Source of the DNA: Rebecca billardiae RCC1528
Taxonomy: Eukaryota; Protista; Haptophyta
DNA: 64,000 bases
Direction of reading: 5' to 3'
NCBI GenBank assembly: GCA_965240325.2
Contig: OZ251223.1
Location: forward strand, 1,054,001-1,118,000
Positions within the stretch are counted from its first letter, which is position 1. Every line of letters starts with the position of its first letter. Below are positions 1-64,000 of the stretch, one piece after another. Made by a program: the position numbers and the translations under genes. The notes beneath the pieces are model-generated. The model did not search any database. It was not told the origin of the DNA and saw only the letters and a list, made by a program, of their open reading frames with translations.

Positions 1-1
1 G

Positions 2-3000
2 CCACCGCCCTCTCCGCCACCGCCGAGCTCACCGCCCAACCTGCCACCGAGCCCGCCGCCGCGCCCGCCGCCCAGCCCGCCGCCGTCACCACCGCCGAGC
101 CCACCACCGCCGCCGAGCCCACCACCGTCGCCACCACCGAGCCCGCCGCCGCGTCCGCCGCCCAGCCCGCCTCCATCACCCCCGCCGAGCCCACCACCGC
201 CGCCAAGTCCACCACCGTCACCACCACCGAGCCCGCCACCGAGCCCGCCGCCGTCACCCCCGCCGAGCCCACCACCGCCGCTGCCACTGCCACCGTCACC
301 ACCGCCGAGCCCGCCGCCGTCACCACCGCCGAGCCCGCCTCTGGTCGCGCAGTCTCTCTTGGAGCTGGACGGCGGCGGCTGGCAGCTCGTGCGCCGCATC
401 GCGCCGAGCGCGGGCACGTGGCATCCTGCGACGGACAGCCTCGCGGGCACCGACGTGTACGGCACGCCCGGTGGCGCAACGGCCAACGTGACCTTCTCGA
501 TCGCCTTCCCTCCGTCCAACGAGTTCCTCTTCGCGACTGGCGACGGCACCAAGTGGGTCATCTGCACGCGCAACGCGGCGATCGGCGACAACTACGAGAA
601 CGAGCTGAGGCCCGTCCTGCTCGCGTCGAGCGGCGTCACACAGGCCCGGTGGTACAACCGTGCGGGCAATCTGGAGGACCCGTGGATCTCGACGACCGAT
701 CTTGCAGATGCTGCGCCCGCCGCGGGCATACTGTACGGCGAGAACGCCTTCACGCAGTATATGCTCGCGCTGACGCAGAACAACGGCGCCAACGTGTACG
801 TGCGCTTCCGCCCGGCCGAGGTGCTCGATGGCGGCGGCTGGCAGCTCGTGCGCCGCGTCGCGCCGAGCGCGGGAACGTGGCATCCTGCGACGGACAGCCT
901 CGCGGGCACCGACGTGTACGGCACGCCCGGTGGCGCAACGGCCAACGTGACCTTCTCGATCGCCTTCCCTCCGTCCAACGAGTTCCTCTTCGCGACGGGC
1001 GACGGCACCAAGTGGGTCATCTGCACGCGCAACGCGGCGATCGGCGACAACTACGAGAACGAGCTGAGGCCCGTCCTGCTCGCGTCGAGCGGCGTCACAC
1101 AGGCCCGGTGGTACAACCGTGCGGGCTATCCGGAGGACCCGTGGATCTCGACCGTGGATCACTTGGTGGTTTCATCCCCTACCAGTGTGCTGCAGCGCAT
1201 GCTATATGGCGAGAATTCCGTCAGCGTTTATCACATGACATCGCTGAATGGGGCGAACGGCGCCAACGTGTACGTGCGCTTCCGAGCATCCCCGTCACCA
1301 CCGCCCTCGCCGCCGCCCAGCCCGCCACCGCCGCCCTCACCACCGCCATCTCCACCACCCTCGCCGCCGCCATCACCGCCACCCTCGCCGCCACCGAGCC
1401 CGCCACCGCCCTCACCACCGCCATCGTCGCCGCCAAGTCCACCACCATCGCCGCCACCGAGTCCACCGCCGTCACCTCCGCCGTCACCACCACCGAGCCC
1501 ACCACCGTCGCCACCTCCGCCACCGTCACCACCGCCGCGCCCACCTCCGAGCCCACCACCGCCACCGAGCCCACCACCGTCGCCGCCTCCGCCACCGTCA
1601 CCACCGCCGAGCCCACCTCCGAGCCCACCACCGCCGCCGAGCCCACCACCGTCGCCGCCTCCGCCACCGTCACCACCGCCGAGCCAGCCGCCCAGCCCGC
1701 CGCCGAGCCCACCACCGCCACCAAGCCCACCACTGTCGCCACCACCGAGCTCGCCGCCGAGCCCGCCGCCCAGCCCGCCACCGTCACCACCACCGAGTCC
1801 ACCACCGCCGCCAAGTCCACCACCGTCACCACCACCGAGCCCGCCGCCGAGCCCGCCGCCACCGCCGTGCCAGGCTGTTTCCGGCTCGGTGGTGTACGCT
1901 GGCTCGTGCTACGTGTATGTCAGCGGCACCGCTACGTGGCAGGGCGCCCGCAACGCGTGCATGTCCCTGATGCAAGATGGGGACCTGGTCAAGGTGGAGG
2001 GCGGCGCCGAGAACACGTGGCTGTGGAGCAATTTCGGCCAGATCTGGCTCGGCGCGTCCGACCTCACGTCCGAGGGCACATGGTTGTGGGCGCGGGACGG
2101 CTCGGCCGTTTCGTACTACACCAACTGGCAACACGGAGAGCCGAGCAACTCAGGCGGCGTTGAGCACTGCGCTGCAATGTGGAGAGATTGGAATGGCGGC
2201 AAGCTTTGGTACGACGCTTCTTGTGCCTTGGTCTTTCCCTACGTGTGCGAGTCACCGGTACCGCCGAGCCCGCCGCCGAGCCCGCCACCGCCGCCAAGCC
2301 CACCACCGTCACCACCACCGAGCCCGCCGCCGCGCCCACCGCCCAGCCCACCACCGTCGTCCCCGCCGAGACCGCCGCCGCGCCCGCCGCCCAGCCCGCC
2401 GCCGTCCCCCCTGCCGAGCCCGCCACCGTCGCCGCCTCCGCCACCATCACCACCGCCGAGCCCGCCGCCGAGCCCGCCGCCCAGCCCGCCACCGCCACCG
2501 AGCCCACCACCGTCATCGCCACCGAGCCCGCCGCCGCGCCCGCCGCCCAGCCCACCACCGTCACCACCACCGAGTCCACCACCGCAGCCGAGCCCCCCAC
2601 CGTCGCCACCACCGAGCCCGCCGCCGCGCCCGCCGCCCAGCCCACCACCGTCATCCCCGCCGAGCCCGCCGCCGCGCCCGCCGCCCAGCCCGCCACCGTC
2701 ACCCCCGCCGAGCCCGCCACCGTCGCCGCCTCCGCCACCGTCACCACCGCCGAGTCCACCGCCGAGCCCGCCGCCGAGCCCGCCGCCGAGCCCACCACCG
2801 CCACCGAGCCCACCACCGTCACCACCACCGAGCCCGCCACCGAGCCCGCCGCCCAGCCCGCCACCATCACCCCCGCCGAGCCCGCCGCCGCGCCCGCCGC
2901 CCAGCCCGCCACCGTCATCCCCGCCGAGCCCGCCACCGTCGCCGCCTCTGCCACCGTCACCACCGCCAAGCCCGCCGCCGAGCCCGCCGCCGAGCCCGCC

Positions 3001-6000
3001 ACCGCCACCGAGCCCACCACCGTCACCACCACCGAGCCCACCGCCGAGCCCGCCCCCGAGCCCGCCACCGCCGCCAAGCCCACCACCGTCACCACCACCG
3101 AGCCCGCCGCCGAGCCCGCCGCCCAGCCCGCCGCCCAGCTCACCACCGTCGCCACCCCCACCACCGTCACCACCGCCGAGACCGCCGCCGAGCCCGCCAC
3201 CCAGCCCGCCGCCGTCACCACCACCGAGTCCACCACCGCCGCCAAGTCCACCACCGTCACCACCACCGAGCCCGCCGCCGAGCCCGCCGCCGTCACCCCC
3301 GCCGAGCCCACCACCGTCGCCGCCTCCGCCACCGTCACCACCGCCGAGCCCGCCGCCCAGCCCGCCGCCCAGCCCGCCACCGCCACCGAGCCCACCACCG
3401 TCACCACCACCGAGCCCACCGCCGAGCCCGCCCCCGAGCCCGCCACCGCCACCAAGCCCACCACCGTCACCACCACCGAGCCCGCCGCCGAGCCCGCCGC
3501 CGAGCCCGCCGCCCAGCTCACCACCGTCGCCGCCCCCACCACCGTCACCACCGCCGAGCCCGCCGCCGAGCCCACCGCCCAGCCCGCCGCCGTCACCACC
3601 ACCGAGTTCACCACCGCCGCCAAGTCCACCACCGTCACCACCACCGAGCCCGCCGCCGAGCCCGCCGCCGTCACCCCCGCCGAGCCCACCACCGTCGCCG
3701 CCTCCGCCACCGGCACCACCGCCGAGCCCGCCGCCGAGCCCGCCGCCGAGCCCGCCACCGCCACCGAGCCCACCACCGTCACCACCACCGAGCCCGCCGC
3801 CGAGCCCGCCGCCCAGCCCGCCACCGTCACCACCACCGAGTCCACCACCGCCGCCAAGTCCACCACCGTCACCACCACCGAGCCCGCCGCCGAGCCCGCC
3901 GCCGTCACCACCACCGAGCCCACCACCGTCGCCGCCTCCGCCACCGGCACCACCACCGAGCCCGCCGCCGAGCCCGCCGCCGAGCCCGCTACCGCCACCG
4001 AGCCCACCACCGTCACCACCACCGAGCCCGCCGCCGAGCCTGCCGCCGTCACCACCACCGAGCCCACCACCGTCGCCGCCTCCGCCACCGGCACCACCGC
4101 CGAGCCCGCCGCCGAGCCCGCCGCCGAGCCCGCCACCGCCACCGAGCCCGCCACCGTCACCACCACCGAGCCCGCCGCCGAGCCCGCCGCCCAGCCCGCC
4201 GCCGTCACCCCCGCCGAGCCCGCCACCGTGGCCGCCTCCGCCACCGTCACCACCGCCGAGCCCGCCGCCGAGCCCGCCGCCGAGCCCGCCACCGCCACCG
4301 AGCCCACCACCGTCACCACCACCGAGCCCGCCACCGAGCCCGCCGCCGTAACCTCCGCCGAGCCCACCACCGTCGCCGAGCCCGCCACCGTCACCACCGC
4401 CGAGCCCGCCGCCGAGCCCGCCGCCCAGCCCGCCGCCGTCACCCCCGCCGAGTCCACCACCGCCGCCATGTCCACCACCGTCACCACCACCGAGCCCGCC
4501 GCCGAGCCCGCCGCCGTCACCACCACCGAGCCCACCACCGTCGCCGCCTCCGCCACCGTCACCACCGCCGAGCCCACCACCGAGCCCGCCGCCCAGCCCG
4601 CCACCGCCACCGAGCCCGCCACCGTCACCACCGCCGAGCCCGCCGCCGAGCCCGCCGCCGCGCCCGCCACCGCCACCGAGCCCACCACCGTCACCACCAC
4701 CGAGCCCGCCACCGAGCCCGCCGACCAGCCCACCACCGTCACCACCACCGAGTCCACCACCGCTGCCGAGCCCACCACCGTCACCACCACCGAGCCCGCC
4801 ACCGAGCCCGCCGCCGTCACCCCCGCCGAGCCCACCACCGTCGCCGAGCCCGCCACCGTCACCACCGCCGAGCCCGCCGCCGAGCCCGCCGCCCAGCCCG
4901 CCGCCGTCACCCCCGCCGAGTCCACCACCGCCGCCATGTCCACCACCGTCACCACCACCGAGCCCGCCGCCGAGCCCGCCGCCGTCACCACCACCGAGCC
5001 CACCACCGTCGCCGCCTCCGCCACCGTCACCACCGCCGAGCCCACCACCGAGCCCGCCGCCCAGCCCGCCACCGCCACCGAGCCCGCCACCGTCACCACC
5101 GCCGAGCCCGCCGCCGAGCCCGCCGCCGCGCCCGCCACCGCCACCGAGCCCACCACCGTCACCACCACCGAGCCCGCCACCGAGCCCGCCGACCAGCCCA
5201 CCACCGTCACCACCACCGAGTCCACCACCGCTGCCGAGCCCCCCACCGTCGCCACCACCGAGCCCGCCACCGAGCCCGCCGCCCAGCCTGCCGCCGTCAC
5301 CACCACCGAGCCCACCACCGTCGCCACCTCCGCCACCGTCACCACCGCCGAGCCCACCACCGAGCCCGCCGCCGCGCCCACCGCCCAGCCCTCCACCGTC
5401 ATCCCCGCCGAGCCCGCCACCGTCGCCGCCTCCGCCACCGTCACCACCGTCGAGCCCGCCGCCGAGCCCGCCGCCGAGCCCGCCACCGCCACCGAGCCCA
5501 CCACCGTCACCACCACCGAGCCCGCCGCCGCGCCCGCCGCCCAGCCCGCCGCCAAGCCCACCACCTTCGCCCCCGCCTAGTCCGCCGCCCAGCCCGCCGC
5601 CCAGCCCGCCGCCGTCACCTCCGCTGCCGCCACCACCGAGCCCGCCGCCGAGCCCGCCTCCCAGCCCGCCTCCCAACCCGCCACCGAGCCCGCCGCCCAA
5701 CCCGCCGCCAAGCCCACCACCTTCGCCCCCGCCCAGCCCGCCGCCCAGCCCGCCGCCCAGCCCGCCGCCGTCACCTCCGCTGCCTCCACCACCGAGCCCG
5801 CCACCGAGCCCGCCACCCAACCCGCCGCCGAGCCCGCCGCCAAGCCTGCCGCCAAGCCCGCCGCCAAGCCCACCACCTTCGCCCCCGCCCAGCCCGCCGC
5901 CCAGCCCGCCGCCCAGCCCGCCGCCGTCACCTCCGCTGCCGCCACCACCGAGCCCGCCACCGAGCCCGCCGCCGAGCCCTCCACCTTCGCCACCGCCGAC

Positions 6001-9000
6001 CCCCCCGCCGAGCCCGCCGCCAAGCCCACCACCTTCGCCCCCGCCAAGCCCACCGCCCAGCCCGCCGCCCGGCCCGCCACCGCCACCTCCGCCACCACCA
6101 CCGCCACCGAGCCCGCCTCCCAACCCGCCGCCGAGCCCGCCGCCAAGCCCGCCACCCTCTCCGCCGCCGAGCCCGCCGCCGAGCCCGCCGCCCACCCCGC
6201 CACCGAGCCTGCCGCCAAGCCTGCCGCCGAGCCCGCCGCCGATCCCGCCGCCCAGCCCACCACCACCGCCGAGCCCGCCACCGTCGCAACCCCCGAGCCT
6301 GCCGCCCAGCCCGCCGCCGAGCCCGCCGCCGTCGCCACCACCCAGTCCACCACCCCGGCCGCCGAGCCCGCCGCAGAGCCCGCCCCCCAGCCCACCATTG
6401 CAGCCGCCGCCGTCGCCGCCGCCTGCCTCTGCGCCCTCCGCCCCACAGCCACCGCCGCCGCCGCCGCCCTCGCCACGAGCGATGGGCCGCGCGTACGACG
6501 GCTACCTTGCGGACTGTATCGTCTTCGTCGACCTCGACGCCGACCTTCGACTCGACGCGGACGAGCCGTTCGCCGCCACCGACGCGAGCGGCGGCTTCCC
6601 GCTGCTCAACGCGGACGGGCGGTACGGCGCCGCGCCGTACGTGCTGCTCGCCGAGGCGGGCGGCGCGTGCGTCGACTCCAACTCGGGGTTGGACGTCAGG
6701 ATCCCGCTGATGGCGGGCGCGGGGCAGGTGGCCATCTCGTCGATGACAACAGTCGTGCTCCTCGCCGCGCGCGCGCTCGAGGCGCGCGGCGTCGGCGCGC
6801 CCGCGCTCGCTCTGCTCTCCTCCGGCGGCGGCGCGCCCAGCGAGGCGGCCGCGTCCGACCTCGAGCTCGCGACCGAGCTCGCGGTCGGCGGCTGCCTGCA
6901 GCTGGACATGGGGCCTGCCGGCGGGCTCGCCGACCCGTTCCCCGAGCTGTGGCTCGGTGGCGAGCAGGCCGCGCCCAAGGCGGAGCTCGTGCAGCAGACG
7001 GCGGTGCTGCACGCCGTGACGACGCTCGTCGCGGGCGCGCTCGCCGCGTACGTCTCTGGCAACTCGACGCAATTCGCGTCCGCGGAGGCGATGCGTCCGC
7101 ACGCGGTGAGCGTGCAGCAGGCGATGGCCACGCTGATGGCGGACGCGCTCGAGGCCGGGCTGCGCGCTGCGGCGCTCAATCTGACCAGCGGCGCGCCTCT
7201 CGGTGGGGCCAGTACCGGCGCTGCGCCGCCCAACGTGTCGTGCGCGCTCGACCTCGGCTCGGAGGCGACGGTGGAGGCGGTCGTGTCGCGCGCGAGCGCG
7301 CAGCAGCTCGGCGCGAGCGTGCAGCCGCCGGCCGAGACGGTAGCGCCGCTCTCGCGGCTGATATCCTCCACCGTGCGCGCGACGCGATCGTTCGTACAGC
7401 CCGCCGCCGCCGCGGTGCGCGCCTCGCCCAACGCCACGGCCAACGCCACCGCTGCCGCGTCGGCCTACGTGCAGCGCGTGAGCGCGGGCGCTCGGCTCGT
7501 GCAGTCGACGCTGCTCGCGATGGTCGCGCCGCTGCTCGCGACGCTGGGGCGCGAGATGCGGGCGCCGAACGCGACGACGCCGCCGCCGCTCGTTGGCGCG
7601 AACACAAGCAACGCAACGGCGCTCAACGCAACCGACGGCGCGCCTGCCGCCGGCGGCGGCGCGGGCTCGTCCGCGCTGCTCGCCTCGACGGTGGCCGCTC
7701 TGCAGGAGATTGCAATCTCGGTGGGCGTGGCCGACGGCACCGGCACGCCCGCCGCGGTCGAGAGCGAGCTGGGCGGCGTGGTGCCAGCGGAGTGCCCGCC
7801 GACGGCGTGGTGCGCATCGGCAGCCGCCCTGTTGCACCCGCCGCGGCTGCTGCGGGCGCGCTTCAACGGCCAGGCGACGGCGCTGCGCCTCGAGTTCGAC
7901 GCGCAGCCGACCGACCGCGCAGGCATGGCGACGGGCGTGCAGCCGTGCAGCATTGTGCTCGACGATGCGACGCTCGCGCGCGTGCGCGGCGCGGCGGAGG
8001 CGGAGCCGGGCTGCTTCTGGGAGGACGACAGCACGCTCGTCGTGCAGCTGGACAGCCGCACCGCCCTGTTCCCCGGCGATGCCGTGGGCATCCGCGCCGA
8101 CGCGCTGCGGCCGCGCGGCAGCGCGCAGCCGTGCCCGCACGAGCTATGCGCGCCCGCGGCGCAGGTGACCATCCCGGCACAGCCCGCGGCGGCGTGCGTC
8201 GGCGGATGCCCGGTGCCCGTGGCGGTGCTCGCGGGGCCGACGACGGTGTCGTCCTGCCCGTATCAGCCGATTCTGCTGCGCTCGACCGGCTCGTCCGCCG
8301 GCGGCATCGCGGCGCCCGAGTACTCCTGGTCCGTCAACGCGACGGCCGCGGTAGCGCTCGCGCCCGCCGCTGCGGACGCGCTCGTCTCTCGGGTGGCAGC
8401 GGCGCGCGGGCCGAGCCTGAGCGTGGAGCTGCCGCCGGGCGCAGAGTTTGTCTTCGAGCTCCGGCTCGTCTCGTTCCTCGGCTTCGCCTCCGCGCCCGCC
8501 GCCGCCTCCGTCGTCCGCACCGCCTCGCTCTCGCCGACGGTCGCGCTGCTCGGCCCAGCGGTGCAGACGGTGGCGCGGCCGGGCGCAAAGCACGTGCTGC
8601 TCGCGCGCGCCGAGCCTGCGTCGTGCTCGCCGGCGGCGACGTCGCGTGGGATCCAGTTTCTGTGGGCAGTGCGCGCCGCGCAGCCCGCTGACGGCTCCGC
8701 TGGCCCTACGCCGCCACCGCCCTTCGACGCGGCGACGGCGGGCACGCGCGCGCAGCTCACACTTGCGCCCTACTCGCTTCGCGCTGGCTACCAGTATGAG
8801 CTCGAGCTCACGGCGACGATGGCGGCAGACGCGGCGGCGAGCGCGAGCGTGCGTGTGAAGCTGCTCGTGGGCACGGCACCCGTACGCGCCGCCATCGACT
8901 CGGGCGACCGCACCGCCTCGCTCGAGGCGGACGCCATCGTGTTCGACGGCTCGGCCTCTGAAGACGGCAACACGGGCGGCTCAGACGGCCTTGCCTTCGC

Positions 9001-12000
9001 GTGGACGGTGGTGAGCGCGGGCGGCGGCAGCGACGAGCCGTCGCCGCCGCCGCTCGCATCGGTGTCCGGCACGGCTGCAAATGCGACGCACTTCTCGCTC
9101 GCGCCCGCTCAGCTCGGCCTGGCCGCGGGCGCGTACGACGTCCGCCTCGCCGTCTCGAGCGCAGACGGGCGCGCGGCCACGGCCAGCGTGCGGCTCACGC
9201 TCGTGCCGGGCGTTGTGCCGCAGCTGGCGCTTGCGCTCAGTGGGGCCGGGCGCGGGAAGTACAACGCGGCTTGGGACTCGCCCGGCGAGTCGATCTCGGT
9301 GCTCGTGACGCTGGGCGTCGGCGTGTCCGCGGCCGAGGCCGCTGACGAGCCCGCCCTCGCGTACCGCTGGAGCGTCGCCGAGATGGTCGACGGCGTGGCC
9401 GCGCCCGCGCGCCGCGTCGACGGCCGCCCGCTCGACCTCGCAGACGCGCGCATGACCACGACGACGGGCGACGCGAAGCGCTCCCTCGTCTTTCGTTCGG
9501 GGGTGCTCACGCCTGGCGCGACGTACGCGCTCACGCTCGAGGTGTCTGGCGCCGCGCAGCCCGCCGTCTCGCGCCTCATCGTCGTGATGAACCGCCCTCC
9601 GTACGGCGGCAGCCTGCAGCTCTCGCCGGCTGTGGCGAACGCGTTCGAGCCCGTCGCGCTGATCGCGGCCGGCTGGACGGACGACGAGGCTGAGGACCTG
9701 CCGCTGCGGTACGCGTTCGGGTACGTGCGCGCGGGCACGGCTGCGGAGCAGCAACTCACCGCCGCGTCCTCGCTCGAGCCCACCGCCTCCGCCGTGCTGC
9801 CCGAGGGCGAGCACAACGCGACGCTCGCCGTGACCGACCAGTTTGGCGGCGTGGCGAGGGCGAGCGCGCGCGCGCGCGTGCTGCCGCTGCCGCCGGCCAA
9901 CGTCACCGCGGAGGCTGCGGCCGGGCAGGTGAGCGTGACGCAGAGCGCGCTCGACGAGGGCGATGTCGACCTTGCGCTGCAGCTCGTCGTCGCCATCGCA
10001 GATGCCATGCTGCCCGCCGTCACCGCGGCCAACGCCACCGACGCGCGCGCCCTCACAGCCAGCCTGCTCTCGCAAACAGCCGCGCTCGCAGCCGCTGGCG
10101 TGTCTGAGCTCGACGGCGGGCGGGCGGCGTTGTCGAATGCGGTCGCAGCAGCGCTTGCCGAGCCACTCGCGCTCTCCGCCGACTCGCAGCTCGAAGGCCT
10201 CACGCAGCTCGCCACCATCGTCGGGAACTCGCCGTCGGCAGTCGGCATTGACGCCACGACCGCGGGCAACGTCGGCCGCGGCATCGACTCGGTCCTCGCC
10301 GCAGCCGCTCCCGGCGGCGGCGGCGGCGGCACCGCGCCGAGCGCGGGGACGGAGCCGGCGATAGACGAGGCAGTGCGGAGCTCCGCACGCACGCTCTCCG
10401 ACGGGCTCCTCCTCGGTGTGCTCCCGGGCGAGCGCGCGCGCGGCTATGTCGGCGAGCGGCTGAGCTTGAGCTCGGCGCGAGAGTTTGCCGCCTCGGTCGA
10501 GAACTCGACCGTCGATGTGGCCGGTGGGCGCGGCACGGTGGGCCTACCGGTGGGCGTGCTCGACGGCACTTCGGTGAGCGGCGACGCGGTGGACGTGCAG
10601 CTCGTGCTGCTCCAGCGCAACGTGCACGACGACCCGCGAGACCGCCCAGGGGACCTCGGCACGGCGCGTGTCAGCGCGCTCGGCGACGGCAGCGACGCCG
10701 AGTACACGCTCGGCCGCCGAGAGAGCGGCGAGGACTCCGGCGAGGTCACGGTGAATCAAATCGAGACGGAGAGCTTCGAGGACAAGTCACCAAGCGGCGT
10801 GGTCCAGGAGGTGGCCGGGCGGCTTGCGGCCAACTTTTGGGGCGTGGTCGTCGTGTGCGTCGTGCTCGGGCCGATGCTGCTGCTGCTCCTCGTCGCGCAC
10901 CGCGTCGACCTGCAGATCGAGCGGCAGCCGTCGGTGCCGCAGTGGAAGCTGCGCGCGGCAAAGTCCATCTGGTGGCGCGCGGGGGCGCACATGCTCACGC
11001 GCTCGACGCTCACCTCGTGGCTCACGCGGCTGCCGGGCGACCCGGTGAGCGCGAAGATGCGCGTGCTGCTGCTGATGAACGTGACGCTGGTCGAGCTCTT
11101 CGTGATGGCGCTCTTCATCGGCCAGGCGGAGGACATCTCCGCGACGCAGCTGATCGTGAGCATGGCGGTGGGCATCGCGTCGGGCTACCCGTACGAGGCC
11201 TTCTTCCTTGAGCGGCTGCTCGTGTGGAGCGTGCGCAGGCGCGGGCTGCTCGAGGAGCGGCCGGACGGCGTCGACCTGGTGGACGCGCAGACGCGCCGCG
11301 CCGCGCTGCGCGTCGCGGCGGTGGCCAAGCCGACGCCCACGACGACCGGTGGGACCGCCGCGGCGATTGGGGCGCGGGGCGCGGCGAGGGTGGCGCACGA
11401 CGCGGTGCAGGGCGCGGCCCACGCCGCGGCGCACGCCGCACACCTCGATCGCCACCACGCCCAGCAGCCCAAGGCCAGCGAGTCGGACGGAAGCGAGCCG
11501 GTCGCACACAAGCTGCGGTACGCGCGTCCGGAGCTCGTCAAGCTGATCGAGGCGGAGGCGGTCAGCGCGCTGGCGGCCAGCGAGGCGGCGGGCGAGGAGG
11601 CCAATGGCGCGCCCCCGCCGCCGCCCTCGCCGAGCGCCCGGCCCTCGCCCATGCCTCGGTCGCAGTCGCTCGGTCGGATGGCCCACCTCGGCGGCGCCTC
11701 CGCCGCGTCGCCCGTCGCGCCGCGCCGCGCGGCGGATTCAGGCGCGCGTGACAGCAGCAGCAGGGTGGCGCCGCCGCGCGCGCTCGTGCGCCGCGCGAGC
11801 TCGGTCCGCTCGGCGGCCCAGCCCGGCTGGATGCGGGCCAAGGCCGCTGGTCTGCCACCGGGCACGATGACGGTGAGCATGCCCGACCAGGCGCTCATCT
11901 CCATCCCGACGGACCATGGGCAGATCGTCGGCTTCTTCGTCGCGCGCGCGTGGCGGGAGACTGTGATCAAGTCGATCCCTCCGCCCAACAGGCAGTCCAT

Positions 12001-12973
12001 CCTCTCCGAGATGGCGGGCGTGCAGCTGCACTTTGACCGCGGGCAGGACGAGCTACTGATGGAGGCGCACCGCACGCTCGACTTCCTCCACGACGGCGTA
12101 GCCGACGTGCGCTTCGTGCAGGCCGAGCACGTGTACCGCCGCAGCCCGATCCCCGCGGACGAGGCGCGGAGAACGTACGGCATCCTCAGCATGCGCATGC
12201 ACACGCGGCGCGAATCGACGGCCGGAGGCGCGGCCAAGAAGGCGCGGCGGGGCAGCCTGACGGCCGGCCTGGGGCGCGGAGACAAGGAGAGCGTGCCGAT
12301 GGGCAAGATGGTGCAGGTCATGCACCTCACCAGCCCGTACATCGATGGCCGCCAGATCCTGCCCACCGACGTGATCGCGCAGCCCAACGTGGCCGCGCGC
12401 GCCGCCCTCGACGCGTACGACCAGGTGCACGGCCACGGCCACGGTCACCGCCACGGGAACGGGCGCGCCGCGTCCGCCGAGCTCGGCGAGGCCGAGGCAG
12501 CGGCTGCGGAGTCGGGCGCGGCGGGCGCAAGCGCGCACGCCGAGCCGATGACACGGCATCGCGTGCACGAGCGCGTGCGCCTCACGCGCTCCGAGCTGGA
12601 GCACGCGCAGTGGTGGTCGAACAAGCCGAAGAGGTGGAAGCTGCGGACGGCGACCACGGTGAACGTGCTCCTCATCTGCGCCGTGGCGTGCATGGTGCTC
12701 GCCTTCTCCATCCTCGGCGGCGCGGGCGTGCGCGACCCCGACATGTGGCGGCAGGAGATCCTCGTCGCGTGGCTCATCGAGACCGCGTTCAAGCTCGCGC
12801 TCATCGAGCCGGGCGTCGTGATCACGCAGCTGATCGTCGATCTCGTTGTGAAGACGTGCGTGCCCGAGTCGTACCGCGCATGGGCGATCGAGGTGTTCGT
12901 CGAGCCCCTCCTGCACCAGCTGCGCAGGCCGAAAAAGCTGTTCAAGGATGTCCTCGGCTTCGACGTGTGCTAG
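2..12973 (+). CDS. Giant cell-surface protein, 5'-truncated by the window: Ser-Pro(n) extensin-like stalks, two fibrinogen/lectin-like domains, a C-type lectin, a Ca-binding SdrD-B-like motif, a PKD/REJ region and a C-terminal multi-TM region (polycystin-1-like). One in-frame TAA at 4349-4351.
   Basis: Frame +2 is open from base 2 to 12973 apart from TAA 4349-4351; ORFs 359..4351 and 6398..12973 share this frame. REJ-like motif VMNRPPYGGSLQLSP...GWTDD..EDLPLRYAFGY. PKD-like FDGSASED...LAFAWT. AYDGYLADCIVFVDLDADLRLDADEPF. Hydrophobic segments at ~10830-11190 and ~12660-12850. Confidence 0.75.
371..1283 (+). repeat. Tandem duplication of a ~153-aa extracellular domain (GGGWQLVRR...GANVYVRF), 459-bp period
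   Basis: Copies start at 371 and 830. The DNA is near-identical for ~320 bp and then diverges. Confidence 0.9.
1868..2251 (+). other. C-type lectin domain within the giant CDS
   Basis: CYVYV..ATWQGARNAC..LVKV..EN..IWLGASD..EGTWLW..YTNW..GEPSN..EHC..WYD..C...YVCE. Confidence 0.9.
2261..6475 (+). repeat. Coding Ser-Pro3-5 minisatellite array (also 1-345 and 1290-1866)
   Basis: Continuous ccg/cca/agc/tca repeats encoding SPPP(P)(P), with higher-order block duplications. Confidence 0.95.
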
Positions 12974-13206
12974 CTGATGCGCGGGCCCTGCACGGGCCTT
13001 GCACAACCTAGCTGATAGGCTGCTACAGCGCATGACGTATCGTCCGGGGACCCACTACAGCTGACTAAGAATTAATCTGTGCCCTGGCGGGCGGGGGGGT
13101 CGGCGGCTGGCTGATTGAGACCCAGCCGTTTCATCTCCGCGACGTCGATTTTCTGGCGACGCCGCGGAGCAGCGCGGAGCTGAAGCTCGTCAGAAAAGGC
13201 GGGGTC

Positions 13207-13760
13207 TCAACCCGCCAGGGTCGGCGGGCCGTGCCAGTGCTGTCGCAATGTTTCCTCTGCGGGTTCGCGTCTTTCCACAGCATTCGCTCGTGGCCGTGGG
13301 TGACGGACAGTCGGACCAGTGACACCTGTGAAGTTCTCCCACGTGCGGTATGCGTCCGTGCGCATCAGCGAGGCCCACACCCACGAGGGAATGTGCAGCA
13401 CGCGGGGCGGGGCGGGTAGCCCGTTGCTCCGCGCGAGCGCGGGTACGCGCTGTATGTGCCGCATCTCGACCGTGATGGCGTAATCGAGCGCCTCGCCGCC
13501 GACGAAGCCGCCAGAGTAGATCATGTGCATGTCCTCCTGCCGCCAGCCGAGAGCGGTCTTCGCGAGGACGCTTGCCGATGTCCGCTCCGGGCATGATGGG
13601 CTCGGCGCAGGTCGCGTTGACATCGTACACGGCCGCCACGCTGAGCACGAGCGCGTTGACGTTCACGCGGTCGTCGCTCTTCGCCTCTTCGACAGGTCTG
13701 GCGCCCGCGTGTTTGGCGGCACGAGGAGCTGTTAGTTGTGCGCGCGCGCGCGCACATCGA
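13207..13760 (-). pseudogene. Possible degenerate Ulp1/C48-protease-like fragment (TE remnant?)
   Basis: MIYSGGFVGGEALDYAI...RVLHIPSWVWASL..DAYRTW...HW loosely resembles the Ulp1 N-half (WLNDEVINFY...FFNSFF). The frames are broken. Confidence 0.25.
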
Positions 13761-14635
13761 CAGCGTGTGCCACTCGCGATTGAGAGTGGGCACGAGCTGC
13801 TCACACAGGCACACGAATCGCAGCGCATCCGTCACCGGCATGACGACGTCCGCCTCGTCCCGCAGCGCCTGCGTCATGGATGAGGATGGCGCGTCGATGT
13901 TGCATGCTCGACGATTCATCTCTCTGCGGATGGCATCACGGGCTTGTCTGTGTCGCGCTGCGGCGAGGGTCGCCAACTCGCGAGCACGCGGTTGCTGCCA
14001 CGCCGACAGACCCGGGAGGTTGTCCGCTGCGCGTCGTACGCCGTTGGCGCTGCGCTTCCGTCGCATTGGTCACCGTCGACGTCATGCACGGCGGACGCGG
14101 GCTTCGGCTGAGGGACCGCCAGCGACAGTCCGGTGCGCGCGGATTCCGGCGATCGAGTTCAGAAGGCGCGCCAATCTTGCGTCGCGTGCGATGGCGCTTC
14201 CCGCCCGCGAGACACTTCGTGATGAGGGCCTTTCCGCACCGAGCTCGACGCGCGGCGGTGGATCGCGCGAGGTGGTTGTGATGTTACGGCCCGTGCGAGC
14301 GCTCGACGTGCAAGTCGGGCGAGGACTGCCCCAGGTCGCACGATCGTGTCGACGCGCCGAGCGTACCTCCAAACGCGTCGACTTTGGCCCTCGTTCGACC
14401 TGCACGCGAGACGACGAGGGCAGCAATCGCGAATCGGGCGAAAACACCCTTCGGCAGTCCCCGCGTGATGTCCGCGCCGGCGTTGGATTTGGCGCGCGCG
14501 GCCCACGCGCTCAACGCCATCCAGGACTGTCTTTTCGGCCGAGCGTCCCCCGAACCAATTTTCCTTTTCCTTTTCTTTTTCTTATATCTTTTCCCCGGGC
14601 ACTACCGAGGGGCGGACCTACCGGTACGGCCCGCC

Positions 14636-15682
14636 ATGATGGCGGCGTCCCGCCGCGCGTACTGGTCGGCAGGCGCACCGCTGGTGACGTTTGCGGACAT
14701 CATGGCCGCGAGCAAGCGCATCGCGCCCCACGCCGCGCGCACGCCGCTCCTACGCTGCGCTGCGCTCGACGCACTCGCCGGGGAGGGCGTGCAGCTCTTC
14801 CTCAAGTGTGAGAACATGCAGGTCACGGGCAGCTTCAAGGCGCGTGGCGCGCTCAACGCGGTGCTGTCGCTGCCACCGCTGCGCACCACCGGGATCGTCG
14901 CCCACTCGGCTGGAAACCATGCGGCTGCCGTCGCGTACGCCGCCAAGGCCGCCGGCGGCCTGCCGTGCCACGTGGTCATCCCGCGCACCGCGCCGCGCTG
15001 CAAGGTCGCCAACACCGAAGCGCACGGTGCGACGGTCGAGCTGTGCGAGCCGACCAACGCGGCGCGCGAGGTGGCGGTCAAGCGTGTGTCGGCTGAGCGC
15101 GGGTACGCCGCGATCCACCCGTACAACGACGCCCACGTCGTCGCCGGGCAGGGCACGCTCGCCCTCGAGCTGTTCGAGCAGCTGCGCGAGCTCGGGGAGC
15201 CGCCTCTGGACGCGCTGCTCGTCCCGGTGAGCGGCGGCGGCATGCTTGCCGGGGTGGCGGTGGCGGCGAGCGGGGCGGCTGCAGGCACGCGCGTCATCGC
15301 CGTCGAGCCCCAGGGCAAGCGCCTCGCCGAGTCGCTCGCCGCCCGAGAGCGACTGTGGCCTCCGGCTGCGCCGCCTCTCAGTACCATCGCCGACGGGTGC
15401 CGTACGCAGCCGATCGGCGAGCTCACCTGGCCGTTGTGCCTCGAGCATGTGGACCCAAGGGTGGTGACCGTCAGCGACGACGCCATTGTGTGCGCCATGA
15501 GGGCGCTCTTCGAAGTGGCCAAGCTCGTCGTCGAGCCCTCGGGCGCAATGGCGCTCGCCGCAGCGGTGTCGTCAGCGCGCAGCCTCGGCGCACGGCGTGT
15601 CGGCTTGGTCCTGTGCGGCGGGAATGCCGACCTGGACCAGCCGCTGCCGTGGGCCTCCGGGCCCGGCGTGATGAAAGCCTGA
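14636..15682 (+). CDS. PLP-dependent serine/threonine dehydratase (serine racemase family, fold type II)
   Basis: LKCENMQVTGSFKARGA (PLP Lys), HSAGNH, HPYND..VVAGQGT, PVSGGGML, TIADG, VVEPSGA, LCGGNAD. Confidence 0.92.
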   Translation: MMAASRRAYWSAGAPLVTFADIMAASKRIAPHAARTPLLRCAALDALAGEGVQLFLKCENMQVTGSFKARGALNAVLSLPPLRTTGIVAHSAGNHAAAVAYAAKAAGGLPCHVVIPRTAPRCKVANTEAHGATVELCEPTNAAREVAVKRVSAERGYAAIHPYNDAHVVAGQGTLALELFEQLRELGEPPLDALLVPVSGGGMLAGVAVAASGAAAGTRVIAVEPQGKRLAESLAARERLWPPAAPPLSTIADGCRTQPIGELTWPLCLEHVDPRVVTVSDDAIVCAMRALFEVAKLVVEPSGAMALAAAVSSARSLGARRVGLVLCGGNADLDQPLPWASGPGVMKA

Positions 15683-16453
15683 ATAACTACACTGTCGTTA
15701 CGACGAAGAGGCGCGGAACATAGTCATCGTCGTCAGAATCATCAGCATCGTAGTATATAGAGACATATATATATGTCTCTATCAGTATAGTGAGTATATC
15801 CTCATCTCAGAGACATGCATCAGACATCTCCGATGTCGATGACCATTACCAATATCCGCGAACTAGTAGTTAGCTGATGATGCAGCGTGTCTGTCTGAGT
15901 CTGCGTGACGGCCCGTCGGCCCGCCTGGCAGGCAGACGGTGGCAGCGGCGTGCATGCAGCAATGTTAGTGATGGTCAGTCAGCCTGATGAGCCTGATGTC
16001 AGGCCGCCCGAATCTAATTCGCGAGCGCAGTCTTAGTAGCACCAGGTGCAGTCAGTGAGTGAGTCGGCGAGCCAACGAGCCCGCGAGCACGCGCGCAGCC
16101 GGCTGTCTGGCGCGAGTCCGCGGACATCACCGCCCGCGGGCGCGCTGCCCGCGGCGGCCGGCCGGCCGGCAGCGGACGCGCCTGCGGACTCGCTGCGGAT
16201 TCTGACTCTCATGCTCTGCTGATCCGCGCGCGTATAACGCGGTCGTGAAGCCGCTACTGGCACTGCTATGACGACTGACTGCGCGCTGCTATAGCTACTC
16301 GATCAGATATACCGATGATATACGGCCTCACAACGCCCGTCGGGAGTCGGTGCCCCGCGGCTCACTTTATCAGGCAGGCTAGGCAGCAGCGTGAGTCGCC
16401 TAGCTGGCACGCAGGCAGACACACTGACTGGCAGACGATGACAACGGGTAGCA

Positions 16454-16454
<1 letters not shown>

Positions 16455-16498
<44 letters not shown>

Positions 16499-16550
16499 CA
16501 TATATATACATATATATATCGAAGCGATTTAATATATATATATATACATA
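16455..16550. repeat. (TA)n/(TACATA)n microsatellite
   Basis: Seen directly. Confidence 0.95.
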
Positions 16551-16889
16551 TTTAACGACGTGGTATGCAACGGGCAAGCGTCAGGCTCAGAGTGCAGCAG
16601 ACACATAGAATGCGTGACCCGCGCTCAGCGGCTCAGACCGTTCCGCCGTCTGGCCCGGCGACTCGACCACCGGGTCAGGCCACTTAGGGCACTGGCCCGG
16701 CACTGTGCCGGCCACCCGCAGGCCCTACCCCCCTCCGACGGGAGCGGTGCCGGGATGGAGCACCGCCTCGGCCTGGGGCACGCGGCATACATACATGCCA
16801 CAGGCACACCGCACTGCCGAAGCCGGGTCATGCAGGCTCATAATACTGATGTGCATCTCTTACAGTCTTAGGGGTCCGGCGCCGGCGGA

Positions 16890-17573
16890 TTACTCATTAC
16901 TCGGACCGATCGATGGCGGGGGTGGCAGAGAGTCGCCGTCAAAGCTGCGTGTCGCCCACTTGGCCGAGGATGCAACAACGCGCATGTTGGGAACATCATT
17001 GGCATCCACCCGGGCGAGCGTTCTCTCAAGGCTCCATCCCCACGCACACGCATTGCGCCGCGCGACGCGTTCGCGGGCCACCCCCTCGGGCATGGACACA
17101 AACCAAGTTTCGTCAAAAAGGCTGCGCGCCTCGTTCCAGGGCGGCTCGTCGAGGAGGAGGTAATTGCCTTCGACCAAGACGACGCGGTGCGAGCGTTCGA
17201 GCCGTATGTCGTCCTCCACCGGATCGCCAACGGCGTGGTCAAAGCTGGGCCACAAGCCTTCGCCCGCCGTGTGCAGCTCGCGCAGCTTGTCGCGGAACTT
17301 TGTGCCGTCGAAGGTGAACGGGGCGCCGCGGCGCGCGTGCGCTTCTGCAGGGTCTGCAAGCTGGTCAAGCTCCTCACGGTACAGATGGAAGCCGTCCATG
17401 GGCAAGACAACCGCGTCATCAGCGATTTGCTGCGCAATCGCATGCGAAAGCGTGGACTTGCCCGCGCCTGGACCGCCAGCGATCCCCACCCAGTACTGCC
17501 GCCCGGTCGCGGCCGACCTAGCTCGTAGGCTCTCAGCCAGCTGTTGGTAGAAAGCATCCGCACCACCACTCAT
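16890..17573 (-). CDS. P-loop kinase, YggC/YFH7 (pantothenate/uridine kinase-like) family
   Basis: VGIAGGPGAGKST, LPMDGFH, RRGAPFTFD, PSFDHAVGDP, VLVEGNYLL. Start placed at ATG 17573. Confidence 0.9.
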   Translation of the reverse strand: MSGGADAFYQQLAESLRARSAATGRQYWVGIAGGPGAGKSTLSHAIAQQIADDAVVLPMDGFHLYREELDQLADPAEAHARRGAPFTFDGTKFRDKLRELHTAGEGLWPSFDHAVGDPVEDDIRLERSHRVVLVEGNYLLLDEPPWNEARSLFDETWFVSMPEGVARERVARRNACAWGWSLERTLARVDANDVPNMRVVASSAKWATRSFDGDSLPPPPSIGPSNE

Positions 17574-17840
17574 CACGAGGGTCACAAACAACTGGGCTTG
17601 CGCGCGCCGTCGTCGCGTGGACGCAGCCGAGCTCGCATGAAGACCGTACGACGTACAGTTTACTATATGATTTAACGTGCACACTAAACGACGACTACGA
17701 AGCAATTCATATCGCAATTTATTCGCATACAGTAGTATTTCGTGTAATGCCATCACAGGAGTATCTTCGAGGGTTCCTTCTCGACGAGCGCAAGCGGGAA
17801 GCACGCGGCCACGCGCGCGACGCTCACTCGAGAGCCCGGC

Positions 17841-20563
17841 ATGAGCGCGCACGAGGCGGGCTGGGCCCTCGGTGCGCACGTCGCGGCGCGGCGCCAAGGC
17901 CCCACGACACGCCGCCCGCCCGCCGCCGTCGTGCTCTTCCTCCTCCTCCGCGCGGCGCGGCCGGCCGCCGCCAAGCTGGTGATCGAATCGGGACCAGCGC
18001 CGCTGCGTGGCACCGAGCTGCTCGCCGCGCCGTTTGCGTTCACGCCCGCCGCGTTCGCCGACGTGCGTGCGCGGCTGGTGCTCACGCATCCGGACGAGTG
18101 GGCCGACGCGTCGTGCCCGCCCAAGTACGTCGGCCCCCACTCACTCCGCGGCGCCATCGTCGTGAGCCTCGACCCGAGCCGCAGCGCGTGCTCGTTGGAG
18201 TCGCACGCGCGCTGCGCGGGCGCGGCAGGTGCGGTGGGCTGGGTACTCTTGCGATCGCTCGCCTTTCCCTTGCACCCCGTGCCGGGCTGGGCGTACAATG
18301 CGTGGTGGCCTGGCGACGAGCGCCACCTGCCCGAAACGCCCGCCGCGGACATCACGCAGCGCGCGGCCGCGCCGCTCCTCAAGGCGCTCCGTGCGGGCGA
18401 GGCGGTGCGCGCGCGGCTCACACGCTCGGAGACGGAGTGGGCGAACGTCGGGCGCACGCCCGCCTGGATCACGCGTGACGTCGTGCTCGGCTTCCAGTCC
18501 CTCGCCGTCGCCGAGCTCGCGGTGACGCGGCTGCGCGCTTTCGTGCGCGCGGACGGTAAGCTGTCGCCCGGCATCGCGCAGGCGGTGCTGCTACTGGAGG
18601 TGTTCGTGCAGCTGGTGCGGCTGGTCAGTAGGTGCACGACGCGGGGCGAGCTGCCGTTCCCGGCGGTCTTGTTCCTGATGTCGCTGCACCTCTCGATCGG
18701 CACCATCTCCAGCATGCTCTTCCTGCTCTACTGGGCGCAGGCGGCTTGGCCATCCGCAGGCGTGGTGGGCACGACACCCGTTGCCTCGCCAACGCTGGCG
18801 CACAGCCCGCGCGCGCGGAGGAGGCTGCTCGCGCTGGTGGTCACGATCGCGCTGTTCGACGTGGGCGTGGGGCTCAGCTTCGTCATCACCGTGCCCATCC
18901 TCATGGTGGTCTGGCTGCTCATCTTCGCGGGCCTGCTGCCGCTGCTAGTGCTGACGGTGTCCGCGCACACGCACTGGCGCGCCCGGCACGTGCTCAACGA
19001 GCTGCCTTCAGGCGTGGCGCGCAGGCTGACGCGCACGATGGCGTGCAGCAACGGCGCGTCGGCGCTCGCGTTAGTGCTGAGCGGGAGCTTCCCCTTCGTG
19101 CAAGTGCGCCCGTGGCCCCTCTACGCGGTCGGCTTTGTCTTCCTCTCTGCGCTCAACGTGGCCTCGGCCATGCACGCCGCCGCGTTCGCGCCGCTGGGCG
19201 TGCCGTTGATGTGCGGGCCGATCGAGCGCGCGTCGGCGGCGGTGCTGTCAGGCTTGGCGATGCCACGCCTGGCGCGCGCGCTGGGCTTTGGCGGGCGCGG
19301 CACCGTCGCCCCGCGGCAGCACGAGGTCTCCCACCTGCCCATCGCGCAGAACGCAGCCAGCCCTGAGGCGGGCCCGCCACGTCAGCGCTCCGAGGCTCCG
19401 GCGGCGAACGCGGGTGGCGGCGACGGTGTGCTCGTCCCACCCCCTTTGGGGCCGCATACCATCTTCAGATCTCACCAACGCGCGCAGTTCGAGGCGGGGT
19501 TCCGAGCGCGCGAGCACCTGCTGCTCGGCGTCCAGCTTGGCTACGTGCGCGAGATGCAGCGCGCGCTGAACGTCGGGTCGAGTGTGTCGTCGTTCGAAGT
19601 GGGGCTGCGAGCAAGGCGGCTCAGCCTGGCGCTTGCGCACCGGTCCAGGCTGGGGGTCGGTGGTGGCGGCGAGCCGTGCTCGCTCGCCGAGATAGTCGCC
19701 GGGCAGCACACGCCCGACGGCAGCCCCGCCGTCGGCCGCGCAAACCTCTTCGTCTCGCACGCGCAGCGCTGCCCATTCGACGCCACCCTCTCCGCAGTCG
19801 AGGCGTATGCGAGGCTGCACGGCCTCAAGCCGAGCGAGACATACATCTGTGCGCGCGGCGCGAAGCGCGAGCACCCGACGGCCGCGTGTGTGCACCGCGA
19901 GGGCTTGCTTGCTGCGTGCTTGGGAGTGCCTCGGCGGTTGCTCCCGCACCCTGCCCTCACATTCCCCGACCCTACCTCAACACTCCGCTCCCCCACCAGG
20001 GATCGACGTGCTGTGCATCCGGCAGGCGGTCGTGCGCACAGAGGTGCGGTACATCGGCGAGATTCAGCGCGCGGCGGGGCGTGTGGTGCTCGTCCTCCAG
20101 CCGTGGACGGCGCCCGTCTGCCTCACGCGCGCATGGTGTCTCTGTGCGCGCGCGACGTGCGCGAGCGACGTTCGCGCCACGCACGCCTGCCTGCGCTTGC
20201 GCTCGCGCGCTCACCTTGCACGCGCATCGCCCATTCCCCGCCTGGCCGGCACGCGCGTGCTTCGCAGACGAGGTGCTTGTGGCGAGGCGGCTCGGGCTGC
20301 CCATCGGCCTTGCGCTGCCCACGGAGGAGCTGCGCTCCGTCGCCTCGGCCCTCGCGGGCGACCGCGCGTCACTCGAACTCGCGCTCTCGCAGTTCGACGT
20401 GCGCCAATCGATCTCGAGCGTGGAGGAGGACAGGGCGATCATCTTCAGCATGATCGAGCAGCTGTTTGACGACGCGGAGACAGCCCCCGAAGCGTTCAAC
20501 CGCGAGACGCACGCCGCGCTGCGCGAGGGTCTGGCTGCCTTCTCGTGGTCGGCCGTTGTGTAG
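17841..20563 (+). CDS. Putative receptor: signal peptide + PA-like domain + 7 TM + C-terminal TIR/HET-like domain. Exons 17841-19848, 20000-20143, 20268-20563.
   Basis: GT-AG introns 19849-19999 and 20144-20267 restore FVSHA...YIWIDVLCI.Q...VVLVLQPW..P.CLTRAWCLYE...FDV...EDRAII. Seven hydrophobic segments at ~18460-19200. PA-like AGAAGAVGWV and PAADI...LLKAL..GEAV. Confidence 0.8.
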
Positions 20564-20863
20564 CCCGAAGCTTGGGCTTGTTCTAATGGAGCGGTTGCTG
20601 TACGAGGCCGCCATGCTGACAATGTCTCGCGTCGTTATTCTTCGAAAGGATAATTAATTAATTATTGGTATGAATATCCATCGGCGGGAATCTTAACGGC
20701 CGAATCTTAACCGCAAGTTTCATCACGCATAGTAGAAAAGTATATCGTTTTGGAACACCGAATACGGAGCGTCGCAACCACCTTCCTTATTTGAACTTTC
20801 CTGTGAGTACCGACGATTAATAATACGCGGCTGACAATCGCGGTTGGGCGCGCGGCCGGGGAG

Positions 20864-22904
20864 ATGCTGCGTGACTCCGAGTCGCAGGCGGCGCCGTACG
20901 CTTCCGCGGACGGCGCCGACCCAGCCGCGGCGGTGCGGGCACTGCTCATGCGGGCGGCGGCAGACGGCCGTCGACGGCGGGCGCGCGTGCGCCGACCGAT
21001 GATGACGCTCGGCATGGTATGCGTTGTTGTGGGCCTCCCTGTCCTCCTGTTCGGCCATGCGGTGCACCTGCTGTTCAGAGAGGTCGCCATGGGCGTGATC
21101 ATCACGGGCGGTTGGTTCTTGGTGTGCGCGATGGTACCGGACGATCCCAGGTCGCCGTACTACGTCGCATCGTTCACCATGACCGTCGAGCTCGTGCTCC
21201 TGCCCTGGGACACGCTCAACACGATCGATAAGTTCGCAGAGGCGCGCGCCCTGTGCACCGCACACAACGAGCAGCAGCCAGAATGCCGGCACCTGGCCGT
21301 GATGCAGGCGACGATGATCTGGGACACGTGCACTGCCTTCATCGCGGTCGCCGTCTGCGTGCACACCTTCGCCAGCTGCTGGCACCACGGCTCGCAGCCC
21401 AGGCGAACTCGGCGGCGGATCATCTCGCTACTGCGGTACATCCTGCCGGCGTACACGATGGGCATCGCAGCGCGCGAGGTGAGCGCGGCGCTGCACCTGC
21501 GGCCCGGGGCAGGCGGGGCCACGTGGGTGGACTCGGCGCCGACGCTCGTGCTCGCGGCGTACGTCCTCTTGATCGCTCTCGTCGGCATGTCTCCTGGCGG
21601 CATCGAGCGGCTGCATCGCTCGCTCATGTCGCGCGGCCTGACAGAGGGCGCGAGCTCGGCGGCGGTGATCGCCTCGCTGATCGGCGGCAGCGGGCGCACG
21701 CCGGCGGAGACGATGGACAGGGCCATTGAAACGCTGCGATGCGTGTCGCTCGACCGCATCCAGCGCCACCATCTCGCGCCGCCGCGAGGCTCCTCGACGC
21801 GCCGGGAGACGCAACGCAAGGAAGCCTTTCAGGCGGTGGTGGTTCAAAGCGCGGCGGCGGCGACGGGTGCGCGCGACTCGGGCAGCGACCGCAGCCCCTC
21901 GTCGGGGCTGAGGAGTGTGCCGACGGGAATGCCCAGCGCAGGGGCATCCATCGCGCCGGCTGACGTCGACGAGCCCTCCCGCGCGAGCGTGCGCTCGTCC
22001 TCCGACCGCTCGAAGTCGGTGCAGTCTGGACGGTCGTCGGCCGGCGCGGAGCTTTCGTCCAGGCTGCAGACGCTCGGGCTGGGCGAGCTCATGACTCCCG
22101 AGCACATCAGCGTGCCCGCCGAGTTCGGCCGCATCGACGCGTTCGTCAGCCACAGGTATGCGCTTGCCTCGAGGCGGGTGCGTGCGCGCCGCGCCGCCAT
22201 GCGCATGACACCTTGCGCCCGCACGCCACCACGCGTCGCACGTACGCCGCGGCGCCCGCAGCTGGTCGGACGACCCCGACGCCAAGTGGGCGGCGCTGCA
22301 GCGCTGGCGCGAGCGCTTTAAGGCAATCCACCGTCGCGAGCCGACGATCTGGATCGACCGACTCTGCATCGACGAGGACAACATCGCCGAGTCGCTGGAG
22401 AGCCTCCCCGTGTACCTTGCCGGCTGCCGCACGATGCTCGCCCTCGTGGGTGAGACCTACACGAGAAGGCTCTGGTGGTGCGCGCGCCCGCCGCCCCGCG
22501 GCGCCAGCGCGCCCCGCTGCACTGCACTGTCTGAGCCGGCCGCCGTGCGGCGCCCCACCCCGCGCAGCGTGATGGAGCTGTCCGTCTTCACGATGACTGG
22601 CGGTGAGGATGACCAGATCGAATGGGTGCGTCTCGAGCACGTGCCGCCAACGGACGTGGGCACCTTCGACGTGAGGCAAGCTCGATGCACGCTCGAGACC
22701 GACTCGGACCGACTACTCTCGACCATCGAGGCGTCGTTCGAGGGCACCGAGCACTTCAACGAGACCGTCCGTATGCTTCTTGCGCGTGCGACCAGCCGGG
22801 CCACGCTGACACGCCCTGACTTGCCTACCAGCCACGAGGCTTTGATTGATGTGCAGGGCGTCCGGTCCGCCCAGCACTCTCGTGTCTCGTCATCGTCGCA
22901 ATAG
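20864..22904 (+). CDS. Multi-pass (~6 TM) membrane protein with C-terminal TIR-like domain. Exons 20864-22155, 22262-22477, 22568-22904.
   Basis: Introns 22156-22261 and 22478-22567 restore DAFVSHSWSDD..AKW..L.RW...F.....EPTIWIDRLCI...LPVYLAGC..MLALVGETY.RRLWCVME. Confidence 0.85.
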
Positions 22905-23751
22905 CCCGAGCGTCACTCGCTGCGCGCAGCGCCCAGTGGCGATCGCGCTTCATTCAAGTAAGCAAGTAGGCAACGAATATAGCACCGTTGATACTCTAGA
23001 CTAAATAAGGACGAAGCCGAATATCTCGACTTTTGACTCAGAGCCTGTACTCTCTATGATAAATAAGACGGTGCATGTACGACGTTTTCAAATATAAATT
23101 ATTATTGTGACTCATCATTATAGTTATTATTTACATATTATAAATTCACTGCTGTGCGGTCACTGGTCTCCCGCGCGCCTGCTAGTAGTAGTAGTAGCAG
23201 TTATTCAGTAGTAGCATGCTGCACTCAGACTTATCACTTAGCTTACCGTGTGTCAGGCTCTTAGCACGGTCCGGGTCCCGCGGAGAGTCCGCGGACCGTG
23301 CCATGCTGGGACATGCAGAGGTCCGGCGACGCGCAGACGAATCAGCTATGGCCGTACGGGCTGGCAGCGACACTGGCAGTACTCGACAGCCAGTTATAAA
23401 AATACTATATATATATATATTAATTCGTCACTTCGATCGAATTCGTCGCGACGCATCGCAAATTTAATTATATTGTTCGACTGTCGTCACGATTCACCGG
23501 ACACCGGTCTTAGCACGGACTCTCGAGTCTCGGACTCGTCGGAGACGGAGTCGGTAATGTGGCAATAAGTTGGCGCCGGGTATTCGCGCCTATTCCGTAT
23601 TTGGGGTAAGCCGGTCCGAGCTGCCGCGCGCGGCGCGGAGCGGCCACGCCTGCCGTTACTGGCGAATCAGCCGCTATCCAGCGCAGGCATTGCAGTTACA
23701 CGGGAGCGATGACGTGGTGCTGCGAGTCGATGCTTGTCAGGAAGTAGAAAC

Positions 23752-24932
23752 TCAGAAGCGAACGTCATCCTGCCAAGCAGGCTCATCGCCCCAACGATCA
23801 ACAGGCATGGAGTTCTGCCGGTAGGGCTTCTCGTGCTGCGAGATGTCGGCGCGCAGGTTGAGCAGATCGTCGCAGGCCGTCTGTGTTGTCTTCAGGAACG
23901 CCGTGGTGTCAAACGTGCACAGCCTGCCATGAAAGGGATCGCGCATCTCGTGTGCGACCGCGAGGATGGCTGAGAAGAACGCGCTGAGCACCACTGCGAG
24001 CGGAGCAGCGTGCCACTGCATATGTGAGGCGAGGGCGCACGGCATGACCACGCAGCAGTACAGCATCGTCACCACCTCCGCGGCAAGGATGAATGGCTCA
24101 GGGATACCCTGGTTCAGGTACATGACAATGTCCGCCGAGCCACCGCGCATGTGCGACACATTGGACTGCACCTGGTACATGATGTTGCCGCGCCCGATCA
24201 TGCTCTCCGCGGCGGTGAGCTGGGCATAGAACGACGAGAGGAACCACTGGTACGCCTGCGCCCGTCACGCGCCCGAGCATGGGCACAGCGGGCGGGAAAG
24301 GGGGCAGGGCAGGGACTCAGACTGAGCGCCTACGCACATGGTAGCCCGCCACGCTCGACTCGCCGCGCGCGCGCACGCTGGGCACATACAATGTTGTACC
24401 GTGCCGTCTTCGCCTGCTCCAGTGCCTTGTGCTCGCCGCCGTCCTTGTCGAGCAGACCGAGCTCGCACAGCGGCTCGAGGCTGGTGTCCTTGTGCCCTGC
24501 CTGTAGGCTCACGACATGCGCCATCAGCAGGTAGCGCGCAAGCGTGCGGCGCCCCTCCCGGGATCGATCATCCATTCCGTTCAGGTAGGTGCAGAGCATC
24601 ACCATCGTGTCGATCGAGCGGCCAAGGACGGCGCCGGCCAGGTCGCGTAGCTTCCACCACCGGCCATACCCAGTAGACATGTAGAAGCCAAGCGCAAAGG
24701 TCACACACGTCGTGAGCAGAGGGAAGGCCTTCTCTAGCACGGCTACGGCCTTGGTCACCGACACGCGATGCGGGTCCTCCGGCGGAAGCGTGCTTGCCTG
24801 CGCAAGGAGCCGACACATCCCGTACGTGACTGCGAGCGATGCACACACAATCGGCGCAATAACCTCGCCAAGCGCCAACGCCACGCCGACGCGCGGCTGC
24901 GTCGGCGTGCCACGTGAGCGCGCGCGCAACAT
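23752..24932 (-). CDS. Bestrophin-family anion channel; intron 24256-24389
   Basis: TFALGFYMS.GYGRWW, RRTLARY, YLNQGIP.PF and EMRDPF motifs. A GT-AG intron joins the two ORFs in frame. Confidence 0.8.
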
Positions 24933-25179
24933 GGTCGGTGCACGGCCGGTGGTAGTGTGACGCGTGTCACAAGGATTGGCCGGCCTCGCGAGGTCGCTAC
25001 GCTGGTCGCGACTCGGACACTGACACCGGCGCGCAGTCTGAAGTCCGGGCCCACGTTCGCTCGCGGCTCGACACTCAATGACATCAGACTCACTTCAGAC
25101 TCTGTCGCCTGCCTGAGCTGTGTGCGTCTCTTATTCTTAGTAAACTGTATGACTGGCTAACTTCAGACTCGTGCCGACT

Positions 25180-25517
25180 GAGTGCACTCGAGCGAAAACG
25201 TCCCAGGCTAGGTAGTAGGTCAGGTGTCGCCGGCACTGGGCTCGGACAATAAGACTACTTTAGCCGTTTAGGAGCTCGGGCGAGCTCCGAGTCTGCCAGA
25301 CTAGGAGCTCGCCCACTACTCACTAGGCCGTGGCGAGCCGCCACACAGCCGGGCCGTTCTGTCTTCTGATGACCGGGCGAGAGCTCTCCTAATAAGTCTG
25401 CCCATTTAGCCGGCGACACCTAGCCTGGGAGTGGGACCAATGGTCGTACCGTTGGGAGTGACGTTAACGTGAAAACGTCGTTAACCCGACGTTGTCGCTC
25501 GAGAGTCGAGTGCACTC
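25180..25517. repeat. Decayed inverted repeat (old MITE/foldback)
   Basis: GAGTGCACTCGAGCGA-AAACGTC and TCCCAGGCTAGG..TGTCGCCGGC pair with reverse complements at 25409-25430 and 25488-25517, interrupted by short insertions. Confidence 0.55.
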
Positions 25518-25943
25518 CGGCTCATCCAAGCGGCCTGGTAACTGACCCGGCGGAACCGTCAAGTCCGACGTCAACCGACGCCGACGGATTATAAATTCCC
25601 GGATGATTAGCTACGGTAGTTAACGGCGGAGTCAGACGGACCCGGCGGGACAAGCAACTCTGAACTCAACTACTCAAGCATCACTGAGTCGGCCGTTGCC
25701 TGACAGACACTAGTCACTACTCTAAGTCTATTAGAAGGCAGCCTAGGCGGCACAAGGCAATTTCCACCGATCATAGTTAGAGTCTGCTTATTATAAAGTA
25801 AAAATTTTGACCGATAATTGCTAAGGGTCGAATCCGTCACTTGCTTGACTCACTTCCGTCCGAGGACGGCGCGACAGTGCCCGACCCGGCGCGGACCCGC
25901 CCCGGCGGCCGCCGGCCGTCAGTCGGCCGAGAGGGGCGAAGCC

Positions 25944-27686
25944 TTATCGGAAAAAGAGAGAGCCACCCTCTCCTGACACCTCGGGGTGGCATTTGCGGTG
26001 GGTGAATGCGACGTCGATCGGCGCCGAGCGCGTCGTCTCCCACGCAGAGGCATTCACAGAGGACACGTTCATGCTTTGAGCGATTCGATGAATGCACGCG
26101 AGATGCACTTTCCAGTGCTTCGTGCAGTGCGTGGCCTGGGCAGCGGATAAGACCGTCTCGCCTGTGTGCGCCATGGCTCCGAGGGATTCGACGCCATCTC
26201 GAAGGTAGACGTAGCGTTTCCCAACGGATTTCAACTCGCGCGGCCATCTGGTCACTGGGTCCCCCTTCAACCACCTCTCCAGACCTGCGCAGCTGAACAT
26301 CCCATATGGCTTCGACGCGCAGTGCGGGAGACACCAGCGCGCGCGAGGCTTGTATCCGGGCGGCCGCTGCAGGGGGAGGTCTGCGCCAAGCGCGTGCTTG
26401 ACGCGCATCATGTAGAAGAAGAAGCCCTGATCGAGCGGGGCAGCGAAGAAGCGCCAGTCGTTTCGGCGCAGCAACCGGTTCGGGCTCGTCGCGGGCTTTG
26501 CCAGCCACGCATCATCTGCCTTGGGGATCACGTCACGGGGAGGCCCTCTGAGCTCCCAGCCGTGCGTCCGGTTGTAGTTTGCATCGGCCATCTCCAGCAC
26601 GCGCAAGCCCTCCTCGTACAGCCGGCGGTCGGGCCGGAACAGGAGCCAGCCCCCGTTCACGGGCGAACTATGGTCTGGTTCAGACACCAAGCGGAGACCA
26701 CGCGCACGCATCTGTGTCATGACAAGGCGCCAATCCTCCGCGACGAGGTGCGGCCAGCGCGCGAGCCTGGGCGTGAGCGGCAGCATGTCCATGTCCACGT
26801 AGCACACAAACTCCGCGTCCACAACGTTCATCGCCGCCCATTTGTACAGGCATCGCGTGTGCACGCGTGCATCCGGCGACACGTACTCTGTTGGCGCATG
26901 TGCCACCGCCGCGACGAGCGCAGGGTCGCGCTTGGGATGAGTCCTGATCACAACGCCGTTCGGGGCGACTTTAGTGCCCTCTGGGAAGCAGTTGGTGAGC
27001 AGATCGAGTGCGCCGCGCCGGCCCTGCACCTTGGTGACGATCGACACCAATTCGGACGCGCGCTCCACCCAGACGCCCATCGGGCACGTGACAAAGGTCG
27101 AGGTGCAGTACTGCTGCTTCTCGTAGTACCCGAGCAAAGCCAGGGAGAGGAGGAAGGTGCGGCGCTCGCTCACGCCACCAGCCGGCATCGTGCCGCGTAT
27201 TTGCCGTGAGCCGTGCAAACGGACTCCAGCCAGATCTAGACGACCAAGGACGCCAGCTTTCGTATAAAAAACACGACGAAGCTGGAGGCCCCCGACGAGA
27301 GCCGCCTTCGGATCGGGGCGGCCCCTCTCCCGCTGTGCCGCTTTCGGCGCACGCTCGGCCGGTGCGGCGGGCGACGTGTGTGCGCGCCTCGCTGCTCGCG
27401 GCGCGTGCGCTTCGGCTAGCTAGCACACGTCTCCTGACGCACAAGTCGAATGACCGCAGCTGGGATGGCCTTTCGCGCCGCAAGGACGCGTGCGAGGCCG
27501 GTTGCCGCGGCCGAGCGGCGTGGCCGTGCTGCCTGCACGTTGGGCGTCCATGGACGTGGCTTCGCCGCGCGCGCTGAGGCTGGCGAGCGTCGCGACCAAG
27601 ATCAACGACGCGCGCGACGCACCATCTGCCCGCTTCCTTGCCTCCGACGCACGTCTTCTGCGGGCAGCGGCGACTCGCCCGCCCAT
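25944..27686 (-). CDS. Glycosyltransferase family 8-like (GT-A, DxD) type II membrane protein; probable intron ~27333-27428
   Basis: LYKWAAMN...FVCYVDMDML, VNGGWLLFRPD, DQGFFFY. The upstream in-frame ORF carries a hydrophobic anchor. The single TAG (27420-27422) lies inside a plausible 96-bp GT-AG intron. The 5' structure is uncertain. Confidence 0.7.
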
Positions 27687-28064
27687 GCGTGGCGAAGCCG
27701 CCGCATCAGCCGCGCTTTGGAAGCCCGTTGGCCAAGCAAGAGCAGCAGCTAGCGCAGAACATGACATTTATTCGTATTGAAAAGCGCAGCAGATCTGAAA
27801 AGACCGGAAGCAGGCGTTTGTCGGCGGTTTGTCCAGCTGGCGCAACGCCCATGGACTGATGGAGGCACGCTCCCGCAGGTCTGCAGCCGCCGGCGTGGCG
27901 GCGTCGCTGCCATCATCGTTGTCAGTGTCACAGACACAGTCACACTCACTAGCTACATGACAGCCTGACTTCAGGCTCAGCCTGAGGCTGGTGGCGGCGT
28001 GCGCGCCGGGAATAACAGATTACAAGTCCGCGATGACCGGGATCGTAATTTAGACGTACTACTA

Positions 28065-28858
28065 CAGTCCTCTCAACAATAAATTACCCTATGGAGAGCA
28101 CACCTGCACATCACACCTTCTCCTGGCCGCCTAGGCTTGCATGACGGGCACCTGCGGCCCCAGCACTCTCCATTCGGTCGAGCTGCACCCACCCATCATG
28201 ACTTCAGCCGGGTGAGTGACAATTGGAGGACTCCTCTGGGCAGCACGTGAAGCCGGCCAGCTCGGACGTGACAGTGGCCGACAGGCTCTCGACTGGCTCC
28301 CACACCCCTTTCAGCCCAGCTTGTAGCACAGCGCGCCGCTGATTTTCGGCGGAGCCTCGTGTGCTGTGCTACAGGGCATACCCAATCAGCAGGTGGGCCG
28401 CTGGCAGGCTAGGTGCATCTGGTGCACTGTGGTGGCCATTCCCCGACCACCACCCGCAGAGACGTGGCCTGCGCACTGAAACAGCACTGCTCACGCCAGG
28501 CTGTGCTGCTAGGCTGGCTGCTAGGCAGTATCAAAGGCCATCCAGCTGCAGCGCCAGGGCCCACTATACAGCTGCTACACTCCCAGCCAGCCAGCCCACA
28601 GCCTGCTCAGGGGGTGAATTTCCATCCCTGCCTGCCCTCGTGGTGGTCCAGCACCCCCGCGCAGCACCCGTCAGCCGGTTGTGCACCTGCATTCAATTTA
28701 TCTGACTGACTCAGCCCACACACCCGCCCAGCTCATACCCACCTGGTCTGTGAGGGCTATAGGTGCAGTAACAGATAGCATGCAGCAGTGGGCCTCAAAC
28801 AGTGACTGAGCTGGTATAGACAGCCAAACACAAGGGTAACCAATTGTTGAGGGGACTG
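28065..28858. mobile_element. Tc1/mariner/pogo-type MITE-like unit, copy 1
   Basis: TIRs CAGTCCTCTCAACAATAAATTACCCT versus reverse-complemented end CAGTCCCCTCAACAATTGGTTACCCT (22/26). No transposase ORF. Confidence 0.85.
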
Positions 28859-29040
28859 ATCGCCGACAGCTCATTGCTGAGGCTGCTGAGTGCTGCGAGG
28901 CAGGGGCTGCAAAGTCGAGCGCAGCTGGCGATCCAAACGCCCTAATGTAGCTATAGCGTCTTCTAGTAGTCTGTTCGGCTCCACAACGCGCCACTATGCA
29001 GCCTCCAGGCCACTGATGGCCGCGCAGGGGCCCAGATAAG

Positions 29041-29866
29041 TCAGCCGCCAGCCCACAGCAGCCAGCCGTCAGCTGTCGTGAGTGGCACAGCCGATGTTGA
29101 TCGACTCTGGCGCGCCCCCAGCCGCTGATTCAGCGTGAGCGGGGGCTGCGCCGAGCCCGACGCGCGCGTGAGCGTGCCGTTGGGCAGCACGGGGGCCGCT
29201 CATACCGATCAGCCGACCGATCAGCCGCCAGTCGTCAGCCGCCAGCCGCCAGCAGCCAGCTGTCGTGAGTGGCACAGCCGATATTGATCGACTCTGTCGC
29301 GCCTCCAGCAGTTGATTCAGCGTGAGCGGGGGCTGCGCCGAGCCCGACGCGCGCGTGAGCGTGCCGTTGGGCAGCACGGAGGCCGCTCATACCGATCAGC
29401 CGACCGATCAGCCGCCAGTCGTCAGCCGCCAGCCGCCAGCAGCCAGCTGTCGTGAGTGGCACAGCCGATATTGATCGACTCTGTCGCGCCTCCAGCAGTT
29501 GATTCAGCGTGAGCGGAGGCTGCGCCGAGCCCGACGCGCGCGTGAGCGTGCCGTTGGGCAGCACGGAGGGCGCTCATACCGATCAGCCGACCGATCAGCC
29601 GCCAGTCGTCAGCCGCCAGCCGCCAGCAGCCAGCTGTCGTGAGTGGCAACCGATATTGATCGACTCTGTCGCGCCTCCAGCAGTTGATTCAGCGTGAGCG
29701 GAGGCTGCGCCGAGCCCGACGCGCGCGAGAGCGTGCCGTTGGGCCGCACGGGGGGCGCCCATGCCGATCAGCCGACCGATCAGCCGCCAGTCGTCAGCCG
29801 CCAGCCGCCAGCCGCCAGCCGCCAGCCGCCAGCTGCCGTGAGTGGCAGAGCCGATGTTGATCGACT
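29041..29866. repeat. ~187-bp tandem repeat, ~4.4 copies, inside the composite element
   Basis: Recurrent GTGAGTGGCACAGCCGAT.TTGATCGACT... at ~187-bp spacing. Confidence 0.9.
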
Positions 29867-30602
29867 TCTTCCGTGAATTCGCCCACGCCGCCGTTGAACG
29901 TCAGCACGACGTGCGTGTGCTTCTCAAGGCGGGGCACTTTGCCGTGCTTGCATCCAACCTTGGCACGAGCGCCTGCACCAACGGGAACCTCACCCATCGT
30001 GCCGATGCCGAGGGCGGCCGGGCTTGATTGCTCTCTTTACATTACCAGGTACGTGGGTCGGCACCGGAAGCTTCTGATGAGCCGGCCGGCCGTTCGGTCT
30101 GGACCGGGCCCGGCCGCGGGCGGACGCCCGCCGACCGGCGCCGGCGGGTCTTACAAATGGTACGATACGTACAGTCATGGTCAGTACTTTAACAGTCATC
30201 CGTGGTTTTGAAAGGCTCATCCTTGGCTGAAGAGCCGCGCGGCGCGGGCACAACATGATGGCGAGTTGGCGGCGAGGAGTCACGCACGTGGCAGCAGCGC
30301 GCGTTCCTATCCCCAGGCGACGCGGCGTGACGCGCGCGTGCATGGCACGGGCAAGGCCGCGCTCGAGCGGGCTTTCAAAAGAGCCCACGCCGGCTGAGCA
30401 GTGACTGTGCGCCACACTCCGCCGCTCGTGCGCTCGCCCCCGTGCGCATGCGATTGTGGATGCTCACGTGGCACCCCAACAGCCCTCTATAAAATGGGGC
30501 GCGTGATGGCCGGCTTCCAGGCGGTGATTCCAGACGTTCAACACATCGCCAAGCTGCCCGCAAAGCACGGCTGCCCTGAGACGCCTCCTCGTGCAATCAG
30601 CA

Positions 30603-31396
30603 CAGTCCTCTCAACAATAAATTACCCTATGGAGAGCACACCTGCACATCACACCTTCTCCTGGCCGCCTAGGCTTGCATGACGGGCACCTGCGGCCCCA
30701 GCACTCTCCATTCGGTCGAGCTGCACCCACCCATCATGACTTCAGCCGGGTGAGTGACAATTGGAGGACTCCTCTGGGCAGCACGTGAAGCCGGCCAGCT
30801 CGGACGTGACAGTGGCCGACAGGCTCTCGACTGGCTCCCACACCCCTTTCAGCCCAGCTTGTAGCACAGCGCGCCGCTGATTTTCGGCGGAGCCTCGTGT
30901 GCTGTGCTACAGGGCATACCCAATCAGCAGGTGGGCCGCTGGCAGGCTAGGTGCATCTGGTGCACTGTGGTGGCCATTCCCCGACCACCACCCGCAGAGA
31001 CGTGGCCTGCGCACTGAAACAGCACTGCTCACGCCAGGCTGTGCTGCTAGGCTGGCTGCTAGGCAGTATCAAAGGCCATCCAGCTGCAGCGCCAGGGCCC
31101 ACTATACAGCTGCTACACTCCCAGCCAGCCAGCCCACAGCCTGCTCAGGGGGTGAATTTCCATCCCTGCCTGCCCTCGTGGTGGTCCAGCACCCCCGCGC
31201 AGCACCCGTCAGCCGGTTGTGCACCTGCATTCAATTTATCTGACTGACTCAGCCCACACACCCGCCCAGCTCATACCCACCTGGTCTGTGAGGGCTATAG
31301 GTGCAGTAACAGATAGCATGCAGCAGTGGGCCTCAAACAGTGACTGAGCTGGTATAGACAGCCAAACACAAGGGTAACCAATTGTTGAGGGGACTG
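30603..31396. mobile_element. Tc1/mariner/pogo-type MITE-like unit, copy 2
   Basis: Same TIRs and interior as copy 1. Confidence 0.85.
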
Positions 31397-31617
31397 TAAA
31401 TTCGGCCACAATGCCCCGAATTCGGAATTCCATTCCGGCGCGGACTCGGTCACTGTGACACTACTCACTGTGACAGTCCTCCCCTAGCTGACACGGTCAC
31501 GACCAGCGAACGCGAGCCAGCCAGCTGGCGAGCGGCGCGACCTCGCCGCGGCAACTTGCAGCGCCGTCATTCGTCAGCGCTGCCTCCGCCTGGGGACGAC
31601 AGACCAACGAGGTCGGC

Positions 31618-32790
31618 TCAGGCCGCTGCTCCGCGAGAGCGGCCTGGTCGAGCCGCGAGAGCGAAAGCGAGCCAGAGGGCGAGTGCACCAAGCACGTGCG
31701 ACGACCGCGGCCACGAGTGGAGGAGGGCGCGCACGCGCGTGACGATACCGTCGTGCTTGGGGTAGATGACGCCAAGCTGCACGCGCACCGTATCCATCAG
31801 GCGCGCCATGTCCACCGTCATCTGCAGCGGCCACTCTGGACACTCGGTCGCCCCCTGCGCGAGCAGCTGTTGGATGCGCTCCACCTGGTACTTGAAGCCA
31901 CTGGAGTTGGTGAAGTTGTACGAGGAGGGCTCGGGCAGCGCGAACTCGAGGCGCACGGGGGCCTCGCCGTCCTTCTCGAGGGTCAGCTGCGTCGGGCAGT
32001 GGCTCGGCCACAGCGAGATCTTCCCCGCCGTGCCCTGGTACACGGCAAACTCCCTGGTCGCCGTCCGCATCGAGTAGGTGAGGGACGCGATGCGCGGCGC
32101 GGCGCCCGCCGCCTCGCCGGCGCCGTACTTGAGGGCGATCGCGCCGCACGAGTCCGCCCCCGTCGCCTCTCGCCAGCCCACCGCACGCACGTCCGTCGGC
32201 GACGCGCCCCAGATGAACGCGGCGCTCGCGAGGACGTAGATACCGATGTCGAGCAGGCCGCCGCCGCCCATCTCGAGGTTGTACAGCCGCGACGCGTCGC
32301 TCACCTTGGAGGCGAAGCCGAAGTCGGCGATCACCTCGACGACGTCCCCGATCGCCTTCTGCTCGATCAGCTCGAGCGCCTTCACCACCGCCGGGAAGAA
32401 GCGCGTCCACATGCCCTCCATCAGGAAGACGCCCTTCTGCCGCGCCAGCGCGACCAGCGCCTGCGTCTCTCCAGCGTTCATGCACATGGGCTTCTCGCAG
32501 AGCACCGACTTGCCGCGCGAGAGGACTGTGCGCACGCACTCGTAGTGCGACGGGTGGATCGTGCCCACGTAGACGATGTCTACCGCGCTCGAGGATGCGA
32601 GCTCCTCGTACGAGCCAAACGCGTGCTCGATGTCGTGCTTCGCCGCGAACTCCTTGGCCTTCGCTTGGGAGCGCGCGGCGACAGCGGTGATTTGGGCACC
32701 TGGCGTGATGCGCAGCGCCCGGCAGAAGTCGGATGAGATCGCCCCCGCCCCAAGGATGCCCCAGCGGCACGGCTTGGCTGACGTCGCCAT
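31618..32790 (-). CDS. Gfo/Idh/MocA oxidoreductase (dihydrodiol/D-xylose dehydrogenase, DHDH-like)
   Basis: RWGILGAGAIS, VDIVYVGT.HPSH, VLCEKP, FLMEGMWTRFFP, GGGLLDIGIY. Confidence 0.92.
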   Translation of the reverse strand: MATSAKPCRWGILGAGAISSDFCRALRITPGAQITAVAARSQAKAKEFAAKHDIEHAFGSYEELASSSAVDIVYVGTIHPSHYECVRTVLSRGKSVLCEKPMCMNAGETQALVALARQKGVFLMEGMWTRFFPAVVKALELIEQKAIGDVVEVIADFGFASKVSDASRLYNLEMGGGGLLDIGIYVLASAAFIWGASPTDVRAVGWREATGADSCGAIALKYGAGEAAGAAPRIASLTYSMRTATREFAVYQGTAGKISLWPSHCPTQLTLEKDGEAPVRLEFALPEPSSYNFTNSSGFKYQVERIQQLLAQGATECPEWPLQMTVDMARLMDTVRVQLGVIYPKHDGIVTRVRALLHSWPRSSHVLGALALWLAFALAARPGRSRGAAA

Positions 32791-32882
32791 GTTGACGGGC
32801 GTCTGGAAGACTGCAAGCGATCGAGCGCGCCCTTTTCGGCGCGGGCGTGGGCGCACGCCGCCGCGTGGAGTTTTGGTCGACG

Positions 32883-34022
32883 ATGGCCGCCAGCGACCCG
32901 GCGCCAAGGGCAGGCACACCACGGATGGCGCTCGATGCCAGCTTCCTCAAGTACGTGAGCCTTTTTGCGCTCCTAGTGCAAAACTGCCTGGTGATCATCC
33001 TGACCCGCGTCATCAAGCACCGGCACGCGGACGTGCCCTTCATCAGCTCGGTCGCAGTGCTGTGCGCTGAGGTCGCCAAGTTTGTGTTGTGCACGGGGAT
33101 CGTGAGCTCCGGCCTGCAGGAGGCACTGCGCGACTCTGGCTCGCCAGCGGCCCTTGCTCGCAATCTCGTCGCTGACTACGGCCCGAGCACCCTCAAGTGC
33201 ATGGTCCCTGCGCTGTGCTACACTGTGCAGAACAATCTGATCTACTACGCGCTCGCGCACCTCGAGATTGTTGTGTTCCAGCTGCTGTACCAGACGAAGC
33301 TGCTGCTCACGGCGGCGCTATCCGTGTGCATCCTGCGCAAGTCACTCAAGCTGCAGCAGTGGGGCGCCCTCATCGTCCTTTTCGGCGGTGTCGTCATCGT
33401 GCAGCTCTCCGGCAGCAAGCCAGGCAGTAGCGGCGGCGGCGCGGGCGCGGACCCGATCGCACACGCGAACGGCGTGATGGCAGCGGTTCTGGGCTCGGCT
33501 CTCTCCGCGTTTGCGGGCGTCTACTTTGAGCTGATCCTCAAGGGTGACATGCAAGTCTCGCTCTGGGCGCGCAACGTGCAGCTCTGCGTGTGGACAGTCC
33601 CCATCTCCATTGCGACTGTGTACTCAAACGACGGTGGCACCGTCGCCCAGCAAGGCCTGCTCGGAGGCTTCACGCCGCTCGTGTGGTCGGTCGTCGCCCT
33701 GCAGGCGTTCGGCGGCCTCATCGTTGCGGCGTGCATGAAGTACGCGGATAACATCATGAAGAACTTCGCCTCGTCGGGTGCCATCATCCTTGGCGCGGCC
33801 GTCTCGGTCTTGCTCTTCAAGTTCGAGATGACGCCCGAGTTTGTGCTGGGTGCGGTCATGGTCCTCATCTCAATGAGCTGCTACGATCCCGCCTTCTGCG
33901 ACTGCGGGGCCATGCCAGATCTCTCGCAGCTGCAGCCCGCCGCCGCCTCCGAGCTGACTTCAGCAGAGGAACAGAGAAGACTCGCCGCCGGAGATGATGA
34001 GGATGAGGACGGCGGACCCTGA
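32883..34022 (+). CDS. Nucleotide-sugar transporter, SLC35A (UDP-Gal/UDP-GlcNAc/CMP-Sia) family
   Basis: VPALCYTVQNNL, YQTKLLLTA, SAFAGVYFELILK, SLWARNVQL, GGLIVAACMKYADNIMKNF. Confidence 0.93.
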   Translation: MAASDPAPRAGTPRMALDASFLKYVSLFALLVQNCLVIILTRVIKHRHADVPFISSVAVLCAEVAKFVLCTGIVSSGLQEALRDSGSPAALARNLVADYGPSTLKCMVPALCYTVQNNLIYYALAHLEIVVFQLLYQTKLLLTAALSVCILRKSLKLQQWGALIVLFGGVVIVQLSGSKPGSSGGGAGADPIAHANGVMAAVLGSALSAFAGVYFELILKGDMQVSLWARNVQLCVWTVPISIATVYSNDGGTVAQQGLLGGFTPLVWSVVALQAFGGLIVAACMKYADNIMKNFASSGAIILGAAVSVLLFKFEMTPEFVLGAVMVLISMSCYDPAFCDCGAMPDLSQLQPAAASELTSAEEQRRLAAGDDEDEDGGP

Positions 34023-34715
34023 GCAGTGTCAGCTGGCGCAGCTTGCAAACAACCAAGCTTTCAGGTCGATCCGCGTACGATCGATCGGCGCCTCCGTCCT
34101 TGCTTTCTGGGCTTTCGGAGCCTTCGGCTCTGCACCGTGCCTTAGCTCCGTCTCAGTTTCTCTCTTTTCTGTACTATGTAACTGTCGTAGTACTGAGTCG
34201 ACCGAGCCGGTGCAGACTCGCCACTCGGCCCGGTCCGAGCCGGCCCGCGCGCGCGGCCCGGCTGCCGGCGCGGGGCCCGGGCCGCCAATCGGACTGAGTG
34301 TACGCCGTAGTATCGTCAAACTGTCGTCGCGTAGTGCAGCTGCTAGTAGGCTAGCTAGAAGTGCGTAGCTATGATGATGGGTGTTATCGGCTCAGGCTGG
34401 CGGCTTAGCACCGCTCAACCTCAGCCTCAGGACGACCCGGATTGAGTCAATCAAGCACTAAATTGGCAGCAGCAGCCGCCGTGAGCCCGCGAGCGGCCCG
34501 CGCCGAGCCGAGTAGGTCCTGCCGTGTGTCATCCAGACGCGGGCGCTCGTTCTCACCGATCAAGTCTTCTCATGCTGCGATGCGAGCCGCCTGCCAACGC
34601 ACGACCGGGTCGAGTACCCGTGGCTGTGGAGTGTAGCTCAGATGCGGTGGCATTGTGAGACATGACGCTTAGCCACAAGGAAGAGCGCTGTGCGCAAAAG
34701 TGACTCCGCCGTCCG

Positions 34716-35192
34716 CTAGTTCTTGGAGACCTGGACGCACTCGAGCGTGAACACGAGCGTGCCCCCGGGCGGGATGCCCCAGGCTGGGAAGCCGGCCTCA
34801 CCATAGCCCTCCTTGGCTGGAATGATCAGCTCACGGTGCTCGCCCACCTTCATCCCAAGACAGCCTTGGTCCCAGCCTGTGATGACCTGTGAGCACGCAT
34901 CACACGGGAGGGGCGGTGGCCGCGCGCACGTGAGCAACAAAAGCGCGCACGCGCGCCACCACACGCCGCAGCCTGTCCGAACTGCGGGCCACACTGTGCG
35001 CACCTGCCCGACACCCGCCTGGTAGGTGAATGGGCTCTGCCCCGGGTCGTGTGTGCTCCAGAACTTCTTGCCCGTCTCTTTGATGACGCCCGTCGCGTGC
35101 ACGGTAGCACGGTCGCCCTTCTCAATCTTCGGGCCGTCGCCGACCTGCTTGATCTCGATGGTGGTCTGATATCCCGGAATCGGCTGCGCCAT
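34716..35192 (-). CDS. FKBP12-like peptidyl-prolyl isomerase; in-frame intron 34887-35003
   Basis: TVHATG..KFWST.DPGQ.PF..GVGQ|VITGWDQG..GMKVGE.RELIIP..EGYG..GFP.WGIPP..TLVF. Confidence 0.93.
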   Translation of the reverse strand: MAQPIPGYQTTIEIKQVGDGPKIEKGDRATVHATGVIKETGKKFWSTHDPGQSPFTYQAGVGQVRTVWPAVRTGCGVWWRACALLLLTCARPPPLPCDACSQVITGWDQGCLGMKVGEHRELIIPAKEGYGEAGFPAWGIPPGGTLVFTLECVQVSKN

Positions 35193-35569
35193 GGTGTGCG
35201 CGGCGAAGTGTTTGTGCGCCGCGGGGTGGTCCGCAGTCTCGGGACGCGGGGCTTGACGAAATCAGCCAGTCAAGGACTCGGCGAGTCACCTAGGTATTGA
35301 TTGAACCCCCCATTGGTAACACCGGGGGTACGCGGATACACTCCCACGTATTCATCGGACCCTCGCCTTTTCTGGAGGAAATCTCAATCTCATCTCATCG
35401 AGAGATTCGAGAAGCTTGCGCTCTTGACAGCGTTGCGGCCTGCATGGCTGCACTCCGCGCGCGGCTCCGCAGTCGCAGCGGCGCAGCGACCATGGTCCGC
35501 CGCCTTGCAGCCGGCAGTCGGCAGTCGCACGCGTGTGACTCGCCTCAGCGCTGCGCGGCCGTTGGATTT

Positions 35570-36685
35570 TCACTCGCGCGGGGCCTCTGCGTTCGTATGC
35601 CTCGACCGCGGCAACGGGCAGCCGAGTGCATGCGAGTCTGGCGCACAGTATGTGGTGGGGGTCGCGCCCGGCGTGGGTACGAGCACCCCTGCAGCGTCTC
35701 GCCTGAGCGGCGCGCTCTGCCTGGGCAGTGGCGCCCCCGGCCGCGACCACACAGTCTCGCCGTGTGGCCACGAGGGCGGGCAGATGGCGATGAGTCGCGC
35801 GAAGCCACCCGTGCCGCCGCGCGGCTTGGCGAAACCGATCGATATCAGCGCGCCCTTCTCCGGCACGAGGTGCAGGTTGTTCACCCCCTCCGCCTGCATG
35901 TAGTCGTTGTGCATCAGCCACGCCTCGCCCTCGAGCGAGGGCGTCATGTCGGTGTCGAGCGGCTCGTGGCCGTGGAAGAGGATCGCGCGGCTCTCATGCA
36001 GGTGGCGCAGCGTGGCCAGGGCGACGCCCGGGAAGACGTCGGGCAGCTTGCCGCCCTTGTACGCGTCCCATCCCGCGCTCCAGCCCGTGCGGAACATGAC
36101 CACAGAGCCGCGAGGGACGGTGCCGTGCTTCTTCTCCCACGCAGCGACGTCCTCGGGCTGCGCGGCGTAGCCGGGGTTGGTCGCGACCTTGGCGGTCACG
36201 TCGATCACGACGAGAGGTCGCACAGCGACAGTAGGCGGGATATCGCTGATCGTCGCGCCGAGCTCGTTCCAGTGCGCTGGCGGGTCGAGCTGCGTCCCCA
36301 GCTGATCGGTCGAGAGGTGGTAGGCGGTCGCCACGAAGCCCTGGCGTGCGTACGAGAAGTTCTCGCCCTTCTGGATGAAATCGGGCATGTCACGCGACGC
36401 CGTCGAGGCGGAGAAGGCCGGCTGCGCGAAGGCCGGCCAGATGGGCGAGTCCGGCTCGAAGGCGTGCGTGAGGTCAATGTGCTTGGCGTGGATGAGCTGG
36501 TCCTCGTAGATTTCGAGGAGCGAATCGCTCTCTGACAATTGGTGGACCAGAGCCAAGGCGAGGGCAACAACCACGATGAGGAGCAGCACCACCACGCCAA
36601 TGAGCACGTGCGTCAAGCGCTCAAGCCGCGTCCTCTCGTGATTCACCATGGTCATCGCGCCCGGCGCGCCGCTGTCTTCCGTCAT
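35570..36685 (-). CDS. Cyclase/kynurenine formamidase-family protein with N-terminal TM anchor
   Basis: IDLTHAF, QLGTQLDPPAH, PLVVIDV, VMFRTGWS, FPG, GHEPLDTD, QAEG..NL..VPEKGA, GGTGGFARLIA. Confidence 0.85.
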   Translation of the reverse strand: MTEDSGAPGAMTMVNHERTRLERLTHVLIGVVVLLLIVVVALALALVHQLSESDSLLEIYEDQLIHAKHIDLTHAFEPDSPIWPAFAQPAFSASTASRDMPDFIQKGENFSYARQGFVATAYHLSTDQLGTQLDPPAHWNELGATISDIPPTVAVRPLVVIDVTAKVATNPGYAAQPEDVAAWEKKHGTVPRGSVVMFRTGWSAGWDAYKGGKLPDVFPGVALATLRHLHESRAILFHGHEPLDTDMTPSLEGEAWLMHNDYMQAEGVNNLHLVPEKGALISIGFAKPRGGTGGFARLIAICPPSWPHGETVWSRPGAPLPRQSAPLRRDAAGVLVPTPGATPTTYCAPDSHALGCPLPRSRHTNAEAPRE

Positions 36686-36900
36686 GCTGATGATGGCGTG
36701 TGGCCGTGAGGGCGGCCGCACAACCGTTACAGTTACAAGTACTCTGGTGTACTATCATACACCCCATAATATCATCAGGCTGTTTAGTTACGGCCCTTGG
36801 TTTAGTGCGGTTGGAACTCGTGTCTCCCCCCCCTTTCATTCCTTTGGTGTCTCGTCTCAAATTTGAAATGGTCAGCCCGCGTCGGCAGTGACTCGCCACG

Positions 36901-39623
36901 ATGGCCGCCCAGCTCGCGCCGCGCGAGCGTGCTCGGCTCGAGCACCTGCTGAGGCTAAACTGCGACCGCGGCGACGCGCGCGTAGTAGAGGCGCGAGACG
37001 TGTGCAGCGCGCTGCTGCGCTCGCGCTTCGAGGAGCGCATCCGAGTGCTGCACCAGCGGCGCGTGATCGACGTGTTTGTGGAGGCGGCGCTGCTGACAGC
37101 TCCCAACGGCTTGCAACGCGTGATCGACGAGGGTTTCCGGGTGGCGAAGCGCGGGCTCGTCTTCCCGCACGGTCAGGTGCAGCTGCCACCGGGACAGGCG
37201 CACCGGCTGCTCCACTGCCTGCTGGCCGTCGGCCGCAGCTACTGCGCGGAGGCGGGCGAGGTGCAGGCGATGACGGAGACGGTGGCGAGCAGCACGCGCG
37301 CGCTGCCGACCGGCTTCGACAGCTTCCGTCTGCTCAACGTGCAGCTCGCCGCAAGCGGGTCCACGCCTGGCGGCGTGCCGCGATACGCGCCCTCCGAGGG
37401 CTACTACGCAGAGTACGTCGTCTTCGACAGCGCGCAGGTGCTGCCGTGCGCAGTGCTCGTGTGCGACCCGGGAGGTGCTGGGCCCGAGCGCACGCCCGCG
37501 GCAGCAGGCAGCCCGCGGCGCGAGGTGCTCGACCCGGACCGCGTGCCGCGCTTCTGGGATTCGAAGTGGAAGGTCGCCGTCTCCGTGCACGACAAGATGC
37601 TCGGCACGCACGCCGTCGGCGACGCGGCGACCCACCCGCTCATGCCGGTGGAGGACGCAGTGCGCGCGACCCTCGACACGCCGGCGCCGGAGCCTGCGTC
37701 CGTGCGCCGGTACCGCGCGGCGCTCAACGCGCGGCGGGCTGAGCTCGCGCGCATGCAGGGCGAGCTCGTGCGCAACACCGAGGCGGTCGAGCGCGAGATC
37801 TACGCCAACGTCCAGGCCACGCTCGAGCGGCTGCGCGAGCTGAGCACCGCCAAGCAGCGCATGCTCGTCAGCGACCTCGCCGAGCTCGAGCGCCAACAGG
37901 GCGCGCTCACGCGCGCCGAGGCGTTCGCCAAGCGGCACGCGCTGGGCGCGTCGGCGGCAGAGCGGCTGTCGCACTTCCACGAGACGAGGCGCGCCGCAGC
38001 CGAGATCGCGCCCGCCGAGCTCGAGCTCTTCGCGCGCTGGCCACCGGTCGTGCCGGACATTGTTCTGAGCGGCGCGCTCGCCGTCGAGAGCGCAAGCGCG
38101 GCCGAGGCCGACGCGGCCGCGACGCAGGCGCGAGCAGAGAAGGCCACGCAGCCGGTCGGCACCGACGAGGGGGAGGCGGACGGCGAGTACGACGGCGCGC
38201 GCGCCAGCCCGCATAGCCTGCCCTCCCTCGCCTCGCCGCTCAACTCGCCCGGCGCGCACCGCCCGACTTGGGATGCGCCGCCCTCGGCCGGAGCAGCGGG
38301 CGCGCACGGGCGCGCGAACGGCACGCCCGGTCTGCTCGGCGGGCCGCTGGCGTGTTCGCCGTACGCGCAGCCGCGCGGCTGGCCCCTCTCGCCGGCGTGC
38401 TCCGCGGCCATCGGCTCGAGCGGCATGGCACACGCCGTGGGCGGCAGGCAGGCCGCGCTCGCCACGCCTGGCGCCGCCGAGCCTCGCAGCAGCGGCATCG
38501 CCGGCCATGGCGCCCAGCCAACGCTCGCCTCGCCGCCGCCAGGCGCGGCGTCGCACGCGCAGGCCGCGCCCTCGCTCGACCCTTGGAGTCCAGCGCCCGC
38601 GCCGCACGCACTCACCGACCTGTCGCTGCGCGGCGCGGCGGAGCGGCACGAGGCTCTGATGGCGGGCCGCCGCTCCGCCGCGCGCGCCTCCACGGGCCCC
38701 GCGCCCTTCGACGGCTCGGCCATCCTGAGCGCCGAGCAGGCCTCTGTCCTATTCGCTGCGCTCGCGCTGCCGTCCGAGCCAATCACAGCGCTCCTCTTCT
38801 CGTCGCGCGTGCACGGCCGCTCCGTGCGCGAGCTGCACGCCAAGTGCGACGGCCGCGGGCCGACGGTCGTCCTGTGCTCTGCGCGGGGGCACCACTTCGG
38901 CGGCTTCGCCAGCACGCCGTGGAATAGCGCTGGCGTTCGCTTCGGTGCGCGCCCCCAGGGCTCTGCGCCCGCGCGCCGCTGCGGGCCGCACGCCGCCTCG
39001 CGCGCGCTTCGGTTCCTGCGCGCTTGCCGCCGCGCGCCGCGGCGCGAGTCGTTCACCCGCGCCGTGCCCGCGATCGCGCCCCCCCGTGCGCACTAGGGAC
39101 GCGCAAGTGCTTCCTCTTCTCGCTCACACACGACATGCGCGTGCCGTGCGTGGCCACGCACTCCGAGCAGTGCTGCCTGTGGGGCTCAGAGGACGTCTTG
39201 GCCTTTGGGATGACCGACCTGGTGCTCCAATGTGAGTGAGCGAGCCTTGGCGCGCATCCGCGCGCGCGCGCCCACGCGCCGGGGAGCTCCCGATGCGCCG
39301 GCGCTCGTCACACCCGCCCTCTTGCGCACACCCCGCCTGCCCGCCTGCTGCCATCGCTTCAACCGCGCCGCCATCCGCCCTCGCCCGCAGCCACCCTGGA
39401 CGAGTGCTCGTCCCAGCTCGAGCAGAGCTACAGCATCGGCTTGTCACCAGAGGAGGCCAGCGTGTTCCTCGCCGGGGCGCCGACGTTCGCCTGCGACCAC
39501 GTTGAGGTGTGGGCACTCACGCCCTCTGCCGCTGTGCCTGTCTCCGCGAACGGCGGCGCATCGGCTGGCGCCGTGCTGCCCCTGCTGATGACGACATCGC
39601 AGCGAAAGGCAGTGTCAGGCTGA
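36901..39623 (+). CDS. Protein with PARP-like N-terminal fold, coiled coil and C-terminal TLDc domain. Exons 36901-38944, 39097-39231, 39391-39623.
   Basis: TLDc motifs LLFSSRVHG..LHAKCDGRGPTVV..FGGFA..PW..CFLFSL..FLAGA..F...HVEVW are restored by two GT-AG introns. The N-terminus has AVGRS..LP.GFDS..EYVVFDSAQVLP. Confidence 0.8.
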
Positions 39624-41180
39624 GGGCTGAAATGCCCTGCTCGAGTCCGTCACTGGCAGAGAATGGCTGTCTGGCAGCGGCGTCGCTGACTAAGGGAGTT
39701 ACTAAGGCTAAGCCAAAATTCGAATTAAAAGCCGGGCCCGGCCCCAGGGGTCTCAAGTAAGGTGACAAGCTAGCTCACCGCGGCTGCTGATATATCGATG
39801 ATGATTATATATATTATTCATCACTTAATTATTATGCGATATAAGTATACGGCTGACTGCTAATAGGCTGCGCTGTGCACTCTCTTAGCAGTCACTCTGT
39901 CTCTGGTGATTACTAGTAAGTAGTATCATCATTGTGATTCTGCGCGCGCGCGCGGCGGCGTGCCGCCGATCATCGTCACTCAACGTCAATACTCATATCA
40001 GCATCGCGTCATCACATGACAGTAGATGTCAGTGTCGGGCTATCCGGACTCGCCGGATACCCGTGTGGCACCGAGCGCGAGTAGCTGCTCGACCGCTGCT
40101 TAAGCGCGAGGGGAGTAATCACTACAAGCTGGTGATTACACCTTTCGTCAAGGATACGTTCATTCCTTCCACTCCAATAGTAGTCGCTCGTCATAGTCGT
40201 CATTATCTACTTCCGTATGCGATGTTCTACCCGGTTACCAGGGCGACGCAGATACATACGGAGATCGTGGCTTCCACATTAGCCACGTTGCCGATGTTAA
40301 ACCGCTTCGGAGGCTGCCTCGGCGTTTAGCCGAGCCAGCCAGCCAGGCAGAGGTTCGGAGCCATCCATCCCCTGGTTGCCCCCCCAGTCAGGCCAGGGCC
40401 CATTGCCGTAGGCAGAAGCCACACGCCTTCGTTTCGAGAGCCCTAGTAATGTCTCAGAGTCAGATTCGTCAGAATCTGAATCAGCAGACTTGGGCTTGGC
40501 TCCGGCTCCGGTCCACCCCTGCAGCTCCGCGTTACGTCTCACTCAGACGATTCAGTGGCCCCGAGCCGAAGTGGCAACCTGGAAGCGGACCATGCAGCAG
40601 AGTCCCTTGGCGACCCCCGATCATTGATGACTTAGTGACAACTGAGAGAGTCGTCAGTGAGACGAAAGTGTCGCATCCGTGATCCAACCGCCTCCCAATG
40701 GGTTCAGACTCTATTTTTACTATGTAATTAGCTTACCCGTCCCTTACTCAGATCTCAGCACAGGGGCCCCGCGGACGGCGGGCGCGGACCGTCCGCCGGT
40801 CCCGGAGCGTTCCGGACACCTACGGTATACATGCATATGCGAAATTGCCGTCGCACCCGGACTGATAGCAGGTCAGGCTGATGTCATCAATGACATCCGC
40901 GACATCTGACCTGGTCAGTATTCTCGGTTATTCTCCTGACAGTAACTAAGTCGTAGCGTAAGTATTGTCCACTAGCGCGGCGGCAGACCGCGGGGCCCCG
41001 TAGTGCCATCACGGCGCAGGCCCGGGGTGGTCTAGGAGCTATAGTGTAGATCATCAGAGGCAGCGATCCCGCCGACGATTGCAGTGTCAAGATGTATAAC
41101 GCTCCGCCAGTGACCGGACTGGGGCGGGTGGACCGAAGCCGTCGGAGCCCCAGGTTGTTAAAATCGCCACTCAGACTCAG

Positions 41181-41927
41181 TCAGCGCTTGACGAGGGGGA
41201 CGTACCGGACGAGCATCAGCCTGCGTTGGTGCACGGCGCCGTCTTCGTCTTTGTCGATAGCCATCAGTGCCTGCTCGTCTGTGCCCACTGGGATGATCAT
41301 GCGCCCGCCGGGCTTGAGCTGCTCGACCAGCGCCTGTGGCACCGTCGCAGCTGCAGCGCCGACGTGAATCGCATCGAAGGAATGGCCAGGCACGCCCTTC
41401 CACCCGTCAGTGACGGCGAGGCTCACGCGCGCACGGCCGCCACTCGGCGAGGGCGAGAGCAGGCCAGCCGAGTGCTTCGCGATGTTCGTTCGTGCCATGT
41501 CCACCAGCTCGGGCAGGTAGTCGATGCCGTGCACGGTGCCGCGCTCGCCGACCATGTGCGCCATCGCTGCCGACAGATATCCGGAGCCGACGCCGACGTC
41601 GAGGGCATTGGCTCCATCGATCAGCCTTTCCTTGAGCTGTATGAGCGCATGCGCGTGCATATGCGGCGCGCTGATCGTCGCTGCGTGCCCAATCGGCAGC
41701 GGATTGTCAGCATACGCTTGCAAGCCCGCATCTGGCCGGCAGTAGTCAGCGCGGTCGAGCGCGCGCATGGCAATCTCAACGCGCTGGTCGCTGACTATGC
41801 CTGCGCGTATGAGATGATCAATCAGCCCGTCATTCGACCGAGAAGGCCCCATGTACGCCGCGGTCGGGAGGAGGCGACAGAGAAGTCCGGCGAAAAGGAC
41901 GGGACGGCGAGTGCTCAGGCCGAACAT
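41181..41927 (-). CDS. PCMT1: Protein-L-isoaspartate O-methyltransferase
   Basis: AYADNPLPIG..ATISAPHMHA, ALDVGVGSGYL, FDAIHVGAAA, LVEQLKPGGRMIIPVG, VRYVPL. Confidence 0.95.
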   Translation of the reverse strand: MFGLSTRRPVLFAGLLCRLLPTAAYMGPSRSNDGLIDHLIRAGIVSDQRVEIAMRALDRADYCRPDAGLQAYADNPLPIGHAATISAPHMHAHALIQLKERLIDGANALDVGVGSGYLSAAMAHMVGERGTVHGIDYLPELVDMARTNIAKHSAGLLSPSPSGGRARVSLAVTDGWKGVPGHSFDAIHVGAAAATVPQALVEQLKPGGRMIIPVGTDEQALMAIDKDEDGAVHQRRLMLVRYVPLVKR

Positions 41928-41978
41928 GCGGGCCGGCTTGGGCGTGCGACCAACGAGGAATGGTGCGACCTAGCTAGA

Positions 41979-42044
41979 TAAAAGATTAGCTGGCCGCCCG
42001 GCCGGGGCGTCTAAAAGATTAGCTGGCCGCCCGGCCGGGGCGTC
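41979..42044. repeat. Perfect 33-bp tandem duplication in the divergent promoter
   Basis: TAAAAGATTAGCTGGCCGCCCGGCCGGGGCGTC x2. Confidence 0.9.
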
Positions 42045-42265
42045 GTCAATATCCTCGCCTCGCAATATGCCTCGCCTCGCCAGTGCGCACCGCCCGCGTG
42101 GCGCGGTCCGGTGCAAGCCAGTTCGATCCGCTCTCAGCTCCGGACGCACCCCGTGGCCCACCACGGAAAGGCGAACAGACTTTCAACTTGCAGACTGTCT
42201 TCCGGCGGCTGTTTTTGCAACGGAATCGTGAATCGTCGCAGTCTCCCAAGCAGGCACGGCGAAAC

Positions 42266-45200
42266 ATGCCGGCCGCCTGCCGAATCGCTGTGATTGCCGT
42301 GGCCGTCGCCGCGGCGTGTGCTCTCGTACTGCTTCTCAACGACGACGGCGACACGCTTCGGGCAGCTACTGACGACGTTGTGATCTTTGGCCGCCTTCTC
42401 GTCGCCTACGGCGCGAGTGCATGGCCGCATGGCCCCGTTGGTGCGGACATGGGCGTGCGCGCTCTCGTCCCACTTCTGCGCAGCCCGCTGACTGGAAGCA
42501 CACAAGCGTACGCGATGGGCTTGCTCGCGACGCTGTCCCGAGAGCGCGATGGGCTCAGCGCGCTCGCGACCGGCGGTGCCATCCGCCCTTTGCTGCGCTC
42601 ACTCGAGCGCAGCCGCGGGGCATCGAGGGCGGACATTGCTATCACTCTCTCGCGCCTCGCGGCCGACAGCGAGCAGGGGCCGACGATGATCAACGAAGGG
42701 GCGATACCGCCGCTCGCCCGTGCCATACGCTCGACGGATCCCACCGTGCAAGCCGCTGCTGCCCTCGCGCTCGGTGGTCTCATCGTGGACGTGCGCACCG
42801 CGGTCGACAGCCTGCGTGCTGGCGCCGCGTCGGCGCTCGTGCGGCTCGCCGTGCGCGGACGCACGCCGACGGCGCGTGCGTCGGCGGCGTTCGCGCTGGG
42901 GCACCTGATCCACGCGGTGCGCGGCTGCATTGCTCTCGCCGTGCTCTTCGGCCTCGCCATCGCGCACGTGGCTCCCCGCGCATGGCATAGCCCATCGCGC
43001 GTCTGGCTGCGTCGCGCCGCGGCGCAACGCTTGCTCGGTCTCCCGCCGGAGAAGCCGGCCGCAGGCAGCGCGCCCGCTGCAAAGGGCACGCCGCTGAAGC
43101 GCCCAGCACGCTCGTCCTTCCGCTCGTCCACGCGCTCCTCCGTCGGCGGCGACATCCCGCTCACCGACCCGTCCGAGGTGCCCGACGGCGACGTGATCCT
43201 GGTCTCTCACGCGCTCGAGACGTTCCCGGACTCGGCGGCGGTGGCGCTGGGCGGGTCGAAGGCGCTCGTCGCGCTGTGCGACGGCGAGTCGAAGGAGGCG
43301 GGGATGCAGCGGCATCTGGCCGGGGAGGCCGGCGCCGTGCGCGCCCTCGTCAGCGCGCTGCACGCGCACCTCCGCTCCGCCCTCGTTGTCGAGTGGCTGT
43401 GCGCTGCGCTCGCGCAGCTGTGCTCGGGCGACCGCGCGGACGGGGCCAAGCGCAGGCAGACAGCGCTGACGGCGCACGCGGTCGAGCACATCGTGCACGC
43501 GCTCGAGACGCACACGCCCGAGCCCGCGGTGCAGGAGTGGGCCTGCGTCGCGCTCGTGCAGCTCTGCTCGCGCGACGATGTCGGCTCGCGCACGTGCGCG
43601 TCAGCCGCCCTGGGCGAGGGCGCGCTGCAATCGATCGGGACGGCGCTCGAGACGCATCTGATGGACGTGCGCGTGCAGGAGTGGGGCCTGCGCGCGCTCG
43701 TGGCGATCGGCGACGCGCCACCCGGCTCGCCTCGGGCGAAGGGCAGCCCGATGCGCAGGCCGCGCGGCTCGTACGGCGCGGCAGCCATCGAGATTGACGA
43801 GGACGCGGTGAACGCCGCGCTCCGGACGCACCGAGATCACGACGAGATCCAGTTCTGGGGCAAGCTCGCGCTCGGTGTCGCGGAGCGGGCGGAAGCCCTG
43901 AAGCAGGAGGCGCTGAACCCGCCGCTGGCGGGGTACACCTACGGGGGCAGCTTGAGCGTGGGCGCGGGCGGCTCGAGTGACTTCTCGGCGGGCCCATCGG
44001 CGGAGATGGACGAATCCGAGGCAGGACCTTCGGATCGGAGCCGCGCGGGCGCATCGTACTCGGCCGACTCGGACGCGCTCAGCGCCGTGTCTGACACCGT
44101 CATCCACGTGCCCACGGCATCCTCGCAGAAGCTGCCGCTGCCGACCTCGCAGAAGCTGCCGCTGCCGACCTCGCCGAAGCTGCCGCTGCCGACCTCGCCG
44201 AAGCTGCCGCTGCCGACCTCGCAGAAGCTGCCGCTGCCGACCTCGCAGAAGCTGCCGCTGCCGACCTCGCAGAAGCTGCCGCTGCCGACCTCGCCGAAGC
44301 TGCCGCTGCCGACCTCGCAGAAGCTGCCGCTGCCGACCTCGCAGAAGCTGCCGCTGCCGACCTCGCAGAAGCTGCCGCTGCCGACGGGAAGCCTGCCGCT
44401 GCCACAGGGCCGTGAGGGGGTGGTGGCGCAAGCTCCTGCATCAACTGCACCGACTGCAGTTGCGACTGCGCCGGCTGCAGCTGAGAAATCGCTCGACGAG
44501 CTCCTGCGCACAAGGCAGCCAGCTCTGGACGGCTCTGCTGCTGGAGTGCTCGACCATGCAGGCACGGCTGCACCGGTCGAGCTGCAGGCAGAGCTCACGG
44601 CGCCATCGGCATTCAGCGCCGGGGCCCCGGGCGATGAGGCGGATCTCAGCTCGCGCCCAGCAGCTGCCGCCGCTGCACCAGTCGACGAGATGGCGACGAC
44701 CGTGGACTCCGATGACAGCGCGCCAGGCCTTCCAGACGGTGTCAACCTCCTGTCGGCTCCAGCCGCGGCGGCCGGTGGCGATGAGGAGGGCGACGACTTG
44801 GACGTCTACTTTGCGCACACGGCGGCAGTGGCCACGCACGCGGAGTCCGAGCCGGCTGCTGTCGCTTCGGCTCCAGCCGCGGCGGCCGGTGGCGACGAGG
44901 AGGGCGACGACTTGGACGTCTACTTCGGACGCATGGCGGCAGCGGTCACGCACGCGGAGCCCGAGGCGGCTGCGGCCGACGCGCCAGCTCCATCGGCTGC
45001 AAATGGCGACGACGGTGCGGAGCTGCCCCTCGCGCACGCCCCGGCTGCGCCTAGCGATGTCAACGCGTGGGCTCCAGCCGTGGCGGCAGCCGGTGGCGAC
45101 GAGGAGGGCGACGACTTGGACGTCTACTTCGGACGCACGGCGGCAGCGGTCACGCACGCGGAGTCCGAGCCGGCTGCTGTCGCTTCGGCTCCAGCCGCGG

Positions 45201-45937
45201 CGGCCGGTGGCGACGAGGAGGGCGACGACTTGGACGTCTTTTTTGCGCACACGACGGCAGCGGTCACGCACGCGGAGCCCGAGCCGGCTGCTGTCGCTTC
45301 GGCTCCAGCCGCGGCGGCCGGTGGCGACGAGGAGGGCGACGACTTGGACGTCTACTTCGGACGCACGGCGGCAGCAGTCACGCACGCGGAGCCCGAGCCG
45401 GCTGCTGGCGACGCGCCAGCTCCATCGGCTGCGGATCTTGGCATTGGTACCGAGCTCTACCCTGAGTTCGCGCTGGCTGTGCCCATGGATGCCAGCGAGT
45501 CGGCTGCTCCGGCGGATGAAGGCGACGACGACAACCTGGACCGTCTCCCCACGCAGACACCGGCTGCGGCGATCGACGCTGGCCCGTCGGCGCCGGCAGC
45601 TCCGCTGGCGGCGAGCGATGGTGACGACCTCGGCCTGGCCTCCGCACATCCTCCAGCAGAGGCGGCTGACGTGGGCGCGTTGTCTTCAGCAGAGGCGGAT
45701 GACAGCGATGACTTCGACGTCTACTTCAGCCCGCCGCGCGGACTCATTGCTGAGCTCGAGGCTGGAGCACAACACGAGGACCAGCTTGCCGATGGTGTCG
45801 AGAGCACGGAAGCAGCTGGTTCGTTGCCTTTCACTTTGGGCGTGCCTGCGGCAGCACCGGCGGCAGCACCGGAAGCAGAATTGGCAGCGACCGGGTCAGT
45901 GCCCGCCCCTGAGGCAGTCCGTCTGACGGTGCGATGA
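42266..45937 (+). CDS. Armadillo-repeat protein with N-terminal hydrophobic segment and long acidic repetitive tail
   Basis: GAIRPLLRSL, EGAIPPLA..VQAAAALAL, GAVRALVSAL.AH, VQEWACVAL..L. An unrecognised intron near 42917 is possible. Confidence 0.7.
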   Translation: MPAACRIAVIAVAVAAACALVLLLNDDGDTLRAATDDVVIFGRLLVAYGASAWPHGPVGADMGVRALVPLLRSPLTGSTQAYAMGLLATLSRERDGLSALATGGAIRPLLRSLERSRGASRADIAITLSRLAADSEQGPTMINEGAIPPLARAIRSTDPTVQAAAALALGGLIVDVRTAVDSLRAGAASALVRLAVRGRTPTARASAAFALGHLIHAVRGCIALAVLFGLAIAHVAPRAWHSPSRVWLRRAAAQRLLGLPPEKPAAGSAPAAKGTPLKRPARSSFRSSTRSSVGGDIPLTDPSEVPDGDVILVSHALETFPDSAAVALGGSKALVALCDGESKEAGMQRHLAGEAGAVRALVSALHAHLRSALVVEWLCAALAQLCSGDRADGAKRRQTALTAHAVEHIVHALETHTPEPAVQEWACVALVQLCSRDDVGSRTCASAALGEGALQSIGTALETHLMDVRVQEWGLRALVAIGDAPPGSPRAKGSPMRRPRGSYGAAAIEIDEDAVNAALRTHRDHDEIQFWGKLALGVAERAEALKQEALNPPLAGYTYGGSLSVGAGGSSDFSAGPSAEMDESEAGPSDRSRAGASYSADSDALSAVSDTVIHVPTASSQKLPLPTSQKLPLPTSPKLPLPTSPKLPLPTSQKLPLPTSQKLPLPTSQKLPLPTSPKLPLPTSQKLPLPTSQKLPLPTSQKLPLPTGSLPLPQGREGVVAQAPASTAPTAVATAPAAAEKSLDELLRTRQPALDGSAAGVLDHAGTAAPVELQAELTAPSAFSAGAPGDEADLSSRPAAAAAAPVDEMATTVDSDDSAPGLPDGVNLLSAPAAAAGGDEEGDDLDVYFAHTAAVATHAESEPAAVASAPAAAAGGDEEGDDLDVYFGRMAAAVTHAEPEAAAADAPAPSAANGDDGAELPLAHAPAAPSDVNAWAPAVAAAGGDEEGDDLDVYFGRTAAAVTHAESEPAAVASAPAAAAGGDEEGDDLDVFFAHTTAAVTHAEPEPAAVASAPAAAAGGDEEGDDLDVYFGRTAAAVTHAEPEPAAGDAPAPSAADLGIGTELYPEFALAVPMDASESAAPADEGDDDNLDRLPTQTPAAAIDAGPSAPAAPLAASDGDDLGLASAHPPAEAADVGALSSAEADDSDDFDVYFSPPRGLIAELEAGAQHEDQLADGVESTEAAGSLPFTLGVPAAAPAAAPEAELAATGSVPAPEAVRLTVR
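44121..44384 (+). repeat. 24-bp coding tandem repeat x11, TS(Q/P)KLPLP
   Basis: CCTCGC(A/C)GAAGCTGCCGCTGCCGA units. Confidence 0.95.
44755..45432 (+). repeat. ~39-aa coding repeats (APAAAAGGDEEGDDLDVYF...THAE.EP) x5
   Basis: Seen in DNA and translation. Confidence 0.9.
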
Positions 45938-46362
45938 GCTATACTGCTCACTATATATATATAGTGCGTCCGGGCCGAGCCCCGAAAGGAGCTCAAGCCT
46001 TCAAGCAGGCAATGTTACTCACTACTACTAGTGTACCACGACGCGGCCATGACGTCACTGTGATTATATTGATATATTATTCAGATGCGCCGACGGTATG
46101 AATTAGCCAGCAGTGCCAGCAGGTGAGTCACTCTCCGAGACCGAGTCCGGAGTCGGTCAGTGTCGGACGCCTGACGGCCCGTAATTCGTACGTACGTAAA
46201 TAAACGGGTGAGCCTCAGAGTCGATCAGATTCTATGCGCGAGTCACTGACATGCACTTGAAAGTCTCACCGTCTTAGTCCCGTCACTCACTCGTAACTAG
46301 AATCTGACTCATGCGCTGCTCTTAAAGCCTCTTAGACAGCAGACGCCTGGTAGGCTGGTAGC

Positions 46363-46743
<381 letters not shown>

Positions 46744-47032
46744 GCTGATACGAGTTCCGACTGCTCCGGATTCTCGGATGATTATTCGGCTGAGTGCTGA
46801 AGCCTGAGCAGGCTGTGGCGGACGGAGAATAAGTAAGGCAGTAGGGTCCTCCGGCGGACCGCCAGTGGCGCACGACCGACCTGGCGCAGTAGACAATAGG
46901 CTGTAGGGCTAGTACTGGCAGTAGCCAGTACAGCAGTCAGCAGGAGCCAGCAGCAAGCCGAGCGCGCTATACTAGCTATGCAGCATCGAAGCTGGGCGCG
47001 AATTCAGGCGCAGCGAGTCGTCTGGTATATCA

Positions 47033-48736
47033 CTAGCGCACACTCGGCGCGGCAGCAGCAGACTGTCTCAGCCTCGCATCGCCACTGCCGCTGGCAGAGG
47101 AGTACTTGGAGGCGACACCGGAGAAGCTGGTGCTCCCAGACCCAGTGCTGTGACGGTGCCAGACGAAAAGCGCCAGGGATGCAGCGATGGCCAAGACGGC
47201 AGCGCTGACGCGAACGAGCCGCGTGTCCGCGCCGAAAGCCCACAGACCCTCGGCTGCAGGGGAGCCACCTGCCTTGCGCGGCGCGGAGTCGCTCGGGACG
47301 TTCTGGCCGAGCGCTCGTTGGCGGCGGGCTTCACGGCCGCGCTTGATCGCGGCTGCTTTCCGCTCGCTTGTGGGCTTCTGCAGGCCGAGCTTGGCTGTGT
47401 CGAAGAGGTTGGCCTCGCGGCGCTCGAAGGACACGCGGTCGTCAGGCGCCATCGGGCGCATCTTCTCGAAGGTCACCAGTCGCCGGCACCACTTTGTGTT
47501 GATCGGCTGCTCCGACTCGGCGATGAGGCGGAGCGCTGGGTGCTCGGGCGCAGCGCTGCCGCGCATGTCTGTCGTCGTCGGCAGCAGGAAGACAAGGCGC
47601 CCTCCGACGCGCAGCCGCGCCGCGGCGAAGGTGAGCAGGCCCTCAAGGAGCGGGTTGATGTCCAGCCGCTCCCGCCGGAGCATCCGGCTGGCGCGCTCCT
47701 CCTCGGGCAGGCCGTGCAGGTCGTCGGCGACTGTCTTGGACGAGGCGCGCACGCCGTACGGAGGGTCGCACACGATGGCGTCAAACAGCTCCGACTCGCG
47801 CCAGCAGGCCGAGTCCGCGCCGAAGTCGGCGCGCAGCAGGCCGAGGGGCTGAGGGAGGCCGTACTGCTCGAAGTTGACGCCAATCGTGCGGCCGGGGCCC
47901 TTGCCGTGGATCATCCGGCCGTCGAGGTCCGCGCCGACCACGCACGCGCCAAAGTGCGCGCACGCGACGAGGATGGACGCCGTGCCGACGAACGGGTCAA
48001 ACACAAGCGTGCCCGGCCGCGCGTGGGCCATGTTGGCGATGATCATCGAGAGCTCGTTGTCGAGCGTGGTGGGGCCGAGGAATCGCCGCTTCGGCAGCTT
48101 GAACCGCGCGGCGAGCTTGAGTCCGACCGCAGCGGCCACACGCCGGCCGACGTAGATGGTGCGCAGGGAGGCAGCCATGGACGCGGCGTGCTCCGCCTTC
48201 TTCGCCAGGTTGGCTGAGACACGGTGGTCCATGAACACGCGTACGTCGAGCTCGGGATGGTCGAGGCGCGCGCGCGGGGGCCAGGGCAGGTCGGCGAGTT
48301 GCGCCTGCATCAGCGCCACCTGCTCAGCCTCGGAGTAGTTCTTGCCGAAGCCGTCGACGCGAATGCGGAACGTCTCCGCGGCGCTCAACTGCTGCCGCAC
48401 CTTGTCCATGTTCGCAGCGAGGGCGGCGTGAACCTCCGCCCAGTCCGCGCCGTGCGCCCACACCTCTATGATCGACTCGACGAGTATCAGCCGGGTCGCC
48501 ATTCGGCGCACGACCTCGTCGTCTGGCGCGCGGATCCAAAAGTGCGCGCGCTCCTGCTCTGCGGTTCGGAAGCGCCGCTGCGGGTCACCCATCACGCCGA
48601 CGTAGTTGTACGAGAGCGGCTCGACGTCCGCCGCGTCAAAGCTGACCTCTACGCCGAGCATCTGCGCGACTGACTCGATCTCCGGCACGCGCATCGCGTG
48701 CCATTTGTGCGCGAAGTGCACCAGGTACAACGGCAT
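47033..48736 (-). CDS. TRMT11: tRNA (guanine(10)-N2)-methyltransferase
   Basis: YLVHFAH...RVPEIES; THUMP-like TFRIRVDGFGK; R.FLGPTTLDNELS.I.ANMA; VFDPFVGTASIL; FDAIVCDPPYGVR; RRLVT. Confidence 0.92.
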   Translation of the reverse strand: MPLYLVHFAHKWHAMRVPEIESVAQMLGVEVSFDAADVEPLSYNYVGVMGDPQRRFRTAEQERAHFWIRAPDDEVVRRMATRLILVESIIEVWAHGADWAEVHAALAANMDKVRQQLSAAETFRIRVDGFGKNYSEAEQVALMQAQLADLPWPPRARLDHPELDVRVFMDHRVSANLAKKAEHAASMAASLRTIYVGRRVAAAVGLKLAARFKLPKRRFLGPTTLDNELSMIIANMAHARPGTLVFDPFVGTASILVACAHFGACVVGADLDGRMIHGKGPGRTIGVNFEQYGLPQPLGLLRADFGADSACWRESELFDAIVCDPPYGVRASSKTVADDLHGLPEEERASRMLRRERLDINPLLEGLLTFAAARLRVGGRLVFLLPTTTDMRGSAAPEHPALRLIAESEQPINTKWCRRLVTFEKMRPMAPDDRVSFERREANLFDTAKLGLQKPTSERKAAAIKRGREARRQRALGQNVPSDSAPRKAGGSPAAEGLWAFGADTRLVRVSAAVLAIAASLALFVWHRHSTGSGSTSFSGVASKYSSASGSGDARLRQSAAAAPSVR

Positions 48737-48873
48737 GGTGTCCACGTCGTGTTCGGCACTCGGGCGGCCATGCGCTCCTGCATGGTGTGGACCCGGACTC
48801 CCGCAAGTCACGTCCGGTAGCTCGCTGCGGAAGGCCTCCAACGCGCGGGAACGCCGAGGTTTGCCGACGCACG

Positions 48874-49562
48874 ATGCGCGCGCTTCTGCTGGTGCTTGCG
48901 TCCTGCCCCTTGCTGGCCGTCGGCGGTGCCGCTCCGCTGCTCACGTCGGAGACTTTTGACGCAGAAGTGTTCAACTCCGGCAAGAATGCCTTTGTACGCG
49001 GCCCGCCGTGCCCCGCGCGATCATCACACACGCCCAGCGGGGTAGCTCACGCACGGCGCGCTCCTGCGCGAACCGTGCCTCAACCGCGCAGGTGAAATTT
49101 TTCGCGCCGTGGTGTGGTCATTGCAAGTCAATGAAGCCCGCGTGGGATGAGATCGCCGAGGAACACGCTGGCTCCAAGGTGCTTGTTGCGGACGTCGACT
49201 GCACCGCGGACGACGCCAAGGACCTGTGCGAGAAGTACGAGGTGGAGGGCTTCCCGACCGTCAAGTACTTCACTAGTTCGACGGGCGATAAGGGGGAGGA
49301 CTACGACGGCGGGCGCGGGGCTGAGCAGCTGCGCGCATTCATCCGGGAGGAGCTGGCGCCCAGGTGCCAGGTCGCTGACCTGAAGGATTGCACCGAGAAG
49401 GAGACTGGCTTCATCGCGAAGATGAAGGCAAAGGGCGGCGCTGATGTCGCCAAGGCTGAGCTCACGCGGCTGCAGGGCATGGTGACCAACAAGATGGCGC
49501 CGGATCTGAAGAAGTGGCTGAAGCAGAGGATTGACATCCTCACGCAAATGGTCGAGGCGTGA
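48874..49562 (+). CDS. Secretory-pathway thioredoxin/PDI-like protein; intron 48994-49091
   Basis: Signal peptide, NAF|VKFFAPWCGHCK, VADVDCT, VEGFPTVKYF, YDGGR, C-terminal helical domain WLKQRI.IL. Confidence 0.92.
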
Positions 49563-50422
49563 TTGTCGTGGGCTGCTGCCAGGGGCGGGGTCTCAGTCTA
49601 CGGCTCCGTACGCGTCCCGGGCCGGCGGACGCCGCGGACACGGCGGAGCCCGCGGACGCCCGGGCCACGCGGGACGGCTGAATCTTGCGACTACTGTATA
49701 GTAATTACAATTTAATTACACTCTCACTTTCATACACTTACCCGCCCGTCAGCCGTCTGACCGATTCTATTCACGACAACACGGTCGATGATGCTGATGC
49801 CGATTGTAACTGTACTATTAGGCCAATACTCCAATAGGCCGCTCAGCCCGCCCGCGGCTGACCGCAGGCTGCACCGCAGCCCCGCGGCGAATGATGCCGC
49901 CGATAGTTAATAATGCGGTGTGGCCCGCACGACCGCGCCACCTCACGTACTGTACGTCGTCAGATCCGCCTGATCCGCCTGATGATCCGGCCCGCCTGGC
50001 CAGGCCTGATGAAATAATATTAATATATAATGACGATGATATCTACCGTCGTTGCGTAGCAGATCAAATGTATGGTAGTCGCGTCGCGTGGCTCGATCCC
50101 CGGCGATAATCATAATCCCTCGGCTCTGAGCAGACAGCGCGCGTGTCACTCGGGCGCCCGGCGCGGTCGGCAACTAGTTAGTAGTTACTACTACTAGGCG
50201 GGCTGACGGCACTCTTTCAAGTCCGCTCTGAATCCGGTGCCAGACGCGCCGGCGAGACTCAGGGCTGCCGCTGCGCACCGCACACTACGGTGCAGGCCGT
50301 CACAGGTGTCACCCTCGCCCTTGGGCGCCGCTCCGATGTTGGAACCTTGATGGGTACCACTGACTGGGCCCGAGTGATTCACGGCAGCCTGCTGCACGAC
50401 GAGGCGGCCCGCGATCGATCGT

Positions 50423-52310
50423 CTAATCGTCGCCCCCGCCCCCACCGCCGCCCGGCGGCGGCTTCGGTCCGCCCGCCTGCTTGGCCATGATGATCTGGTC
50501 GACGCGCAGCACGGTGACCGCAGCGTCGATGGCCAGCTTGAAGGCCTGCATCTTTGTTGCGAGCGAATCGAGCACACCCTTCTGCAGCATGTCGCCCACT
50601 GCGCCGGCGTCGACGTCCACGCCCGTGGAGAGCTTCCCCTCCTGGTGCGCCGCGTAGATGTTCGCGATGATGTTCGTCGCGTCCATGCCGGCGTTCTCGG
50701 CCAGTGTGCGCGGCACGACCTCGAGCGCCTCAGCAAACTTGTTGATGGCGTACTGGTCGAGGCCGGGCTGCTGCGCGCCGTACTCGAGCAGCCGAGTGGC
50801 GACCGCCATCTCGCACGCGCCAGCGCCGGCGACAAAGCGCGCGTCGGTCGTCATCGACTTGATGACGCTGACGCCGTCGGTGACGGTGCGCTCGAGGTCG
50901 TCGAGGATGTTCGCCGTCGAGCCACGCACGACGATCGTCGTGACCTGCGCGGCGGCACGGCGGCGCACGCGGCGCGCGGCGGGCACGTGAGCATGGCGAG
51001 CACGCGGCGTGTGGCTGGGCGCGGGCGGCGGGCGGCGCACCTTCGACTCGATCTTCGAGCCGCGGTCGAGGATCGTGCACTTGGTCGAGCCGATCTCCTT
51101 CGTGTACAGCTTCTCGCACGCGCCCATCACGTCGGGCGACGGCGGCTCGAGCCGCACGAGCGCGGTCGCGCCGATCGTGCGGCAGATACGCCTGAGCTCG
51201 AACTTGGACGGCGTCTTGATCACGAGGATGTTGTACCGGTTGAGGTAGTGCATCGCGATCTCGCCGACGGCCTGCCCGCAGATCACCGTGTTCACCCCCG
51301 TGTCCGCGATCGCCTTGATCGTCTTCTCCATCTGCGCCTCCTCCGACTTGGTGTAGTTCATCAGCTCGTCGGCCGACTTGATGAGCACGGTGCCCTTTGT
51401 CTCGGTGGCGGTCGAGTCGATCGGGCAGCCGTACACGGCGACCTTGGCGTTCTCGACGTGGGTGATGTTGCCGAGCGGCTCGCGCAGCAGCACCATGCCC
51501 TGTACGATCTCCGACGCGCCGCCCACGCCGCCCAGGATCTTGGCGACGCGGATGTTGTCCACGTTGAATCGCTTCGGGTCCTCCGGCATCACAGACACGA
51601 CCGCCTTGCCGATCATCGGCGCGATGAAGTCCTCGAGGCCGTACTGCTTGGAGGAGATGACGGAGCGGATGGCGTGGCCCACCTTCGTCGCGTCGTGCAG
51701 GTCGTCCACCGTGTGCACCACCTGCTCCTCGAGCGCCTTCAGCACCACATCCGCCGCCTTGTTGTACCCCGAGATGATCTCCGAAGTGTGCACGCCCTGG
51801 TGCAGCAGCTCCTCGGCCTTGAGGAGAAGCTCGCCGGCGAGGATGACGACGAAGTTGGTGCCGTCGCCCATCTCCTCGTCCTGCATCTTCGACGCAAGCA
51901 CGAGCAGCCTCGCCGCCGGGTGCTGCACCTCGAGCTCCTGAAGGATCGTCGCCGAGTCGCTCGTGACAAACAGCTTCTCGAGGTGGTTGATCACCATCTT
52001 GTTCATGCCTGCGCGCGACGCGGGGGCAGCGAGCGAGGGGCCAGTTCGTGAGGACGGTGGGGCACGTTTCCCGGCGCAGACGCGCGTGCCTGCCGGGGTG
52101 GCGCCCGCAGCAACCCGCGGGCGCGCCGCCGGCACTCGCCGCCGCCGCACCGTTTGGCCCGAGCGACGTGCGCACGGTGGTCGCGAGGTTCTTGCAGGCC
52201 TCGATGTTCTTAAGGGTCGCCTCCTCCACGCCCGAGAAGTGCTTTGAGCCCTCCTTGAGCATGCTGCTCATCCCCATCCCCCCCGTGTACGAGCCCGGCC
52301 TGCGCGCCAT
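50423..52310 (-). CDS. CCT8: T-complex protein 1 subunit theta; introns 52009-52150 and 50945-51040
   Basis: KNIEACK..RTSLGPNG|MNKMVINHLEKLFVTSD, GDGTNFV, SSKQYG, FNVDNIRVAKILGG, TETKGTVLI, SKFELRR, VDQIIMAKQAGGPK. Confidence 0.97.
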
Positions 52311-52621
52311 GTCGCCGCTGCTCAACCGCCACTACCGTACCGCGCGCAGCGTTGCCGAGCTGCTGGGCTTGCGCCCGGGGCGTTGACAGTGCTTGCCTAG
52401 CCAGTCCGTTGGAACGTTGCCGCGGAGGGATAGGAGTCCGGGAAGGAGCGGCCGGCGCCATCTTGCCGGCTGAAGAGTGAAGACCGGTCGAGTCCAAAGG
52501 TGCGCGCCGCCAGCCAGTCAAGTGGCCGAGCGGCGTCCACCACCAGCTGCCGGCCTGCGGAGCGCGACGCCGGGCCGCTCGAGGCGCCGCTATTGCCGCT
52601 CAACCTCCGCGCAGGCCGACG

Positions 52622-55600
52622 ATGCCCGACGTGGACCAACCGGAGCCCGGCGAGGAAGCCGAGGGCGAGGAGGAGTGGGAGGTGGAGGCGATCGTGAACA
52701 AGCGGACCCGTCGCGGCAAGGTCGAGTACCTCGTCAAGTGGGTCGGCTTCGAGTCGGCGGACAACACGTGGGAGCCACTCGAGCACCTCGACCACGCACC
52801 TGACCTCGTTGCTCGCTACGAGCAGTCGATCGCACCGCCCGCCATCGCCGCGCGGGGCGCGGGGCGCACATCAGCGCGCCGAGCTGCCGCCAAGAGTGCT
52901 CGCGCTGCCGACGATCCTGGCCCAACCGCGGCCGCTGCAGCATCGGAATCGGACTCCAAGGCAGCGCGGCGCAGGCAGGACGCGCCACCCATCTCCACGC
53001 CGGATGGCAGCGCTGCAGCTCCCCGCACAAAGCGGGCACGCGTCGGGCGCACGAGCGACGCGTACGGCGCCGGTCGCTCAGCAGACGCTGGCGCGCAGGA
53101 CTCAGCGGCGGTCGCGGAGGAGGCGCAGGAGGAGGAGGTCGCGGAGCAGGCGCAGGAGGAGGAGGAGGAGGAGGAGGAGGTGAAGGACGAGTCGACGGCG
53201 GAAGACGAGGCGGACTCCGAGTACGAGGTCGAGTCCGTCGTCGACAAGCGCACGAAGGCCGGCAAGGTCGAGTACTTTGTCAAGTGGGTCGGCTTCCCGT
53301 GCACGGACAACACGTGGGAGCCGGAGGCGCACCTGCAGCACCTGCCGGGGCTGATCAGCGCGTTCGAGGCCGCGCGCGGCGGCGGCTCGGGCAGGCGGCA
53401 GCGCGCGCCGTCGCCGCGCGGCGGCGCGCGGCGCAGCGGCGCGCGGCGCAGCGGCGCGCGGCGCGCGAGTGCCGGTGGCGCGAGGCCGGAGCGCGAGAGG
53501 AATGAAGCACCGGCGCCGGCCGCGCAGCGGCGGTTGCCGGGGTCGCCGCGGGGGGCGGCGGCGACGGAGGGGGCGGCAGAGGAGCAGGAGGAGGAGGAGG
53601 GCGAGGAGGAGGGCGACGAGGAGGAGGAGGGCGAGGAGGACGATGACGAGGAGGACGAGGACGAGGACGAGGACGAGGAGGAGGACGAGGACGAGGAGGA
53701 GGACGAGGACGAGCGTGCGCCGCGCAGGCCGCCCAGGCGCATCTCGCCACACCGTGCCGCGGCCCTGGGCCCGTGCACGCGCACAGTCGGCTGCCTTGTG
53801 CCGCACCGGCACTCCGGGCCGTGCCAGGTGCCGGCGGGCGAGAAGCCCCAGTGCGCCAAGCACCCTCAGTGCTCGCGGCTCGGGGGGCACGTCGGCAAGT
53901 GCAAGGTGCCCAAGCAGCGCACGCAGCCGACGCCGCCGAGGCCGAATTCCGAATCGCGCCGGGGGCGCGCGGCGCGCTTCCCGTTCCCGCTGCCATTGTC
54001 TGGCGTGGGCGGAGCGGGCGAGCTGTGCGCGCCGTGCGCCAAGTGCGCCGAGTGCACGAGGCCCGAGGGGCACCGCGGCAAGTGCAGCATGAGGCTGAAG
54101 CGGGGCCCGCCGAAGGGCTTGAAGGGCCCGGAGGCGGACGCGGCGCGCGCGGCCGCCGCGGCCACTGTCGCACTCGGCAAGTGCGCGCTCACCGTCGGCT
54201 GCCTCGAGGCGCACTTGCACGCGGGCGCGTGCAGGCTCCCGCCGGGCGCGTGGGCGCAGTGCCCGAAGCACGCGTACTGCTCCCGCCCCGCGCGGCACAT
54301 CGGCAAGTGCCGCCTCCCCGACGAGTACAAGCGGCCCAAGCCGCGCAAGACGCAGCGGCGGCTGGCTGAGCGGCGCGTGCCGCAGCGCGCGCCGCCGCAC
54401 GGTGGCCGGTCGGTTGAGAGGCGCGCGGCGCCGCGCCGCGGCCTGCAGCTCGTCGAGCTCGACCTCGATGGCAGCGCCTCTGACGACACGGACGATTCCA
54501 GCGCGGAGGAGGCGGAGGCGGAGGAGGGAGCGAAGGAGGAGGCGGCGGCGGAGGCGGAGGGCGCGGGCAGCGAGGACGACGAGGAGGGTGCCAGGGAGAA
54601 TGACGAGGCTAAGCGGCTGTACGCAGAGCGCGGCGCCGCGCACGCGGCGCCGAGGCCCGAGCTGTTCAGCGCGTGGACGGCGCTGCTGAGCGATGCTGTG
54701 CTCGAGGCCGCGCAGCCTCTCTCTGCGCTGCCGCCCGCGCCCGCCTCCGCGCGCGAGCTCGAGTGCCCGCCTTTCGTGCTGCCGCGCCCAGCGGGCGCGC
54801 GCGACTGCGCACGGCTCCTGGACTCCACCAACGGCCCTCTGCTTGCGCGGCCCCTCCGCCGCTTCGAAGCGGCGCAAGTCGACGGCAGCAGCGGCCCCCG
54901 CGGCTTCGTGTGCAACGCCGGCGCGCCCGTCAGCGCGCTGGCGTGGTGCCCGCTCGACGCGGCGCACGAGCCGCAGCCAGGCGGTGCGGGCACGGGCGCG
55001 GCGCAGAAGCCCCCCAGGCAGTTTCTTGCAATCGGCACCCAGCCCTCCTCTGCGTTCCGCGCGCGCGCGTGCCAGACGGTGCGCGGTCCGAACGCGATCC
55101 AGCTGTGGGACCTGAGCGCCGCGTGCGGCCCGCCGCGCGCTGCGCTCGTCGCCGGAGCCGCCGCGCCGCCGCCCGCCGCGCCGACCTCGACCGCACTCAT
55201 CCCCGTCGGCATCCCTGTCGCGGGCTCGGTTCGCGTGGACGGCCCAAAGCTCGTGTTCGCGCTTGGGCACGATGGCGGCGGCGTGTGGGCTCTCGACTGG
55301 TGCCCAGCGGGCGCGGCGCCGTCGCTCGCGCGGCTCGGGCTGCTCGCCGCGGCGTGCGCCGACCAGCTCGTGCGCATCTTCGCCGTGCCCGACCCAGCCG
55401 CGTTCCCCGCCGCCGCCGCCGCCGCCGGTGGGAATGTCGGCGGCGGCGCACGCGCACGCCGCCTCGGCTCCGACGCGCCTCTGCTCAAGCTGCCGCCTGT
55501 GGCGCGGCTCGAGGCGGGCTCGGGGCCCGTGCGGTGCCTCGCGTGGTGCCCCGCGCACCCGCGCGCGCTCCTCGCGACCGGGGACGCGCAGGGAGCCTTA

Positions 55601-56930
55601 CACCTCTGGGACTTGAGCCGCGCACACGGTGCGCGCGCGCGCGCGTCTGCGCACCGTGATGCGTGCTGCGAGGGCGCGCGCGCCCGCTGTTCGTACGCGC
55701 CCGACCCTGACCACTTGCGCCTTGCCCACGCCGCGCGTGCACTCTCCCGCGCGTGCGGCCACCCGCAGATGAGGCCACCACCGCCTTCGGCTCGGCCGAG
55801 GCGCCCGCGCCGGCGCGCACGCTGCTCGGACACGCCGCCATTGTGCACGCGGTGCGCTGGGCGCCTCGCGGCGCGGGCCATCCGCTGCTGGCGTCTTGCG
55901 ACGGCTTGGGCGTCGTGAGTGTGTGGGTGCGCGCTCGGCGCCGCCGGCCGCGCCCACCACGCCCCCCGCCTCCCGCCGGCGGCGCCCGCGCCCGCCGATC
56001 GCACCTCCTCTCGACGGCCCCGCCCGCGCGAGCTCATCCGCCGCCCAAACGCCACCGCCCTGGCCCGGCCGCGCCGTTGCGGCTGAGCAGGACGTGCGCG
56101 AGCCAAGCAGGCCCGTGGCCTCCCGCCGCGTGTCGCTGGGCCCGGTGCTCGACATCTGCTGGGGCAACGCGGCGGTGGGCGTGGAGCTCTTCTGCGCGAT
56201 CGAGATGAGCTCGGGCACTGAGGGCGCCGTTGTGTTGCTCGGGGGCCCCAGGCTGCTCAAGACGGGCTTGCCATCCGGCGAGCGCGGCGTGGCGCTCGGC
56301 GTCGACCTGTCGTCGCACACGGGCGCCCTGGCGATGGGCTGGGGCTCAGGCGAGGCGGACTGCGTGAAGGCCTCGTCGATCGACAGGCTGGGCCAGCAGC
56401 GCGCCGCCCTTGTGCGCGGCACGACTACGCGCTTCGTCGCGAGCCGGCTCGGCGCGGAGCACGGCACGCCGGAGCGCGCGGCGGGCCCGACGCCCATCAC
56501 GCTCGGCCTCAGACCCGCTGACCCGGCGGCCGAGCACGAGCAGGGCGGGCCGCTCCACGGGCCGTGCGCCGTGCGCGCCGTGCGCTGGAATACCAACAGG
56601 TCCGCAGCGCATTGGCTCGGCGTCGCGAGCGAGGGCGGCATCGTGCACTGCGTGTCGCCCGGGCCCAGGCTGGTGCCTGCGAACGCTGCAAACAAGCCGC
56701 GGCGCTCTCGGCCAGCCCGGCTTCAGCGGCGGCAGCACAAGGCACGCAGGCTGGGCGTCTCCGAGAGCTCGGAGGGGGAGTCCGACTCCGACGGCGCCGG
56801 AAGGCGATCCGAGGATGAGGACAGCGGTGACGTCGCTGACGCAGCGAGCTCAGAGGTCGCTGCAGAGGATGGCGACGACGACGCAGACGGGCCTGCCGCT
56901 GATGCCGATCCAGATGATGAGCCATCATGA
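52622..56930 (+). CDS. Two chromodomains + acidic tracts + five CX5CX5HXGXC repeats + WD40 region resembling TFIIIC subunit 2 (GTF3C2/Tfc6). Exons 52622-55628, 55769-55926, 56091-56930.
   Basis: WEVEAIVNKR...VEYLVKWVGF...NTWEP (x2). NAGAPVSALAWCP, QFLAIGT, HDGGGVWALDWCP, RLGLLAAACAD..VRIFAVP. Two GT-AG introns restore the frame. Confidence 0.8.
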
Positions 56931-57010
56931 CGCGACTGTTCTGATGCCAGACTGATGATGACTCTAGAGTCTAGCTAGCGCTTAGCGTAGTATTATTATA
57001 CTGCTAACTA

Positions 57011-57980
57011 CGGGTGATGGATATACGTACGCGGGCTAACCGTAAACTGGACACAGGGGCAGTGATCTGGACACTCAGCGGGCAGCGGCCTCGTGGCGAG
57101 GCGTGTCAAGACTGGGCACCAGTCCTCGGTGACACCGTTCCACAGGAGTCGCGGGTAAGTTTCCGCATCTACCCGTACGTACCGGCGGAGGCGCGATCCG
57201 GCACTATCTCGGCCAGTCCGGAGCCCCAAACCTCGGGTTTGGGGCTGCCAATGACCCATTCATCATCCGTGATGTGACATCCGTCCGCCTCGGGCGCCTG
57301 CCCCTTCACGGGGCGCCCGCCCCGGGCGGTCTTAGGCACTTAGCCCCGCCTGGTCGCTTCCGGTGGACCTATCGCCCACACGCGCGGTAGGGAGCACCCA
57401 CGCTTCTTCTTCAGTCCGTAACAAGGCGGCTCGTAGGCGAACGAGCACGAGCGCCCACTGGCCGGTCGCCACGACGGCGCACGATGTAACTTGCTGACGA
57501 ACTCACCTGGTCGTGGGACGTCGTCTGCGCACGCGCCAGGTCCTGGCCCGGGTCGCGGCTTCTCGCCGCCTTCGCCTTGATGTAGTTTCGTGAGTTCCGC
57601 GCACAAGGCCGAAGGCCAGCGTTTCAAGCCGCAAGACGCGTGCGCGGACTCAGGAAGGGCGGACTCCGGGGCAATAAGGCGCGGCTGCGCTAGCGTGGGT
57701 AGGTCCCAGAGCAACCGTCCGAGCCGCTGCACACGCTTTTCCTCCGTGCGCGCGTCTCTGAGCTCGATTCCCGTGGCTAATTGGACAATGACATTTCGGC
57801 CGCCATGCGCGGAGACGGGCCCACAGCGCAGAAAGCGCGCTGCGGCGGAACTCCAGGGACCCCCTGAAGTCCGTCCCTGGGCCTGGCGCCCCTTGGACCC
57901 CGATGCTCCCAGAGAGGCCTCCGCGTTACGAGTTGGGTCGCGGCCACTGTCCAGTCTTAACCAGTTATATTCACTACCCG
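57011..57980. mobile_element. Possible decayed TA-flanked non-autonomous DNA transposon
   Basis: Left end TA|CGGGTGATGGATATA...TAAACTGGACA versus reverse-complemented right end TA|CGGGTAGTGAATATA..TAAGACTGGACA. Confidence 0.45.
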
Positions 57981-58431
57981 TATATACTATTCAATAAATA
58001 TTTATTCCACCTCATCCACCTGTACTCGTCACTCGTCATATTAGCGATCACTAAATTCTATCTCAGACGCGAGGCAGTATATCGCGGAGAGATTTATTAT
58101 TATTTTTATATAATTTTGATGCCAACGTAGTGACTAGTGACTGCGTGTGAGTGAGTGCATGACGAGGGCCCCCGCGGCGCGGGCTCCACGGCCACGCTCG
58201 GCGCAGCCTCGGCCTCGGCCGGCACGCTGCGCGCTCCGCCCTGATGGTCATGCTGGAGTGATGCACCACGGGCCATAATTACATGCGCGCAGCACTGTCG
58301 TCAGGTAGTGACACACGACTGCGCAGGTGCAGAGGTGCGCATGCAACCGTTATTTATTATTATTCCGGCTAAAGTTGAGCGCAGCTGCCGCAGCAAATGC
58401 TGACGCAACGGTGGCTGGAGCGCGAGAACGT

Positions 58432-59841
58432 CTACGCCACCAGGAGGTTGTGTCCGTTGTGATACCGATGCCGATGGCTTGTGTTTGCCGAGCGGGAGGC
58501 CGCCTCCTCCGCGGCGACCGCGGCGGCGGCGGCGGCCGGGCTGAGCACACCCGCGTTCGGAGACACGCGCACCGGCGGCCTGCACTCGTCGCTTTCGAGC
58601 TGGGCGAACGTCAGCTGCCCCAGGCGCACGCCGCGCCGGATCGAGCACAGAATCGCATACGCCGTCGAGTAAGTCTCCTGGCACTCTGCCCATTTGTGAA
58701 CAATCGCGATCGGCGCGCGCGGTGTGCCGCGCGCGTGGAGCAGCTTCACAAGTGACGGTACGGCGGGACGCGTCCGGCCCGTGTCGCGGAGCAGCAGCCC
58801 GACCTGCTTGCACATCGGCGTGACACGCTCCGACAACGCCCGCCGCCGCACGTACTTGTTCAGCGTCACGGCGGCGCCGCCGGCGTCGAAGTGATCGAAC
58901 AGACGCACGCGCCCGCCGTACGGCGAGTGCGAGTGCGTCCCGATCTCGCGCAACCTGGCGCGCCAGATCATGTGGTTGAGGGGCGGCTGGTCGTTCCTGT
59001 AGCAGCTCAGGTTGGCCGGCTTGCTCGGCATCGGCGCCAGCGCCACCTCCGCCGCCTCGCAGAAGCGCAAGAGCTGCGCGGCCGCACCGAAGACAGTGCC
59101 CGTGCACACGTTCGGCTGGAACGTGCGTACCGTGCCGTTCCTGAGGTGCATGTCTTTGCAGTCCTCCCGGCTGATGCACCGCTTCACCTCCTGGTCACAG
59201 TGCTGGTGCCACGAGTCCGCGAAGAAGTGCAGCTCGCCCTCCGGCGGCGGCTCGTCCGCGCCGTCGCCAAAGTGCGCAAAGGGGTGAGCCTGGAACACCA
59301 CATCGCGTGCGTCGAGCAGCCATGCGTGCGTCACGTGCGGCCGGGCGCGCAGCCAGCGCGCGTACACGCCGAATCGCGCGAGGTTGAGCGAGCCCGTCCA
59401 GAAGCGCAGCGCAACCTCGGGTCGACCGCTCGCACGCACCGCGGCCGTCGGCGCACGCCGGTGGCCCGCCGCCACCGCTGCGCGCGCTGCCTCGTCACAC
59501 GGCGACGCGTCCGCAGTCACTCTATGAGCGCGCATGAAGTCCACCTCGCGTGCAGCATCCGCGCGCACGGCAAAGACGATCTCGCCGGCGTAGCCCGTCC
59601 CGCGAAGCGACACGACGAACGGCGCGAGGTGTGGCGCGAGGTAGTTGCAAGCCATCGAGAGAACGACGTACCGCGCATCCGATGTGGACCCGCGGCCGGT
59701 GCCGACGGCGACACCGGCCTTGCGACTATCATCCACAGCACCGCATGCCGTGGACAGCGACAGCAGCAGAGCGAGGCGCACCTGGCGGCGGCAGCCGGTG
59801 GTGCGTCGCGCTTCGTGTCGTCTGCTGCCACCCGGATCCAT
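58432..59841 (-). CDS. Putative GT-A glycosyltransferase-like secreted/type II protein
   Basis: N-terminal hydrophobic segment; PFVVSLRGTGYAGEIV, ARFGVYARWL, LLDARDVVFQAHPF, CTGTVFG, NDQPPLN, IVH. Confidence 0.7.
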   Translation of the reverse strand: MDPGGSRRHEARRTTGCRRQVRLALLLSLSTACGAVDDSRKAGVAVGTGRGSTSDARYVVLSMACNYLAPHLAPFVVSLRGTGYAGEIVFAVRADAAREVDFMRAHRVTADASPCDEAARAAVAAGHRRAPTAAVRASGRPEVALRFWTGSLNLARFGVYARWLRARPHVTHAWLLDARDVVFQAHPFAHFGDGADEPPPEGELHFFADSWHQHCDQEVKRCISREDCKDMHLRNGTVRTFQPNVCTGTVFGAAAQLLRFCEAAEVALAPMPSKPANLSCYRNDQPPLNHMIWRARLREIGTHSHSPYGGRVRLFDHFDAGGAAVTLNKYVRRRALSERVTPMCKQVGLLLRDTGRTRPAVPSLVKLLHARGTPRAPIAIVHKWAECQETYSTAYAILCSIRRGVRLGQLTFAQLESDECRPPVRVSPNAGVLSPAAAAAAVAAEEAASRSANTSHRHRYHNGHNLLVA

Positions 59842-61222
59842 GGTGGGTTTGCATGGGTTTCATCATGGTGCGTGGACGCGTGGTCCGGGCTCCGGGCGCG
59901 CGTGAGTAGTCGGGTTTTCCCGATGATGGCGGCCGAGGTTCATGCATGGCCGCGGCCGCCATCGGCGAGCCCGCTGCGCCCGCACCGGCTGCTTCGTCGC
60001 GAGTGCTCGACGGAGCGCGCTGCTAAAATACGCGCGCCGGTGCATCGGCGTGGCGCGTGCCGTCGCCAGCGGCGCGGCGCGCTCGTGCTCCGCCCGAGGA
60101 GGGGGCCAAAACTTAATCACTTCTCACTGCTTCTCCACTCTGTTGATCTAGGTGTGGATCCTGCTCAGGAACCACACACATGGATCGGGCGCACGGCCCT
60201 ACTGTAACTAGTTGTCTGTACAGTATGTTGTCCGATTCACGAATCACGGTAATAATCACGCGGCGGCTCGTGAGCAGCCACTGCTAGTAGTGAGTCACGT
60301 GTCACTCGACGTGAGTGCCACAGCCGGCGTGAATCGGCGTCGGTAAGAAGACTTAATCAGTAGGTCCTGAGTTCTGCATGCACAAGTGCCACATTGCCCC
60401 GCGGCTAGTGCGACGACAGAGTCACGCACGCCACGAGCAGGCGGCGTCATTATAAGCACGAATGATAATCGTAGCTGCGCCGATGCTGTGAGTGTGAGCC
60501 GTGAGGACGATGAGCAATGAGAGTGACGGACTCAGCGCTCAGCGCAAGATGTCATGATGGAGAGCGTTATGAAGCTAGGCACGCATATATTCAGCTGCTG
60601 ACAGCTGAACGTCGCCCGACTGACGACTCGCTCGACAGACTGATGCTGGTAGTGCAACTACGACGGCTCGGACGATGCTTCTGACTCTGAGGAGAAGTCG
60701 TCTGATGTCTGAGTGATGATCATGCAGAATATGGCATCGGGTACATATGTCCAGCCCGCAGTGGCCGACCTGCGGCTGCGGCGTCATTGAGAGTATTGAG
60801 ACATTGTACTTGTAATCCGGATCAGAGCCGTGGCGGATTGACTGAATAGTGAATCAGCGCAACGTCAGTCATGCAATATGAGCAGGCCCAAAAACCATCA
60901 TTATTAATATTACTACAGTCCGTCACGTCCCGACCGTCCCGAGAGTCGGCTGATTGCAGTAGTGCAGCAGTTGCCGCTAATGCTCATCATGCACTATATA
61001 TAAGTTCGTTATCAGCATGCAGCAATACCAGTGACGAGTCTTAAGCAGAGCAGCAGTGACGGAGCTCCGCCGTGGGCCTCCCGCCCCTGCGGCGAGGAGC
61101 AGCTGCTCGGGCAGGGCCTGATCGGACGCACCCAGCCAGGGTCCCCAGAAATCAGAATGCGCCCGCCACCATGCGGCATGATGCCCTCGCCCACAACCGG
61201 GCGCCGCCGCCGCCGCGGAGCC

Positions 61223-62080
61223 TTAGCCTCCGCGTCGACGGTGCAAGTGCAGGTTCTCCTGACTGTTCCGCGACGAATCACGTGAGCGGCCGCGGTGGCG
61301 CCCAGCTGTTGAGCCCTCCGCCCTTGTCGATGCGGCTGGCGACGGCACCACATCGTCCTGGCGAACATGCGATAGGCCCTTGTTGTGATTGTAGTGGCCC
61401 CAGCACTCCTTCCGCATTCCCGGGATGCGCGCCGCCAAGATCTCGCCCACGTTGGGCCCCAAAGGTGCCTCGACGTACGGATGCGAAGGGTGCGACCGAG
61501 CGAATGCACGCACGTACTCTGTATGCGCATCGTAGAACTCTGTCAGGTTGTCGTCACCGACGTGCAGCTGGGGGCAGATGTCGCGGAGCCGCGCGGCGAG
61601 CGAACCGCTTGTAGCGACCGGGGAGTCCTCTGGCGTCGCAGATCGGGGAGGCCATGAGCGCACGCTCCGGCGCCACGCACTTGAGTTGCGCACGATGTGG
61701 ACGAGGATGGCGTCTGGGGCGTACGCGTGCAGCAAGTCCAGGTGGCGCTGGGGAAAGAAGCAGCCTTCGACCGGCTCGACCACGGCCAGTCCAGTGAACG
61801 CGCGGAACGAGCCACACCCGGCAAGGATGGGCCGATCTTGTCGCACATTCTCTAGCGCACATGCCCCACAAAACGGCTTGCTTCGGGCGGGCACGGGCAT
61901 CGTGCCATCGTGCGGCTCAGGCCCACAGGTCCAGTGCGAGGACGACACGTTGTTGCACAGGAAGAACTCGAAAAGGCTCGTTGATCCCACCTTCGGGAGC
62001 CCGACGTACACGATGAGCGGCTCGTCAGGCGACGCCGACATGGCGAGCACAGCAGCCGCGGCAGCTGCCAACGCCATCAT
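61223..62080 (-). CDS. Sulfotransferase-like (P-loop) secreted protein
   Basis: Signal peptide; IVYVGLPKVGSTSLFEFF (5'-PSB-like), SHW.C..CG.C, CFFPQ, R...W..SV..W, FYDAH.EYVRAF. Confidence 0.75.
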   Translation of the reverse strand: MMALAAAAAAVLAMSASPDEPLIVYVGLPKVGSTSLFEFFLCNNVSSSHWTCGPEPHDGTMPVPARSKPFCGACALENVRQDRPILAGCGSFRAFTGLAVVEPVEGCFFPQRHLDLLHAYAPDAILVHIVRNSSAWRRSVRSWPPRSATPEDSPVATSGSLAARLRDICPQLHVGDDNLTEFYDAHTEYVRAFARSHPSHPYVEAPLGPNVGEILAARIPGMRKECWGHYNHNKGLSHVRQDDVVPSPAASTRAEGSTAGRHRGRSRDSSRNSQENLHLHRRRGG

Positions 62081-62179
62081 CTCGACCACCCTTGTCTGCT
62101 CTCGAAGGCTCGTGGTAGTATGGGGTAACCTACTAACTTTCCAACTTACTAATCTGCAGCCGCACCGGCTGAGCCGGAT

Positions 62180-63312
62180 CAAGGGCGGTAAGGGCTGTCA
62201 ACTCCCAGTGGCGGCAGTGGAAGAGGTTGGTCGCCGCTTCGCTGCTGCGCGGCCTCGCTCCAGCGACTAACTCTCGTGGGCGCCCGCCCTGGGGGGCGAG
62301 TGGGGCGCGCACGGCGCGAGCTCCTGTGGCCGTGTACGCGCGCGCGGAGGCGGCGCGCGTGGCTGGGCAGGTGCTAAGGAGTGTATGTCGCCCTCCCACG
62401 CCGCGCGCCTTGCTCGCCGCCGCTTTCGCCGCGCCTCAGGCCAGCGCGCACGCGTGCGCCGCCTCCAGAGCCAGCCTCGGGCAATCGGCAGCCGCCCGCG
62501 CATGTGTGGTGCGCGGTCTGGTCGGCGCGAGTCGGTCGGGGCCATCGGGCGAGGCTCGCATACTATAGACGCGCGCCATGCCGCCTCGCGCCGCCGCGCA
62601 TGGGCCCGGTCCCATCCCGTGAAGCTGTTGAAGGAAGCTGATCGATGAATGCACGACAAGCAGAAATGAGCTCGAATACGTGACAGTGAGCGCACATGCG
62701 CGTGATAGGCGGCCGCATTGGGCGCTTGTACGGCGTCCTATGAGTGCATTGCCCCGCTCTTCATCGCCTGCGCGCGTCTATTGTGCTCTCCAGCGTCTCC
62801 ATGAGCGTCCAAACATGAGCATTTTCGCATTCGTGCTGCAGTTCGTGTCAGACCTAAGATGCTTGCGTGTCGACCCATGACAACCCACGCGCGGCGGCGC
62901 GAGGCGGCATGGCGCGCGTCTATAGTATGCGAGCCTCGCCCGATGGCCCCGACCGACTCGCGCCGACCAGACCGCGCACCACACATGCGCGGGCGGCTGC
63001 CGATTGCCCGAGGCTGGCTCTGGAGGCGGCGCACGCGTGCGCGCTGGCCTGAGGCGCGGCGAAAGCGGCGGCGAGCAAGGCGCGCGGCGTGGGAGGGCGA
63101 CATGCACTCCTTAGCACCTGCCCAGCCACGCGCGCCGCCTCCGCGCGCGCGTACACGGCCACAGGAGCTCGCGCCGTGCGCGCCCCACTCGCCCCCCAGG
63201 GCGGGCGCCCACGAGAGTTAGTCGCTGGAGCGAGGCCGCGCAGCGACGAAGCGGCGACCAACCTCTGGCGCTGCCGCCACTGGTCAGGAGTTGACAGCCC
63301 TTACCGCCCTTG
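62180..63312. mobile_element. Foldback (P/Galileo-like) non-autonomous element with ~425-bp TIRs and 7-bp TSD
   Basis: Arms 62180-62604 and 62884-63312 are near-perfect reverse complements. Termini CAAGG...CCTTG. GCCGGAT at 62173-62179 and 63313-63319. Confidence 0.85.
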
Positions 63313-64000
63313 GCCGGATCCACAGTGAACGTCCGGGCAAAACGGGCGCGCCACAGGCCGCACATGAAGGCACGCGGCTCGCCTCGCGCTCAGGCGCCGT
63401 ACCAAAAGGCAGTCGCCCGAGCCATCGGCTCCATGGCTGCCGAGCCAGCGGGGGAGCGCACGAGCGCGTTTTCTTCATCGGAAGCCCGACTGGGCCAGCC
63501 CAAACCAGCGCCTTTGGCGGGCTTGGGCAGGCACCTGAGTCGGGCCTCCCCGGTCTCACCTAACTTCCCATGCATCATCAAGTCAGTGGTCAGGCGCAAG
63601 CGAGCGTCGCACTGCTAAAAGCCTATAAGTTCATCAGCACAGCTGCTGTCATGGCGCTAGGCCAGGCTGCCAGATTAGTGGTCCGGGCCGGGCTTCCTGA
63701 CCAGCTCTCGAGCAAGGGGACTCCCCTCGGCCTTGTCTCGAGCGGCCAGCGCGACATCACTCCGAAGTTTTCCGGCTGAGCGCCGGGCGGCGTCGGCGGC
63801 GAGGGCGAGTGCTCCGCTGGCGGGGCGCGCACGGGGCACGGCGCAGCGGGCGCGGATGTGCCCGCAGAGCCGGCGCGTGCGGACGGGCTGTTGCGGGAGA
63901 GAATCTGGCGCCCTCCTGCGCCGCGCGTCTTGCGCCACGCCTCTTTCGCCTCGGCTCAGGGCAGCGCGCATGTGCGCGCCGCCTCAAGGCCAGCCTTGCC

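Follow-up and report, generated by a model that had tools for sequence, protein, structure and literature searches.

At the locus described here, within the 64,000-nucleotide stretch of Rebecca billardiae RCC1528 DNA that was analysed (the window), two genes lie adjacent to one another on the same strand, separated by exactly 300 bp from stop to start. This confirms the co-oriented gene pair proposed in an earlier reading of the sequence (in the following denoted the sequence-only reading). The spliced products comprise 815 aa for gene 1 and 614 aa for gene 2, and the layout of exons and introns is summarized in Table 1. All 4 of the 4 introns display GT..AG boundaries, and neither spliced frame is interrupted ahead of its stop codon. 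The exons show coding periodicity (GC3 >> GC2), which is absent in the introns of both genes, and the spacer, with a GC content of 0.48, is AT-richer than the genes (coding GC3 0.86-0.90). The genes flanking the pair are ordinary housekeeping genes. Genes 1 and 2 are judged to be genuine nuclear genes, each with its own transcript, of a GC-rich and probably haptophyte (Pavlovales-like) alga.

Table 1. Positions of the exons, introns and spacer of genes 1 and 2, counted from the first nucleotide of the window.
Feature	Position	Strand	Description
Gene 1 exon 1	17841-19848	+	669 codons plus 1 nt; open frame, GC3 0.90
Gene 1 intron 1	19849-19999	+	151 nt, GTGCGCGC...CAG; without codon periodicity
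Gene 1 exon 2	20000-20143	+	TIR/HET-like core, from WIDVLCIRQ to RAWCL
Gene 1 intron 2	20144-20267	+	124 nt, GTGCGCGC...CAG
Gene 1 exon 3	20268-20563	+	YE to stop; C-terminal half of the domain, with FDVRQ
Intergenic spacer, genes 1/2	20564-20863	.	300 bp, AT-richer
Gene 2 exon 1	20864-22155	+	N-terminal helix, membrane module, linker and strand DAFVSH
Gene 2 intron 1	22156-22261	+	106 nt, GTATGC...CAG
Gene 2 exon 2	22262-22477	+	SWSDD to RRLW; TIR/HET-like core, with WIDRLCIDE
Gene 2 intron 2	22478-22567	+	90 nt, in frame, GTGCGCGC...CAG
Gene 2 exon 3	22568-22904	+	CVME to stop; C-terminal half of the domain

Comparison with related proteins supports the view that both genes are spliced as modelled. 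Removal of intron 1 from gene 1 joins ETYI to WIDVLCIRQ, giving a stretch that aligns to the family profile in one piece, and exon 3 of the same gene was found on its own by a six-frame profile scan. Relatives compared with a read-through translation of gene 2 (22263-22901) matched it in two stretches, skipping the 30 codons of intron 2, and matched the spliced domain in one stretch that was unbroken over both junctions. Family matches to exon 2 of gene 2 span query residues 1-72, and the called ORF of the orthologue P0001 continues beyond FVSH, at the position of intron 1 in gene 2, into sequence that shows no homology. Likewise, a profile of 50 database relatives (alignment A1) matched spliced gene 2 with an E-value of 4.5e-74 and spliced gene 1 with 6e-15, in both cases well beyond chance and without interruption at the splice junctions. 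The motifs that were said to appear only after splicing, i.e. WCL/YE in gene 1 (Glu at 20270-20272) and W-C/VME in gene 2 (Glu at 22575-22577, the slash denoting the junction), were recovered in the spliced models. The donor motif GTGCGCGC is modestly enriched in the window, with 50 occurrences vs 33 expected, and occurs in exons too; on both grounds it was discarded as splice evidence.

Both genes end in a domain that carries FVSH, WID..CI, R.WC..E and FDVRQ, and the two copies are 25% identical over 167 residues (blastp, E 1e-9). With an identity this low, the pair did not originate from a recent tandem duplication. The N-terminal parts of the two genes are without similarity in blastp, consistent with the dissimilar TM regions noted previously. 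Genes 1 and 2 are members of a large protist family, so far uncharacterised, and do not represent a new kind of system. This unnamed family, defined by alignments A1 and A2, combines a six-helix membrane part with a TIR-like domain, the pattern being an N-terminal six-helix module of ~320 aa followed by a domain with SHSW, W-x-D-K-x-C-I-D-Q and R-L-W-C-x-x-E. The domain matched 1,888 representative clusters (E ≤ 1e-3), of which 1,119 reached E ≤ 1e-10; MMETSP transcripts account for two of 20 members that were looked up, and in 76/80 of the best-matching environmental contigs the domain is contained in a single uninterrupted ORF. Hydrophobic helices were observed upstream of it in 96/97 representatives with at least 150 aa in that region, and in haptophytes the TIR-like domain is also found fused to H-NOX gas sensors. 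Viral relatives were not found in IMG/VR, and the matches in bacterial and archaeal genomes were limited to two MAG contigs. These are probably eukaryotic DNA, as one of them has the domain split in an intron-like manner. Pfam contains no model for the family, and PADLOC returned nothing significant (one ThsB match at E 0.02).

Gene 2 is a typical member of this family, with both ends of the membrane module predicted to be cytosolic. Its exon 1 encodes a basic cytosolic N-terminal helix and the six-helix membrane module, followed by a conserved juxtamembrane helix (invariant Ala266) and a flexible, Ser/Arg-rich linker, and six long helices are seen in the AlphaFold2 model of the exon 1 product (mean pLDDT 82.4). 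After iteration, the six-helix module was common to 124/152 family representatives (alignment A2). A single search pass was sufficient to match the N-terminus of gene 2 to P0008, P0003 and P0005 (E 1e-23 to 1e-26). Word-indexed protein searches returned one orthologue only for exon 1 (P0001, 49% identical) and two proteins only for the A2 profile. When the six-helix module was compared with solved structures, the best Foldseek match was ZnT1 (E 0.13), and the best matches from a wide VIA-align search were BAR domains and designed bundles (Z ≤ 9.4). A specific fold was consequently rejected for the module, these Z-scores being below the meaningful level for helical bundles.

Exon 1 of gene 1 encodes a signal-peptide-like start, an ectodomain of ~165 aa and, according to hydropathy, about seven hydrophobic helices, after which a low-complexity linker leads to the first TIR-like strand, LFVSH. 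Protein searches with this exon gave no sequence homologue. Gene 1 matches the family by its domain only, the membrane module being without a match, and is best described as a divergent family member with a different N-terminus. The ectodomain has no match among PDB sequences and is possibly PA-like: it scored 13.9 bits against Pfam PA (PF02225; cut-off 23.9, E 0.061), and an Atlas feature search with gene 1 led to clusters with 10% PA-bearing members (score 0.89-0.91). A presenilin/SPPL2-type protein (PA plus a multi-pass protease) was considered for gene 1 and dropped, as no protease motifs were seen and Pfam gave no match. In combination, hydropathy and modelling support multi-pass membrane proteins for both genes, in agreement with the sequence-only reading. 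The term "receptor" used there is appropriate for gene 1, with its signal peptide and ectodomain, but suits gene 2 less well because of the short extracellular loops in the model.

The fold of the C-terminal domain was predicted on residues 383-579 of the family member P0005, a 51% identical relative standing in for the window proteins. In the model (mean pLDDT 87.6), three successive strand-helix units are followed by a fourth strand and further helices, and its best 50 VIA-align matches are TIR domains without exception (50/50). The best match, the grapevine RUN1 TIR domain (7rts), aligned with a Z-score of 10.0 and an rmsd of 3.5 Å for 129 residues, over model residues 9-171, and the closest structural matches include plant TIRs, SARM1, SPARTA and ThsB. 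Foldseek also returned nearly exclusively TIR domains among its top matches, with target-normalised TM-scores of 0.4-0.5 for stand-alone TIR-domain chains. The flavodoxin-like TIR fold anticipated from the motifs was hence found by structure prediction and Foldseek, on the 51% identical relative. The seven best matches of a profile search against PDB sequences were all TIR domains, with weak E-values of 0.26-1.

At the sequence level, the resemblance to Pfam TIR and HET models is weak. No TIR match was obtained for the window pieces, and among 50 relatives analysed at E ≤ 1, TIR_2 was matched by 29 (best 8.8e-07), TIR by eight and ThsB_TIR by one; P0005 reached 14.2 bits against TIR_2 over its full length and 17.1 bits when the isolated domain was used, the cut-off being 28 bits. 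Exon 2 of gene 2 matched Pfam HET (PF06985) at 17.5 bits, below the cut-off of 22.5 (E 0.0054, profile positions 45-65), and no HET match was found for the pieces of gene 1. Weak HET matches were observed in 41/50 family members, the best being P0005 (E 5.2e-4, 20.8 bits, below cut-off), and where the matched stretch is listed it covers ~20-30 residues of the 146-position model. For the window pieces and the ten relatives with scores listed, all HET and TIR_2 matches remained below cut-off. On the fold of the relative's model, the C-terminal domains of genes 1 and 2 are placed in the TIR/HET superfamily. As to the TIR/HET-like domain with a Glu put forward in the sequence-only reading, the TIR fold of the relative's model and a near-invariant Glu are in its favour.

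Conservation of the WCxxE motif was counted over ~150 representatives, each <50% identical to any other. In the aligned domains R and W were present in 153/153 cases each, C in 152/153 and E in 150/151, and all four residues are kept in gene 1 and gene 2. The motif Glu is located in helix 91-102 of the relative's model, corresponding to helix C, and in the profile comparison with PDB sequences the family WCxxE aligns onto WCLNEL of the plant SNC1 TIR domain. Both genes have a catalytic-type Glu on helix C, at position +4 from a conserved Trp (WxxxE). Most TIR hydrolases need this Glu for activity, and in AbTir the Trp and the Glu of this motif both bind the substrate analogue (PMC10641520); in plant TIRs, the Cys beside the Glu matters for 2',3'-cNMP synthesis (PMC9153377). 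Gene 1 has lost the otherwise invariant residues D15, S21, W22, D24, K29, P70 and G84, and with several such residues missing its domain may be inactive or work differently. The motif alone is no proof of catalysis, since W-x-C-x-x-E has been reported also in helix C of the TLR4 TIR domain and TLR-type TIR domains are classically described as adaptors.

Plant TIR domains (RUN1, RPP1, SNC1, RPS4 and L6), which act as NADases and 2',3'-cNMP synthetases, provide the best structural matches, with Z-scores of 8-10 for 120-137 aligned residues. The family shares with them the helix-C W-C-x-x-E including the neighbouring Cys, as well as D-x-F-x-S at the start of strand A. However, the identity is 14-17%, a HET-type W-x-D-K-x-C-I-D-Q in strand B replaces the plant BB-loop sequence, and the domain is fused to membrane modules rather than to NB-ARC-LRR. 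The W-I-D-x-x-C-I-x-Q motif is shared with fungal HET domains (PF06985), which are cell-death effectors in heterokaryon incompatibility but are soluble or carried on NLR-type proteins, whereas the family domain is found on multi-pass membrane modules. In sequence, the family takes a place between canonical TIR and fungal HET domains. HET has been described as a remote TIR relative with a conserved Glu (PMC4986451, PMC9153377), and its biochemical activity was still listed as not determined in a 2025 review (PMC12881547). SARM1, AbTir, ThsB and SPARTA TIR-APAZ resemble the family in fold (Z 7.5-8.6) and in a WxxxE with substrate-contacting W and E, but SARM1 and the bacterial TIR NADases have no significant sequence match to it, and the partner domains differ. 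The activity of SARM1 and bacterial TIR NADases requires oligomerisation.

Receptor-like multi-pass membrane TIR proteins with a conserved Glu were reported in 2025 from Gephyrocapsa (Emiliania) huxleyi, like, probably, the source of the window genes a haptophyte; these genes respond to virus infection, and a receptor-like, signal-producing role was proposed for their products (New Phytol, PMC12489294). The G. huxleyi genes were defined by HHsuite-Pfam TIR matches and infection expression, and the likeness of the window genes to them is one of architecture and of the conserved Glu. HET homologues in Haptophyceae had been noted already in 2014 (PMC4986451), and the idea of multi-pass membrane TIR proteins in haptophytes is not new.

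We lean slightly towards an explanation in which genes 1 and 2 encode membrane proteins with a cytosolic TIR/HET-superfamily domain that is activated through triggered assembly. By analogy with SARM1 and with the TIR proteins of plants and bacteria, a trigger would cause the membrane part to gather the TIR-like domains, and the assembled domains would cleave NAD+ or, in view of the plant-type Cys beside the Glu, possibly nucleic acid. The outcome would be a nucleotide signal or NAD+ depletion in stress, infection or cell-death signalling. The near-absolute retention of R, W, C and E in the ~150 representatives fits an active site better than a contact surface, and the nearest structural matches are the enzymatic plant TIRs, SARM1, SPARTA and ThsB. 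Both observations argue against a non-catalytic assembly or adaptor module that recruits partners homotypically, with the membrane part serving as receptor or anchor. Homotypic recruitment is the classic view of TLR/MyD88 TIR domains and was the original proposal for fungal HET domains. It would be in line with the occurrence of the motif in TLR4, with the many same-domain paralogues in the genome that could act as partners and with the residues missing in gene 1; furthermore, some TIR domains are without NADase activity and yet need TIR-TIR association (PMC9153377). Still, we consider an adaptor role unlikely. The six-helix module is conserved as widely as the TIR-like domain and its short outer loops suit ligand binding poorly, the H-NOX fusions point to general signalling, and the neighbouring genes are housekeeping genes, all of which would fit proteins working mainly as channels, transporters or physiological sensors through the six-helix module. 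The TIR-like tail would then be regulatory or nucleotide-binding, e.g. in Ca2+/ADP-ribose-type signalling, and not part of a defence. However, no solved channel or transporter rose above the helical-bundle background in the Foldseek and VIA-align comparisons, and a pore or transport motif was not identified, rendering this explanation improbable.

The arrangement of the two genes, adjacent, co-oriented and closely spaced, with an ectodomain and a degenerate TIR-like domain in gene 1 vs a canonical gene 2, could also suggest a dedicated sensor/helper pair in which the divergent gene 1 senses and gene 2 executes. Paired plant TIR-NLRs provide the model for such an arrangement. Conserved pairing was, however, not found: the Diacronema lutheri locus holds a single copy without an adjacent second, and side-by-side copies were seen at 0/80 environmental loci in a domain-profile scan of metagenomes, most of these loci being short. 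A metagenome scan with gene 2 gave no match, and the contigs carrying the orthologue stop at a simple repeat immediately upstream. As the genome holds many paralogues, the two genes may plausibly be neighbours by chance, and a dedicated pair appears most improbable. A more far-reaching version, which we hold to be very unlikely, would have the six-helix module act as a new membrane sensor (of voltage, lipid, ion or virus entry) that gates oligomerisation of a HET/TIR enzyme producing a NAD-derived messenger, with genes 1 and 2 as a hetero-oligomeric sensor/executor pair. If true, a sensor-gated enzyme of this kind would offer the first biochemical handle on the function of HET-type domains.

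Returning to the favoured explanation of membrane-anchored domains activated by assembly, genes 1 and 2 are good candidates for testing as membrane-coupled TIR enzymes. In bacteria, plants and animals, TIR enzymes connect the sensing of pathogens with cell death or with signals derived from NAD; their role in marine microalgae, the blooms of which are terminated by viruses, has hardly been described. The family is abundant in transcriptomes of haptophytes and other protists, and the window contributes two members to it, one canonical and one divergent, rather than a new principle. With a single compact member, a simple assay could tell whether HET-like domains have enzymatic activity and whether membrane-coupled TIR signalling exists in algae.

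Spliced models of the two neighbouring genes were built by script from window positions 17500-23300. Both spliced frames are open up to the stop codon, and GT..AG borders are found in all four introns (151, 124, 106 and 90 nt). When left unspliced, gene 2 meets an early in-frame stop and gene 1 continues into out-of-frame sequence; consequently, the C-terminal TIR/HET-like domain is lost from both, in agreement with the sequence-only reading, which held that the motifs appear only after splicing. The Glu codons which it had named fall at the same positions in the spliced models. The exons are strongly codon-periodic (GC3 0.86-0.90 vs GC2 0.54), a property sustained along both long first exons and absent from the introns of the two genes, and AT content is higher in the 300-bp spacer and in the two flanks (GC 0.44-0.51). 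Three of the four donors (window 19849, 20144 and 22478) read GTGCGCGC; the window has 50 copies of this octamer vs 33 expected, a count attained by 1 of 100 shuffles, and the octamer is found inside exons too.

Coordinates of gene models and associated features (window nucleotides, unless residues are stated)
Feature	Coordinates	Remark
Gene 1 exons	17841-19848, 20000-20143, 20268-20563	protein 815 aa
Gene 2 exons	20864-22155, 22262-22477, 22568-22904	protein 614 aa
Gene 1 motif Glu codon	20270-20272	
Gene 2 motif Glu codon	22575-22577	
Gene 2 juxtamembrane helix	21620-21720	gene 2 residues about 253-290
Bestrophin-like ORF	23755-24264 (-)	Pfam Bestrophin_2, E 3.7e-07
P0002 unit 1	module 14-313, domain 303-470	residues
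P0002 unit 2	module 477-818, domain 800-957	residues

The second intron of gene 2 is 90 nt long and in frame, so that window:22263-22901 translates through. When this read-through translation was searched against 1.84 billion representative proteins, 1,888 matches passed E<=1e-3 and 1,119 passed E<=1e-10; the majority aligned as two segments with the 30 intron codons skipped. The spliced gene 2 domain matched those proteins in a single segment spanning both junctions (E down to 4e-55). Likewise, spliced gene 1 matched the family profile unbroken over both junctions (E 6e-15). Of the 80 best environmental contigs, 76 carry the domain within a single uninterrupted ORF, and the 20 looked-up members include two MMETSP transcripts and one EukProt transcriptome protein. 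Comparison with relatives thus supports the predicted splicing of both genes, and the observation of two spliced gene models with the claimed motifs is confirmed.

The C-terminal domains of gene 1 and gene 2 share 25% identity (E 1e-9), and their N-terminal parts are unrelated. Scanning the six reading frames of the window with a profile revealed no third copy of the domain. No Pfam model captures the domain: the window pieces gave a sub-threshold HET match alone (17.5 bits, cut-off 22.5) over the W-I-D-x-L-C-I stretch, and ten full-length relatives gave no above-cut-off match for it. Among 50 aligned relatives, weak HET matches were seen in 41, TIR_2 in 29 (best E 8.8e-07), TIR in 8 and ThsB_TIR in 1. 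The family alignment has the consensus VDAFxSHSWHDD...KW.ALQ.W...W.DK.CIDQ.NI...L.CLPVFLAGC..LLVL.G.TYL.RLWC..EL...FD...A.C....D..RLL..IEA.FG., and the top seven matches of its profile to PDB sequences are all TIR domains (SNC1, SIGIRR, TLR15/TLR2, RPPT-TIR, ADR2), each insignificant alone (E 0.26-1) yet in register, with the family YLsRLWCvvEL aligned onto SNC1 YASSTWCLNEL.

The fold was modelled on residues 383-579 of the database relative P0005, a protein with 51% identity to gene 2 across the domain (AlphaFold2, mean pLDDT 87.6, pTM 0.80). The structural comparison proposed in the sequence-only reading, run here on this relative, returned TIR matches nearly throughout. The top Foldseek matches were almost all TIR domains, among them SPARTA, RUN1, SNC1, RPS4, AbTir and ThsB (E from 5e-4 to 2e-2). 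Similarly, TIR domains made up 50/50 of the best VIA-align matches, led by RUN1 (Z 10.0, rmsd 3.5 A, 129 aligned residues, model residues 9-171), with SARM1 scoring about 8-8.6. In the ESM Atlas, the nearest clusters are haptophyte proteins, one of them automatically named 'TIR domain-containing protein' and one with an H-NOX (HNOB) fusion, and canonical TIR clusters come next. Among these neighbours, a haptophyte cluster of 89 members joins H-NOX (HNOB, 99% of members) to the same TIR-like fold.

Across 153 aligned domains, the R-x-W-C-x-x-E motif is close to invariant (R 153/153, W 153/153, C 152/153, E 150/151), and all four residues are present in both genes. The Glu lies within helix 91-102 of the P0005 model, the counterpart of helix C, and enzymatic TIRs have the same W-x-x-x-E spacing; in AbTir, W204 and E208 point inward and bind a substrate analogue (PMC10641520). 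The Cys adjoining the Glu has been linked to 2',3'-cNMP synthetase activity in plant TIRs (PMC9153377). Gene 2 keeps all family-invariant residues; gene 1 is without the invariant D15, S21, W22, D24, K29, P70 and G84 (residues numbered as in the top row of the family alignment).

Over its first ~340 residues, gene 2 shares homology with the N-terminal regions of other members of the family. Single-pass searches matched P0008, P0003 and P0005 at E 1e-23 to 1e-26, and an iterated search recovered the whole module in 124 of 152 representatives. The module alignment shows a basic N-terminal helix, an L-P-x-D kept after helix 2, a pair of conserved Cys in the loop that joins helices 3 and 4, and a cytosolic loop of basic character. 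The sixth helix is followed by a juxtamembrane helix, W-L-x-S-x-G...A-A-A-x-I-A-x-L-x-G-G, whose A266 is the sole invariant column; this helix might serve as a gate or in oligomerisation. Modelled with AlphaFold2 from the window sequence itself (mean pLDDT 82.4), the module has six long helices, then three short ones, and structure searches gave no recognisable solved relative. By the positive-inside rule, the N- and C-terminal ends would both be cytosolic. Module and domain are joined by a linker rich in Ser and Arg, about 80 residues long (about 30 in most relatives). In P0002 (ENA contig outside the window, 1110 aa), a single ORF holds two full units of module plus domain; this could be a genuine tandem fusion, or else two adjoining genes read as one. 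P0106 (JGI, 732 aa) has a C-type lectin domain C-terminal to the TIR-like domain (Pfam Lectin_C, E 2.5e-13), an odd placement if the TIR-like domain is cytosolic.

Gene 1 begins with a signal-peptide-like segment and about 165 residues weakly matching the PA domain (Pfam E 0.061; ESM Atlas feature search lead, score 0.89-0.91). Next come about seven hydrophobic helices, assigned from hydropathy and by eye, and then a long linker. Protein searches found no sequence homologue of this N-terminal part.

The locus is no dedicated island and has ordinary flanking genes, encoding a PLP-dependent enzyme, a PRK/uridine-kinase-family P-loop protein, a bestrophin-like protein, a GFO/IDH oxidoreductase, a nucleotide-sugar transporter, a cyclase, a TLDc protein and a TCP-1 chaperonin. 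The bestrophin-like ORF lies just downstream of gene 2; bestrophins were among the genes associated with virus resistance in G. huxleyi (PMC12489294), a parallel that is probably coincidental. Window 1-6000 is very GC-rich (0.72-0.81) and strongly asymmetric between strands, with GC skew of -0.25 to -0.47 and AT skew up to +0.55. The relatives that carry a name belong to Diacronema lutheri, Pavlovales sp. CCMP2436 and a dinoflagellate transcriptome, and most ESM Atlas neighbours are Haptophyta; the source is therefore probably a haptophyte of Pavlovales type. A search of IMG/VR found no viral relative. The domain is also encoded on RGVM01000075.1 ('Chitinophagia MAG') and CBDDTI010000524.1 ('bacterium MAG'). 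On the latter, a pair of ORF pieces (profile positions 7-33 and 49-113) carry it, a split of the kind that an intron would leave, and both are therefore probably eukaryotic contigs mis-binned into bacterial MAGs. Contigs carrying the gene 2 orthologue end in a repeat just upstream of the gene. The three assemblies are all short (1.4-1.6 kb) and two begin in GC-rich repeat; in L001:1-60 (Logan ERR14847148), a GC-rich simple repeat (GLGLGL or ARARAR in translation) lies about 200 bp upstream of the orthologue start codon.

The sequence-only reading took the two genes for receptor-coupled NAD+-cleaving enzymes and a candidate immune/signalling system. Of this, the membrane anchoring, the TIR fold (in the relative's model) and the WCxxE motif are supported; the pair as one system finds no support, with a single copy at the D. 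lutheri locus and two copies at 0/80 of the best environmental loci. The adjacency could be due to chance. Alternatively, the domain may be a non-catalytic adaptor, in line with the similar motif reported in the TLR4 TIR domain, the conserved six-helix module may be a channel or physiological sensor, or, less probably, the two genes may form a sensor/helper pair. The earlier interpretation is, overall, partly supported.

In combination, these analyses show that both proteins are membrane-anchored, with a probably cytosolic TIR-fold domain bearing a near-invariant WCxxE. SARM1, plant TNLs and bacterial TIRs suggest by analogy that an active site would form only on association of the TIR domains, that the membrane module would govern this step, and that it would lead to an NAD-derived signal, to loss of NAD+ or possibly to 2',3'-cNMPs. 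A review still gives the biochemical activity of HET domains as not determined (PMC12881547). The link between HET and TIR, and the presence of HET homologues in Haptophyceae, were published in 2014 (PMC4986451), and receptor-like TIR proteins with several membrane passes and the conserved Glu have been described from the haptophyte G. huxleyi (PMC12489294); hence, gene 1 (divergent) and gene 2 (canonical) are further members of a large, already-known group without its own Pfam model.

Follow-up and report, generated by a model that had tools for sequence, protein, structure and literature searches.

A putative seven-helix receptor with a protease-associated ectodomain and a TIR/HET-like cytosolic tail, encoded by a multicopy gene family in a haptophyte-type alga

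Introduction

Characterised receptors with the GPCR fold signal through G proteins or arrestins, and to our knowledge the characterised membrane receptors that carry TIR-type tails are all single-pass. In Toll-like and IL-1 receptors, the ligand-binding part (LRR or Ig ectodomains) lies outside a single membrane span, and a TIR domain recognised by Pfam acts in the cytosol as the first signalling element. ZNRF3 and RNF43 (PA-TM-RING) and VSR1 have a protease-associated (PA) fold directly after the signal peptide, followed by a single span and a cytosolic RING ligase or sorting tail. Plant AtRGS1-type 7TM-RGS proteins are seven-transmembrane (7TM) proteins with a built-in cytosolic effector. 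In SARM1 and plant TIRs, a catalytic glutamate sits at the start of helix alphaC in a W-x3-E context. A TIR-like fold is common to enzymatic TIRs (SARM1, plant TNL, ThsB, SpbK) and to fungal HET proteins, cytosolic proteins that often stand alone or are linked to NLRs and are not known to be 7TM-fused. HET domains share three conserved blocks with TIR domains (betaA, betaB and alphaC), and HET-like domains occur in Haptophyceae (Dyrka et al., 2014; PMC4986451). Haptophyte TIR proteins that begin with an extracellular or multi-TM region are expressed in virus-infection phases of Gephyrocapsa huxleyi (PMC12489294).

Here, we describe an intact gene at 17841-20563 (forward strand) of the window, a 64,000-nucleotide stretch of the GC-rich, 72-Mb genome of a haptophyte-type alga, with three exons, a predicted product of ~815 residues and a terminal TAG stop codon. 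The signal peptide, ectodomain, seven helices, linker and TIR/HET-like domain named in a preliminary description of this DNA were all found in that interval. As in Toll-like and IL-1 receptors, a candidate ligand-binding part is predicted outside and a TIR-type domain in the cytosol, although the algal tail is set apart by an additional helical subdomain at its N-terminal end and by motifs of HET type. As in ZNRF3, RNF43 and VSR1, a PA fold, a membrane part and a cytosolic effector would follow the signal peptide in that order, with the difference that the algal membrane part is a 7TM core of GPCR fold and the effector is TIR/HET-like. As in AtRGS1-type proteins, a 7TM core is joined to a cytosolic signalling domain of its own, which here is TIR/HET-like and not RGS. 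The preliminary description recognised no characterised family with this three-part design, and none was present in the family libraries or literature searched; literature searches on PA plus 7TM or 7TM plus TIR fusions returned nothing relevant and no description of such a receptor design.

Results

Exon 1 (17841-19848, +; 669 codons plus the first base of a split Trp codon, read from the ORF and its translation) runs from the signal peptide through the PA domain, 7TM core, linker and helical subdomain into the TIR/HET-like domain, of which it encodes the first strand and helix. It is followed by intron 1 (19849-19999, +; 151 nt, GT..AG, phase 1, with donor GTGCGC at 19849 after a final exonic T), exon 2 (20000-20143, +; (W)IDVLCIRQ...TRAWCL), intron 2 (20144-20267, +; 124 nt, GT..AG, phase 1), and exon 3 (20268-20563, +; (Y)EVLV...FSWSAVV, then a stop codon at 20561-20563). 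Once spliced, the two split codons restore the W of the WID motif and the Y of the WCLYE motif, positions that are invariant in the family as W and Y/F. Intron 1 has the same position and phase in paralogues L002, L004 and L006 (151-398 nt long; in L003 only the acceptor was read), as does intron 2 in L002, L003, L004 and L006, and intron lengths differ between the closest paralogues. Three successive parts of the gene match a C-terminal-domain profile, at its positions 7-106, 108-182 and 165-256, and an 'SW' motif near the C-terminus, in exon 3, is common to the intronless paralogues.

Those intronless paralogues, L021 (860 aa), L023 (840 aa) and L015, hold the whole architecture in a single ORF, so the proposal of one gene, as opposed to two separate ones, is borne out. 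(P0001, 817 aa, called on short Logan contigs, looks identical to L015 by eye.) The exons of the present gene were used one by one in searches, with the intronless paralogues representing the full tail domain.

Because at least 55 paralogous loci in the 72-Mb genome keep the same order of parts, a chance ORF can be dismissed. A related reading, in which a long GC-rich ORF and unrelated downstream frames only appear to form a gene, the domain fusion being read-through in an artefact or pseudogene, is already largely refuted, and we regard it as very improbable. It draws on the tendency of GC-rich genomes to yield long spurious ORFs, on the raw ORF at 17841-20453, which runs through intron 1 into Arg/Ala-rich nonsense, and on the protein collections searched, where the retrieved proteins, all at most 35% identical, included no transcript-derived copy of the gene. 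Against this reading stand canonical splice sites whose position and phase are kept, at variable intron length, in the four closest paralogues for intron 2 and in three of them for intron 1 (the fourth being read at the acceptor only); the exact recovery of the invariant W and Y/F by splicing; intronless paralogues that string the same parts together in a single frame; confident structure models; and, in older paralogue pairs, purifying selection on the domains (omega 0.2-0.7, against ~1 in the linker). In young paralogue pairs, omega is 0.8-1.8 in the 7TM core and the start of the tail.

The N-terminal region (17841-17972, +; residues 1-44) has a signal-peptide-like hydrophobic stretch by hydropathy (h-region ~28-38). 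The stretch, residues 28-44, precedes the conserved 'LVIxSGP' start, with likely cleavage before KLVIESGP. Residues 28-37 are helical in the AF2 model at low pLDDT, and where the paralogues align with this stretch their signal peptides are cleaner and canonical.

The ectodomain (17973-18440, +; residues ~45-200) is predicted by AF2 and Foldseek to adopt the PA fold known from VSR1, ZNRF3 and the PA inserts of aminopeptidases, in which helices flank a beta-sandwich, in agreement with the PA-like character first given to it. Most 10-residue block means of pLDDT in this region are 87-98, and the top Foldseek matches are the PA domains of 2ek8, ZNRF3, RNF43 and VSR1 (E 1.2e-4 to 5e-3, TMt 0.5-0.66, ~170 aligned columns). 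Against a gathering score of 23.9 bits, the Pfam PA model (PF02225) scores below threshold on this gene (13.9 bits, E=0.059), on paralogue L002 (20.6 bits, 4.9e-4) and on Diacronema lutheri P0041 (20.3 bits), and above it in two homologues found with the family profile, P0141 (41.1 bits, 2e-10) and P0101 (32.8 bits, 7.5e-8). PADLOC returned nothing, and the Pfam and NCBIfam libraries gave only the weak PA match for the exons and the full-length paralogues.

Among paralogues the PA domain is more conserved than the 7TM core (mean identity 0.42 vs 0.30); it is not hypervariable, unlike the expectation for a diversifying ligand-binding surface. A role for the PA domain in peptide sensing, as first suggested, would follow only from analogy with other PA domains. 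Such conservation, together with the structural matches to VSR1 and ZNRF3/RNF43, would also suit an endomembrane cargo or quality-control receptor. In that case the luminal PA domain would recognise the C-termini of proteins, as in plant VSRs and PA-TM-RING ligases, and the tail would direct sorting or turnover and not immune signalling. We consider this decidedly improbable, since some 55 fast-evolving copies are unusual for sorting receptors, the 7TM fold matches signalling receptors only, and we know of no sorting role for TIR/HET-like domains.

The 7TM core of GPCR fold (18459-19184, +; residues 207-448, from AF2 and VIA-align) has seven AF2 helices, TM1-TM7, of 21-36 residues each (207-238, 245-265, 273-302, 323-349, 352-387, 390-420 and 424-448). 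By a hand count from the helix and loop sequences, the loops hold 13 K+R inside and 4 outside. The signal peptide and PA domain precede TM1 and the helices are odd in number, which places the tail in the cytosol; the predicted topology is thus N-out, C-in, with a secreted or luminal PA domain, and the even helix number that would have put the tail outside is not seen.

Superposition on class A GPCRs with VIA-align gives Z 18-19.9 over 230-255 residues (rmsd 3.2-3.9 A), above the level of Z ~13 at which this tool advises caution for helical bundles. An unbiased structural search through 48,161 chains placed only GPCRs among its 50 best matches (Z 16.5-19.6), which upholds the GPCR-like bundle proposed earlier. 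In relation to class A/F GPCRs, the seven-helix bundle superposes (Z 16.5-19.9), whereas the algal core belongs to no Pfam GPCR family: no such family matched the exons or the full-length paralogues at E<=1. The DRY, CWxP and NPxxY motifs are absent from the core, where TM3 ends in LLYWAQAAW, TM6 is without CWxP and TM7 without NPxxY. Identity as a signal-peptide-peptidase-like protein (PA plus presenilin-type) was considered and rejected, as there are seven helices instead of nine, no GxGD, and fold matches exclusively to GPCRs.

A core of this fold could belong to a conventional 7TM receptor coupled to G proteins or arrestins, with its main output through heterotrimeric G proteins and a tail that only modulates trafficking or desensitisation. 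Tail-less homologues with short Ser/Thr-rich tails, as in ordinary GPCRs, and a genome that holds RGS domains and one possible G-alpha locus fit such a receptor. The missing DRY, CWxP and NPxxY motifs and Pfam GPCR matches speak against it, as does the weakness of the G-alpha evidence: the matches are weak and mostly confined to profile positions ~168-262, and the one candidate locus clears the Pfam cut-off solely by the sum of neighbouring matches. A tail of ~260 residues, strongly conserved in at least 55 paralogues, is also unlikely to be a mere modulator, and we judge conventional coupling improbable.

After TM7, a membrane-proximal helix (~460-471) and a disordered cytosolic linker (residues 485-556) occupy 19185-19508 (+); pLDDT is below 50 over residues 485-558 and mean paralogue identity in the linker is 0.20. 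Alignments then delimit a conserved helical subdomain, HLLLGV...SLAE (19509-19736, +; residues 557-632), which corresponds in a paralogue model to residues 1-75, helical and outside the TIR-aligned range.

The TIR/HET-like domain spans exons 1-3 (19737-20563, +) and is delimited by conserved motifs and the fold of a paralogue. Its aligned motifs are FVSH (19749-19760), W-I-D (T at 19848 plus GG at 20000-20001, then 20002-20007), QPW and R-A-W-C-L-Y-E, and the gene keeps every family-invariant residue (W, D, P, R, W, C and E). The Glu of R-x-W-C-L-x-E (W-x3-E), invariant in 35 of 35 aligned sequences, is here the first full codon of exon 3 (20270-20272) and lies in helix alphaC, after the third strand of the paralogue model. 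By motif and secondary-structure position, it may be the counterpart of the catalytic Glu of TIR NADases.

The tail of intronless paralogue L021 was modelled at a pLDDT of 95.2, and an unbiased search of 48,161 chains with this model returned TIR domains at ranks 1-5 and 7, which cover its residues 76-262. The best matches are SARM1 (Z 7.2), RPP1 (6.9), SpbK (6.4), RPS4 (6.3), MyD88 (6.3) and MAL (6.1), modest scores in what the search tool calls its 'middling' range (here 5-7.2). From rank 8, further TIRs are mixed with nucleoside 2-deoxyribosyltransferases and ThsB. IL-18Rbeta and Hydra TRR-2 TIRs are also among the structural matches of the tail. TIRs recur in Foldseek searches with the tail, but all E values are above 0.04.

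Profile searches for a TIR were negative. Pfam TIR models (PF01582, PF13676 and relatives) did not match the exons or the full-length paralogues at E<=1, and a genome-wide scan with the TIR_2 HMM found 24 other loci, none of them in the PA-7TM-tail family. Aligned in hhalign with the genome's own TIR_2 domains, the tail matched over 35 columns and with betaA and betaB in register, though at a probability of only 10.8%, a value unusable as evidence.

For HET, the Pfam model (PF06985; gathering score 22.5 bits) matched 5 of 35 family members at E 0.009-0.1, all below the cut-off (the best, at 16.8 bits, confined to the W-I-D...Q block), did not match the exons or L021, and gave nothing over the cut-off in a genome-wide scan. 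The three HET blocks (FVSH, W-[IL]-D-x5-Q and R-x-W-C-L-x-E) are present in the right order on the right secondary-structure elements. The three-block pattern of fungal HET proteins and enzymatic TIRs (a strand ending in S-H/S-Y, W-I/L-D...Q and R-x-W-x-L-x-E) is thus also found in the algal tail.

The modelled tail thus appears TIR-like in fold and keeps the conserved glutamate; as a TIR enzyme (NADase) it is no more than a candidate. Of the suggestion that the receptor carries its own TIR enzyme, the TIR/HET-like fold and the retained Glu stand, and the enzymatic assignment is tempered by the lack of any TIR or HET model match at threshold and by Z values of at most 7.2.

The gene is followed in tandem by a second, differently built membrane gene of HET-like type (20864 to ~22900). 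The tail could instead be a non-enzymatic adaptor, like the TIRs of TLR/IL-1R, that recruits TIR/HET-like proteins homotypically, for example the membrane protein encoded by this neighbour; we hold this to be rather unlikely. Besides the tandem gene, it is favoured by many more copies of the tail domain at loci with no detected PA-7TM, by canonical TIR_2 domains elsewhere in the genome, and by the adaptor role proposed for HET from its similarity to TIR (Dyrka et al., 2014; PMC4986451). Against it, the strict conservation of the W-x3-E Glu in all 35 aligned sequences, together with the neighbouring R, W and C, is more in keeping with an active site than with a surface that serves contacts alone. 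SARM1, at the top of the fold matches, is an enzymatic TIR, though the adaptors MyD88 and MAL score almost as high.

A HMMER scan with a paralogue profile retrieved 939 relatives. The named relatives of the gene are uncharacterised D. lutheri proteins, and UniRef labels D. lutheri homologues, KAG8471001.1 among them, as HET domain-containing proteins. The 'RGS domain-containing' label that UniRef gives to D. lutheri P0016 was rejected, as Pfam finds no RGS match in it. A word-indexed protein search with exon 1 gave no match, Ala-rich words having probably swamped the candidates; the profile returned only noise from PDB sequences (aquaporin Z, E=0.09), and the ESM Atlas yielded nothing beyond low-score leads (0.88-0.90) to hypothetical proteins of eukaryotes. 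Some loci containing the tail domain are matched only by the C-terminal part of the exon 1 query, and the domain may therefore sit in other architectures.

Homologues from the amoebozoans Nolandella and Vermamoeba, and from environmental and metagenome sources, have PA-7TM without the tail (profile E 1e-15 to 1e-24) and end soon after TM7 in Ser/Thr-rich tails. The amoebozoan proteins share with the algal family NPW before TM1, IAQ..L..E in TM2, DP in the first outer loop and Q..F.P after TM7. Themselves unstudied, these amoebozoan and environmental proteins thus have a homologous PA and 7TM module, and differ in being without the TIR/HET-like domain. Since the PA-7TM module is older and is tail-less in amoebozoans, the tail would seem to be an effector that an existing receptor acquired.

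Discussion

We find that a sensor with a built-in TIR/HET-like effector is the best explanation for this gene and its architecture, and we give it about an even chance of being right. The protein would be a surface or endomembrane sensor, in which ligand binding to the PA domain, or ligand-driven clustering, may be relayed through the 7TM core to bring cytosolic TIR/HET-like domains together. By analogy with known TIR and HET domains, these could then associate with one another and act as the built-in effector, through chemistry that consumes NAD+ or yields nucleotide signals, through regulated cell death, or through both. The lineage-specific expansion of the family makes non-self sensing, pathogen or virus sensing, or allorecognition its likely role.

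More tentatively, and as a possibility that we would ourselves call doubtful in its full form, signalling may, as first suggested, be independent of G proteins: a PA-sensing receptor of GPCR fold would assemble its own NAD+-cleaving or death domain of TIR/HET type, the ~55 copies would be an immunity or allorecognition repertoire of pavlovophyte algae, and the effector would have been added to an ancient PA-7TM family shared with amoebozoans.

A 7TM receptor fused to a TIR/HET-like module would join two major signalling systems. The family would also offer a candidate, testable receptor repertoire for microalgae, a group in which very little is known of how viruses and non-self are sensed, and its tail is a tractable non-fungal branch in which to ask what HET-type domains do. 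The PA-7TM module held in common with amoebozoans points, in turn, to an unrecognised and widely spread GPCR-like family.

Description

The gene at 17841-20563 (+) encodes a signal-peptide-like stretch, a PA ectodomain, seven helices, a linker and a TIR/HET-like domain, confirming the parts listed in the preliminary description. Its raw open reading frame (17841-20453) turns into Arg/Ala-rich nonsense beyond '...KPSETYI', and 3' of this point 'IDVLCIRQ...TRAWCL' and 'EVLVARRL...FSWSAVV*' are found in two other frames. The three coding frames are connected by two canonical GT..AG introns (+), both in phase 1 (intron 1, 19849-19999, 151 nt; intron 2, 20144-20267, 124 nt), which split codons for W (T/GG) and Y (T/AC), exactly the residues present in 'FVWLDV' and 'WCL[YF]E' of intronless paralogues. 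The four closest paralogous loci (L002, L003, L004 and L006; ~51-58% identity to the window across exon 1) share the position and phase of both introns, which measure 151-398 and 119-136 nt there (the first intron of L003 being read from its acceptor alone). The window's exons were searched separately, with intronless paralogues as proxies for the whole tail, and a C-terminal-domain profile matched the window in three consecutive pieces (profile positions 7-106, 108-182 and 165-256). In L002 (3472-3714) and L004, both intron lengths are divisible by three and stop-free, so intron retention there would insert residues in the protein and not truncate it.

The signal-peptide-like stretch preceding the ectodomain is cleaner in paralogues than in the window. 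Residues ~45-200 gave a high-confidence model, for which the best Foldseek matches were the PA domain of aminopeptidase 2ek8, the ZNRF3 and RNF43 ectodomains and the VSR1 PA domain (E 1e-4 to 5e-3, TMt 0.5-0.66). Pfam PA is below threshold in the window (E=0.059) and its close relatives, and clearly significant in homologues retrieved with the family profile (P0141, 2e-10; P0101, 7.5e-8). Together, the structural matches and these homologues establish the PA fold previously claimed for the ectodomain.

For the membrane core, AF2 modelling with 19 paralogues (mean pLDDT 76.9) placed seven long helices within residues 207-448, plus one short proximal helix. Counted from the sequences, K+R residues number 13 in the predicted cytosolic loops vs 4 in the outer loops, which agrees with an N-out, C-in topology. 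Re-alignment of the Foldseek list placed class A GPCRs first (Z 18-19.9, rmsd 3.2-3.9 Å, 230-255 residues) with Smoothened and Frizzled just behind, and in a Foldseek-independent structural search the top 50 were all GPCRs (Z 16.5-19.6). The core matches no Pfam GPCR family and lacks the DRY, CWxP and NPxxY motifs; the modelled bundle is thus GPCR-like in fold and a member of no known GPCR sequence family. The proposed seven-helix core is upheld by this model, with its odd helix number, its orientation and the GPCR matches of the bundle.

Residues 485-556 form a disordered, poorly conserved linker, followed by a conserved helical subdomain ('HLLLGV...SLAE') and the motifs FVSH, W-I-D-x5-Q, QPW and R-A-W-C-L-Y-E, whose W, D, P, R, W, C and E are invariant in a 35-sequence alignment and all present in the window. 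This three-block pattern is the basis of the HET-TIR link of Dyrka et al., and the same authors report HET-like domains from Haptophyceae (PMC4986451). A very confident model of the tail of intronless paralogue L021 (pLDDT 95.2, pTM 0.92) shows a flavodoxin-like strand-helix alternation, and its third strand is followed by the helix that bears the invariant Glu. An unbiased structural search ranked TIR domains first (SARM1, Z 7.2; RPP1, 6.9; SpbK, 6.4; RPS4, 6.3; MyD88, 6.3; MAL, 6.1), then nucleoside deoxyribosyltransferases, ThsB and more TIRs, every alignment falling on residues 76-262; with Foldseek alone TIR matches recur, none significant. At the sequence level the tail matches no TIR family, HET does not pass in the family (best 16.8 bits, 5 of 35 members), and neither does hhalign against TIR_2 domains from the same genome (10.8% probability). 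Because the motifs and, at modest Z values, the fold are supported and the tail falls outside formal Pfam TIR and HET membership, the tail claimed earlier is labelled TIR/HET-like.

Searching the genome with exon 1 yielded 77 matches at ~55-57 loci, spread over most contigs. Paralogues L021 (860 aa), L023 (840 aa) and L015 hold the full order of parts in one uninterrupted frame, and retrieved protein P0001 (817 aa, called on short Logan contigs) is, by eye, apparently identical to L015; for the family, these remove the objection that two separate genes are involved. Among named proteins, the receptor's only relatives come from the pavlovophyte haptophyte Diacronema lutheri (KAG8460825.1 and KAG8471001.1/2) and are uncharacterised, which points to a haptophyte of this sort, or something closely related, as the source of the window. 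KAG8460825.1 (P0016), a full-length homologue, is named 'RGS domain-containing protein' in UniRef and has no Pfam RGS match at E<=0.01.

Mean paralogue identity is 0.42 in PA, 0.30 in the 7TM core, 0.20 in the linker and 0.48 at the tail-domain start. For older pairs (L024/L025, L022/L029) the domains give omega values of 0.2-0.7 and the linker ~1; for young pairs (dS ~0.1) omega is 0.5 in PA and 0.85-1.8 in the 7TM core and tail start. These Nei-Gojobori estimates are indicative only, codon bias in this genome being extreme; they suggest that function is kept while copies turn over fast once duplicated, and a hypervariable PA surface was not seen in them.

The window (G000:C3:1054001-1118000; assembly 72 Mb, 41 contigs) is eukaryotic, with spliceosomal introns and very high GC (0.55-0.81). 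Positions 1-6000 stand apart from the remainder: GC is very high (0.72-0.81), GC skew strongly negative (-0.25 to -0.47) and AT skew positive. A (TA)n-type microsatellite at ~16450-16520, read as a run of 14 protein letters (not shown) in the ORF translation, sits in an AT-richer spacer upstream of a divergently oriented P-loop kinase gene (~16890-17600, -) of phosphoribulokinase/uridine-kinase type (Pfam PRK E=4.6e-5; also MeaB and zeta-toxin P-loop matches), whose ORF overlaps the receptor gene start only by a spurious 5' extension. Downstream on the receptor's strand, a gene at 20864 to ~22900 (+) encodes a PA-less membrane protein of another kind, with ~four hydrophobic helices; its exon 1 ends in 'RIDAFVSHRY', a second frame continues 'TIWIDRLCIDE...YTRRLWW', and its version of the tail domain, a second one, is closer to HET, so that two HET/TIR-like membrane genes stand in tandem. 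Elsewhere, arrays of RGS-domain matches with ~1.9-kb spacing (G000:C3:3527936-3545083, -; G000:C8:1519727-1592133, -) sit in giant open frames of 8,009-13,615 aa, which may encode very large proteins of repeated RGS domains.

Anatomy, topology and family structure of the receptor are demonstrated, and the preliminary description had its architecture right; the function proposed there (peptide sensing by analogy with other PA domains, its own TIR enzyme, G-protein independence) is unproven. Ligand binding or clustering at the PA-7TM part would bring the tails together, which might then work as TIR and HET domains do in other proteins, by self-associating, by acting on NAD+ or nucleotides and/or by triggering cell death. 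In Gephyrocapsa huxleyi, TIR proteins whose N-termini are extracellular or multi-TM are expressed in the phases of virus infection (PMC12489294). Alternatively, the tail may be an adaptor only, the receptor may have an endomembrane sorting role, or it may couple to G proteins in the ordinary way, in favour of which are the RGS domains and the single possible G-alpha locus of this genome.

A paralogue-profile search found 939 proteins at E<=1e-3 (80 at E<=1e-30). Beside three-part proteins, many are 420-600 aa long with signal peptide, PA and 7TM core only, ending in Ser/Thr-rich tails. These include transcriptome proteins from the amoebozoans Nolandella and Vermamoeba, which share motifs with the algal proteins along the entire module and, unlike the algal receptor, lack the TIR/HET-like tail. 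In P0074, P0079 and P0081, from environmental assemblies, PA-7TM is fused to a 'FVSHWW...FLDVFSLNQ' tail variant; this group is more distant and less GC-rich. The tail profile also matches loci in this genome where the exon-1 query aligned only by its C-terminal part. The gene described here is an unexceptional copy among many, and interest lies in the family as a whole, the simplest reading of which is a mobile TIR/HET-like effector joined to an old PA-7TM receptor family.
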